The position numbers were made by a program, and so were the translations under genes. A DNA stretch of 40,201 nucleotides. It comes from a virus. Lineage: Duplodnaviria > Heunggongvirae > Uroviricota > Caudoviricetes. The stretch's first letter is position 1; every line of letters starts with the position of its first letter. Positions 1 to 40,201 of this stretch are shown in pieces. A model generated the notes under the pieces. The model saw only the letters and a program-made list of their open reading frames with translations, was not told the origin of the DNA and did not search any database. The stretch spans positions 1 to 40,201 of the IMG/VR virus record IMGVR_UViG_2744054909_000002; one strand, given 5' to 3'.

Positions 1-549
1 TCAGCTAGCTGGAAACTTTTTATACAGAGTTGAGAGCCCTACTCCATACGTTTTTGATACGCTTTGTCGTGATTCACCGGTTGCCATCCGCTCCCCCATT
101 TCCCGCCATTGCTCATTCGTGAACTTAGGCCTGCGACCACCAACTCGCCCTTTTGCCCTGGCTACGGCCAGCCCTGCTAAGGTACGTTCGCTATTAAGAT
201 CAGATTCATATTGTGCTGCGGAAAGGATGTTACGAAAGTTATAGCGGCCGCTGGCTGTTTTGAGATCCACGCCATCGGTAATACTGCGGAAGTTGATACC
301 CTTTTCCTGTAACTGCTGGAACATCAACAGCGCATGCAGAACGTTGCGGCCTATCCTGTCCAGCTTCCAGACCACCAGTTCATCCCCCGGCTGCATAGTG
401 GCGATCAGCCGTTTTAGAACCGGCCGATTCGATTTCCTCCCGCTGGCATGCTCTTCAAAAATTTTCTCACAACCCGCTGACTTGAGCGCCGTTAGTTGCA
501 ATTCAGTATCCTGGTGGTTTGTTGATACTCGGGCATAACCGTAAATCAT
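1..549 (-). CDS. Site-specific DNA invertase, serine recombinase of the Gin/Hin/Pin/Cin family
   Basis: Protein starts MIYGYARVSTNHQDTELQ with catalytic Ser motif, close match over its length to Mu Gin as recalled, C-terminal HTH; track ORF 1..789 is an upstream extension, true ATG at 549..547. Confidence 0.93.
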   Translation of the reverse strand: MIYGYARVSTNHQDTELQLTALKSAGCEKIFEEHASGRKSNRPVLKRLIATMQPGDELVVWKLDRIGRNVLHALLMFQQLQEKGINFRSITDGVDLKTASGRYNFRNILSAAQYESDLNSERTLAGLAVARAKGRVGGRRPKFTNEQWREMGERMATGESRQSVSKTYGVGLSTLYKKFPAS

Positions 550-608
550 GGGATTTCTCCTGTTATGAAAACAGGAGAAACGGCGAAGCATCACCAGATT
601 TTTGATGG

Positions 609-634
609 TTATAAAAAAGGTTGGTTTGGGGGAA
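609..634. other. Left inversion crossover site (hix/gix-like, 26 bp): ttataaaaaagg-tt-ggtttgggggaa
   Basis: 12-2-12 architecture; inner half is an 11/12 inverted copy of the inner half of the site at 2415-2440; lies at the start of the promoterless alternate fibre C-terminus. Confidence 0.6.
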
Positions 635-970
635 TTGGCTCTGGCTGGCGCAACAACCGGCGCTATGTTGGTGAATGGGTATGTAGCAATTCCATTAATT
701 ATTTCTGGCGTTCGGAGACCACTTATTATCCAGTGGGGAGTGGGGCAGTTTGGGGGAAGTCTGGGGGATGATGCGGGATATTTAAACAATTTCCCTTTCG
801 CTTTTCCGTCGGCGTGCTACGTGATGGTTGCCAGCCACGTGGGGCATACACCTTCGGGTGCCGGAATACTATCTGCTTCCGCAATCACAAAAAGCGGCTT
901 TCGTGGTTTTTCCAGCGTAGCGACTGCCGCAAATCCTGTATCGGGCTGTTATGTTGCTATAGGAGGGTGA
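623..970 (+). CDS. Alternate tail-fibre C-terminal cassette (Sv'-like), promoterless in this orientation
   Basis: Reading frame begins at the crossover site with GLGELALAG, mirroring GLGEGAPA at the other site in the expressed fibre; stop TGA overlaps the SD/GTG of the next gene. Confidence 0.6.
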   Translation, partial: GLGELALAGATTGAMLVNGYVAIPLIISGVRRPLIIQWGVGQFGGSLGDDAGYLNNFPFAFPSACYVMVASHVGHTPSGAGILSASAITKSGFRGFSSVATAANPVSGCYVAIGG

Positions 971-971
971 T

Positions 972-1406
972 GTGTTTTTTAGTCCATCTTTAAATATTTT
1001 TGTGAATCCTGCGCTTAAGGATGACTACATCAATGTAAATTCATGGCCAGATGATGCTGTTGAAGTTGATGAGCAGGTGTATATTGAGTTTTCCGGATTA
1101 CCGCCGAAAGGAAAAATCCGTATCGCTGGGGAAAATGGTTTTCCTGCATGGTCTGAAATTCCACCACCAACGCATGAGGAACAGATTGCCGCAGCCGAAT
1201 TGAAAAAACAGCAATTGATTAATCAGTCCAACGAATATATGAATACCAAGCAATGGCCTGGTAAAGCGGCTATTGGTCGTCTGAAAGGTGAGGAACTGGC
1301 GCAATATAATTTGTGGCTGGATTATCTGGACGCACTGGAACTGGTTGATACCTCCAGTGCTCCAGATATTGAATGGCCTACGCCTCCGGCAGTTCAGGCC
1401 AGATGA
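972..1406 (+). CDS. Tail fibre assembly protein (U'-like chaperone)
   Basis: GTG start after AGGAGGG; C-terminus LWLDYLDALELVDTSSAPDIEWPTPP typical of Tfa chaperones; convergent with second Tfa gene. Confidence 0.75.
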   Translation: MFFSPSLNIFVNPALKDDYINVNSWPDDAVEVDEQVYIEFSGLPPKGKIRIAGENGFPAWSEIPPPTHEEQIAAAELKKQQLINQSNEYMNTKQWPGKAAIGRLKGEELAQYNLWLDYLDALELVDTSSAPDIEWPTPPAVQAR

Positions 1407-1971
1407 CATCCGGCGCGGTGCTCGTATCTGTTGCCGTCACCGCGTCAATGTAATCAAGCACGGCGTTAAGCCGGGTGGTTTCTGCCTGCGTCAGCTTCCG
1501 CCCGGCCTGTAATTTCAGCTGAATCAGACTGATGGAAGCCATTGCAGCATCAATCAGTGACTGGCGCTGTGCTTCTGCCGCTTCTACTGCGGCACCGTGT
1601 TGTGCCTCAGTATCTGTCACCCATTTCTCACCATCCCATTTATCATATGGCGTTAACGGTGAAAGCGTGACATAACCGTTTTTGATGGCACCGATATAAT
1701 CCACTGTAACAGCAGCACCATTTTCGATTGAGTAAACAGTCTCATTGCGATGGTCTTCTTCATGGCTCCATCCCTTACCTGTAAATACTGCCACTCTTCC
1801 CGGAATGTTTTCGCCAGGGTCAATACCAGTGGAACAGGCGGGCATACTTACGCCAGTATTAATATATTCATCAGACCAGCCCGTATACTCAGATGTTTCA
1901 GCATCATAATAAAAACAACGCATATCGCCCGGCACTGTAGCCAGCCCATTTTCATCAAAAACAGGTTTCAT
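1378..1971 (-). CDS. Tail fibre assembly protein (U-like chaperone)
   Basis: C-terminus AVLDYIDAVTATDTSTAPDVIWPELP; start overlaps fibre stop (TAATG). Confidence 0.78.
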   Translation of the reverse strand: MKPVFDENGLATVPGDMRCFYYDAETSEYTGWSDEYINTGVSMPACSTGIDPGENIPGRVAVFTGKGWSHEEDHRNETVYSIENGAAVTVDYIGAIKNGYVTLSPLTPYDKWDGEKWVTDTEAQHGAAVEAAEAQRQSLIDAAMASISLIQLKLQAGRKLTQAETTRLNAVLDYIDAVTATDTSTAPDVIWPELPEA

Positions 1972-2822
1972 TATTTAGCCCTCACCAGAAAGTTAAATGC
2001 AATATTTCGCGGTCTGACAGCAACAAAATTCACACCATCACCCACAGAGTTACTGGTGAAATTAAATCGTGAAAATCCTGGCTGATTTCCGGCGATGCCA
2101 TCATGAAAGTTAATTGCGTGTCCCGCACCTCCGCCTATATTCCCGGCAAACTGAGAAAAGTTTGTAGCTTCCTGCCAGCTTAATAATTCGCGACCACCAT
2201 CGGCACCTCGCCCGTCATCCCAGATACGAATGAAATCACCGCGGGCTTCAGGTAATACCAGTGAAGGAAACACTTTCGCCAGCACAGGGTAATCAGAGGC
2301 AGAAAATTTCGCCCCGTTGAACTTCAAAAACACCATACTGGACCAGCTGTCGATTACAGTATTTGGCATTGCAGCGGACGGCCAGAAGAACGGAACGCCA
2401 ATAGCTGGAGCACCTTCTCCCAAACCAAGGTTTGCGAGACCGTTTTTTGACGTTAATACAGGAGTCCATTTTGCTGATGGCGGCTGGCTACCAATATTTG
2501 CATTTTGTAAGGACTGATAAGATTCACCGTTATGTGTGCAGATCGAACCGATATGATATTCCTGTTCTGCATGCCACTCTGGAACCCCCATTTGGTGCTG
2601 ATACGCAATGAACTGACTCATTGCATACATTGCCGCATTGAAGTCCTCAAGCGAGGGGTGTTCGGAAGCGCCAACAATGCCCCATCCGCGAAGGAAAGAT
2701 GCCGTAATTTGCGAGGTCAGGTCATCCGCCTGATTTGTTCCACCAAACACGGTTCTTTCCATTCCCTGTGCATCAGAGGCAAAAGCCCGAACATCTCCCT
2801 GATATCGTACAATCTTAGACAT
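1971..2822 (-). CDS. Tail fibre protein: constant N-terminal part (2822..2441) plus currently expressed invertible C-terminal part
   Basis: Position after baseplate genes and before Tfa; crossover site falls in frame at ..NGLANLGLGEGAPA.. Confidence 0.78.
   Translation of the reverse strand: MSKIVRYQGDVRAFASDAQGMERTVFGGTNQADDLTSQITASFLRGWGIVGASEHPSLEDFNAAMYAMSQFIAYQHQMGVPEWHAEQEYHIGSICTHNGESYQSLQNANIGSQPPSAKWTPVLTSKNGLANLGLGEGAPAIGVPFFWPSAAMPNTVIDSWSSMVFLKFNGAKFSASDYPVLAKVFPSLVLPEARGDFIRIWDDGRGADGGRELLSWQEATNFSQFAGNIGGGAGHAINFHDGIAGNQPGFSRFNFTSNSVGDGVNFVAVRPRNIAFNFLVRAK
2415..2440. other. Right inversion crossover site (hix/gix-like, 26 bp): ttctcccaaacc-aa-ggtttgcgagac
   Basis: Near-perfect dyad AAACC-AA-GGTTT core as in hix/gix sites; inverted relative to site at 609-634. 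Confidence 0.65.
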
Positions 2823-3537
2823 GGATTTTCCTCGAAAAAAAACCGCCCTGGTAGGCGGTATTAAACTTGCTGGCGAATCCTCTGGCCGAAGGGTTTCGCG
2901 AGAAACCGAATGTCAGACCAGGAGTCACCTGATAAAAATAATCGTATCGAACGCCCGCAGGTTTCGGCAGCAGGCCAAGCTTCACAATCAGGCGTAACTC
3001 TTCAACTGATACCCGCGGCGAAACGTTCAAAGCAAGCGTCATGTCTTTTCTGTCGGTCACGTAAGCTTCGCCGTTGAAAGCCGTCTGTATAACATCCTGC
3101 AGGCTGACCCGATCGTCTGACGCTATCGTTGCACCTGCGGCGTTTCGCGCAATTTTGACCCGAAGGAACCTGCGATACTCATTGTCAGCCAGTTGATAGT
3201 CACCATATGCCGGCGAAAACTTGCTGTAGAAAGGTGCGCCGACATACGCCGCATTAGATTTACTGTCGAAGCCTGCGGTATTCAGATGTCCGTCAAACCC
3301 GAAAAATACACGGGCAATAACAGCAGGCACACTACGGTGAAGGCCGACTATCCGGCCAATGACATCAAGCCGGTATCCGGTAACCCGGTCGAGATCAAAG
3401 TTATCTGGGTTACGAATAAAATCGGCGATGATTTGCCAGTGCCTGAGCATGGCCTGTATCTCTGATCTTGCTTTTTTCTTTTCCCAATATTGTTTGATGA
3501 GCATTAGCGTGTAGCGGTTAATGATGTCGTCATTCAC
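2815..3537 (-). CDS. Tail/baseplate protein (P2 gpI / Mu gp48-like position)
   Basis: Gene order between J-like baseplate gene and tail fibre; overlapping stop/start with neighbours. Confidence 0.5.
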   Translation of the reverse strand: MNDDIINRYTLMLIKQYWEKKKARSEIQAMLRHWQIIADFIRNPDNFDLDRVTGYRLDVIGRIVGLHRSVPAVIARVFFGFDGHLNTAGFDSKSNAAYVGAPFYSKFSPAYGDYQLADNEYRRFLRVKIARNAAGATIASDDRVSLQDVIQTAFNGEAYVTDRKDMTLALNVSPRVSVEELRLIVKLGLLPKPAGVRYDYFYQVTPGLTFGFSRNPSARGFASKFNTAYQGGFFSRKIHV

Positions 3538-4715
3538 TGGACCACCTCGTTAACGTCTATATTTTCCACACTCAACGTGAACTTTCCCTGAAAGCCTGGC
3601 GATAACTCAGCATCGGTGTAATCTGCCCCATTACTGCTAATTTGCAGATTGGTCAGCACAAAATTTACCCGTCCTACCCCATACCCATTCTCATAAAATT
3701 CATTGGCATCCACAGACTCACCAATATGCATGGTGCGTGATGCAAGAGATTTTTTGAGAGTATCGATATCTATCGGTTCGCTTTGAATCTTCCGGCGGGC
3801 ATTAAGCCTGATATGAAGCGGCTTATAGATGGGCCGATCAAACTGAAGTTCATGGGCTATCAGAAATGAAGTGCCGTCAGGCCGAATCAGGGTCTCGGTA
3901 AAACGTCCGGTTATGCTGCCTTTCGTTCCCGTTCCACCGCCTTTCTGTTTAACCATCACCTCCACAATTTCTGAAATCGCTCCCCCCTCAACGACCAGCC
4001 ATATTGAATTGGCCGGGATACCCGTCGTCGGATTATCAATTTTTGTGTCGTTCTCTCCGATATTCAGATCAATTACACCTGTCAGTTGAGCAACTTTAGC
4101 GAAAACCGCCCCAGTGCTACCTGTTGCCGGGTTCTCAAGCGACCGGTTCCGGCGTTGCCTGAATTCTTCAGGCGTTTCCTCATCCCGACCGACCACAACC
4201 GCGGAATCAGAGATAATGCTCACAATCCCTGGTTCTGGTGTGAGTTGAGTGAAGGTGTCATTCACAAGCCCAGTAACTTTCCCAAAGTTTTGAGCAAAAA
4301 AGGTGGCTGTTGTGACGCCCGCCGGAACGGTCACGTCCTGTCGGATAGCCCAGACCTGATTTGCCTGGTCCCGTATCTTGTACCCGCTATAGAGAAGCAC
4401 CGGCCTGTCTGTTGTGACTTTAAGGTCACGCTGAGACCGGGAGCCGGGGCGAAGGAAAAGCCCGTGAAGTTTGGCGATAATCTGCTGCATATCACCAGTA
4501 TTAAAATCGGGGTCCATTTGGGAATAAAGCCATTGCAGCGCGGCTTCAATATCTGCCCGAGCCTGAGCTTCGATTGCCACGCGTTGACCGTCGGGAGATT
4601 CCTGGTCTAAATCGATATCCTGACCATAAATTCCCTTATATCCGTCGCTCAGTTCCTGAAATAACTCCCGGAGAGTGCTTGTCTCAAGGCCGTTGTCGCT
4701 AAACTGTAGTGCCAT
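3534..4715 (-). CDS. Baseplate J-like protein
   Basis: 393 aa, position and size as P2 gpJ / Mu gp47; translationally coupled to flanking baseplate genes. Confidence 0.55.
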   Translation of the reverse strand: MALQFSDNGLETSTLRELFQELSDGYKGIYGQDIDLDQESPDGQRVAIEAQARADIEAALQWLYSQMDPDFNTGDMQQIIAKLHGLFLRPGSRSQRDLKVTTDRPVLLYSGYKIRDQANQVWAIRQDVTVPAGVTTATFFAQNFGKVTGLVNDTFTQLTPEPGIVSIISDSAVVVGRDEETPEEFRQRRNRSLENPATGSTGAVFAKVAQLTGVIDLNIGENDTKIDNPTTGIPANSIWLVVEGGAISEIVEVMVKQKGGGTGTKGSITGRFTETLIRPDGTSFLIAHELQFDRPIYKPLHIRLNARRKIQSEPIDIDTLKKSLASRTMHIGESVDANEFYENGYGVGRVNFVLTNLQISSNGADYTDAELSPGFQGKFTLSVENIDVNEVVQ

Positions 4716-5079
4716 TCTTCAACGCTCCGTTGACCGGGAAGGTGATCGTCTGCTGGTCATAGACGGTCTCAATGCTGAGTTCGATTTTTTGTGACCGGGT
4801 GGCCTTATTGACCTCCATCGCCAGAGCGGTAATGCGCATAACCCCATCCGTCGCCAGCGTCACGCGCTCTATCTCCCGCAGAATCTCCTGCTCGGTGTTT
4901 TTCTCTGATAACAGGTAAAGCCAGTCGATGTTGTCATCCATGTGGAGAGGATTATCGTTTTTGAACGAGCGGATCCGGCATTTGGCTTTCTGCGCGATAG
5001 CAGCACCGCCAGTTATATAGTTTGCCTTCCCGCGCCCAAATCCCCAGTCGTCATTTTTATCAAGTGCTGAAACAATCAT
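4699..5079 (-). CDS. Baseplate wedge protein (gpW-like)
   Basis: 126 aa between V-like and J-like genes; size and order only. Confidence 0.45.
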   Translation of the reverse strand: MIVSALDKNDDWGFGRGKANYITGGAAIAQKAKCRIRSFKNDNPLHMDDNIDWLYLLSEKNTEQEILREIERVTLATDGVMRITALAMEVNKATRSQKIELSIETVYDQQTITFPVNGALKNGTTV

Positions 5080-5693
5080 GAGATCTCCGTGACAATACCG
5101 TTGGTAACTGTGATTGTTTTCCCGTCATCGCTTCGAAATGAACCAGACACCCCAGACTTACCGCCTGTCTTTACCTGGGAATATTGAAGTACATTCAGAA
5201 CATCGCATTCTTCCAGAGTCGTCTTACCATCTTTCTGGGTAATATTTCCTGTGAGGTTTAAATCACCCTCGTGGTCAGAATCCCCCTTCATCATCCTGTT
5301 CTTCTTAGGGATATTGATCGCGGTAGCCTGTGGGTTAACCCCACACAGAGCGAAGCCATCTGAATAATCGTGCATACGCATTTCAAGTGGTGAAACAAAG
5401 TCGCTACCCGCATACCAAGCGTCATAACAACGCTCAGAGATAAGGACGAGGCAATAGTCACCAGCCGCAATTGGTTCGGCGATATAACTATCACCGCCTT
5501 GCAAAATTACCGGGGGGACTTCAATGAACTCTGGGAGTTGCTTGCTGCTCCCTTTCACAACCCGATTGATAACGGGGACGCAACTGATTGTTTTGTCATT
5601 TACAGACGTTATTTTTGCGACAACAATGGTGTGAACATCGGCCAGAGCAAATTCAACACCCAGGCCGATAGTGTCGTGAAGTTCTTCGATCAT
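5076..5693 (-). CDS. Baseplate spike/assembly protein (gpV-like)
   Basis: 205 aa, position upstream of W/J-like genes; size and order only. Confidence 0.45.
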   Translation of the reverse strand: MIEELHDTIGLGVEFALADVHTIVVAKITSVNDKTISCVPVINRVVKGSSKQLPEFIEVPPVILQGGDSYIAEPIAAGDYCLVLISERCYDAWYAGSDFVSPLEMRMHDYSDGFALCGVNPQATAINIPKKNRMMKGDSDHEGDLNLTGNITQKDGKTTLEECDVLNVLQYSQVKTGGKSGVSGSFRSDDGKTITVTNGIVTEIS

Positions 5694-5808
5694 AAATTAA
5701 GCCCATAAAAAACCGCCAGAGTGGGTTCAATGGATGGCTAGATAAATACTCATACTAATCGCCGTAGAGCGAACCTGCGCCAGCGTTTAATACTAAGGAG
5801 AGTCACTC

Positions 5809-6342
5809 ATGGGATTCAAATTCAGACAGCGCATCAAAATTGCACCAGGCATTCATATAAACATAGGTAAAACAGGCATTACTAGCGCATCAATTGGTAA
5901 GGCTGGTGCTACCCTGAACGTTGGTAAAAAAGGGGTAAAGGCAACCGCAGGCATTCCCGGTACCGGTTTGTCTTACACGAGTGGAAACTTGCTCGCGGGT
6001 CAAAAGAACTCCACCGGTAAACACGCTGAGAACGTAGAGGAACAAGCACCTGAGCGGCTTGGTTTCTTTTCGGACTCAACGTTGTTAGAGGATGGTCAGG
6101 AAGATATTCAACCACCTCGCCCATTGGTCATGGTATTAACCCATAAGCAATTTAGAAAACTATCAACCGAGGAGAAAACGGCATTTAAAAATGCAGGTGG
6201 TAAGGTGAAGTTTTCAATAGGCGAGAAAATTTTTATTCTCACAGTCATTATTTTTGCTCTTGGCTGGCTTTCAGATCGTCACCCACCAGAAAAAACCAAT
6301 TCCAGCGTAACGCAAGAAGTAAAATCTTCAGTTAACAACTGA
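5809..6342 (+). CDS. DUF4236-like protein with C-terminal transmembrane anchor; accessory gene on opposite strand inside baseplate cluster
   Basis: N-terminus MGFKFRQRIKIAPGIHINIGKTGI..GIPGTGLSYTSG resembles DUF4236 as recalled; AAGGAG SD 8 nt before ATG; hydrophobic segment IFILTVIIFALGWL near C-terminus. Confidence 0.6.
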   Translation: MGFKFRQRIKIAPGIHINIGKTGITSASIGKAGATLNVGKKGVKATAGIPGTGLSYTSGNLLAGQKNSTGKHAENVEEQAPERLGFFSDSTLLEDGQEDIQPPRPLVMVLTHKQFRKLSTEEKTAFKNAGGKVKFSIGEKIFILTVIIFALGWLSDRHPPEKTNSSVTQEVKSSVNN

Positions 6343-7275
6343 GTAATTTCCGGCAGGCTGGCATACCACCTTCTGATACCAGGCTGCCCCGTTGTTCTGC
6401 CCGCTGGTTTCAATCTGGTATATCTTATAAACCCCGTTTAACGCGGGGTTCGTCACGCTTTCAACAGCGCAAAGCCCACCGATCACCAGCATAGGATTCA
6501 GTTTCGTATCGAATACGATCTGCCCTTTCGAGGATTTGGCTAAGGTACTCGAGTCAGTATCTTTTTTGCCTGCCGGATCCGTATCAGGCTCATTGGTCGG
6601 CTTTTTGGCCTTTTTCCCGCCGTCATCCTGCGCGCTAATCTTCGTAGCCTGAGGCGTATTTAGCAGGCCGCTACGCGCATTCACGACTGGAATGTTACCC
6701 GATGTAACCTCATTAGCCTTGAGGATGTGGACGCGCTCATCTTTGATGAAAAATGACTCGTCGGGCGCAAGGGTATCGGTAAGAATTTTACTGGAGCTAC
6801 CTACCAGAACCTTCGGCCTGATGAGTGCTTGTTGCTTCGTCACAGAGCCTTTTTTCGTGTTTGGCATATCCTGCAAGACAGAATCGACGACCTGATCTTT
6901 CCCGCGTACCGTGCGCGATGTGAAGGCGTTGATATAGTCGTGGCCACCGTCTTCACATTCCAGGCTGACGATGTGGATCGCCCCCTCACGCTTTACTGCT
7001 CCGCTTTTAACCGAACCCTGAAATACCTGGCGCAGCTTGCCGTCGTAACCAACCTCGAGTCGAACGGGGATATACTTCTCTTCATCTTCGGACTTGAGCA
7101 ATTGCAGACGCGTGGAAGGCTTTAGCCCGTTGATGGACACACTCAGCTTGCCGAGTGACTTCTTGTCCACAGTTTCCAGCGCCTTGAATGACACGGTGAT
7201 CGGTGGCTCGATAATCACTGCTTGATTGCCGATCCCCACCGTCAGCCGATAATCACGGTAAAAAGTATCCATCAC
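6328..7275 (-). CDS. Tail/baseplate hub protein (Mu gp44 / gpD-like position)
   Basis: 315 aa, order after tape measure and small tail genes; size and order only. Confidence 0.45.
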   Translation of the reverse strand: MMDTFYRDYRLTVGIGNQAVIIEPPITVSFKALETVDKKSLGKLSVSINGLKPSTRLQLLKSEDEEKYIPVRLEVGYDGKLRQVFQGSVKSGAVKREGAIHIVSLECEDGGHDYINAFTSRTVRGKDQVVDSVLQDMPNTKKGSVTKQQALIRPKVLVGSSSKILTDTLAPDESFFIKDERVHILKANEVTSGNIPVVNARSGLLNTPQATKISAQDDGGKKAKKPTNEPDTDPAGKKDTDSSTLAKSSKGQIVFDTKLNPMLVIGGLCAVESVTNPALNGVYKIYQIETSGQNNGAAWYQKVVCQPAGNYSVVN

Positions 7276-7607
7276 GGCACGTCTCCCCCGCGAATATCAA
7301 TCATCTCTTCCGGCGTGACCAGATACATTTCGATGCGACCACTGGCGAAGTCGTCAGCCCGATATGGGTCAATGCCGGAATTGTCAGCGCAAAGTAACAC
7401 AACGTCGAAAGGCCAGTTCTTGTGCCGAAAATGTAGCGTCCCGAGGGACAGCTTCACGCCGTCGATGTAATCACCGTTGTACTCCACGCGCATTTTCCAC
7501 ATTTCAACCGTAGGCAGATAACGAATAGTGACCACAGCCTCACCACGGTCAAAAATCAGAACATGCCGCTGGATAGGTTCGTCAGTGATGTTGGTTATCG
7601 GATCCAT
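7272..7607 (-). CDS. Tail protein, function unknown
   Basis: 111 aa ORF translationally coupled within tail operon. Confidence 0.4.
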   Translation of the reverse strand: MDPITNITDEPIQRHVLIFDRGEAVVTIRYLPTVEMWKMRVEYNGDYIDGVKLSLGTLHFRHKNWPFDVVLLCADNSGIDPYRADDFASGRIEMYLVTPEEMIDIRGGDVP

Positions 7608-7619
7608 ACGTTGCTCTCA

Positions 7620-8426
7620 TTAGAATAAAGATTTCGCCGCCCCTTTTAACGAGGTCATGACTGATTTTGACTGGCTGGTCCCGTTACTTTTTTTAGAATT
7701 ATCAGCGGGCGTCTGCGCCCCCTTATTAGCAACGCCCGCCGTTTTTGATTTAGCAGCTGCCGAGGGGGATTTGAAGTGCTGCTCAATCGGTGCGGTAGTC
7801 AGTTGCGTGAAGGTGATTTTTGTAAAACTGGCTTCAAACTTAGTTTCCATCGTTTGATTGTCGGTACTGATGGTCAGGCCGCTTAACGCCATATTTTCAT
7901 GGGTGCGATAATCCACCTCCACGGAAATAAGCTGCTTGCCGTAGTACACCCCCTCAATGAAGTCGAGAAATTGCTCGCGTATACCTTTAGCGCCACCAGT
8001 AGACAGGTTGCCCACCAGCCCAAACAGGTCGGCTCCTTTATCAGCCAGGCGTTTTGCCTTTAAGATGGCCTGCTCTGCGCGGTCGGCAATCTCATTCATT
8101 TTTTGCAACTGCTGCTGCGTCTTTGCGGGGATGTACTCCAGCACCTCACCATACTTCGAATAATCTGGCATCAGGCTAAAAGAAGAGTTTGGTTTCGCAT
8201 CGACAAAAATATCGGCAACAACACCGCTGATTTTTATCGTCAGCGGGCCATTGATAATATCGTCAGACGCGTTACTACCGTCCTCCAGCACGTCTACCGG
8301 AACTTGAGATGGGTATTCAGTAGCGTCGCTAACTCGCGCAAACATTGAGAACCCGCCGATCCCTACCTTTTTAACAGTATCTTTGCCCGAGGATTGCGCC
8401 TGCATGAGGCCGTCTAGAATCCCCAT
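7620..8426 (-). CDS. Tail protein (possibly DNA-circulation-like)
   Basis: 268 aa immediately downstream of tape measure gene; order only. Confidence 0.4.
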   Translation of the reverse strand: MGILDGLMQAQSSGKDTVKKVGIGGFSMFARVSDATEYPSQVPVDVLEDGSNASDDIINGPLTIKISGVVADIFVDAKPNSSFSLMPDYSKYGEVLEYIPAKTQQQLQKMNEIADRAEQAILKAKRLADKGADLFGLVGNLSTGGAKGIREQFLDFIEGVYYGKQLISVEVDYRTHENMALSGLTISTDNQTMETKFEASFTKITFTQLTTAPIEQHFKSPSAAAKSKTAGVANKGAQTPADNSKKSNGTSQSKSVMTSLKGAAKSLF

Positions 8427-10222
8427 TACCGACCTCCTCTGCCACTCAACCGGTTGGCATCCTTCATGTTTTGTTGCAGGCTATCTGCCGCAGTATTCCC
8501 GGCGACAACCGGATCGGATGTGTTGATGTGAATCGTGTTCTGCTGGCTGACGCTTGAATTGCTTGTCACGCCACCACCACCGAGTCCCACCGCAGCATTC
8601 ATGCCGTAAGGAATACCACCAGGACTCATGCCGCCGTTACCGCCGCCGGTTACTCCCTGCTGCTGTTCATCCTCACCGACCCCGAAGAATGACTTTGTCG
8701 CATTCCAGGCATTTGAAGCAGCGTTGCTGATAATATTGCTGATGTATTCCCCCAGCCCAGCAAAGATGTTTTTCGCCCAGTCAATAAAAGCCGTGAATGG
8801 TTTTTTCATCAGTTCGACGCCGTTATCGAAGATTTTTACCACATCCCCCCATGCACCTTCAAAATCGCCAGTGACTAACTTCCATAGTGCTGAGAACATC
8901 AGCTTCGTGTTTTCGATGGCAGTAGTGAATACATCAACGACAAACGAGCCGGCATCGCCAAACACGTATTTAATCGCATCACCAACGACACCAAATGCAC
9001 CAGTGATAAACGCTATAAGAGAATCAAAGATATTCTGCGCATCCTTCATCGCATCCTGAAAATCACCCGTAAACGCACCTGTGATGAGATGCCACACCAT
9101 CCTGAACATGGAGGCAATCGCATCAGCAAGCGGTTTAAACACGCCAATGGCGTAGTTTATGAAAGCCATGAGCGACGCTTTCGCCTCTTTCAGTGCGGGA
9201 ACAATATCTATTCCCCAGTTATCTTTGAAGAAATCAGCAATAACGCTTTGGCCACCTTCCATAGCCGTCAGCAAATCATCGATAACAAGAACGACAGCGA
9301 TAATGGCGGCAGTGATCAGTACGACAGGAGAGAATATGGTTGCCAGCACCGTTCTAAGTCCTATAGCAGCAATTTTCCAGGCTACAAATCCGGTGGTAAT
9401 AAGACCAATAATCGGCAGGAAGCGACGGATCATACCCATAACGGAGAAGATAATTTCCCCAAGATGGGCCAGCCCGTTTTTGATGAGATCCTTATTAGCA
9501 ATGAGAAAGTCCGTAAACCCATCCACCAGGTCTTTCAGTACCGGCACAAATCCGACGGCAACCTGAAATTTGATACCATCAAAGCCTTTCCCCAGCGTTG
9601 TCAGAGAATCGTTGTAGGCTGCAAACTGATCGGCCTGGTCTTGCGTGACAACACCAAGCGCTTCGGCCTTGTTCTGCAACGAAGATATTTCTTCGCCCGT
9701 CATGGATAGCAACTGCACCATGGAACGGTCGATACCCATCTTATCCAGAACAGAAAACTTCTCTGCCTGGCTCATGCCGTGCAGTTTGTCGGCCAGTTCA
9801 CGAAATATCACATCGGAGTTTTTTACCTGCCCGTTCATATCCTTGAACTGAAGGCCCAGCCTTTCCGCAACGTCTTTCGCCTCCCCCTCGCCGGTGGAAA
9901 CGAACTCCCCCACTCTTTTTGTCATCTCACCTAGCGAAGCCTGCAACGCATCAACACTTGAGCCATTTACAGACGCCGCGTAACCCAGTGACTGAACGGT
10001 CTCGATCGCCACCCCCGTTTCCCGGGAGAACTGGACCAGCGGATCAATAGACTGACTGACAGACGTCACCCAGCCAGCAACCCCCGCAGCCGAACCGGCG
10101 ATAGCGGCTCCAAGCCCGGCAAGCAAACCAATAGACGCTTTCAGATTTGCATTGAAGGTTTCCTGCGGCGCCAGATTACCGATAAAACCGAATTTGGTAA
10201 TAAGCTCGTTAACTATCGCCAT
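8426..10222 (-). CDS. Tail tape measure protein
   Basis: About 600 aa, hydrophobic membrane-like stretch mid-protein, Gly-rich C-terminus, located between chaperone and baseplate genes; start chosen at ATG 10222 with GGAG SD, track start 10288 is TTG. Confidence 0.75.
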   Translation of the reverse strand: MAIVNELITKFGFIGNLAPQETFNANLKASIGLLAGLGAAIAGSAAGVAGWVTSVSQSIDPLVQFSRETGVAIETVQSLGYAASVNGSSVDALQASLGEMTKRVGEFVSTGEGEAKDVAERLGLQFKDMNGQVKNSDVIFRELADKLHGMSQAEKFSVLDKMGIDRSMVQLLSMTGEEISSLQNKAEALGVVTQDQADQFAAYNDSLTTLGKGFDGIKFQVAVGFVPVLKDLVDGFTDFLIANKDLIKNGLAHLGEIIFSVMGMIRRFLPIIGLITTGFVAWKIAAIGLRTVLATIFSPVVLITAAIIAVVLVIDDLLTAMEGGQSVIADFFKDNWGIDIVPALKEAKASLMAFINYAIGVFKPLADAIASMFRMVWHLITGAFTGDFQDAMKDAQNIFDSLIAFITGAFGVVGDAIKYVFGDAGSFVVDVFTTAIENTKLMFSALWKLVTGDFEGAWGDVVKIFDNGVELMKKPFTAFIDWAKNIFAGLGEYISNIISNAASNAWNATKSFFGVGEDEQQQGVTGGGNGGMSPGGIPYGMNAAVGLGGGGVTSNSSVSQQNTIHINTSDPVVAGNTAADSLQQNMKDANRLSGRGGR

Positions 10223-10375
10223 TCCGCGCCTTCTCCATCTCGTAGTGTTGAATGTCTGCGCTGATATTCTCGAACTCAAGCATGTCAAACAGATCTGGTG
10301 TGTCTAATTTAACTAGTTCGTGATAGGGGCCGTATCCGGCCTTTGACAGCGCCAGATACATGCTCATGTCGTCGC

Positions 10376-10789
10376 TTATGTTCGAGGCTTTAACGTAAAT
10401 TTCTGAACGTCTGGAGCTTCTGAACGTGAGTTCATATTGCTCCCGCCCATAAAAGGCAGGCTGATAACCTGAAGCGCTGTTGTGATTAGCATGACGTAAT
10501 CACCAGGGTAGGATTCGAAGTGTTCCGGCTGCTTGGACAGTTGCACACCGTCAAACAGAACGTAATCGAACATCAGGCGTTCAATTTCCTCGAATCGCTC
10601 TGAGTCCAGAAACTCAAGAGACTGCCGCGATAACTCAGAGGCAATGCCTGTGAAGAAGGCAAAAACCTTGCGGCGTTTTTTGTGCGTCATCGCTGCAAAG
10701 TCGTAGCGGTTGCCGTTAATCTCAGCAAAACCGTCATCGTAGACCGCCTTGATCATCTCGAGTGCTTTTTTCTGCTGTTCTTTAGACAT
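10376..10789 (-). CDS. Tail assembly chaperone
   Basis: 137 aa between tail tube and tape measure genes; order only. Confidence 0.45.
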   Translation of the reverse strand: MSKEQQKKALEMIKAVYDDGFAEINGNRYDFAAMTHKKRRKVFAFFTGIASELSRQSLEFLDSERFEEIERLMFDYVLFDGVQLSKQPEHFESYPGDYVMLITTALQVISLPFMGGSNMNSRSEAPDVQKFTLKPRT

Positions 10790-10797
10790 ATCTGGCC

Positions 10798-11229
10798 TTA
10801 TACGTTACGCACGACATTGCGGTACTCAATGGTGTATTCCATTAGTGCGTTAACGTCCTGGTTGTTTTTGGTTTGCGTCGGTTGTGTAGTGATAGAACCG
10901 GCCTGTAGATCGTAGGTTTCCTTCAGTGCCGCGCCGTCGCGCACGAACGACTCTTTAACTGAGCCGTTAAGGACAACGGGGATCGCGGCGTTGCGCTGCT
11001 GGTTAAGCCAGATATCATCGTTAGAAAATTTCTGGACACGTATCACCATCACATGCACCCCGGCATCAACACGCCCGGAGATTGTGACGCCGTTATTCGC
11101 ACTATTGGCGCGGCTTGTAAGAGGATTGGATGGCGTCAGCGTGACGTAGTCCCCCGCAGCGATATCCGTGATGATTCGCCCATTCAGAACGATGGTCGCG
11201 GTATCTGCACTGATAACAATCTTAGACAT
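10798..11229 (-). CDS. Tail tube protein
   Basis: 143 aa immediately downstream of sheath gene. Confidence 0.6.
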   Translation of the reverse strand: MSKIVISADTATIVLNGRIITDIAAGDYVTLTPSNPLTSRANSANNGVTISGRVDAGVHVMVIRVQKFSNDDIWLNQQRNAAIPVVLNGSVKESFVRDGAALKETYDLQAGSITTQPTQTKNNQDVNALMEYTIEYRNVVRNV

Positions 11230-11239
11230 TTACCGCTCC

Positions 11240-12742
11240 TTATTTATTGAAATTGATGATGATATCGGCACTGTGAACAGCACCAGCATTCTTCACTGCT
11301 ACCTGAACAACCGGGGATTTGCGTTCCTGCCTGTCTGCGGTTGACTGGTCTTTCAGGTCACCGGCCAGCACGTAATACCCGTTTTGCTCGATATTTCGCA
11401 GAAACATATCCCGATCCCCGAAGAAGTCAGGCAGCGTCCAGGTACCCGGATTGAACACCCCAGCCTTCACAAACCCATGCGTGGTTTTCTCTACACAGTC
11501 CTCTAACTGATCAACGCCATAATAGGTTTGTGGGACTTTAGTCGGCGTGGTTTTAAGGAGGTTGAAGGAATCCGTCTGCACTGCGTCAACGTAGGCCATC
11601 AGGTTATAGACGTTGTCGACAAAATCATTAGCACCGCTTGACAGCACGCAGGGAACGTCTTTAATCGTGGTGTAGATGTCGAGACCTACGCGCTTCGCTT
11701 TGTCGATCTCCGTCTGCTCATAACTTTCGGCCGGCACGTTCATCGTTTTGAGGTGCAAAGTGATTGCAGTGCGTTCTCCGTTGAAATTAACGGTATGCGT
11801 GCGCGCCATATAGCTAACACTAAATTTCCGGTTGCCTGATTTGCTGTAGAGCATGCGGAAATTACTCTGGCTGGCGAGTGTTACCGCCCATGCCGGGTTA
11901 GTCGGATCAACTTCCAGAGCTGCCGAACCGGTAAATGTCTCATACACGATTACCGCGTTCGCTTTAGCCCATGAAGCGATCAACGGCACCTGCGCATCGA
12001 GAATTTTGTCGATGAAGGCCGCGCCTTTTACGTTGACCTGCGCTTTGAGTTTGCTGAGAGATTCCAGTTGTGTTTCCGGTGAAATCTCAGTTGATGCGCT
12101 ACCGTTTACCAGCGAAGCGCCGGAACCCTCCGCAACCGCCAGCAGATCGCCAATAAAAGAGCCACCATCCAGCACTGTCGGATAACCAACAACAGAGTTA
12201 GTCCCTGTCGATTTGCTGGTAATCGCTATACGGCTGCCATCAAAAACAACCGATGCAACATCTGGCGTAATTTTCGCCTGGATTTGGGCGATTACATCTG
12301 CCAGTGTCGTCGCCGTCATGCCATTAATTTCGGTCACATCGTGCTTCGTACCGTCAATCTCAATACTGAATGACCAGTCAGACTTCTCGCGTAACGCTGG
12401 CAGTACGACTGCCTGAGAAATCTCACCGCCACGCAGTACACCGCTGGTCGCAGGCAGCGTTTCCCCGGCAGCGTTCCAGTAACCGACGATCAGCGTGCCG
12501 CCCGCGGATACCGGGTTAGGGCTGGTCCCGAAAAACACATTCGCAAATGCTGCGGTGACCGAAGAAGCCCCCCAGTCCTGTTCGACAGCAGATGCGCTTT
12601 TGTATGAACGCCAGCGTTCAGCGGTGCTCAATACCCCCGTCTGGCTGGTAAGCATTGCGCAAACGTTGATGTTATCTCGCGCCGCCGCCCGTCCCTCTTC
12701 GAGAAGCGTCACATTAATGACGTTATTAATTGATGCCGACAT
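11240..12742 (-). CDS. Contractile tail sheath protein
   Basis: 500 aa, size and position as Mu L / P2 FI sheath proteins. Confidence 0.72.
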   Translation of the reverse strand: MSASINNVINVTLLEEGRAAARDNINVCAMLTSQTGVLSTAERWRSYKSASAVEQDWGASSVTAAFANVFFGTSPNPVSAGGTLIVGYWNAAGETLPATSGVLRGGEISQAVVLPALREKSDWSFSIEIDGTKHDVTEINGMTATTLADVIAQIQAKITPDVASVVFDGSRIAITSKSTGTNSVVGYPTVLDGGSFIGDLLAVAEGSGASLVNGSASTEISPETQLESLSKLKAQVNVKGAAFIDKILDAQVPLIASWAKANAVIVYETFTGSAALEVDPTNPAWAVTLASQSNFRMLYSKSGNRKFSVSYMARTHTVNFNGERTAITLHLKTMNVPAESYEQTEIDKAKRVGLDIYTTIKDVPCVLSSGANDFVDNVYNLMAYVDAVQTDSFNLLKTTPTKVPQTYYGVDQLEDCVEKTTHGFVKAGVFNPGTWTLPDFFGDRDMFLRNIEQNGYYVLAGDLKDQSTADRQERKSPVVQVAVKNAGAVHSADIIINFNK

Positions 12743-13231
12743 TTACTTATCCTCTAAAAATTGAAACTGCGGCGTATCGATGCGCAGTGTCTGCACGTCC
12801 CGCGCAGGGGCATACTGAACATTGAAACTCAGGTGAACACGGTTGCCGTGGGACTGCCCCAGGAGTTGCCCCACATCGATGATGTTTGAGACGGCCATGA
12901 TGGTGAGTGAATGCGTGCGGCGCAGTTCGTTGGCGTGCTGGCTTTCACTCAGCATCAGGAAGCTTTCAGCATTGACGTAAGCCTTATCCCCGTAAAACTC
13001 CAGGGCAATCGCGTGACTCACTGAGGCGCTATAAGTCATCACTTCAGCGTCACCATTAAAGCGCTGGCCCCGGGCCAGCACTGATTGCGGTAGTGAGCCG
13101 TTTACCACGATATAACTGGTGGAAAAGTCGGACGCCTGCACGTTCCGGCGGTCGAACTTGATCAGTTGCTCGTCGTAGTCCAGAAGGTCACGCACGAAAC
13201 GCGCGACCGCTTTCAGATGGGGTTGTGTCAT
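12743..13231 (-). CDS. Head-tail joining / tail completion protein
   Basis: Position between capsid and sheath genes; coupled ORF. Confidence 0.4.
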   Translation of the reverse strand: MTQPHLKAVARFVRDLLDYDEQLIKFDRRNVQASDFSTSYIVVNGSLPQSVLARGQRFNGDAEVMTYSASVSHAIALEFYGDKAYVNAESFLMLSESQHANELRRTHSLTIMAVSNIIDVGQLLGQSHGNRVHLSFNVQYAPARDVQTLRIDTPQFQFLEDK

Positions 13232-13584
13232 GGCGTTGGCACCAGTAGCGGGAGCCGGGTTTCCTCAGCTATGACGGCGCAGAATCCATAATCCATGTAA
13301 TCAGCCGGGGACACGACTTTGTAATCCTTGCCTCCCTTCTCAATAAACTGACCGGTTTCAATTTTCAGCCGTGCATGAATCAGCAGATATTCTTTCGACC
13401 AGTCCAGGCTATCCAGCGTCAGATTCTCTTTGTTCGCACTTTGCACCACCGCCAGAATGTCCTGGCTGCTAACAGTCACGGACGGTTCAAAATCGATGGT
13501 GGTTTCAGTACGGGTTTTGAGTTTTACAGGCTGTTCCCAGCCGATTAATGCGTCGCTCATATCAAGGTCTGATAAGTCGCTCAC
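13228..13584 (-). CDS. Head-tail joining protein
   Basis: Position; overlapping start/stop with neighbours. Confidence 0.4.
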   Translation of the reverse strand: MSDLSDLDMSDALIGWEQPVKLKTRTETTIDFEPSVTVSSQDILAVVQSANKENLTLDSLDWSKEYLLIHARLKIETGQFIEKGGKDYKVVSPADYMDYGFCAVIAEETRLPLLVPTP

Positions 13585-14162
13585 TTACGAACCTCCCACG
13601 TTATGGCACCACGCAGGGCGCCTGTATCAATTAACGGCGCAGACGATCCTTTAGCCTTTTTAGTTGCAGCAGTGATATCTGACCACGTGCCATACCCGGC
13701 AGTCTCAAAGGCCTTCACGCTGATATTTCGCGCCGTCGCGCCTATCAAATTTAATGCGGTGTCAGCATCCATACGCCCGGAGCCTACGGCTTCACAGGCC
13801 TTTTCGATTGCCCGGTTAATTTCCGACTTTTTGAGGGTGAAAGGAGCGCGAAGAAAGGATCGTTCAGGAATCGTTATCTTGTGAGCCGCTGTAAATCCGC
13901 TAACCGGACCCATGAAGGTCTTGCGGGTAAACGTAGCTTTTCCACCGGTTGCCATATACCCCGTCCCGCCAGGGTGATCGATTTCAGCACCGAACTCGTG
14001 AACCGCCCCGATCTCAATTATCGATGTTCCGTCATCGTGGGTTTTATTTCCCACCTTGCCCGCTGGCAAACCTACGGCGACGTAATGGGTTTTCATCGCC
14101 TGAAGGTTCTTCAGATATTCCGTGGTTAGTCTTAAGGTTTCTTCTGGCGTCATGAGAAACAC
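13581..14162 (-). CDS. Virion morphogenesis / head-tail connector protein
   Basis: Position between capsid and tail genes. Confidence 0.4.
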   Translation of the reverse strand: MFLMTPEETLRLTTEYLKNLQAMKTHYVAVGLPAGKVGNKTHDDGTSIIEIGAVHEFGAEIDHPGGTGYMATGGKATFTRKTFMGPVSGFTAAHKITIPERSFLRAPFTLKKSEINRAIEKACEAVGSGRMDADTALNLIGATARNISVKAFETAGYGTWSDITAATKKAKGSSAPLIDTGALRGAITWEVRK

Positions 14163-14168
14163 TCCGCC

Positions 14169-14531
14169 CTAACGAATCGCCAGCACGTGGACGCCCACCA
14201 GCTTACGTAACCTGATGTATTCCTGGCCGTAAGAACTGGAGGCATAACCATCGTGATTTGCACCAAACCCGGCATCCGGGGCGGAATACCCTAAAGACAA
14301 TCCAGCCACTGAACGACTGGTTATTGACTGGGCAGTTTTGCCGCTGGAATTTCCGGAAGGGGTTAACGCACCTGAGGCATAAAGAAGATGTGCCGCTAAA
14401 GCATGAAGCCCTTGCTCATAGAGCTTGTTCCATACTTTGCGGCTCATCTGGTTTGCTGCATCCTGTAGCGCCCCTTCTATTCGAGCAGGGGCAACACTGG
14501 CGAACTCGGGGTAACGAACGGTGAAATCCAT
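14169..14531 (-). CDS. Head completion / connector protein
   Basis: ATG at 14531 with GGGGG SD directly after capsid stop; track ORF extends spuriously into capsid gene. Confidence 0.4.
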   Translation of the reverse strand: MDFTVRYPEFASVAPARIEGALQDAANQMSRKVWNKLYEQGLHALAAHLLYASGALTPSGNSSGKTAQSITSRSVAGLSLGYSAPDAGFGANHDGYASSSYGQEYIRLRKLVGVHVLAIR

Positions 14532-14545
14532 GCTACCCCCTGTGA

Positions 14546-15514
14546 TTACTCTGCCGGAGAGGATTTGTAATCCACATACACCGCGGACTGCGGCTGTTTC
14601 CACATCGCACCACCGAAGGCAGAACGATAGCCACACTCATAGGTCAACAGGTCGCGGGAGCGCACAGCCAGAAGCTCTGGCATATGAACTTCCATTTCAA
14701 GGTAATCAGCCTCGTAGGTGTAAACCGCCAGACGCGTTTTTCCCGCCTTGATGCCGACCGCATAATTACTTGGCACCTTAACAAACGTGATGCTGAACGA
14801 TTCGTTACCTGACGCTTTACGCAGTGCAGCCATAATCCGATCCATCGCAGCAATAGGAAGCAGGTCAGTTCCTACGATTACTGGCGTTGGGTCGAACTTC
14901 TGCATGGCGAGCATAAAGTCGCTGGCATCCATTGCAATATGCGTAGGCTGAATGCGGTAGCTGGACTTGCGCCACGCCACGTTGTAAGCATCCAGCACCA
15001 GCTTAACGAATTCATCTGACGTCATATCAGTAATGGTCTTGTTGGCTGGATCGGTAATCAACTGAACAGCAGAGCCAGTCAATAACCCTTCTTGCCCCTT
15101 CACTCCGCCATGCCCCACGTATCCAGCATACTGAATCGTTGCCAGGGCGTTTGCGTACAGGTCATCCTGCTTTTTGGATTGCAGGTTGATGTTCAGGCGG
15201 GCGATCTTCTCCAGTTCCTGCTGCGTCCAGGTGGCGGCCTTTGCCCACTGTCCAACAGGCGCTTTCATCCATTCGATATCGCTATCGATAGTTTTCAGGC
15301 TGTTGGTTTTATTACCGATAATGCCGTCTTTTACAGAGCCGACAACTTTAGATACGCCGAAATCAACGTACTCCAGAGCGAAGTCCAACCCTTCTTTAAC
15401 CGGCAATGCTTCACCGATGTTAATTTCCGGCAACTCTTTTTCCTGCAACTGCATATCGCGCTCAGTTAGCACCTCTTGCAGTACGTTTTCAAAATCTGCG
15501 GCTTCCATTGGCAT
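14546..15514 (-). CDS. Major capsid protein
   Basis: 322 aa following scaffold/protease and decoration-like genes; order and size. Confidence 0.6.
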   Translation of the reverse strand: MPMEAADFENVLQEVLTERDMQLQEKELPEINIGEALPVKEGLDFALEYVDFGVSKVVGSVKDGIIGNKTNSLKTIDSDIEWMKAPVGQWAKAATWTQQELEKIARLNINLQSKKQDDLYANALATIQYAGYVGHGGVKGQEGLLTGSAVQLITDPANKTITDMTSDEFVKLVLDAYNVAWRKSSYRIQPTHIAMDASDFMLAMQKFDPTPVIVGTDLLPIAAMDRIMAALRKASGNESFSITFVKVPSNYAVGIKAGKTRLAVYTYEADYLEMEVHMPELLAVRSRDLLTYECGYRSAFGGAMWKQPQSAVYVDYKSSPAE

Positions 15515-15517
15515 TGG

Positions 15518-16000
15518 TTATACTCCTGCTGCCGTTTTCTGTACGTAACCCAGGGTGATCGCCACGCAGTTATTACCTGCGCTTACATCCTCAACCCAGT
15601 AACCCAAATCAATATTGCCGATTGCCACATTGGTAACCTTGCCAGCATCTGCCCCGGCAGGGATGATGTAAGCGGTGTCGCCGCGAGCAAAGTCTGCTGC
15701 ATCTACGGTCAGGGCGCCCACGCAGTCACCGTGAGAGAAGTGACCGATGTTTGCCTGCTTGTTAGCTGGTGACGCTTCACCGTAGATATCGCGAACGACA
15801 ATGCCGTGAATGCGGGTATCAGCTGCCAGTGGCATTACTCCGCCAAGCGGGTTAACTGCCACGAAAGTACCGTAGGCCAGTGGTGTATCCGTCAGGTTCT
15901 CTTCGCCCCAGATTTTATCGTTAGAGCTGGAGGCGCGTTTGATTGAACCTGGTTTAATAGTGCCGTCGGCACCGTCCCAGTCAGTGAATCCAAATGCCAT
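15518..16000 (-). CDS. Capsid decoration / accessory head protein
   Basis: 160 aa between scaffold/protease and major capsid, as lambda D relative to E. Confidence 0.4.
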   Translation of the reverse strand: MAFGFTDWDGADGTIKPGSIKRASSSNDKIWGEENLTDTPLAYGTFVAVNPLGGVMPLAADTRIHGIVVRDIYGEASPANKQANIGHFSHGDCVGALTVDAADFARGDTAYIIPAGADAGKVTNVAIGNIDLGYWVEDVSAGNNCVAITLGYVQKTAAGV

Positions 16001-16002
16001 GA

Positions 16003-17151
16003 TTATTTACCCCCAAGGCGTTGAGTTGCGGTTTTGGTGCTTTGTTTCGAGGAGTCGTTGAGCAGGTGAGCACCGATTTCACTACGCGGCTTAGAGGTCG
16101 CCTGAATGGCTGCGTAAGCGGCACGTACTTCGCTGTCGGTCATTGTTTTAACCTGGGCATCGTTAAATGCCTTAGTGCTCACCAGAACAGCGGCGCGAAC
16201 GTCACGCGCTGATTTGGCATCGTTGAAATTTACTTTCGGGAACCGGGCTTTTGCGTCAGCAAGTGTAGTGCTGGCTTCATTGCCAGATTTCAGTTGCTCA
16301 AGCTCGTCTTCCAGCGCCTTAATCTTCGCTTTAAGATCGGCGTTTTCGGTTTCAAGCGCAGCGATTTTCGTGTCCTTGTCATCGCCACCAGCAGTACCTG
16401 GATCTTCATCGGTGGTCACCGGCGCCCCGGTCATGCCTTCCAGTTGTTTCTTGAGGTCTGCGAGTTGCGCCAGCACTTCCTGAGCCTGCGCCGTCGCTTC
16501 TTCTGTTCCCTGCCCACTCAAATCTTCCAGAGCTTTTTCCAGTGCGGCGATCATTCCGACCAGTTCATCAGGAGTTAGCGCGGCGCCTTCCGCATCCTTC
16601 AGTTTTTTGCCCTTCAGGAAACGCAGGGCATCAGTTAATGTTTTGAACATTGGCTTACCTTTTTTGTCGTTTAACTTACACTGAGGTCCGTAACGCCCCT
16701 CTGCCACGCCCGCGACGTGATTGCCGCGAATGTTAATGTGGTAAAACTTCCCGCCACGCTCCACCAGCTCCGCAGGCTCATAACCCACTGAAACCTCACG
16801 TATCCCCGTCTCCTCGAGCGTCTCTATTGCTGCGGCATCAGTCAGATAAACGTCGCAAACCACCTCACCACCTTCGATGCGTGTGTTAGCAATGTGACCA
16901 GATGCCTTGTCTTTATGGTCTGCAGCGGTCACCTCCCCGTCATCGGGGTGAGTAATGGTGAACGGGAGGCCGTTGAAGGAAGCGAGTGTTTCGGGTTTAG
17001 ACAGTTCGTCGAGGGTGCGGATAACGGTGATTTTTTTGTTGGCATCGCTGCCGGTTAACCCGAGTTCGTGGCCGTAATACTCAATCGGCCCGGCACGGGT
17101 TATCGTCGCAGTGGTAATCACGTACCCCTGCGGTGTTCGTTTCCACTTCAT
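16003..17151 (-). CDS. Prohead protease / scaffolding protein
   Basis: 382 aa with Ala/Glu/Lys-rich coiled-coil central region typical of scaffolds; follows portal and F-like genes. Confidence 0.5.
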   Translation of the reverse strand: MKWKRTPQGYVITTATITRAGPIEYYGHELGLTGSDANKKITVIRTLDELSKPETLASFNGLPFTITHPDDGEVTAADHKDKASGHIANTRIEGGEVVCDVYLTDAAAIETLEETGIREVSVGYEPAELVERGGKFYHINIRGNHVAGVAEGRYGPQCKLNDKKGKPMFKTLTDALRFLKGKKLKDAEGAALTPDELVGMIAALEKALEDLSGQGTEEATAQAQEVLAQLADLKKQLEGMTGAPVTTDEDPGTAGGDDKDTKIAALETENADLKAKIKALEDELEQLKSGNEASTTLADAKARFPKVNFNDAKSARDVRAAVLVSTKAFNDAQVKTMTDSEVRAAYAAIQATSKPRSEIGAHLLNDSSKQSTKTATQRLGGK

Positions 17152-17154
17152 AAA

Positions 17155-18006
17155 TTAATCCCATGAGACGTAAGGGAGAGCGAGGCACCGGCACTGGTAA
17201 TCTTCACCAGGTTTGCCGATAAATGCCCCGATGGTTGATCGCTTCTTCCAGGTCTTGCCGCCGTCGTCTGAATAGACTGTCGGGTCGGAGTATTTACAGA
17301 GCATGCCGTTAAGCACTAAATGGCTGTCCCTTTCACGCTCATCCCCTGTGCCGCCCCACTCGTAAATATCAAGGCCCAGCGCAACGTTCCGGGCTTCTGT
17401 GAAGTCAGCGTTAAGTTTTGAAGTCTGGTCGCGCGCGATGAATTTCGCACGGCTTCGGGTAACTCCGCCACGCTCTTTGATAATGTCGATCAGGTTTTCA
17501 TGCCGACCACCGTCCTTCATATTGGCGAAAACCGCTTCGCCGATATCGTGGATAAAATCGGTATGGATGGAGGTGATCAGATCAACGTTGTCACTTACCG
17601 CCTTTTCCATTTCCGGCTTTATCGCTCCATCGCCGAGCAAGCCGGTAAGGTCGATTCCAAAAGCCTGGAAGAAAGTGCGCTGCGTCTGTTCTTTGTTCTG
17701 AAAGTTCGCGCGCGCGACGAACCCGGCAGAGAGCCTGGCGGCGACTTCCTTGATGGAAATGCTCGCCAGGCGCTGCATGACAGCGGCAAGTCGCGCCGTA
17801 ACAGACAGCGGAGTAGTATCAGTGGCATCAGTCAGGGTAGGCTTGTCCAGCTCATCAATGTAGGCCTGAACCATTCCGTCAATGAACTCTGTAAGCCGAT
17901 CCCGGTACCAGACCTCAGCGCGCTTACTCGGTGTTGGGGGGCGCATCCTCCGGCGGCGAGGCTTACGCCGCCCCTGCTGGCGCTCCAGTAGCAGTTTTAG
18001 TTCCAT
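17155..18006 (-). CDS. Head morphogenesis protein (Mu gpF / SPP1 gp7-like)
   Basis: Position after portal; start at ATG 18006 chosen on SD, overlaps portal 3' end by 44 nt. Confidence 0.5.
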   Translation of the reverse strand: MELKLLLERQQGRRKPRRRRMRPPTPSKRAEVWYRDRLTEFIDGMVQAYIDELDKPTLTDATDTTPLSVTARLAAVMQRLASISIKEVAARLSAGFVARANFQNKEQTQRTFFQAFGIDLTGLLGDGAIKPEMEKAVSDNVDLITSIHTDFIHDIGEAVFANMKDGGRHENLIDIIKERGGVTRSRAKFIARDQTSKLNADFTEARNVALGLDIYEWGGTGDERERDSHLVLNGMLCKYSDPTVYSDDGGKTWKKRSTIGAFIGKPGEDYQCRCLALPYVSWD

Positions 18007-27435: not shown

Positions 27436-27669
27436 CTAATAAAACCAGTCGTCAGCGCTTTCCCAGGTATCCTGGAGGATTGATTCAATTTTCTTTTTAT
27501 CGTCCTTGTCACCACCAAAAACACTTAACCCATCGGCCCCGGCACGGCGGATTGTGAGCCTGCAATTGTCATAGTGATCATTCAGGCGCTTAAGCAGTTC
27601 TTTCTCCAGTGCTGGTACTGCGCCTTTAGGAAGTTCTTTCATGCGATCAATGGTTAATTCAACTTTCAT
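27436..27669 (-). CDS. DinI-like protein
   Basis: MKVELTIDRMKELPKGAV..ILQDTWESADDWF matches DinI pattern (..ETWESADDWF) as recalled; ATG 27669 with SD. Confidence 0.75.
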   Translation of the reverse strand: MKVELTIDRMKELPKGAVPALEKELLKRLNDHYDNCRLTIRRAGADGLSVFGGDKDDKKKIESILQDTWESADDWFY

Positions 27670-27770
27670 AATGGCCCCCATTGCATTTACTGTGTTTTTA
27701 TACAGTATACCTATGCGCGGAAATGATCAACGCTTTAAGAGCACAAATTGTTAATTTTCTGTCAGTAGTA

Positions 27771-27797
27771 AAAAAAGAAAACCCGCCGTAGCGGGTT
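27771..27797 (-). terminator. Rho-independent terminator (minus strand)
   Basis: Stem aacccgc/gcgggtt with loop cgta, followed on minus strand by UUCUUUUUUU. Confidence 0.6.
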
Positions 27798-27814
27798 GAA
27801 TTAGCGATGTTTTA

Positions 27815-27955
27815 TTACGCCGCTATTTGTTTCTGCTGACAAAGCTCCTGTAGGTTAGCCCTAACCAGCGCCTCAGCGAGCTGATGATTGGACAGCATTA
27901 ACGCAATGGGTAATAGAAACCACAGAATGCACGAAATGGCGGTGGTATTCGCCAT
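27815..27955 (-). CDS. Possible 46-aa hydrophobic peptide; C-terminal 20 aa are paralogous to the methyltransferase-remnant C-terminus
   Basis: MANTTAISCILWFLLPIALMLSNHQLAEALVRANLQELCQQKQIAA; no clear SD, may be a recombination remnant rather than a gene. Confidence 0.25.
   Translation of the reverse strand: MANTTAISCILWFLLPIALMLSNHQLAEALVRANLQELCQQKQIAA
27830..27879. repeat. 50-bp direct repeat, copy A (44/50 identical to copy B)
   Basis: tttctgctgacaaagctcctgtaggttagccctaaccagcgcctcagcga. Confidence 0.8.
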
Positions 27956-28066
27956 CTGTGACAGGTTGAATATTGCTCGAATTGTATTGTTTGCACTTTA
28001 ACGTTTCTGTTGTAGTGCCGGATGCATGCCACCGTATGTTCAGGACGATGGCATGCATATTATGGA

Positions 28067-28303
28067 TTACGATTTATCCATTCCCAGGGGATTAGGGTGA
28101 ATTCCACTTACATGCCAGAACGCATGCTCTCTATTCAACTGATTTCCCTTTGGTATCAGGAAGCCATACGTCCCAGATTTAAAAGTGGCATGAGCGCAGA
28201 TTAGACTTTCTCCTTCAAAGCTATACTCAGTCCCTTCAGGGATTAGAGAGTCAGTCTTGATCAGGTGAACAGTTCCGTTGATAGGGATCATGTAATGGTG
28301 CAT
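28067..28303 (-). CDS. Hypothetical accessory protein (78 aa) with its own promoter
   Basis: AGGAG SD 6 nt before ATG; extended -10 promoter upstream; AT-rich insert between direct repeats. Confidence 0.55.
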   Translation of the reverse strand: MHHYMIPINGTVHLIKTDSLIPEGTEYSFEGESLICAHATFKSGTYGFLIPKGNQLNREHAFWHVSGIHPNPLGMDKS

Positions 28304-28332
28304 TTTAGGCTCCTCGTGTTGTGAAGAGCCTA

Positions 28333-28341
28333 ATTATATCA
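28333..28341 (-). promoter_or_regulatory. Extended -10 promoter element TGATATAAT (minus strand)
   Basis: Perfect TGnTATAAT about 30 nt upstream of the 78-aa ORF start; -35 weak. Confidence 0.45.
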
Positions 28342-28402
28342 GGTTTGAATCTACGTCATTGAAGTAGCAGGATTTGTTACACCATGTTCTGAAACTCGGA
28401 CA

Positions 28403-28585
28403 TTAAGCTGCGATCTCTTTCTGCTGACAAAGCTCCGGTAAATTAGCCCTCACCAGTGCCTCGGCGAATGGCGGCGGAACTGCGTTGCCACAACGCGCAA
28501 CCTGCTTGTCCTTCGCGTACTTCTGCCCCCGATAGTCCTGATCGATGATGTACCACTCTGGGAAGCCCTGCCAGTTTGGCGTTGT
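28403..28585 (-). pseudogene. 3' remnant of a DNA methyltransferase gene (C5-MTase-like motifs IX/X), lacking a start codon
   Basis: Open frame encodes ..WQGFPEWYIIDQDYRGQKYAKDKQVARCGNAVPPPFAEALV.. (QGFP-W and GNAVPP motifs); upstream in-frame stop; a separate short frame-1 ORF starts at 28643. Confidence 0.45.
28418..28467. repeat. 50-bp direct repeat, copy B
   Basis: tttctgctgacaaagctccggtaaattagccctcaccagtgcctcggcga. Confidence 0.8.
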
Positions 28586-28644
28586 TCAACCCTGGGTTGT
28601 TGCGCAGGGCTGCCAGCACCTGCTCACGGATTGTTATGTTCATG

Positions 28645-29334
28645 TCACACCATCCCGTTCGACTTGTTGCGGTTGTACTTGGCCAGCAGCAGCTGGATCG
28701 GCGTCGGCCCTTGCTCGGCAGCTGGTGCGGCAATAGCCCGGCGTACCGGCGGCACTGGCTTACCCTCGGTGACGCGCCTTTCCCACATGTCCAGCAGATC
28801 GCCTGCCTCGCGTGCCAGTTCACCATGCGTTAACTGGCGCTCGGTGCTGCGGTGGCGCAATTCTACGCAAATGTGGTACATGACCGGCTGCGACCATGGA
28901 AATTGCTCGCTGGAGATGAATTCGAACGAGCTGTTACGCCAGTCCCAGTATTCGGCGATCACCTGGTCAACGTTGACGCCCAGCGCGCCGCCGCTCTGCT
29001 TGCACCAGGCGACGAACTGGCCCGGCGACGGCAGGAATGGGCGCTCCTGGCGGCGGGCAATGCGCATGCCGGCATCGACCTGAGCCATGGTGTGGATCCC
29101 GTTCTCCTGAAACGCCAGCAGCCACTGACGGCGGAATTCGTTCAGGTCTTCCTGGGTGCGGAAGTTCGCCATGCTGGCCGGGAACGCGGCGCGCAGCTCG
29201 TTGAACAGCTTGTTGAATACCTGCGCCACCTGCTCGACCGGCGCGCACTCCTGGTACTGCTCTGGCAGGTTATGGGCCATGCGGCTCATCTGCTCGCGGT
29301 CGTGGTTACGCATCTGCTCTGCAAGAGATTTCAT
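28645..29334 (-). CDS. P: Replication protein P (helicase loader)
   Basis: Close match to lambda P N-terminal half as recalled (..DREQM.R.A.N.PEQY.., ..ARRQ.RPFLPSPGQFVAWC..). Confidence 0.85.
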   Translation of the reverse strand: MKSLAEQMRNHDREQMSRMAHNLPEQYQECAPVEQVAQVFNKLFNELRAAFPASMANFRTQEDLNEFRRQWLLAFQENGIHTMAQVDAGMRIARRQERPFLPSPGQFVAWCKQSGGALGVNVDQVIAEYWDWRNSSFEFISSEQFPWSQPVMYHICVELRHRSTERQLTHGELAREAGDLLDMWERRVTEGKPVPPVRRAIAAPAAEQGPTPIQLLLAKYNRNKSNGMV

Positions 29335-30239
29335 CGGATCACCCCATAGGCCCAGTCAGTGTTGTTGAAGTCCAGATCTGGCTTGACAGCGCGCTGCTCA
29401 CCTCCGGCGTTACGCTGCATTGTCAGCTTGTCCCACTGCTTACGCAGGCTTTCGGGACTCAGGATGTTGGTCTGCCAGAAGTGGTGTTTGCTAGCCCAGT
29501 CATACAGCGCGCAGATGTCCTGGTGCGACCGGTCGTCTATCTGGCGCATCAGGCGAACAGTGTTAGACCAGGAGGTCATGTCCGGGGCTTTGCAGGTTGG
29601 GTTAATCAGCTTCACCCTGGAGGAAATCCACTTAGCTGTCTCGAGGTCTTCAGCAGAGCCCCACTTCGCACCGGATGGTGTGTAGACCGCAGCTTCAGGA
29701 TGAGTTGATAAAAATTTCTTCAGACGTGCGTCAGAGGATTCGTCAGAATTCTCGGACGAAGATCTTTTAATACTGTTCTTGTTCTTGTATTGGGTGTCTA
29801 CCGTTTTCGGGAAGGTTATTCCTGATTTCGGGAAGGATTTTCCCGTTTTCGGGAATTTTCTTCCCGTTTCCGGTTTGTCTAAAATCCATGCTGAAAGGTC
29901 AGTGTTTACACCGACGATTTTCATCATGCCCTGCTTCTGTGAAAAGATGATTTTGCGTTCTGCGAGAGACTTAAGCGCGTCCGATACATGCGTATCGCTC
30001 AGGCCCGTAAGCTCGGCAATAACCGTATTTGTCACGCGGTCCTGTTTCTTGTTCCAGCCGTAGGTAAGCCAGATCACCGCCTCAAAACATTGCCATTCCC
30101 GGCCTGACAGTCTCAGGCGAGGCTTAAGCTGTTGGATCTCGTTAGCGACCTTGGTATACCCGTTCGACAGGTCGGCCATACGACCTCCCGGTTGTTCGGT
30201 TTTATTTGGGAAATTGATTATTTCAGCGGTGTTTGACAT
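29331..30239 (-). CDS. O: Replication initiator protein O
   Basis: N-terminus MSNTAEIINF and C-terminus ..KPDLDFNNTDWAYGV resemble lambda O; internal FPKTGKSFPKSG repeats encoded by iterons. Confidence 0.85.
   Translation of the reverse strand: MSNTAEIINFPNKTEQPGGRMADLSNGYTKVANEIQQLKPRLRLSGREWQCFEAVIWLTYGWNKKQDRVTNTVIAELTGLSDTHVSDALKSLAERKIIFSQKQGMMKIVGVNTDLSAWILDKPETGRKFPKTGKSFPKSGITFPKTVDTQYKNKNSIKRSSSENSDESSDARLKKFLSTHPEAAVYTPSGAKWGSAEDLETAKWISSRVKLINPTCKAPDMTSWSNTVRLMRQIDDRSHQDICALYDWASKHHFWQTNILSPESLRKQWDKLTMQRNAGGEQRAVKPDLDFNNTDWAYGVIR
29801..29880. repeat. Replication origin iterons: four repeats (consensus ccgttTTCGGGAAgg) at 20-21 bp spacing inside O, with adjacent AT-rich tract at 29760-29800
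   Basis: Repeat cores at 29808, 29829, 29849, 29869; arrangement as ori-lambda inside the O gene. Confidence 0.65.
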
Positions 30240-30323
30240 ACTGTTCTCCGCAATTACGCACTGTTTTTGCACCTGAAAGCCGTTGGTGTTCGAGCACCGC
30301 GGCTTTCGCCATTTTTGAACCGG

Positions 30324-30863
30324 TCATATAGCCCCCAGCATAATCTGCACCATTTCCATCAACGGACCGGTTAACCCAGGGTCAACGCGATACATCTCCA
30401 CGATCCCCTCGCTCAACTCTTTCAGCTTCTGATGACGTGGCGCATCCATTGCGACAGCAATCTTCGCTTCGCTGGTTTCCTTCTCCAGCCTTGCCAGACG
30501 AGCCATTACGTTGTCTTCTGGTAGCAGACGATTGCGGTATTCAATCGGCAGGACAGCGAGGATTGCCGGAGTCAGCTGGCGAACGTTTTCGCGGTACCGT
30601 TCGCTGTTGAAATGGTTATCCAGAAAGCGGAAAAGCTTCTGACGCTGTCGGCTGAGGTCATCAGGGAAAGTGATCTCGTCTCCCCCTTGAGCCTGGTACT
30701 CTTCGATGATCAGAGCAGAAACGACATCCTGACCATCTACACCCGCCCACGCACGAACGGCATCGCGGATCTGGTCATGTTTATCTACCGAGACAGGTTG
30801 ATTGCGATTTATCATCGCAGCCGTTTGATATCCGCTATTTTGATGAAGTGATAGTGACTGCAT
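30324..30863 (-). CDS. YdaT-like protein (CII-position regulator)
   Basis: Position between cro-like gene and O; motif QLTPAILAVLP resembles Rac YdaT as recalled. Confidence 0.4.
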   Translation of the reverse strand: MQSLSLHQNSGYQTAAMINRNQPVSVDKHDQIRDAVRAWAGVDGQDVVSALIIEEYQAQGGDEITFPDDLSRQRQKLFRFLDNHFNSERYRENVRQLTPAILAVLPIEYRNRLLPEDNVMARLARLEKETSEAKIAVAMDAPRHQKLKELSEGIVEMYRVDPGLTGPLMEMVQIMLGAI

Positions 30864-30865
30864 GG

Positions 30866-31099
30866 TTATGCCCTCGCTTCCTGAGCCGGTAATCCATCCG
30901 TAGGGTTGAGGTACAAATCAGGGCGTAACTCATGTGGAGTTACACCTGTAGCATTGAAAATAGGAATGACACGGTTAGCCGGTACGAATCCATTGTCACG
31001 GTGACGCCAGTGACTGACCGTCATTGGGGATACATTGAGCTTTTCTGCTAAACGGGTTGCACCCCCTACGATGCATATTGCTTTATCAAGTGCTTTCAT
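30866..31099 (-). CDS. Cro-like HTH regulator (YdaS-like)
   Basis: 77 aa, HTH GGATRLAEKLNVSPMTVSHW; divergent from repressor; track ORF has spurious upstream extension. Confidence 0.65.
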   Translation of the reverse strand: MKALDKAICIVGGATRLAEKLNVSPMTVSHWRHRDNGFVPANRVIPIFNATGVTPHELRPDLYLNPTDGLPAQEARA

Positions 31100-31126
31100 A
31101 TTTGGCTCCAAGTAATAACGAACCAA

Positions 31127-31194
31127 ATTAAACATTATGTTTATGTTCAAGTCAACATTATGAATGTTGAGGCGATAAACTTTTAGTTTAGAAT
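31127..31194. promoter_or_regulatory. Divergent PR-like and PRM-like promoters with operator palindrome
   Basis: Minus strand TTGACT (31155..31150) -17- TTTAAT (31132..31127) for cro-like gene; plus strand TTGAGG (31167-31172) -16- TAGAAT (31189-31194) for repressor; palindrome tcaacatt-atg-aatgttga at 31152-31170. Confidence 0.5.
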
Positions 31195-31202
31195 CTTGAT
31201 AT

Positions 31203-31598
31203 ATGAGAAAAAACACACACCAAACAGATAACCCGCAGGTTCGGCGGTTAAATGAAATCATCGAGAAGAAGCGCATATCCAAAGCGGATATAGCGAGAAT
31301 CTGTGGTGTGAGCGCACAATCAGTCAACAACTGGTTTGTCAGAGGAGCGATAGGAAAAAGCTCAGCAATAAAACTTGCCGATGCGCTAGGCGTAAGTCTT
31401 GAGTGGGTTCTAGGTCAGGACGTGGATGCTAAGGACGGTTTGAGACACGACGAACGGAGACTGTTGGAACTCTATAATCAACTCCCAAACGAAGAAGAAC
31501 AACAGAACATGTTGCGGATCGTATCTCTACGGTTGAAAGAACTCGATGAACTGTACGCCAAGTACATGGGACGGCGGATTAAGGGGGATGGTGAGTAG
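31203..31598 (+). CDS. Phage repressor (XRE-family HTH, no peptidase domain; RacR/P2 C-like)
   Basis: HTH KADIARICGVSAQSVNNW; divergent from cro-like gene; no SD, ATG about 9 nt downstream of the -10, so probably leaderless like lambda cI. Confidence 0.75.
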   Translation: MRKNTHQTDNPQVRRLNEIIEKKRISKADIARICGVSAQSVNNWFVRGAIGKSSAIKLADALGVSLEWVLGQDVDAKDGLRHDERRLLELYNQLPNEEEQQNMLRIVSLRLKELDELYAKYMGRRIKGDGE

Positions 31599-31709
31599 CA
31601 CGGTAGTTAAAAGCTACTTACCCCTCAGATGTTTCTGTACCAATGGGATACATCTTAACGATATGCAAAATTCACTTACCAGTTAATTATCATTATATTG
31701 AGAGCTGAG

Positions 31710-32033
31710 ATGGGCGAACAGGTTGAAGAAGAAAAAAGTCAGGAAAGTGTCAATACAACAGCATTGACGCTATCAATATCAAGACAAGAATTTCGAGATT
31801 ATTTTCAACGCCTCGAAGAAAAACATGGCGAGATGGCCTGTCCGCTTTGTAAGCATACGCTTTGGGGAGTTCCTCCACGAGAAGATAGTCAAGACTATCC
31901 TGCAATAATTACCCTTCCTCTACCTCATTCAGCTGGCCGAGGTATATGGGCATTCCCTGTTATATGTGTAGAATGTGGTTTCATTGCCACATTTGCTGCT
32001 AACCGAGTATCACTAAAGGTTCGAGAGGGATAA
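31710..32033 (+). CDS. Cassette gene A: small zinc-ribbon protein (CPLC..CVEC), unknown function
   Basis: ATG 31710; two CxxC pairs about 45 aa apart; AT-rich; stop 2 nt before gene B start. Confidence 0.5.
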   Translation: MGEQVEEEKSQESVNTTALTLSISRQEFRDYFQRLEEKHGEMACPLCKHTLWGVPPREDSQDYPAIITLPLPHSAGRGIWAFPVICVECGFIATFAANRVSLKVREG

Positions 32034-32035
32034 CA

Positions 32036-32419
32036 GTGGCTGCAGTTTGCTTAGATCATCAATCAAGCTCAATTATTTCGATTGATCGGGTTGAAGTATT
32101 TGAGACCTTCCCAAAAATCGAAAATCATGTTGGCGATATTCCTTACACACTTGATGAATCCAGGATATTGTTGCTAAGGAACAGTGTTTCACATCCTGAT
32201 AGCTGTGTTGGGCTGAAAGCATTTTCTGTCGCGCTAATAGTGATGCTAGGTGTTATAGTGTGGTTAACAGGAGGTAAGGTTATGTACTATATCCCTCTTT
32301 ACGCAGCACTCATACCAGTAGCTTATTGGTTAGTTAAGATTGGATTTGCGTATTATGTAGTCAAAACACAAAAGTTACATGTTGACTCGAAATCGTTCTC
32401 GGGAAAAAATCATGGCTAA
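32036..32419 (+). CDS. Cassette gene B: small membrane protein (2 predicted TM), GTG start; internal in-frame ATG 32282 with perfect SD
   Basis: GAGGGA SD before GTG; hydrophobic segments AFSVALIVMLGVIVWL and YIPLYAALIPVAYWLVKIGFAYYVV; AGGAGGT at 32269-32275. Confidence 0.5.
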   Translation: MAAVCLDHQSSSIISIDRVEVFETFPKIENHVGDIPYTLDESRILLLRNSVSHPDSCVGLKAFSVALIVMLGVIVWLTGGKVMYYIPLYAALIPVAYWLVKIGFAYYVVKTQKLHVDSKSFSGKNHG

Positions 32420-32837
32420 CGATAACGTTAAAAATGTAGCTAAAAATGGACTACCTTTTCTAATTGTCTCCCTCATATGTGGTTATGCTACAGATGCTAT
32501 TCCTATCTTCTTTCCTGACGGTGAGTTTCGTGATTGGGCCTACAGATCTGTTCCTTTTCTGTCTTTGATTCTTCTTTTTGTAATCAAAACGTTAAAGGAT
32601 TTTGGTGGAATGTCATTTACAGGTCTGTTATTTACAATATGCTCAAGCCGAGAAAAGAAAAGGCTAAAGATCATTATGGATGACAATCACGCTAGTGATG
32701 CGACCATGCAAGCAGCAAAAAAACGTTATGACGAAATATTACGAAAAGAACTCGAGTTAAGCTCAAGGTTGCTGACCTACATTTCTCAGTGGTCGATCTT
32801 TAAGAAAGCACCGACCCCCCCATCATCTGTTGAATAA
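32412..32837 (+). CDS. Cassette gene C: membrane protein (2-3 predicted TM) with charged C-terminal tail
   Basis: ATG overlaps B stop (ATGGCTAA); hydrophobic segments LPFLIVSLICGYATDAIPIFF, VPFLSLILLFVIKTL, FTGLLFTIC. Confidence 0.55.
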   Translation: MANDNVKNVAKNGLPFLIVSLICGYATDAIPIFFPDGEFRDWAYRSVPFLSLILLFVIKTLKDFGGMSFTGLLFTICSSREKKRLKIIMDDNHASDATMQAAKKRYDEILRKELELSSRLLTYISQWSIFKKAPTPPSSVE

Positions 32838-32843
32838 AGCAAT

Positions 32844-32872
32844 AACCCAGTTACCGAACTGGGTTTTTTATT
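32844..32872. terminator. Strong rho-independent terminator (bidirectional candidate)
   Basis: Perfect 9-bp stem aacccagtt/aactgggtt with loop accg, then TTTTTTATT on plus strand; sits between convergent genes. Confidence 0.7.
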
Positions 32873-33074
32873 GCCCTTTTCTCACCATAGCAACCGCATC
32901 CCGCAATACCCACTTGTGAATGACGTTTCCCACTACCCTGCGCTTAGCCTCTAGACTATCCACAATCGCATCGCGGCTGATCACAATCCCGTTAGCTATC
33001 AGACTGACAACTGCGCCACCAATCTCCCCCGCAATAAACGCTGCGCGGTCTTCTTCCAGTTCGTCACGATCCAT
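32868..33074 (-). CDS. Hypothetical small protein (68 aa)
   Basis: GAGGG SD 6 nt before ATG; opposite strand between cassette terminator and PL-like promoter. Confidence 0.45.
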   Translation of the reverse strand: MDRDELEEDRAAFIAGEIGGAVVSLIANGIVISRDAIVDSLEAKRRVVGNVIHKWVLRDAVAMVRKGQ

Positions 33075-33186
33075 AACTCACCCTCATCGATTTTTTTATA
33101 ACCACAAAATAGACCACAAAACATACTACTCGTGCCAACGAGCGCAACCAACTAAACTTTTTGTTTATATAAAAACACTCATTATG

Positions 33187-33215
33187 TTGACACGCAAATA
33201 AACATTGTGTTTAAT
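33187..33215 (+). promoter_or_regulatory. PL-like early promoter for the recombination operon
   Basis: TTGACA (33187-33192) -17- TTTAAT (33210-33215); overlapping aacat-type operator-like motifs. Confidence 0.5.
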
Positions 33216-33458
33216 TACTCCATCAACACAACCACCAAAGCAGGACGCCCACGAAGAAGCCGTCCGGGGCATACGAAGACCGGAATGAGGTGGTGAGATT
33301 AACGCGCAGTAGGTTTGAAACGTTCCGCCAGCCTGGCGACAAGGGCAAAGCACAGAGTGAGCTTCGCGGTGGTGAATTGCAGAGTTAAAACGCTCAACCG
33401 TGAAGATCAGCGCCGCGGCACCACCAGCGAAGTTCACTCAGAAAAACTGGAGAACATC

Positions 33459-33665
33459 ATGGTTCATCAGCACTACGGTACACAGACAGTAAACCGCGGC
33501 GCAGTTCAGCCGGGGATGCTCGTCAAACACAAAGATTCAACCTGGACGGCATCAGCTAACGCTCGCGGACGTTTGTATCTGCATCGCGGCGTAGAAATGA
33601 CTTACACCAAGGATTTGCTGGTTGAAGTTTATCTGAACGGTCTGGGGCATGGACTCAGCCACTAG
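33459..33665 (+). CDS. Hypothetical small protein (68 aa), first gene of rightward early operon
   Basis: GGAG SD 7 nt before ATG 33459; track ORF start is an upstream TTG. Confidence 0.45.
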   Translation: MVHQHYGTQTVNRGAVQPGMLVKHKDSTWTASANARGRLYLHRGVEMTYTKDLLVEVYLNGLGHGLSH

Positions 33666-33675
33666 CGGAGGATGT

Positions 33676-33843
33676 CATGTTAGACAAGAAATGCGGATAT
33701 TGCGGCAAGCCGGTTAAAACGGAGGAAGTAATCAAGAGCACCCTTCTCTATCGCAACGGCTCACAGCTGGCGCGCAAAGAAAAAGAGTATTGCTCCAAAC
33801 GTTGCGCTTCGCACGACCAGATGGCTCACGAAGGCTAACGTAA
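33676..33843 (+). CDS. Small zinc-ribbon-like ORF, apparently frameshifted at an A6 tract
   Basis: GGAGG SD 5 nt before ATG; N-terminal CGYCGK; second Cys pair (CSKRC) is in the +1 frame after aaaaaa at 33779-33784. Confidence 0.35.
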
Positions 33844-33977
33844 AACCCGCGCAAGGCGGGATCTACGTCCGGTGGTACCGACCAAAGTTACACCGGAAAC
33901 AACATTAAAACCAAAGTTAACCCAATGGGCGCTATCAATGGTCCGGGGATTCTAACACCCAAAAATGAGGATCTCAC

Positions 33978-40201: not shown

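Follow-up and report, generated by a model that had tools for sequence, protein, structure and literature searches.

What is a single gene, read from the opposite strand, doing inside the baseplate operon of a contractile-tailed prophage? The window analysed here, a stretch of 40,201 nucleotides, is an E. coli prophage of about 40 kb that combines a lambdoid regulatory and replication region with a contractile-tail morphogenesis module. In the genome NZ_CP191804, which differs from the window at 11 bases when the tail-fibre segment (approximately 644-2414) is set aside, the prophage is located between tonB/yciI and kch. The tail-fibre segment itself is invertible and is rearranged in the window relative to NZ_CP191804. 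The antiterminator gene is interrupted by a stop codon in NZ_CP191804 but intact in the window, to which the RefSeq 'pseudogene' flag on this gene does not apply. The locus in question and its neighbours are arranged as follows.

2815-3537, minus strand: DUF2612 gene.
3534-4715, minus strand: Baseplate_J gene.
4699-5079, minus strand: sheath-initiator-like gene.
5076-5693, minus strand: spike gene, encoding the baseplate central spike (PF18352, E 1.3e-17); left flank of the slot.
5694-5808, plus strand: intergenic leader from the spike start to the cargo ATG, 115 nt, GC 44%.
5795-5800, plus strand: Shine-Dalgarno sequence AAGGAG, read off the sequence 8 nt 5' of the ATG.
5809-6342, plus strand: cargo (moron) gene with an ATG start, 177 aa, encoding a DUF4236-domain protein predicted to be a bitopic membrane protein (RefSeq WP_000505900.1).
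6328-6342, both strands: 15-nt overlap of the convergent 3' ends of the cargo gene and the hub gene.
6328-7275, minus strand: baseplate hub gene (PF22759, E 2.9e-9; phrog_196 'baseplate hub', E 5e-51); right flank of the slot.
7272-7607, minus strand: plug-like gene.
7620-8426, minus strand: Dit-like gene.

The spike gene is annotated in RefSeq as a membrane-puncturing spike protein, and the tape measure gene is also found among the minus-strand neighbours. An initial sequence-only reading had described a 177-aa plus-strand gene with its own AAGGAG Shine-Dalgarno sequence, set among minus-strand, translationally coupled tail genes and overlapping the convergent tail gene by 15 nt. Each of these points was recovered: the baseplate neighbours lie on the minus strand with overlapping stop and start codons, the open reading frame is annotated in RefSeq, the AAGGAG stands 8 nt ahead of its ATG, and the last 15 nt are common to it and the hub gene. 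The range of 5694-6342 given for the gene holds only from 5809 onwards, where the plus-strand frame begins; as 5694 is the first base past the spike gene, the preceding 115 nt are a noncoding leader and not coding sequence.

The cargo frame is a real gene. Its dN/dS is about 0.2 when compared with relatives of 92-94% identity, which indicates purifying selection, and full-length homologues of 53-92% identity occur in Escherichia, Salmonella, Kluyvera, Pantoea and Yersinia. Selection is distributed unevenly along the protein, with values of 0-0.16 for the DUF4236 domain, 0.05-0.26 for the juxtamembrane motif together with the transmembrane helix, and 0.3-0.5 for linker and tail (0.3-0.4 for the linker, aa 59-107). 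These homologues across the Enterobacterales, the selection and a full-length Pfam domain speak against a chance, non-functional reading frame. In composition the gene stands apart from its surroundings: its GC content is 43.6% in a window of 50.8%, and its GC3 of 39% lies below the 47-64% of its neighbours. Such a low GC content is typical for horizontally acquired cargo.

Whether the gene belongs to the tail or was inserted into it can be judged from related tail modules. Using the hub protein as query, 71 IMG/VR loci and two genome loci with hubs 74-100% identical to that of the window were collected, and in each the hub, the spike and the intervening sequence were located; the comparison covered about 80 related tail modules. 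The spacing between hub and spike takes discrete values (32-35, 386-390, 467-495, 566-589, 637, 803-881, 936-969, 1094-1099 and 2117-2463 nt), with the following contents.

32-35 nt: empty slot (locus L074).
386-390 nt: "c1", a signal-peptide protein of 120 aa read against the late operon (about 25 loci).
467-495 nt: short variants of the same family as the window's DUF4236 gene.
566-589 nt: late-strand bPH_2 membrane protein (PF03703, phrog_3707 "moron").
637 nt: the window's DUF4236 gene (about 14 loci).
803-881 nt: DUF7424 lipoprotein.
821 nt: 251-aa version of the DUF4236 protein with an added two-cysteine domain of about 90 aa past the transmembrane helix.
936-966 nt: secreted PF12869 protein matching phrog_8545 "superinfection exclusion Sie-like".
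952-1099 nt: antisense pair of the DUF4236 gene and c1.
2117-2463 nt: antirepressor and Arc genes on the late strand, and antisense to them a gene for a Mnt-like RHH protein followed by the DUF4236 gene (Salmonella L003/L004, Yersinia L005-L007).

Several loci carry other cargo between a spike and a hub that are 92-99% identical to those of the window (e.g. L025, L039-41, L042 and L022), and the exchange of contents between nearly identical flanks indicates that the cassettes are swapped by recombination. Altogether, other cargo occupies the slot in more than 35 loci with flanks 80-99% identical. No insert separates hub and spike in the nearest cultured phages, where the two genes overlap; these are Yersinia fEV-1 (hub 46% identical to the window's) and Vibrio PP270 from the XM1 group (44%). 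The alternative cargoes, at least four of them unrelated to the window's gene, are all envelope proteins. Three E. coli matches (H6-H8) were considered as insert-free relatives and rejected; they are IS1-truncated prophage remnants and were hence kept out of the synteny evidence.

The sequence-only reading had taken the antisense insertion as a sign of cargo, and had named conservation of the gene at this position in all relatives as what would speak against it. The junction instead proved variable among the roughly 80 tail modules, and the empty slot of L074, the overlapping genes of fEV-1 and PP270, the swapped cargoes and the low GC content all support the cargo interpretation, which slot synteny demonstrates. 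Two features expected of a moron are present, namely presence or absence at the same site among close relatives and a composition unlike that of the surrounding genes (GC3 39% against 47-64%). The gene is thus, with high confidence, accessory cargo (a moron) in a cassette slot at the hub-spike junction rather than a structural gene. That it encodes a virion structural or baseplate component would be suggested by its location within the baseplate gene cluster and by nothing else; its absence from L074, fEV-1, PP270 and more than 35 close relatives, its variable presence, its orientation opposite to the late operon and its predicted membrane-anchored architecture argue against such a role, and together with the chance reading frame this explanation is effectively excluded.

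The predicted product is organised as follows.

5815-5979, plus strand: DUF4236 domain, aa 3-57, a basic six-stranded antiparallel beta-meander (Pfam and AlphaFold2).
5983-6129, plus strand: acidic, variable, disordered linker, aa 59-107 (pLDDT below 50; net charge -5).
6130-6216, plus strand: juxtamembrane motif LT.KQFRKLS..EKK.FK.AGGKVKFS, aa 108-136, conserved and lineage-specific in the alignment.
6217-6279, plus strand: transmembrane helix, aa 137-157 (AlphaFold2 helix and hydropathy), with a conserved GWL distally.
6280-6339, plus strand: short Ser/Thr-rich tail, aa 158-177, disordered in the model and probably periplasmic.

The resemblance of the N-terminus to DUF4236, noted from the sequence at the outset, was substantiated by a full-length profile match: residues 3-57 align with positions 1-55 of the 55-position PF14020 profile (E 4.9e-19, 69 bits against a cutoff of 27). 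In an AlphaFold2 model built on an alignment of 82 sequences, the domain consists of strands at residues 7-12, 15-20, 23-31, 34-39, 42-49 and 54-58 with a pLDDT of about 90 (residues 7-58), and the net charge over aa 1-58 is +9. The model continues with disorder from 66 to 107, two short helices within 112-128 and the helix 137-157. The linker varies in length, and its region is deleted in variants of 147-149 aa. A C-terminal hydrophobic anchor had likewise been proposed, and it coincides with the Kyte-Doolittle maximum, IFILTVIIFALGWLS (aa 141-155), and with the modelled helix 137-157, which is kept in every full-length homologue of the alignment.

Several observations bear on the orientation of the protein in the membrane. 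The flank N-terminal to the transmembrane helix is rich in K and R (four before the helix, two after it), and in relatives of 248-252 aa the two-cysteine domain of about 90 aa replaces the tail C-terminal of the helix. Furthermore, a hydrophobic 17-mer lies C-terminal of DUF4236 in 74 of 89 homologues, and in SH3_3 fusions the transmembrane segment is placed between DUF4236 and the SH3 domain. From these features we infer an N-in/C-out bitopic inner-membrane protein, the DUF4236 domain of which would lie in the cytoplasm.

The cargo protein is a true member of the PF14020 family and shows its usual architecture, an N-terminal domain followed by a transmembrane segment. It matches phrog_18347 with an E-value of 5.6e-79, and DUF4236 spans this PHROG and eight others. 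The C-terminal core formed by the juxtamembrane motif and the transmembrane helix is, in contrast to the family at large, confined to a few enterobacterial prophage clusters and has only four real cluster representatives among 1.8 billion proteins, so that a search of the wider family yields no functional lead. In the slot variants L054 and L080, DUF4236 is lost while this core and the two-cysteine domain are retained. A PDB sequence search with the family profile returned nothing below an E-value of 0.6, Foldseek matches in BFVD were limited to other unannotated DUF4236 proteins, and the defence-protein HMMs of PADLOC-DB v2.0.0 contained no matching family at E <= 1. In the literature search a single paper named DUF4236, in passing, and WP_000505900 was absent. 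No functional assignment was obtained from a fold, sequence or literature match.

A scan for sigma-70 consensus elements on the plus strand of the leader (5694-5808) found no canonical match. Regulatory RNA structure in the 115-nt leader was considered and rejected (z = 0.04), and the search for a terminator of the cargo gene gave no convincing candidate. The last 55 nt or so of the leader (about 5752-5808) are conserved and travel with the gene; the motif (C/T)ATACTAAT...CGTTTAA.ACTAAGGAGAGT is common to Salmonella L003, where it lies 3' of mnt. The best promoter candidate lies further upstream.

5599-5627, plus strand: promoter-like element TTTACA-17 nt-AACAAT, matching 9 of 12 consensus positions, antisense within the 5' end of the spike reading frame.

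The element is directed into the cargo slot. Of 76 related loci, 61 have it unaltered and the others differ by single changes; the empty slot of L074 has AACAAC, a single case. Codons 23-32 of the spike gene (5598-5627), which contain it, form the minimum of synonymous diversity in the spike interior, a value reached by 11 of 5000 permutations, and the codons beneath both hexamers are invariant while those of the spacer vary. In loci that hold only c1, no more than 20 nt separate the start codons of the spike and of the antisense cargo, which means that a promoter must there be inside the spike reading frame. These observations are suggestive of TTTACA-17-AACAAT serving as the promoter of the slot. 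Alternatively, the dip at synonymous sites could mark a recombination boundary or an element of the late mRNA, and the motif is also retained where the cargo is on the late strand.

A link between the cargo gene and immunity functions is provided by the Salmonella and Yersinia relatives with the longest spacings (L003/L004 and L005-7), in which ant and arc are read in one direction and, divergently, mnt and the DUF4236 gene in the other, with the DUF4236 gene directly 3' of the Mnt-like repressor gene. With the P22 proteins, the slot Mnt shares 40% identity and the slot Ant 38%. Both small proteins of the module match the Arc family. In P22, the annotated order is gene16, then sieA, orf59a and mnt on the opposite strand, followed by arc, ant and gene9 in the direction of gene16; in the relatives it is the hub gene, then the DUF4236 gene and mnt on the opposite strand, followed by arc, ant and the spike gene in the direction of the hub. 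Since the order of mnt, arc and ant is mirrored, the DUF4236 gene holds the place of sieA and orf59a in P22. As the immI module is absent from the window, this linkage counts for the window's gene only by homology of position. Given the antisense orientation, and the linkage to mnt or repressor genes in relatives, transcription of the cargo gene in the lysogen from a promoter antisense to the late genes is fairly likely, in line with what the sequence-only reading had proposed.

SieA, made from the prophage, resides in the inner membrane and blocks the injection of DNA; it has three predicted transmembrane helices, and homology to its types A-C includes a cytoplasmic FxRYPxEAxxFNK motif (PMC10883804). 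Like SieA, the cargo protein is small, predicted to reside in the membrane, and encoded antisense to the late operon by a gene convergent with one for the genome-delivery apparatus. The two differ in that SieA has three predicted transmembrane helices and no Pfam domain, whereas the cargo protein has DUF4236, a large predicted cytoplasmic N-terminal part and a single C-terminal helix (137-157) in place of the three or more of polytopic SieA family members. The best BLASTP alignment between them spanned 23 residues and was not significant (E 0.036), and the FxRYPxEAxxFNK motif is absent from the cargo protein. Moreover, P22 is a podovirus whereas the prophage studied here is of the myovirus type and lacks immI. 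The parallel with SieA is thus an analogy of position, not membership.

Other exclusion systems resemble the locus in different respects. In phage HK97, accessory genes are also inserted among tail genes: gp15 lies just 5' of the tape-measure gene, and the tail operon also has gp23, which its annotation calls a reverse-strand moron. HK97 gp15 is reportedly an inner-membrane exclusion protein expressed from the prophage. It has 62 aa and is encoded on the late strand with its own terminator, unlike the antisense gene for the 177-aa cargo protein with its DUF4236 domain, and no local alignment between the two was found at E <= 100. Lysogeny-associated morons with membrane-tethered products are likewise known from Firmicutes phages, as in the Ltp/Sie2009 type, to which the cargo gene is comparable in this regard. 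Ltp, the product of a lysogeny-module moron, binds the tape measure and thereby blocks DNA injection (PMC3952083). It is a surface-exposed lipoprotein, whereas the cargo protein has neither signal peptide nor lipobox and is predicted to lie mostly in the cytoplasm.

The positions that DUF4236 genes occupy in other phages extend this picture. Klebsiella phage RCIP0034, whose baseplate module is only distantly related, carries an antisense gene of 105 codons for a DUF4236-linker-transmembrane protein immediately upstream of the spike gene. A DUF4236 gene adjoins the baseplate hub gene in Pasteurella phage Pmp2 and stands just 5' of the tape-measure gene in an Acinetobacter prophage, in Acinetobacter phage Ab11510-phi and in C. 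difficile phage phiCD38-2. In Roseburia phage Shimadzu, a DUF4236+TM2 gene lies between repressor and integrase, the place in the lysogeny module that Ltp-type exclusion genes take (PMC3952083). DUF4236 is hence recurrently associated with genome-delivery or immunity genes, at sites typical of morons or sie genes. This association is not exclusive to lysogeny, as DUF4236 genes are co-oriented with tail or late genes in phiCD38-2, Acinetobacter prophages and Pmp2 and the domain also occurs in large virulent phages of Klebsiella and Brevundimonas; on these grounds DUF4236 is not tied to it.

The same occurrences could be read as pointing to a lytic-cycle accessory, made early or late in infection to tune the timing of lysis, the delivery of the genome, the assembly of the tail tip at the membrane or a T4 Imm-like exclusion during lytic growth, all the more since the gene always adjoins those for membrane-piercing apparatus proteins. 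However, the window's gene runs against the late operon and shares its 3' end with that of the convergent hub gene, so that strong late transcription would oppose its expression, and it is dispensable, given the many relatives with flanks 92-99% identical that do without it. A lytic role is accordingly improbable, and expression of the cargo gene in the lysogen remains the preferred reading.

What the protein would do in a lysogen is less clear-cut. As unrelated phages whose hosts belong to different phyla repeatedly carry the domain beside genes for tail tip, tape measure, immunity and lysogeny, a phage-directed function is indicated rather than a host-specific one. This weighs against lysogenic-conversion cargo without a role in defence, that is, a membrane protein that alters the envelope physiology of the host, for instance its stress tolerance, transport or host interaction, as does the rarity of the gene, carried by 5 of the 5,426 complete E. 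coli genomes. The status as moron, the Shine-Dalgarno sequence of its own, the low GC content and the lack of an assigned function for the DUF4236 family would all suit such cargo, and many morons serve host fitness (PMC3594210). On balance, a conversion function appears rather unlikely. Protection against phages at the membrane is the reading towards which we lean, if only modestly, by analogy with the systems described above.

How such protection might be brought about depends on the weight given to the predicted topology. A mostly cytoplasmic protein suits exclusion less well than a periplasm-exposed factor does, and an abortive sensor or effector fits it equally. Such an effector would use DUF4236 to sense a phage product or DNA after entry and would then depolarise or permeabilise the membrane, killing the infected cell. 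A precedent is PdpSau of an S. aureus prophage, a membrane-anchored protein with a positively charged cytoplasmic domain that acts by abortive infection with loss of membrane polarity (PMC10127798). The cargo protein shares with PdpSau its prophage origin as an accessory protein and, by prediction, the membrane anchor and the positively charged cytoplasmic domain (the region with a net charge of +9); it differs in its anchor, which is C-terminal where that of PdpSau is an N-terminal helix, and in its linkage to baseplate rather than lysis genes. Furthermore, an Aliivibrio DUF4236-TM-SH3 homologue is encoded in an island together with CcdAB, TacA/acetyltransferase and Abi_alpha genes, which speaks for the abortive reading. 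Against this stand the lack of any PADLOC model match, the positional analogy, which points to sieA, and the other cargoes of the slot, which are periplasmic proteins or lipoproteins and fit exclusion at the surface better. An abortive mechanism of the PdpSau kind is therefore considered unlikely, and exclusion resembling that of SieA or gp15 is favoured over it, though as a specific mechanism superinfection exclusion is itself proposed only tentatively.

Put together, the preferred explanation runs as follows. The gene is a moron in a slot that exchanges its contents by recombination, in an enterobacterial prophage that is temperate and contractile-tailed. Its transcription would run opposite to that of the late genes, most likely from a weak constitutive promoter in the first 95 nt or so of the spike reading frame; in relatives that carry immI, read-through from the mnt promoter could contribute. 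The protein would then be made in the lysogen while the late genes are silent. Its basic DUF4236 beta-meander would be held in the cytoplasm, connected by the flexible acidic linker to the juxtamembrane motif and a single transmembrane helix, leaving some 20 residues in the periplasm. Its likeliest task would be to protect the lysogen at the level of the envelope against incoming phage, possibly by interfering at the inner membrane with the conduit formed by tail tip and tape measure or with the entering DNA, as described for P22 SieA and HK97 gp15. As a whole, this combination of moron, antisense expression in the lysogen and anti-phage protein of the inner membrane is about evenly balanced between being right and wrong.

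A broader proposal, which is speculative and rather doubtful, would see in DUF4236 the cytoplasmic signature of a widespread class of phage-encoded, membrane-anchored exclusion or defence proteins in phages of Proteobacteria and Firmicutes, and in the hub-spike junction a site for envelope-defence cassettes served by a promoter in the spike gene. The basic, amphipathic beta-meander might then intercept the delivery conduit or the DNA at the inner face of the membrane, and phages would repeatedly have planted such genes beside tail-tip, tape-measure or immunity genes.

Taken together, the gene has the properties of a textbook-style moron and as such changes no concept. The hub-spike junction is a mapped cargo hotspot with at least six cargo states, mostly uncharacterised envelope proteins, and is for this reason a compact place for mining exclusion factors; a slot promoter embedded in a structural gene would account for the expression of cassettes that bring little upstream DNA of their own. 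For DUF4236, a large family without a literature, the cargo gene offers a tractable representative from E. coli, the context of which predicts a simple phenotype, namely phage exclusion or defence. If DUF4236 proteins do block genome entry from the cytoplasmic side, they would constitute a new family, and possibly a new mode, of superinfection exclusion.

The hub/spike slot, the cargo site between the minus-strand baseplate hub and spike genes, accommodates a range of genes among the relatives of the window prophage (loci are designated by L numbers, with coordinates internal to each locus). The most frequent occupant, designated c1 and present in about 25 loci, is an antisense gene distinct from the DUF4236 gene, and its ATG lies only 20 nt from that of the spike gene. 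The c1 product, 120 aa long, carries a signal peptide and is conserved at its C-terminus (...DYVATICLDMK); it has no match in Pfam or PHROG. In L028-L037, L010 and L060, c1 and the DUF4236 gene occur as a pair in the slot. Three further cargo types (c15, c26 and c77) are encoded on the late-operon strand, and in the Salmonella and Yersinia relatives the slot within the baseplate operon holds a P22-type immI module.

Occupants of the hub/spike slot in related loci
L025 6949-7311; L039, L053, L064 and others, antisense: c1
L022, L026, L049, L058, L061, L063, L076, late-operon strand: c15, bPH_2 membrane protein, phrog_3707 'moron'
L042-L044, L056, L067, late-operon strand: c26, DUF7424 lipoprotein
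L046, L082, late-operon strand: c77, secreted PF12869 protein matching phrog_8545 'superinfection exclusion Sie-like'
L003 4361-5931; L004; L005-L007 4481-5937: immI module of antirepressor, Arc and divergent Mnt-like repressor

At least one locus of each late-strand cargo type (L022, L042 and L046) carries a hairpin followed by a T-run directly upstream of the spike start, which in L022 reads AAAAAAACCTGCGATTAGGCAGGTTT. The immI proteins of the Salmonella and Yersinia relatives share 40% (Mnt) and 38% (Ant) identity with their P22 counterparts. The Yersinia relatives (L005-L007) also carry, at 11295-12095, an antisense insertion of a gene with a homing-endonuclease-like NUMOD3 domain, which abuts the tail sheath gene and has a 143-aa gene downstream on its other side.

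Natural variants of the cargo protein that lack the DUF4236 domain were found in L054 (6944-7387), L072 and L080 (6947-7369). These begin with the motif KEFRxLSxxEKKxFKxxGGKV, followed by a TM helix and a two-cysteine domain of about 90 aa with weak matches to phrog_13160 and phrog_32961; the cargo-protein family is therefore modular. DUF4236 genes also occupy two further classic accessory positions in other phages: in the Firmicutes phage Shimadzu of Roseburia, orf32 (L094 3501-4088) encodes DUF4236 fused to TM2 and lies between repressor and integrase, while in RCIP0034, a Klebsiella myovirus and distant relative, the gene (L087 5001-5318) is antisense and immediately upstream of the spike gene.

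In three E. coli genomes (NZ_CP059288, NZ_CM149866 and NZ_LR898868) the match to the query stops at the end of the spike gene. The one of these that was looked into, NZ_CP059288 (L002 6695-7650), is a prophage remnant in which IS1A lies shortly past a 267-nt ORF and the hub-to-head region is deleted.

Elsewhere in the window, an invertible tail-fibre/tail-fibre-assembly segment adjoins a serine-recombinase gene, and a second solitary plus-strand gene is flanked by the lysis cassette, itself on the minus strand, and by the antiterminator gene.

Further features of the window
~4-552, minus strand: serine-recombinase gene
616-2433: invertible segment, with inverted repeats at 616-646 and 2403-2433
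24069-24479, plus strand: annotated hypothetical, 136 aa, a candidate further antisense moron
24676-25485, minus strand: Q-like antitermination gene, intact ORF

The near-identical prophage of E. coli NZ_CP191804 diverges from the window from about 644 to 2414, where part aligns inverted at 89%, so the two carry a host-range switch in different arrangements or as different alleles. A SNP at 25215 also separates them, and the Q-like gene of NZ_CP191804 is a RefSeq pseudogene with an internal stop. Judged from its intact reading frame, the window prophage may be inducible where that of the RefSeq strain is not.

What the first reader, a model, noticed from the sequence alone, without database searches (positions are those of the whole stretch)
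27771..28467. Self-contained accessory transcription unit in the nin region, flanked by 50-bp direct repeats
A perfect extended -10 promoter TGATATAAT (28341..28333, minus strand) is followed by an AGGAG SD and a 78-aa ORF (28303..28067), then a 46-aa hydrophobic ORF (27955..27815), then a terminator (27797..27771). The unit is AT-rich and bracketed by two 50-bp direct repeats (27830-27879 and 28418-28467, 44/50 identical). Both repeat copies encode the same C-terminal peptide (..EALVRANLxELCQQKxIAA), so the insert appears to have been captured by recombination at the 3' end of a methyltransferase-like gene. A promoter-gene-terminator unit expressed independently of the phage operons is the classic form of lysogenic-conversion or defence/anti-defence cargo.
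Basis: partly seen in the sequence, partly recalled or inferred. Interest (0 to 1): 0.6.

Follow-up and report, generated by a model that had tools for sequence, protein, structure and literature searches.

The report
Self-transcribed small prophage accessory gene
A lambda-like E. coli prophage carries a small add-on gene with its own promoter and terminator (a "moron"), lying between an intact and a decayed copy of a DNA-methyltransferase gene end; it is real and conserved, but its function is unknown and the same unit is already annotated in phage mEp237.

Summary
The direct repeat is longer than reported: 66 nt, 83% identical. The 78-aa ORF is a real gene. It belongs to PHROG 30079, a very small family confined to enterobacterial prophages. 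Homologues at about 40% identity align without gaps, and dN/dS is about 0.13-0.25 where it can be measured. All 35 family loci have a TGnTATAAT extended -10 element 37-45 nt upstream of the ATG. One of them has an unrelated promoter sequence. All five subfamilies checked have an AGGAG ribosome-binding site and a downstream intrinsic terminator. The promoter-gene-terminator architecture is therefore conserved.

The 46-aa hydrophobic ORF is not a gene, because its reading frame changes among close relatives. The left repeat is the true 3' end of a 650-737-aa C5 cytosine methyltransferase. That enzyme is full-length in relatives and reduced here to a ren'-'dcm stub by a 718-bp deletion. The right repeat is a decayed dcm pseudogene fragment. 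Two E. coli prophages lack the unit and carry one hybrid repeat.

Phage mEp237 has the unit at 99.7% identity, with the promoter and ORF already annotated. No sequence or fold relative points to a function. This is an ordinary moron with an orphan protein.

The parts
28405..28643 (-). ren'-'dcm fusion remnant. The first 26 codons of a Ren-like winged-helix gene are joined out of frame to the last ~62 codons of a C5 cytosine methyltransferase gene. The deletion junction is at the 9-bp microhomology GCAGGGCTT (28571..28563).
   Evidence: Alignment with mEp237 shows a 718-bp deletion. mEp237 gp44 is Ren-like and gp46 matches PF00145 positions 270-320 of 324.
28402..28467 (-). Direct repeat copy 1: the genuine 3' end of dcm (..FAEALVRANLPELCQQKEIAA-stop).
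   Evidence: The same sequence ends full-length 649-737-aa dcm ORFs in L027, L029, L030, L036 and L038.
28333..28359 (-). Sigma-70 promoter of orf78: -35-like ATGACG (28359..28354), 15-nt spacer, TG (28341-28340), perfect -10 TATAAT (28338..28333). The transcription start is predicted near 28326.
   Evidence: Phage mEp237's depositors annotated it as a promoter. The block ATGACGTAGATTyAAAyyTGATATAAT is conserved upstream of homologues that share only ~52% CDS nucleotide identity, and L008 has an unrelated promoter sequence with TGGTATAAT.
28305..28333 (-). 5'-UTR stem-loop (arms 28333-28323 and 28315-28305) that pairs the GAGGAG Shine-Dalgarno (28315..28310). It is complete only in RNA that reads through from upstream, and is cut short in RNA starting near 28326.
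   Evidence: dG -16.4 kcal/mol, z -4.9, against -2.1 kcal/mol for RNA starting at 28326. Present in 6 of 7 aligned 5' UTRs, but with no compensatory changes. This is an inferred feature.
28067..28303 (-). orf78: a 78-aa soluble protein of 8.7 kDa, pI 6.3. It belongs to PHROG 30079 and is the same as mEp237 gp47.
   Evidence: Gapless alignment with 18 invariant residues among six members (14 among eight when a truncated 63-aa member is added), including Y4, P7, K16, P22, G24, Y46, G47 and P70-N-P-L73; C36 and H38 are invariant in all full-length members. dN/dS is 0.13-0.25 where dS is measurable. The AF2 model has pLDDT 79 and shows five beta strands and a C-terminal helix.
28022..28058 (-). 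14-bp hairpin 9 nt after the orf78 stop codon, with no T-run. It is possibly a 3' stabiliser or a processing site.
   Evidence: I1. dG -21.8 kcal/mol, z -3.9. It is retained, with some mispairs, in diverged window-type relatives.
27880..28066 (-). Non-coding 3' UTR / spacer 'X'. It contains the front part of the spurious 46-aa ORF (27955..27815).
   Evidence: Relatives differ here by a 56-nt indel and by 1-nt indels, and the open frame differs between variants. The ORF has no Pfam, PHROG, NCBIfam or PADLOC hit.
27814..27879 (-). Direct repeat copy 2: a decayed dcm 3' pseudogene fragment. A more diverged continuation runs to about 27912 in another frame (..HCVNAVQSS.. against ..RCGNAVPPPF..).
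   Evidence: The same allele precedes the terminator and dinI in prophages that lack orf78: KL53, ECCWS199 and AR_0119.
27771..27797 (-). Intrinsic terminator that ends the orf78 transcript and shields the LexA-controlled dinI promoter downstream.
   Evidence: Terminator-like sites follow the gene in every other subfamily: H6 32 nt after the stop, L015 132 nt, L008 127 nt, L012 201 nt.

Best explanation
The region is a moron, an independently transcribed accessory gene carried in the early-right (nin-side) region of a phi80/mEp237-type lambdoid prophage.

Shown: orf78 is a real protein-coding gene under purifying selection. It belongs to a very small family restricted to enterobacterial prophages. 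Every family member has an extended -10 promoter element, an AGGAG ribosome-binding site and a downstream intrinsic terminator. The unit occurs at two different genome positions and is missing from close relatives. The left repeat is the true 3' end of a C5 cytosine methyltransferase gene that normally precedes orf78. The right repeat is a decayed fragment of a second dcm allele that belongs to a 'dcm'-terminator-dinI module.

Inferred: host RNA polymerase with sigma-70 starts transcription near 28326 in the repressed prophage, without needing a good -35 element. The RNA runs about 530 nt to the terminator at 27797-27780. This RNA lacks the 5' arm of a stem that would otherwise bury the Shine-Dalgarno sequence, so it can be translated, while read-through RNA from the phage early operon would be translated poorly. 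The 8.7-kDa beta-rich protein has no catalytic or DNA-binding signature. It most likely acts by binding a host or phage protein, as its frequent neighbours DinI (RecA) and theta (Pol III epsilon) do. The two dcm ends arose when two dcm-bearing phages were joined by illegitimate recombination. They now give 66 nt of homology through which the unit can be lost.
For: Real gene: homologues at 39-43% identity align without gaps at 75-78 aa. dN/dS is 0.245 (L004 against L009) and 0.13-0.22 in the distant pairs where dS can be estimated. The protein matches PHROG 30079 at E 7e-49.

Autonomous unit: TGnTATAAT lies 37-45 nt upstream of the ATG in 35 of 35 loci, including the non-homologous promoter of L008. 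The promoter block stays about 81% identical where the CDS has fallen to 52%. Coding-strand terminators follow the gene in all five subfamilies. The mEp237 depositors independently annotated a promoter at this position.

Added DNA: AR_0119 shares the window's ren'-'dcm deletion junction but carries a single hybrid repeat, copy-1 variants followed by copy-2 variants, and no orf78. KL53 and ECCWS199 have the dcm remnant, terminator and dinI without the unit.

Mobility: the L015/L044 subfamily keeps the same promoter but lies before xis/int, not after dcm.

Composition: orf78 GC is 0.40-0.44 against 0.58-0.59 for the adjoining dcm genes.

Ancestral layout: a full-length dcm precedes a 96-100% identical orf78 and the second remnant in L027, L029, L030, L036 and L038.
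Against: There is no expression data of any kind. The promoter motif alone is within chance expectation for a 40-kb window, and its -35 element is weak with a short 15-nt spacer (one search finds no canonical promoter). The gene points the same way as the early operon, so it may also, or only, be expressed by antiterminated read-through. NCBI's PGAP pipeline does not call the ORF in the 32 complete E. coli genomes that carry it. The SD-occluding stem shows no compensatory substitutions and is absent from L008. The closest comparison (window against L012, 13 differences) gives dN/dS of 0.59, which is uninformative. DNA downstream of the AR_0119 junction is only 91.5% identical to the window overall, so its lack of the unit may come from exchange with another phage rather than from an intramolecular deletion. 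The protein-binding mode of action is an argument from size and lack of motifs, not from positive evidence.
Confidence: 0.72

Rival explanations
1. orf78 is an ordinary early-operon (nin-region) gene. It would be expressed only during lytic growth by N-antiterminated read-through from pR, and the extended -10 motif would be incidental.
For: It has the same orientation as O, P and the nin genes and lies inside that operon. One TGNTATAAT is expected by chance in the window. The -35 element is weak.
Against: The extended -10 element is kept at the same distance in 35 of 35 loci, and L008 has one with an unrelated sequence. A terminator follows the gene in each subfamily. One subfamily sits in a different operon next to xis/int with the same promoter. 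In read-through RNA the SD would be buried in a -16.4 kcal/mol stem.
Confidence: 0.15
2. orf78 is a functional partner of the phage C5 cytosine methyltransferase. It could, for example, inhibit methylation-dependent (type IV, McrBC-like) restriction, or modulate the methyltransferase. Its position after dcm would then be functional rather than historical.
For: The gene lies directly after an intact or decayed dcm in four of five subfamilies, even though the protein has diverged to 40% identity. These include full-length 649-737-aa enzymes in H6, L008, L027, L029, L030, L036, L038, L040, L041 and L043. From general knowledge: foreign C5 methylation makes DNA a target for McrBC, so an inhibitor would be a logical companion gene.
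Against: The L015/L044 subfamily is not next to any methyltransferase. orf78 is intact and identical where dcm is reduced to 62-134 codons, as in the window and mEp237. The protein is only mildly acidic (pI 5.0-6.3), so it is not a DNA mimic of the Ocr/Arn type. It has its own promoter rather than being translationally coupled. There are no PADLOC or fold hits.
Confidence: 0.12
3. The unit is a two-gene module, for example a toxin/antitoxin or membrane-peptide pair, in which the 46-aa hydrophobic ORF is a second product.
For: An ATG-initiated 46-aa ORF with a hydrophobic N-terminal half lies between orf78 and the terminator.
Against: It has no SD. Its start codon falls in a 56-nt segment missing from L012, and 1-nt indels put different frames into the dcm remnant in L029, L030, L033 and L012. 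The H6, Citrobacter, L008 and L015 subfamilies have nothing equivalent. Its last 21 codons are simply the dcm remnant.
Confidence: 0.03
4. orf78 is not a gene at all but a chance ORF in decaying DNA next to a pseudogene, which would fit PGAP not calling it.
For: PGAP leaves the stretch unannotated in 32 genomes. The surroundings are full of gene debris.
Against: The length is conserved, the alignment is gapless and 14-18 residues are invariant at about 40% identity. dS is saturated while dN is about 0.5, and dN/dS is 0.13-0.25. PGAP does call the H6-type homologue (WP_016247098.1). The AF2 model is compact with pLDDT 79.
Confidence: 0.02

Closest known systems
Enterobacteria phage mEp237 gp47 (YP_007111420.1 / AFM76202.1) with its annotated upstream promoter; PHROG 30079
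   Same: The DNA is 99.7% identical across the whole unit, including both dcm ends, the terminator and dinI. The protein matches PHROG 30079 end to end.
   Different: mEp237 still has ren, a 65-aa ORF and a 134-aa dcm C-terminal fragment. The window lost 718 bp of that stretch. Neither record assigns a function.
Morons of lambdoid phages (Juhala et al. 2000; Cumby et al. 2012, PMC3594210), e.g. HK97 gene 15
   Same: Extra DNA relative to related phages, lower GC than its neighbours, and its own promoter and terminator, in a prophage (definition read; tests).
   Different: Expression from the repressed prophage has not been shown. No host phenotype is known. HK97 gp15 is a membrane superinfection-exclusion protein, whereas orf78 is predicted to be soluble.
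Prophage-borne DinI and theta (HolE-like) genes of Gifsy- and lambda-like prophages
   Same: These are small (77-85 aa), individually promoted genes in the same genomic slot and are frequent immediate neighbours of orf78. They are the model for a small protein that binds a host replication or repair protein.
   Different: There is no sequence or fold similarity to DinI (PF06183) or theta (PF06440). The orf78 promoter has no LexA box, unlike the adjacent dinI.
Companion genes of cytosine methyltransferases (Vsr next to E. coli dcm; anti-McrBC Arn of T4). Recalled from general knowledge.
   Same: A small gene placed directly after a C5 methyltransferase gene.
   Different: There is no similarity to Vsr or Arn in sequence or fold. 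The protein is half the size of Vsr, is not strongly acidic, has an independent promoter, and is not always linked to dcm.

Membership tests
Moron (independent accessory transcription unit in a phage genome; definition in PMC3594210) | Present as extra DNA between sequences that are adjacent in related phages | tested here: met
   AR_0119 (and WEM25, by the same 96.8% match) has the window's upstream junction but a single hybrid dcm end joined directly to the terminator and dinI. KL53 and ECCWS199 also lack the unit.
Moron (independent accessory transcription unit in a phage genome; definition in PMC3594210) | GC content differs from that of surrounding genes | tested here: met
   The unit is 0.435 and the orf78 CDS 0.439, against 0.565-0.626 upstream. 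In H6 and L008, orf78 is 0.40-0.43 against 0.58-0.59 for dcm. Caveat: the downstream dinI and orf82 are also low (0.46).
Moron (independent accessory transcription unit in a phage genome; definition in PMC3594210) | Own promoter and own terminator | tested here: met
   This holds at the level of sequence consensus and conservation only. An extended -10 element is present in 35 of 35 loci, and terminator-like sites are present in all five subfamilies.
Moron (independent accessory transcription unit in a phage genome; definition in PMC3594210) | Expressed from the repressed prophage | not testable with these tools
   No transcript or transcription-start data are available. This needs dRNA-seq or 5' RACE on a lysogen.
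PHROG 30079 (unknown function) | Full-length significant match to the family profile | tested here: met
   E 6.9e-49, residues 1-78 on profile positions 1-78 of 78. The H6, L008 and L015 homologues also match.
C-5 cytosine DNA methyltransferase (PF00145), for the sequence upstream of the unit | Complete catalytic domain (motifs I-X) | tested here: not met
   The window keeps only about 62 C-terminal codons (the GNAVPPP motif and the tail), out of frame with the ren start. The mEp237 fragment covers profile positions 270-320 only. Full-length enzymes exist in relatives.
Known anti-phage defence proteins (PADLOC-DB 2.0) | Match to any defence-system profile | tested here: not met
   No hits at E up to 1 for orf78, three homologues and the 46-aa ORF.
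Small hydrophobic toxin / second gene (the 46-aa ORF) | Reading frame and start codon conserved among relatives | tested here: not met
   The start codon is deleted in L012, and the frame differs in L029, L030, L033, L034 and L036.

The most novel reading that the evidence does not exclude
orf78 could be the founding member of a small protein family with a new fold, expressed constitutively from the prophage. It would either neutralise a host nucleic-acid surveillance system, for instance methylation-dependent restriction of DNA modified by the large phage Dcm it usually follows, or exclude other phages. A 5'-UTR stem would restrict its translation to transcripts that start at its own promoter.
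Probability: 0.15. Interest if true: 0.6.

Novelty: new member of a known kind. Interest (0 to 1): 0.3.

Why it matters
If expressed as predicted, orf78 is one more prophage moron. Morons are where lysogenic-conversion, exclusion and anti-defence functions have repeatedly been found. Its protein has no detectable sequence or fold relatives and recurs next to an unusually large phage cytosine methyltransferase, so it is a reasonable, cheap candidate for a phage-challenge, restriction or toxicity screen. The locus is also a clear worked example of lambdoid mosaicism. It shows a pseudogene fragment acting as a recombination handle, a deletion at a 9-bp microhomology, and a gene that PGAP leaves unannotated in 32 complete genomes. 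None of this changes current understanding.

Tried and rejected
**Searches for a function (all negative)**
- Sequence libraries: Pfam, NCBIfam, PADLOC and a PDB profile search gave nothing for orf78.

**Family size and range**
- The exhaustive HMMER scan of 1.84 billion representatives found only P0001, P0003, P0004 and P0005 as true relatives. P0006-P0010 are internally repetitive proteins whose scores are inflated by repeats. P0007 matches through its PPC-domain repeats, and orf78 itself does not match the PPC profile.
- The GTDB species-representative scan found no relatives.

**Other ideas tested and dropped**
- Rfam: only a sub-threshold chance hit on the terminator.
- An operator in the imperfect dyad CTACTTCA-A-TGACGTAG over the -35 region: the left half is not conserved in L015 and L044, so I dropped it.
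- The SD-occluding stem: no covariation support. I keep it only as an inference.
- The idea that the AR_0119 'empty site' proves an intramolecular deletion: weakened, because its downstream DNA is only 91.5% identical to the window.
- Literature on mEp237: nothing about this gene.

Full report
**Setting.** The window is a complete lambdoid prophage read on the minus strand. Around the finding the gene order is:
- O (29331-30272)
- P (28645-29334, PF06992)
- a short remnant
- the 78-aa ORF
- a terminator
- a LexA-box-controlled dinI (27436-27681, PF06183)
- an 82-aa ORF
- a DUF1367 gene

Megablast shows that phage mEp237 (NC_019704 / JQ182730) is 99.7% identical across the finding. Thirty-two of 5,426 complete E. 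coli genomes carry it at 99.8-100%.

**Checking the observation.**
- TGATATAAT lies at 28341..28333.
- GAGGAG lies at 28315..28310, six bases before the ATG at 28303, and the 78-aa ORF ends at 28067.
- The 46-aa ORF runs 27955..27815.
- The terminator hairpin at 27797..27780 is followed by a T-run (dG -12.8 kcal/mol, z -4.5).
- The direct repeat is longer than reported: 66 nt, 27814-27879 against 28402-28467, 83% identical.
- GC is 0.435 between the repeats, against 0.565-0.626 immediately upstream. The dinI and orf82 genes downstream are also low.

On its own the promoter motif is not beyond chance. One TGNTATAAT is expected in 40 kb, and the conventional -35/-10 scan misses the site because the -35-like ATGACG is only 15 nt from the -10. 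The case has to rest on comparison with relatives.

**What lies upstream.** In mEp237 the P gene is followed by a Ren-like winged-helix gene, a 65-aa ORF and a 134-aa C-terminal fragment of a C5 cytosine methyltransferase (PF00145 positions 270-320). The window has lost 718 bp between two copies of GCAGGGCTT. This fuses the first 26 ren codons, out of frame, to the last ~62 dcm codons. The 'methyltransferase-like gene' is therefore debris here. Several IMG/VR prophages carry a full-length 649-737-aa dcm ORF ending in exactly this sequence, followed by a 96-100% identical orf78 (L027, L029, L030, L036, L038). Copy 1 of the repeat is thus the genuine 3' end of dcm.

**Is orf78 a gene?** A word-indexed search of 5.8 billion proteins found only two near-identical clusters. 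An exhaustive HMMER scan of 1.84 billion representatives added two clusters at about 40% identity. A blastn hit to the promoter region led to a fifth type in E. coli H6 (WP_016247098.1). A profile search brought the total to seven clusters. All are 75-78 aa apart from one truncated 63-aa cluster. The full-length members align without gaps, with 18 invariant positions among six members and 14 among eight. These include Tyr4, Pro7, Lys16, Pro22, Gly24, Tyr46-Gly47 and Pro70-Asn-Pro-Leu73. Cys36 and His38 are invariant in all full-length members.

Synonymous sites are saturated between subfamilies while dN is about 0.5. Where dS can be estimated, dN/dS is 0.13-0.25. The protein matches PHROG 30079 (unknown function) end to end. 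AlphaFold2 gives a compact model, pLDDT 79 and pTM 0.64, with five beta strands and a C-terminal helix. This is a real gene, even though PGAP does not call it in the 32 window-type genomes.

**Is it an autonomous unit?** I extracted the flanks of all family loci.
- Every one of 35 loci has TGnTATAAT 37-45 nt before the ATG.
- In six of the seven aligned upstream regions, the block ATGACGTAGATTyAAAyyTGATATAAT and the AGGAG site are conserved, although the coding sequences share only about 52% nucleotide identity.
- In L008 the upstream sequence is unrelated yet still has TGGTATAAT.
- A coding-strand intrinsic terminator follows the gene in every subfamily: 32 nt after the stop in H6, 132 nt in L015, 127 nt in L008, 201 nt in L012 and 270 nt here.
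- The L015/L044 subfamily carries the same promoter but sits just before the excisionase and integrase genes, not after dcm. Promoter and gene therefore move together.
- orf78 GC is 0.40-0.44, against 0.58-0.59 for the adjacent dcm genes.

These are the sequence-level criteria for a moron as given in PMC3594210. Expression from the repressed prophage could not be tested. The mEp237 depositors had already annotated a promoter and a hypothetical gene here.

**The repeats and the 46-aa ORF.** Copy 2 is a dcm pseudogene fragment. BLASTP against the H6 enzyme extends the match about ten codons further upstream in a different frame (..HCVNAVQSSLAEALV.. against ..RCGNAVPPPFAEALV..).

Among close relatives the stretch between orf78 and copy 2 varies by a 56-nt indel and by several 1-nt indels. 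The indels remove the start codon of the 46-aa ORF or switch the frame that runs into the remnant. The 46-aa ORF is therefore a chance ORF across junk plus a pseudogene tail.

The copy-2 allele, followed by the same terminator, LexA box and dinI, occurs in prophages without orf78 (KL53, ECCWS199). L012 has orf78, the hairpin and its own copy 2, but a different terminator and different downstream genes. The most economical history is that a dcm-P-orf78 lineage was joined by illegitimate recombination to a lineage carrying dcm-terminator. The joint left a truncated second dcm end, and later exchanges took place downstream of it.

AR_0119 shares the window's ren'-'dcm junction but has a single repeat. 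That repeat carries the six copy-1 variants followed by the five copy-2 variants, with the crossover inside GGAGCTTTGTCAGCAGAAA, and there is no orf78. This is the product expected from recombination within the 66-nt homology. Its downstream DNA is only 91.5% identical to the window, so I cannot say whether the partner was the second repeat of the same genome or another phage.

**How it probably works.** The following steps are inferred.
1. Sigma-70 RNA polymerase recognises the extended -10 without a good -35 and starts transcription near 28326.
2. The transcript ends at 27797-27771. This also shields the LexA-regulated dinI promoter (box at 27707..27688) from constitutive read-through.
3. 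An 11-bp stem (28333-28323 with 28315-28305, -16.4 kcal/mol, z -4.9) would bury the Shine-Dalgarno in RNA coming from upstream. RNA starting at 28326 loses most of the 5' arm (-2.1 kcal/mol). The stem is present in six of seven 5' UTRs but has no compensatory changes. This translational gating is only a hypothesis.
4. A 14-bp hairpin after the stop codon (28058-28022, -21.8 kcal/mol) may stabilise the 3' end.

**Verdict.** The interpretation as a self-contained accessory unit is supported by comparative evidence. The 46-aa ORF and the 'capture at a methyltransferase gene' reading need the corrections given above. The unit is an ordinary moron that is already present, and annotated as promoter plus hypothetical protein, in mEp237. 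The open question is what its orphan protein does.

Noticed in passing
window 27688-27707 (minus strand), upstream of dinI 27436-27681: There is a perfect LexA box, TACTGTATAAAAACACAGTA, overlapping a TATACT -10-like hexamer just upstream of the prophage dinI gene. dinI is therefore a second, SOS-controlled, self-contained unit immediately downstream of the orf78 terminator.
   Followed up: partly
window 28563-28571 (deletion junction); mEp237 L001:4172-4882: The window has a 718-bp deletion relative to mEp237 between two copies of GCAGGGCTT. It removes most of a ren-like gene, a 65-aa ORF and part of the dcm fragment. The resulting 66-aa chimeric ORF is annotated as a hypothetical protein (WP_001299077.1) in E. 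coli genomes.
   Followed up: yes
window 28067-28303; e.g. NZ_CP020048.1 411225-411746: NCBI's PGAP leaves the conserved 78-aa gene unannotated in all 32 complete E. coli genomes that carry the window-type allele. It does annotate the H6-type homologue (WP_016247098.1).
   Followed up: yes
L004:1511-3499, L008:2950-4923; also L027, L029, L030, L036, L038, L040, L041, L043: The phage C5 cytosine methyltransferases that precede orf78 are unusually long at 649-737 aa. Pfam matches only the N-terminal ~120 residues and the extreme C terminus. This leaves a central region of about 450 aa unassigned, which could be a large or multiple target-recognition region.
   Followed up: partly
P0003 (142 aa, from the representative search): One protein cluster fuses the first ~82 residues of the cII/YdaT-like protein (window ORF 30324-30863) to residues 19-78 of orf78. 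This implies a deletion of about 2.2 kb, or a misassembly, removing O, P and the orf78 promoter in some genome.
   Followed up: no
L004:3886-3930 and L009:5270-5330: In the H6 and Citrobacter werkmanii prophages the orf78 terminator is followed at once by another extended -10 motif (TGTATAAT) and a DNA polymerase III theta (HolE-like) gene, and in Citrobacter by DinI as well. This slot holds a string of small, individually promoted genes.
   Followed up: partly
window 28022-28058 (minus strand): A strong 14-bp hairpin without a T-tract (dG -21.8 kcal/mol, z -3.9) lies 9 nt after the orf78 stop codon. It is kept, with a few mispairs and one double change, in diverged window-type relatives. Its role is unknown.
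   Followed up: partly
L045:1850-1941 (E. coli ECCWS199 prophage): PGAP annotates a 92-nt tRNA-Ile on the opposite strand, inside the early region of a related prophage, just upstream of the dcm remnant-terminator-dinI block.
   Followed up: no

Follow-up and report, generated by a model that had tools for sequence, protein, structure and literature searches.

A Rac-like Escherichia coli prophage, represented here by a 40,201-nt viral sequence (IMG/VR record IMGVR_UViG_2744054909_000002; hereafter, the window), carries three small genes, A, B and C, on the repressor strand and directly 3' of the repressor gene. These genes form a discrete, swappable module with precise boundaries and are under strong purifying selection. 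We interpret the module as an accessory cassette of the immunity region, a 'moron' operon in a lambdoid prophage of the Rac-like kind, and regard it as plausible, although still short of probable, that it represents a candidate phage-exclusion module expressed in the lysogen and composed of a zinc-ribbon component and a membrane effector.

Layout of the immunity region

The open reading frames of A, B and C (Table 1) were called at the positions given in the initial annotation, and the RefSeq annotation of an E. coli prophage identical to this one has these three CDSs as well, each labelled as a hypothetical protein. The gap between the stop codon of A (TAA, 32031-32033) and the GTG start of B is 2 nt and the overlap between B and C is 8 nt (ATGGCTAA), both as first described, and the three genes are predicted to be translationally coupled in one operon unit of ~1.3 kb with its own terminator. 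The perfect 9-bp stem reported for this terminator was recovered at 32844-32865, with a fold of -17.3 kcal/mol (z = -4.4 vs. shuffles) that is bidirectional in form, and the AT-richness of the cassette relative to the phage backbone was likewise reproduced (GC of 0.398 vs. 0.508 for the window). The convergent 68-aa ORF that follows belongs to the conserved backbone and lies outside the cassette. No Rfam family was found above threshold within positions 30000-34000.

Table 1. Positions of the immunity-region features within the window
Feature	Position	Strand	Details
OR operator/promoter region	31126-31168	.	one arm of 43-nt inverted repeat
PRM-like promoter	31167-31194	+	TTGAGG-16-TAGAAT; ends 8 nt before repressor ATG
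Repressor, HTH_3 / Phage_CI_repr	31203-31598	+	131 aa; Pfam HTH_3 2.9e-8, Phage_CI_repr 1.6e-5
Exchangeable cassette extent	31598-32860	+	blastn breakpoints vs. sibling prophage L002
Gene A	31710-32033	+	107 aa; C44, C47, C86, C89; phrog_4293 member
Gene B	32036-32419	+	127 aa; GTG start at 32036
Gene C	32412-32837	+	141 aa; predicted two TM helices and charged helical tail
Intrinsic terminator	32844-32871	+	AACCCAGTT-ACCG-AACTGGGTT + T6; 9-bp perfect stem, 4-nt loop
Convergent ORF	32868-33074	-	68 aa; phrog_3975, no function annotated
OL operator region	33174-33216	.	other arm of 43-nt inverted repeat

The gene upstream of A, which had been taken to encode a repressor, is indeed of the HTH_3/phage-CI type based on Pfam; its product also matches phrog_8/phrog_4 and has no S24 peptidase domain, and the genes divergent from it encode YdaS/Cro-like and YdaT/CII-like proteins. 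A repeat search showed that the OR and OL arms are 81% complementary to each other and that the resulting inverted repeat brackets the repressor, A-B-C and the convergent ORF. As read from the sequence, each arm contains palindromic AACATTATGTT-type sites and an outward-facing TTGAC(T/A)-17-TTTAAT promoter, namely PR within OR (TTGACT-17-TTTAAT, - strand, divergent) and PL at OL (TTGACA-17-TTTAAT, + strand), the latter driving kil / ydaE / recE / recT. The PRM-like promoter ends so close to the start codon of the repressor that the repressor mRNA would be nearly leaderless, as is the cI mRNA of lambda.

No + strand terminator was predicted between the repressor and position 32844, and the distance from repressor to A is only 37 nt in a Klebsiella grimontii prophage. 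The stretch upstream of A was aligned in search of a conserved internal promoter; it shows little conservation, and promoter-like hits were not enriched relative to shuffles (8 vs. 5.5 +/- 2.4). The simplest reading is that A-B-C would be co-transcribed with the repressor. The bracketing by OR and OL, the shared strand with the repressor, and the terminator placed before OL make this layout mirror the cI-rexA-rexB-timm-OL arrangement of lambda, so the initial placement of the unit in a rexAB-equivalent slot beside the repressor holds. The cI-to-N interval is a mosaic hotspot, with rexAB in lambda and bstA in BTP1 (PMC8585504).

Proteins A, B and C and searches for known families

Protein A consists of a variable acidic N-terminus, a helix and a Cys4 zinc ribbon built on two CxxC pairs, CPLC (44-47) and CVEC (86-89). 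Its AlphaFold2 (AF2) model, of moderate quality (pLDDT 72), places the helix at residues 25-39 and a three-stranded ribbon around the second CxxC, with strands 78-86 and 92-96 flanking this second knuckle, and matched generic zinc-ribbon folds only. A profile search against 1.84 billion representative proteins returned 46 hits (representative clusters at 50% identity), nearly all of them stand-alone proteins of ~100-110 aa, and in a 40-member alignment of the family the only invariant columns are the four Cys, with P70, P72 and W80 being nearly invariant. Based on the Cys signature and the model, A is predicted to belong to a Cys4 zinc-ribbon family that is new here. A also matches phrog_4293 (E 3.7e-7, 31.4 bits), a PHROG without annotated function that is matched as well by the A-like protein of Yersinia phage vB_YenM_30.14 (E 6e-7); this membership gives A a family name and explains nothing. 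A multicystatin (P0051) in the profile search was discarded as a repeat-summed false positive, and no relative of P0042 was found on viral contigs.

Protein B has an N-terminal soluble domain of ~55 aa with an invariant PKIENxVGDIPY motif, followed by a hairpin of two transmembrane (TM) segments (~57-80 and ~84-108, based on Kyte-Doolittle windows) whose turn, GGKVMYYIPLY, is invariant, and by a C-terminal tail rich in Lys. Protein C (structure model of moderate quality, pLDDT 66) has TM segments at ~14-34 and ~45-65 and a short hydrophobic stretch at 67-78 by the same analysis, a conserved loop, PxGxxRxWAYRxxP, and a helical, charged tail of ~60 aa that is rich in K, R and E and ends in PTPP. 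The distribution of Lys and Arg favors an N-in/C-in topology for both proteins, in which case A would share the cytoplasm with the N-terminal domain of B and the tail of C, and the most conserved stretches would include the periplasm-facing turns, i.e., the B turn and the C loop motifs. B and C were considered as paralogues and this relationship was rejected, as was a holin-like dual start for C (ATG at 32379), since this ATG is not conserved and in-frame stops occur in 5 of the 6 other lineages.

None of the three proteins matched a family in Pfam or NCBIfam, with sub-threshold matches only (e.g., Rad50 zinc hook, E 0.032, and DUF7156, E 0.0019, below its cutoff), nor any family in PADLOC-DB v2.0.0 (2023), and comparison of sequence profiles against the PDB gave nothing meaningful. 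At E <= 1, none of the three proteins hit a Rex family in Pfam, PHROG, PADLOC or NCBIfam, and there was no match to the annotated superinfection-exclusion PHROGs (SieA/SieB/Imm), to holin families in Pfam and PHROG, or to known toxin or antitoxin families; the neighboring genes encode the repressor and recombination proteins. Weak matches to unannotated PHROGs were phrog_21392 (E 0.04) for B and phrog_846 (E 0.13) for C. A literature search by accession and keyword, whose coverage does not extend to Brenes & Laub 2025 (Cell Host Microbe), found no description of the proteins, whose accessions are WP_124062403, WP_000741698 and WP_032169905. The domain features proposed initially (two CxxC pairs in A, a soluble N-terminus and two TM helices in B, and two to three TM helices and a charged tail in C) agree with our results, and so does the claim that the proteins are of no recognised family and undescribed, as seen in every library searched, including the PADLOC check suggested for the locus.

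Conservation, exchange and a wider set of A-led cassettes

In all seven divergent lineages measured, the three genes remain collinear and have intact reading frames; dS is saturated between lineages and dN ranges from 0.17 to 0.49, with dN/dS of 0.03-0.24 where dS could be estimated. Each protein retains long invariant motifs, and the tight A/B spacing and the start-stop overlap of B and C (ATGxCTxA or TAATG) are kept in 7/7 lineages; the terminator is also conserved in the seven lineages, with the window copy being substituted on both stem arms relative to the other six. Intact reading frames, purifying selection and conserved junctions indicate that A, B and C are real genes. The AT-richness of the segment and the 'hypothetical' annotation of every product would also be expected if these were non-functional sequences, i.e., AT-rich filler with ORFs that arose by chance or are decaying remnants. 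However, such sequences would not be expected to stay open in all lineages examined at saturated dS and low dN/dS, to preserve many invariant residues together with the gene junctions and the terminator, or to be found as exact A, B and C proteins on hundreds of assemblies. We therefore give the non-functional reading virtually no credence and consider it refuted by the conservation data.

The boundaries of the cassette are defined by comparison with a sibling prophage (L002), with which the window shares 99.5% DNA identity up to 31597, in the stop codon of the repressor gene, and again from 32861, within the terminator. In siblings that share the repressor, this slot contains other low-GC cargo (GC of 0.40-0.45), that is, a 149-aa soluble protein with a 136-aa coiled-coil protein that has a C-terminal TM, a 101-aa protein with a 217-aa coiled-coil/TM protein, or YoaK with HicA/HicB and a 141-aa protein; HicAB is confined to the alternative cassette that strain WEM25 carries. 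The window repressor is present in 12 of 5426 complete E. coli genomes, five of which, strains TUM9803 and B18271 among them, also carry A-B-C, and the cassette as a whole is rare (5/5426 complete E. coli genomes, 1/50,697 phage records and 0 plasmids). Apart from those of coliphage PHB10, all homologues of A, B and C that were found belong to the Enterobacteriaceae (E. coli, Shigella, Citrobacter, Klebsiella, Kluyvera, Cedecea and Enterobacter), and the A profile matched none of the GTDB species-representative genomes. In every locus examined A-B-C adjoins the 3' side of a repressor gene, and at least four repressor types precede it (HTH proteins of 131, 124 and 132 aa, and a 228-aa HTH-S24 CI in Cedecea) among carriers that comprise E. 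coli, Klebsiella, Kluyvera, Cedecea and coliphage PHB10.

A-like genes also open two other types of cassette, described here for the first time, whose partner proteins are unrelated to B and C. In type 2, the partners that come after A' are two soluble proteins, first B' of ~90-105 aa and then C' of 124-135 aa, the latter corresponding to phrog_5954 with WHYHxG and LDYHPPF motifs; this type was found in eight viral contigs (L022-L024, L025, L026, L027, L033 and L034) and in Yersinia phage vB_YenM_30.14, where it comprises genes 029-027. In type 3 (L028, L031 and L032), a single gene comes after A'', for a ~160-aa protein made up of an N-terminal domain, a single TM helix and a coiled coil. The A-like gene is located directly 3' of a cI-like repressor in L012, L026, L027 and L031-L034. 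Homology of B with B' and of C with C', which a shared 'FPKIE' string had brought up, was rejected (hhalign E 0.29 and 0.47, respectively), and the weak resemblance of the N-terminal 40 residues of B to the type-3 partner (E 0.006) is a hint only. The alternative cassettes and the type-2 partners showed no convincing match to PADLOC-DB v2.0.0 either, the only matches being weak ones to the coiled-coil region of the 136-aa protein of L002 (best E 2.8e-4).

A conserved small zinc-ribbon protein that is always next to a repressor and has interchangeable partners fits a shared sensing or adaptor role combined with variable effectors, and such modularity is typical of sensor-effector conflict systems. 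By extension, A-type Cys4 proteins could define a modular family of repressor-linked prophage immune cassettes with a common cytoplasmic zinc-ribbon sensor/adaptor and interchangeable effectors, a candidate family that we put forward tentatively, as possible but on the unlikely side. Under this hypothesis, the effector would be two membrane proteins in type 1, two soluble proteins including the WHYHxG...LDYHPPF protein in type 2, and one TM/coiled-coil protein in type 3, and A-B-C would be a Rex-like abortive-infection system made of unrelated proteins.

Possible functions of the cassette

Several lines of evidence count in favor of A-B-C being an exclusion module. These include its position between OR and OL with no earlier + strand terminator, its constant place after the repressor despite the different repressor types, and its precise modular exchange with low-GC alternative cargo such as HicAB, as well as the purifying selection and the kept translational coupling, the combination of soluble and membrane components that parallels RexA/RexB, and the fact that the A family leads two other repressor-adjacent cassette types. 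The rare and patchy spread of the cassette also fits accessory conflict genes. On the other hand, the hotspot position is circumstantial evidence because morons at this place also encode virulence, regulatory or unknown functions, and the absence of homologues among the known defence, exclusion and Abi proteins of PADLOC, Pfam, NCBIfam, the annotated PHROGs and the PDB counts against an exclusion module.

If the exclusion hypothesis is correct, transcripts that start at the repressor promoter would read through into the cassette in the lysogen, and B and C, as inner-membrane hairpin proteins with both termini in the cytoplasm, would form the membrane effector. A may dock on the N-terminal domain of B and/or the tail of C in the cytoplasm and serve as a sensor or gate, and an infecting phage would be stopped either by triggered membrane permeabilisation, i.e., a Rex-like abortive infection, or because entry of its DNA is disturbed at the inner membrane. 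Expression in the lysogen, the formation of an A-B-C complex and any anti-phage activity are all inferred.

Among characterised systems, RexA/RexB of lambda offers the likeness of the slot (after the repressor, same strand, within the immunity region and with a terminator before OL) and of the composition, with soluble cytoplasmic and polytopic membrane parts, B and C together providing about four predicted TM helices. However, there is no sequence or profile similarity between the two systems, and three genes are present here vs. two in lambda; A is a predicted 107-aa Cys4 zinc ribbon, which RexA is not, and the membrane part is split between two predicted two-TM proteins that both have a cytoplasmic domain. 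In Salmonella prophage BTP1, BstA is likewise an accessory gene expressed in the lysogen, 3' of the prophage repressor and with its own Rho-independent terminator, an architecture conserved across diverse prophages (PMC8585504), and expression of A-B-C would be comparable. In contrast, BstA is a single soluble protein that acts at phage DNA replication sites and is accompanied by a self-immunity DNA element, aba (PMC8585504), and A, B and C have no homology to it.

Alternatively, B and C might form a constitutive Sie-type complex that blocks the DNA-ejection conduit of related phages without cell death, with A as an assembly or regulatory factor. P22 SieA and T4 Imm block the assembly or function of this conduit, and the conserved turns that are predicted to face the periplasm in B and C, which are also small predicted inner-membrane proteins, could contact it. 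To our knowledge, characterised Sie proteins act singly, without a cytoplasmic zinc-ribbon partner, whereas A always accompanies B and C; further, the A family also pairs with purely soluble partners (type 2), which points to a cytoplasmic activity. SieA is a prophage-expressed small inner-membrane protein that works alone and is encoded in a different region of P22 (PMC10883804), and neither homology to it nor any SieA/SieB/Imm similarity in PHROGs was found. We consider a Sie-type complex unlikely. A toxin-antitoxin-like or holin-like membrane module, in which B and/or C would damage the membrane and be held in check by A, for prophage maintenance (addiction) or for the timing of lysis or induction, appears quite improbable. 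Class II holins and small membrane toxins share the two-TM, N-in/C-in layout with charged C-terminal tails that is predicted for B and C, HicAB occupies the same slot in a sibling prophage, and tight translational coupling fixes stoichiometry. However, A-B-C is found in the immunity region, outside the lysis cassette, shows no holin or toxin family match and no dual-start motif, as the in-frame ATG upstream of C is not conserved, and its membrane proteins carry additional parts (the conserved 55-aa N-terminal domain of B and the 60-aa helical tail of C) that set them apart from class II holins. It is also important to note that toxin-antitoxin function and abortive infection are compatible, and this alternative therefore overlaps with the exclusion hypothesis.

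Finally, the cassette might provide lysogenic conversion unrelated to phage conflict (e.g., envelope physiology, stress tolerance or colonisation) or regulate the lysis-lysogeny switch. Prophage-expressed morons often serve host fitness, and nothing in the sequences of A, B and C specifies an anti-phage activity; bstA itself had an earlier phenotypic link to virulence (PMC8585504). A switch role specific to a partner repressor is argued against by the at least four unrelated repressor types that accompany the cassette, and lysogenic conversion more generally agrees poorly with the cassette being very rare, patchy and absent from plasmids and other islands, and with the A family being repeatedly linked to repressors in distant phages with different partners. 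We view this alternative, too, as unlikely, and favor the exclusion hypothesis at the tentative level given above. With a unit of ~1.3 kb that carries its own terminator, a direct test of this hypothesis would cost little.

Both rexAB and bstA come from the cI-to-PL interval of lambdoid prophages, and in the window this interval acts as a site of precise cassette exchange whose cargo is uncharacterised. Should A-B-C be an exclusion system, it would represent a tripartite design, with a zinc ribbon plus membrane proteins, that has no relatives among known defence proteins, and the presence of a small Cys4 protein right after a phage repressor would provide a search handle for systems with other effectors.

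Alternative cargo after the repressor

The slot between the repressor and OL, which holds genes A, B and C in the window, carries other low-GC cargo in sibling prophages (see the table). In E. coli WEM25 (L029; NZ_CP061530.1), the same repressor is followed by a four-gene set that includes HicA, HicB and a YoaK protein; in the Cedecea locus (L005), too, a YoaK-family gene separates gene A from the CI repressor. Two further cassettes (in L002, a sibling prophage, and L003) each encode a soluble protein and a coiled-coil protein with one TM segment, and one of these has a long (AP)n repeat at its end. PADLOC gave no convincing match for the proteins of either cassette, its sole matches being weak ones to the coiled-coil region of the 136-aa protein of L002 (best E 2.8e-4).

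In the type-2 cassettes, an A-like zinc ribbon gene precedes genes for two soluble proteins. The motifs WHYHxG and LDYHPPF are strongly conserved in the last of them (phrog_5954), which has a relative in neither Pfam nor PDB; this protein may be an effector enzyme or a toxin. In the cluster look-up, the unrelated A (107 aa) and B (127 aa) proteins share one 90% cluster of the protein collection, probably because some of its members are merged or mis-called ORFs; P0019, for example, is a 158-aa read-through comprising the end of B and C. This co-clustering may account for the smaller number of A clusters returned.

Coordinates of features in the window and in the compared loci (L numbers)
Feature	Locus	Coordinates	Strand	Description
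OR arm	window	31126-31168		43-nt inverted repeat, 81% complementary
OL arm	window	33174-33216		other arm of the repeat
68-aa ORF	window	32868-33074	-	phrog_3975, E 1.4e-33, function unknown
Sub-threshold isrB match	window	33840-33936	-	between ydaE and recE
Two-gene cassette	L002	3583-4445		
Two-gene cassette	L003	3540-4504		
YoaK set	L029	4545-5934		YoaK (32 aa), HicA, HicB, 141-aa soluble protein (phrog_19522)
Type-2 cassette	L012	3980-4979		three genes after cI
Type-2 cassette	L026/L027	3998-4961		three genes after cI
Type-2 cassette	L033/L034	4001-4951		three genes after cI
Q-like pseudogene	L001	1-386		internal stop
Tandem repressor-type genes	L030	3576-4404		HTH, 138 aa and 131 aa

Operators and flanking backbone

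The inverted repeat marks OR and OL of the window. In both arms, palindromic operator sites resembling AACATTATGTT accompany an outward-pointing TTGAC(T/A)-17-TTTAAT promoter; a simple promoter scan detected neither promoter because of the T at position 2 of the -10 hexamer. The 68-aa ORF, for which Pfam gave no match, is part of the conserved backbone and is kept by sibling prophages with other cassettes; it runs convergently toward the cassette terminator. Separately, Rfam returned a sub-threshold match to isrB, an Hfq-binding sRNA (E 0.025; 28.6 bits, below the gathering score of 35).

Regulatory genes of related prophages

The annotation of the identical prophage (L001; NZ_CP191804.1) marks its antitermination (Q-like) gene as a pseudogene, so late gene expression may be defective in this copy. 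In E. coli 1368KP (L030), the tandem repressor-type genes lie upstream of a cassette of the 101/217-aa type, and their tandem arrangement suggests that the immunity region of this prophage is hybrid or duplicated.

Follow-up and report, generated by a model that had tools for sequence, protein, structure and literature searches.

Nested in-frame products as such are already well known. Ranade and Poteete are said to have described, in 1993, a single open reading frame (ORF) of phage P22, sieB/esc, which reportedly gives rise to both full-length SieB and a shorter polypeptide, Esc, that counteracts SieB. In this lambdoid phage, sieB is an exclusion gene expressed from the prophage; it lies outside the cI-adjacent slot, and the switch between its products is made by an antisense RNA, sas. 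In filamentous phages, genes I/XI (pI/pXI) and II/X use an internal in-frame start to produce a truncated isoform that acts with the full-length protein. Alternative starts are also found in the holin genes lambda S105/S107 and phage 21 S68/S71, where they lie 2 to 3 codons apart and the products differ by one charged residue; such dual-start genes are part of the late lysis cassette and precede the endolysin gene. According to two reports, Cas11 small subunits are translated inside cas8/cas10d from a conserved internal ribosome-binding site with an in-frame start, and this separate translation is required (bioRxiv 10.1101/2020.04.18.045682; PMC11899642). With respect to genomic position, the cI-adjacent slot is a recognized hotspot of prophage abortive-infection genes, e.g., rexAB and bstA (PMC8585504).

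The window (the whole stretch of DNA analyzed here, 40,201 nucleotides) is a Rac-like prophage of the lambdoid type; it carries RecE/RecT, an integrase, O/P-like replication genes, YdaS/YdaT-like genes and a tail/head module. We observe that it carries a cassette of three genes, A, B and C (Table 1), which stands next to the repressor on the same strand, has its own terminator and is cargo-like in composition, with a GC content of 38 to 43% versus 50 to 54% in the flanks. The cassette thus resembles lambda rexAB and BTP1 bstA in occupying a terminator-closed slot directly 3' of the repressor, in encoding membrane protein(s) and in a GC content below that of its flanks, as in acquired cargo genes (“morons”). 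It differs from them in having three genes rather than two or one and in an exclusion role that is predicted, and searches of PADLOC, Pfam, NCBIfam and PHROGs revealed no homology of the cassette to RexA/RexB, BstA, SieB or any catalogued defense protein. More generally, no family of known function was found for A, B or C in Pfam (down to E = 1), PADLOC (0 matches), PHROGs or NCBIfam; the only family match of gene A above noise is phrog_4293, whose function is unknown. No PDB relatives of A and C were found, and a search of the literature on the protein accessions and on phage PHB10 found no reports.

A, B and C are conserved together wherever flanking sequence is present, and the order repressor-A-B-C is found in every locus with an upstream flank, the repressor being either HTH-only or of the S24 cI type; in one lineage (L044) the gene order is cro / cI-A-B-C-N, so that the cassette falls precisely between cI and N, where lambda has rexAB. 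Host genera and species include E. coli, Klebsiella, Kluyvera, Cedecea, Raoultella, Serratia and Yersinia. The cassette is nevertheless rare, occurring in 5 of 5,426 complete E. coli genomes and in one sequenced phage, PHB10. Near-identical DNA was not found in the phage collection, genome-contig scans for relatives returned none, and a metagenome scan recovered near-identical copies only.

Table 1. Coordinates of the A-B-C cassette, its signals and the adjoining repressor in the window
Feature	Coordinates	Strand	Remarks
Prophage repressor, HTH_3 / Phage_CI_repr	31203..31598	+	Pfam match; directly upstream of the cassette
Promoter-like site TTCACT-17-TATATT, 5' of gene A	31671..31699	+	From a consensus scan only; not functional evidence
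Gene A, 107 aa, CPLC...CxxCG zinc-ribbon-like	31710..32033	+	Stop 2 nt before the B start
Weaker SD GAGAGGG for the B-L GTG start	32023..32029	+	Inside the last codons of gene A; -6.3 kcal/mol
Gene B full length, B-L, 127 aa	32036..32419	+	PGAP CDS, GTG start, WP_000741698.1
Synonymous-constraint trough, B codons 72-80	32249..32275	+	pS 0.21 versus median 0.74; deepest in A-B-C
TGTTATAGT, extended -10-like element	32251..32259	+	Candidate internal promoter or AU-rich standby site
Internal SD AGGAGGT	32269..32275	+	Third base of codon 78, then Gly79 GGA, Gly80 GGT
Internal in-frame ATG, Met83, proposed B-S start	32282..32284	+	Invariant in close and distant homologues
Nested ORF, proposed B-S, 45 aa	32282..32419	+	Stop included; second predicted TM helix and basic tail KTQKLHVDSKSFSGKNHG
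Gene C, 141 aa, membrane protein with C-terminal helical region	32412..32837	+	Start overlaps the B stop
Intrinsic terminator at cassette end	32844..32873	+	9-bp stem, 4-nt loop, T-run

An earlier note on this DNA had pointed to AGGAGGT lying 6 nt upstream of an in-frame ATG at 32282 inside gene B, which would give a 45-aa peptide, and direct reading and translation of the sequence bear this out. Within the ORF 32036..32419, the Shine-Dalgarno (SD) heptamer (32269-32275) is followed by the spacer AAGGTT (32276-32281) and then by the ATG (32282-32284), which is in frame with GTG 32036 at an offset of 246 nt, or 82 codons, and is therefore Met83 of the 127-aa ORF; translation from it yields MYYIPLYAALIPVAYWLVKIGFAYYVVKTQKLHVDSKSFSGKNHG, 45 aa. 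The start annotated for B is the GTG, as that note had it (RefSeq/PGAP start at 32036). Gene B therefore contains, inside a longer ORF, an in-frame start codon with an SD of its own at functional spacing.

The pairing of 32269-32275 with the anti-SD at the 3' end of 16S rRNA is computed at -11.6 kcal/mol, which is top among the 588 plus-strand ATGs in the window and ranks first among the 211 internal in-frame ATGs of its 54 annotated CDSs. Only 1 of the 54 annotated starts has a stronger SD, the median of these starts being -6.6 kcal/mol. Within the cassette, the internal site of B (-11.6 kcal/mol) is followed by the B start (-6.3 kcal/mol), the C start (-4.3 kcal/mol) and the A start (-2.7 kcal/mol). 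The motif is found in the window about as often as chance predicts, both as AGGAGGT (4 observed versus 3.15 expected) and as GGAGG-N4-9-ATG (10 observed versus 7.0 expected), so that counts in a single sequence are not significant by themselves. An overlapping ORF is rejected as an explanation, since the ORF list contains no alternative-frame or opposite-strand ORF of at least 30 aa across 32223-32374.

With respect to RNA structure, a modest hairpin is possible in the region from -30 to +30, with GGAGG paired with a downstream CC(C)UC (-12.6 kcal/mol), and the junctions A/B and B/C are less structured than this region. We found no conserved RNA structure at the site that explains its conservation (RNAalifold, -6.5 kcal/mol with one weakly covarying pair; single-sequence z-score, +0.58), and an SD-sequestering pairing with UUUUCU (32222-32227) was rejected along with the RNA-structure explanation. 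A separate point is that ribosomes translating the full-length frame could block the internal site.

Close relatives of gene B comprise 13 lineages with 48 to 70% protein identity and 58 to 90% nucleotide identity to it. These lineages share ancestry, though their silent sites are near saturation. All 13 read NNA GGA GGT NNN GTN ATG at the internal start, with variation among them at silent positions nearby (codons 81, 82, and 84 to 88). The third base of codon 78 is A in every one of them, though the encoded residue is Thr, Leu or Ser, and the three silent third-codon positions within the SD are unchanged throughout. We counted parsimony changes on a 12-taxon tree in the 74 to 76 codon columns of A, B and C in which every codon is 4-fold degenerate, and observed zero third-base changes in five columns only (B64, B73, B79, B80, and C2), with a mean of 4.3 and a minimum of 2 changes in the remaining columns on the same tree. 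The absence of change at C2 is due to the overlap of this codon with the B stop. Zero changes at the invariant silent sites against a mean of 4.3 indicates conservation far beyond chance, and, since Gly-Gly is conserved in the protein too, it is only the three silent positions that give protein-independent evidence.

Codon choice at other conserved glycines of the cassette provides a comparison. Besides the SD codons, 13 conserved Gly columns use 2 to 4 codons each; column B127 is also single-codon, but it falls where B overlaps the C start. Gene C contains a Gly-Gly-Met (DFGGMSF) that serves as a natural negative control and varies in its Gly codons. GGA and GGT account for 30% and 26% of Gly codons in the cassette, respectively. 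A scan of pS in 9-codon windows over the 365-codon A-B-C cassette has its lowest trough just upstream of the internal ATG (Table 1) and its second-lowest at C codons 1 to 9. The latter is a genuine initiation region and therefore serves as a positive control, and the trough at the internal start is deeper than the one at this bona fide start. These results show that the SD and the start codon are conserved beyond what the protein sequence needs, and the evolutionary signature of the internal start is unusually clean. Gene B can thus be taken as a worked example of nested-gene discovery via synonymous-diversity troughs, with both a positive (C start) and a negative (C Gly-Gly-Met) control.

A profile search for further homologues of gene B among 1.84 billion cluster representatives, in which the Met was not required, returned only 18 clusters. 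The distant homologues are 150 to 158 aa long with approximately 30% identity, and Met83 is present in 15 of 15 full-length sequences, where it is one of 8 invariant columns and is flanked by residues that vary (V, F, L, or M before it; Y, H, F, V, S, or A after it). The distant DNA set consists of six lineages, outside the Gly-Ala-Asn and Ser-Gly-Ala subfamilies, and is biased because the peptide pattern used to fetch it contained the Met; the protein set is unaffected. Gly-rich variants in the DNA set carry GGGGGGGGA, GGGGGGAGG, AGGGGGT, or AGGAGGT before the Met (SD, -10.6 to -11.9 kcal/mol). In a Glu-Gly variant, the DNA is G-GAG-GGT and so retains GGAGGG (-9.8 kcal/mol), indicating that the SD-like motif survives the amino acid change. 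A Trp-Lys variant, TGG-AAG-GT, has an SD that is moderate only (-6.8 kcal/mol), yet above the upstream SD of the same gene (-5.9 kcal/mol). In 7 of 9 distant loci, no more than one plus-strand ATG outranks the internal site. Scans of viral contigs with P0020, P0022, P0023, and P0028 gave no matches.

Annotation routinely overlooks in-frame starts inside genes, and the B locus is an example in which the starts given by different pipelines conflict. At one locus, in Raoultella, annotation pipelines disagree on the start of the B-type gene, with 77 aa from the internal Met in GenBank versus 158 aa in RefSeq. For the PHB10-type gene, a 43-aa call is also present in the annotation.

The earlier note had offered two readings of the locus, that B makes two products or that the short peptide is the true gene, and of these the former has strong comparative support, whereas the latter is rejected. 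The N-terminal 82 codons of B evolve under purifying selection (codons 2 to 57, pS 0.73, pN 0.30, dN/dS approximately 0.2), indicating that the full-length product, B-L, is real too. Homologues at 48 to 70% identity are colinear with B across all 127 residues and share the N-terminal motif PxIENxxGD(I/T)P, and codons 2 to 57 are free of in-frame stops in all lineages. The start codon of B-L is GTG, TTG or ATG depending on the lineage, its position is fixed relative to the A stop, and its SD is G-rich among homologues (-4.0 to -11.9 kcal/mol). By its dN/dS, its conserved motif and its A-coupled start, the longer ORF is thus a protein-coding gene in its own right. The most constrained part of B is codons 83 to 127 (dN/dS 0.13); gene C has a dN/dS of 0.08.

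The layout of both products was derived from hydropathy and from an AlphaFold model of B with a mean pLDDT of 55, in which the two helices only are of moderate confidence. B-L is predicted to consist of an acidic N-terminal region (residues 1 to 56; 4 basic, 9 acidic), a first transmembrane (TM) helix at approximately 58 to 77, a turn (TGGK), a second TM helix at approximately 82 to 109 (AlphaFold helix, 82 to 112) and a tail with 4 basic residues and 1 acidic residue. The predicted helix 82 to 112 contains the invariant residues Tyr85, Pro87, Leu88, Trp98, Lys101, and Ala105, and the SD coincides with the Gly-Gly turn codons between the two helices. The N-terminal region of B-L is presumably cytoplasmic, and by the positive-inside rule B-L would have both ends in the cytoplasm. 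For the nested product, B-S, the same rule, together with hydropathy and the AlphaFold model, suggests an N-out, C-in orientation.

We consider it probable that B is a nested gene with two in-frame products, B-L of 127 aa and B-S of 45 aa, to which nucleotide-level selection on the SD, an invariant ATG and the deepest pS trough of the cassette all point. Actual initiation at Met83, giving rise to B-S, is correspondingly likely. One may ask whether the protein sequence by itself could account for the pattern, Gly-Gly-x-x-Met being a protein-structural motif that is written in the same codons by ancestry or chance. Gly79, Gly80 and Met83 are indeed conserved in the protein and the motif count in a single window is at chance level, but the three silent positions with zero changes, against a mean of 4.3 at comparable sites, the codon variation at the 13 other conserved Gly columns (B127, with its C-start overlap, excepted), the modest share of GGA and GGT among cassette Gly codons, the retention of GGAGGG after the change to Glu-Gly and the depth of the pS trough make a reading free of RNA-level selection hardly credible. 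It is also highly unlikely that the SD-like motif acts as a programmed translational pause in B-L, which would aid insertion of the membrane hairpin and make no separate product. Pausing at SD-like sites has been suggested for mRNAs of membrane proteins, although this is contested, and the motif does sit exactly between the two predicted TM helices. A pause, however, leaves unexplained both the invariant ATG at 6 nt and the invariant Met, at which hydrophobic substitutions should be tolerated, and the timing would be poor for targeting, since the first TM helix (58 to 77) is still in the exit tunnel when the ribosome stands at the motif.

A DNA-level signal, instead of or beside translation, is in our view quite unlikely to be what the conserved nucleotides encode. 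It would take the form of an internal promoter, TGTTATAGT, giving a short B-S/C transcript, or of a cis element like aba, the self-immunity site of BstA. A comparable internal promoter drives lambda rexB. The trough in our cassette reaches approximately 25 nt 5' of the SD (codons 70 to 77), the third base of B73 is invariant, and the extended -10-like sequence is kept in most close lineages (10 of 13) and in L024, L025, and L034; BstA, moreover, has a DNA element within its own 5' end (PMC8585504). On the other hand, L010, L026, L027, L038, and L044 have lost the -10-like hexamer and keep the SD-like motif and the ATG, no -35 element accompanies it, and a two-hexamer promoter scan made no call there. 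The invariant core is instead the exact complement of the anti-SD, at optimal distance from an invariant ATG. A -10-like element may be present alongside the signal for translation. Ribosome loading for gene C raises a different issue, namely that the internal SD and ATG could mainly supply C via termination-reinitiation at ATGGCTAA (32412-32419), where the B stop and the C start overlap, leaving the 45-aa peptide without a separate role. The SD of C is weak in all lineages (-2.8 to -5.1 kcal/mol), B and C overlap or abut in every one of them, and no other site of the cassette comes close to the internal SD in strength. This reading still needs real initiation at Met83, however, and so differs from a nested gene in purpose only; evolution could have reached that end more simply with a stronger SD right before C; and the 45-aa part is the most conserved in B, although its function as part of B-L would predict this just as well. 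On balance, ribosome loading as the main purpose appears unlikely.

Under the nested-gene reading, B-L would be made from GTG 32036 with its modest SD and would comprise the acidic N-terminal region followed by the two-helix membrane hairpin; because this GTG comes only 2 nt after the A stop, translation of B-L would be coupled to that of A. B-S would be made from ATG 32282 with its near-perfect SD and would consist of the second helix, with the invariant Trp98 and Lys101, and the basic tail. The internal site combines an ATG with a stronger SD (-11.6 kcal/mol, versus -6.3 kcal/mol at the GTG), which would place B-S in excess of B-L, and the weak SD of C, whose ATG overlaps the B stop, suggests that ribosomes started at Met83 could supply most translation of C. 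We give about an even chance to this combination of B-S excess and coupling to C. B-S and C would then be a co-produced membrane pair, with B-L as a minor species tied to A.

What the products would do is a more tentative matter. It is possible that B-S co-assembles with or regulates B-L and C in a lysogen-expressed exclusion or abortive-infection module of the rexAB slot. A wider proposal, which we put forward as speculative and rather doubtful, is that A-B-C is an undescribed three-gene prophage exclusion or abortive-infection system in this slot with B-S as its built-in regulator. In one version, B-S would be an Esc-like antagonist or self-immunity factor that restrains a B-L/C membrane effector; in another, it would be the abundant subunit of a pore, with gating by a small number of B-L molecules whose cytoplasmic N-terminal domain links them to the zinc-ribbon protein A. 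In either version, the ratio of B-S to B-L, set by two unequal starts, would be the switch. If confirmed, B-S would be a hidden membrane peptide of 45 aa in an uncharacterized three-gene cassette that occupies the best-known defense slot of lambdoid prophages, and it would provide concrete handles (silent SD mutations and M83L) for dissecting the cassette.

Compared with the described systems, B would work like the nested products of sieB/esc, gene I/XI and Cas11 and is homologous to none of them. It would share with P22 sieB/esc a single ORF with distinct polypeptides and a membrane-associated exclusion or abortive-infection context; an Esc-like antagonist role for B-S is hypothetical. There is no sequence relation between the two loci (a Pfam scan to E = 1 lists no SieB family for any of the three genes), and whereas P22 sieB is switched by the sas antisense RNA, no antisense RNA or Rfam match was seen for gene B. 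With gene I/XI it would share an N-terminally truncated, membrane-anchored isoform that is devoid of the cytoplasmic N-terminal domain; the gene I/XI products, however, are phage assembly/export proteins of another fold, size and context, with no homology to B. Cas11 is likewise a small C-terminal product of an internal ribosome-binding site, made from a defense-related gene, and there too conservation first pointed to the nested product. Cas11 is a soluble ribonucleoprotein subunit of an unrelated family, in contrast to the predicted membrane peptide B-S.

With the holin genes, B would have in common one ORF, alternative starts and products that differ in membrane topology. The holin/antiholin-like dual start suggested in the earlier note does not fit the locus, since 82 codons separate the two starts of B, and the short form is predicted to lack the N-terminal domain and one TM helix. 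Searches of Pfam, PHROGs and NCBIfam up to E = 1 revealed no holin family for B. The features of a type I toxin of the Hok, TisB or Ldr kind, a small hydrophobic ORF under antisense-RNA control with a known family signature, were not recognized in B-S, there being no Rfam family in the window and no Pfam toxin family. The nesting of B-S in a longer conserved ORF was counted against that class as well. The identity of B as a holin was rejected on its location in the immunity region and on the presence of a separate holin-lysozyme cassette of the prophage at 23022-23820, the holin, lysozyme and DUF2514 genes together occupying 22507-23820.

Genes A, B and C form a conserved, uncharacterised three-gene cassette, encoding a zinc-ribbon-like protein followed by two membrane proteins, that is carried by prophages from several enterobacterial genera (loci L009-L019, L023-L028, L034-L039, L042, L044 and L045). 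We observe that the cassette lies directly 3' of the repressor gene in all loci in which the upstream flank is present, and in L044 it occupies the same place as rexAB in lambda, between cI and N. Coordinates of the features discussed here are collected in the table below.

Features in and around the cassette and elsewhere in the window
Feature	Position	Strand
Q-like antitermination gene	24676-25485	-
O-like replication CDS	29331-30239	
GGAGGTCGT and codon-21 ATG	30177-30188	-
TTGAGG-16-TAGAAT, promoter-like	31167-31194	
Repressor ATG	31203	
A-B-C cassette	31710-32837	+
TTTTCT	32222-32227	
B codon 64 (TCT)	32225-32227	
TGTTATAGT, similar to an extended -10 element of a promoter; 3' end 9 nt before the internal SD	32251-32259	+
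B codon 73	32252-32254	
B residue 101 (Lys)	32336-32338	
A6 run, immediately upstream of the B/C overlap	32404-32409	
C residue 28 (Asp/Asn)	32493-32495	

In gene B, upstream of its internal SD (AGGAGGT, preceding an in-frame ATG), codon 64 is invariant across 12 taxa and so is codon 73 at its third base, each with 0 parsimony changes, where one such invariant site is expected by chance. The Ile codon within TGTTATAGT is ATA in all 10 of the 10 lineages encoding Ile, with ATA making up 30% of the Ile codons of the cassette, and the element as a whole is kept in most lineages, not all. TGTTATAGT may act as an internal promoter or as an AU-rich ribosome standby site. G-U-rich pairing between TTTTCT and AGGAGG is conceivable; RNAalifold did not predict it.

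At the B/C junction, one database protein (P0013, 158 aa) joins B-short, the 45-aa product proposed to start at the internal ATG, to C, which fits a 1-nt slip at the A6 run; this fusion is probably an assembly error. Lys101, which lies midway along B's second helix, is invariant, and residue 28 of C, within its first hydrophobic segment, is mostly a conserved Asp, with Asn in some lineages. An intramembrane contact between B and C at these residues is a speculative possibility.

A second internal start may exist in the O-like replication gene, where GGAGGTCGT (-11.0 kcal/mol) is the second-strongest among the window's internal sites and precedes an in-frame ATG; this ATG may be a second nested start, or else the gene may have been annotated from a start placed too far 5'. 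The repressor ATG has no SD (pairing +0.2 kcal/mol) and lies 8 nt downstream of a promoter-like -10 element, so its transcript may lack a leader, as lambda cI mRNA made from PRM does. Finally, an identical RefSeq record marks the Q-like antitermination gene, which has an internal stop there, as a pseudogene, so that the prophage, on this annotation, may be defective in late gene expression.
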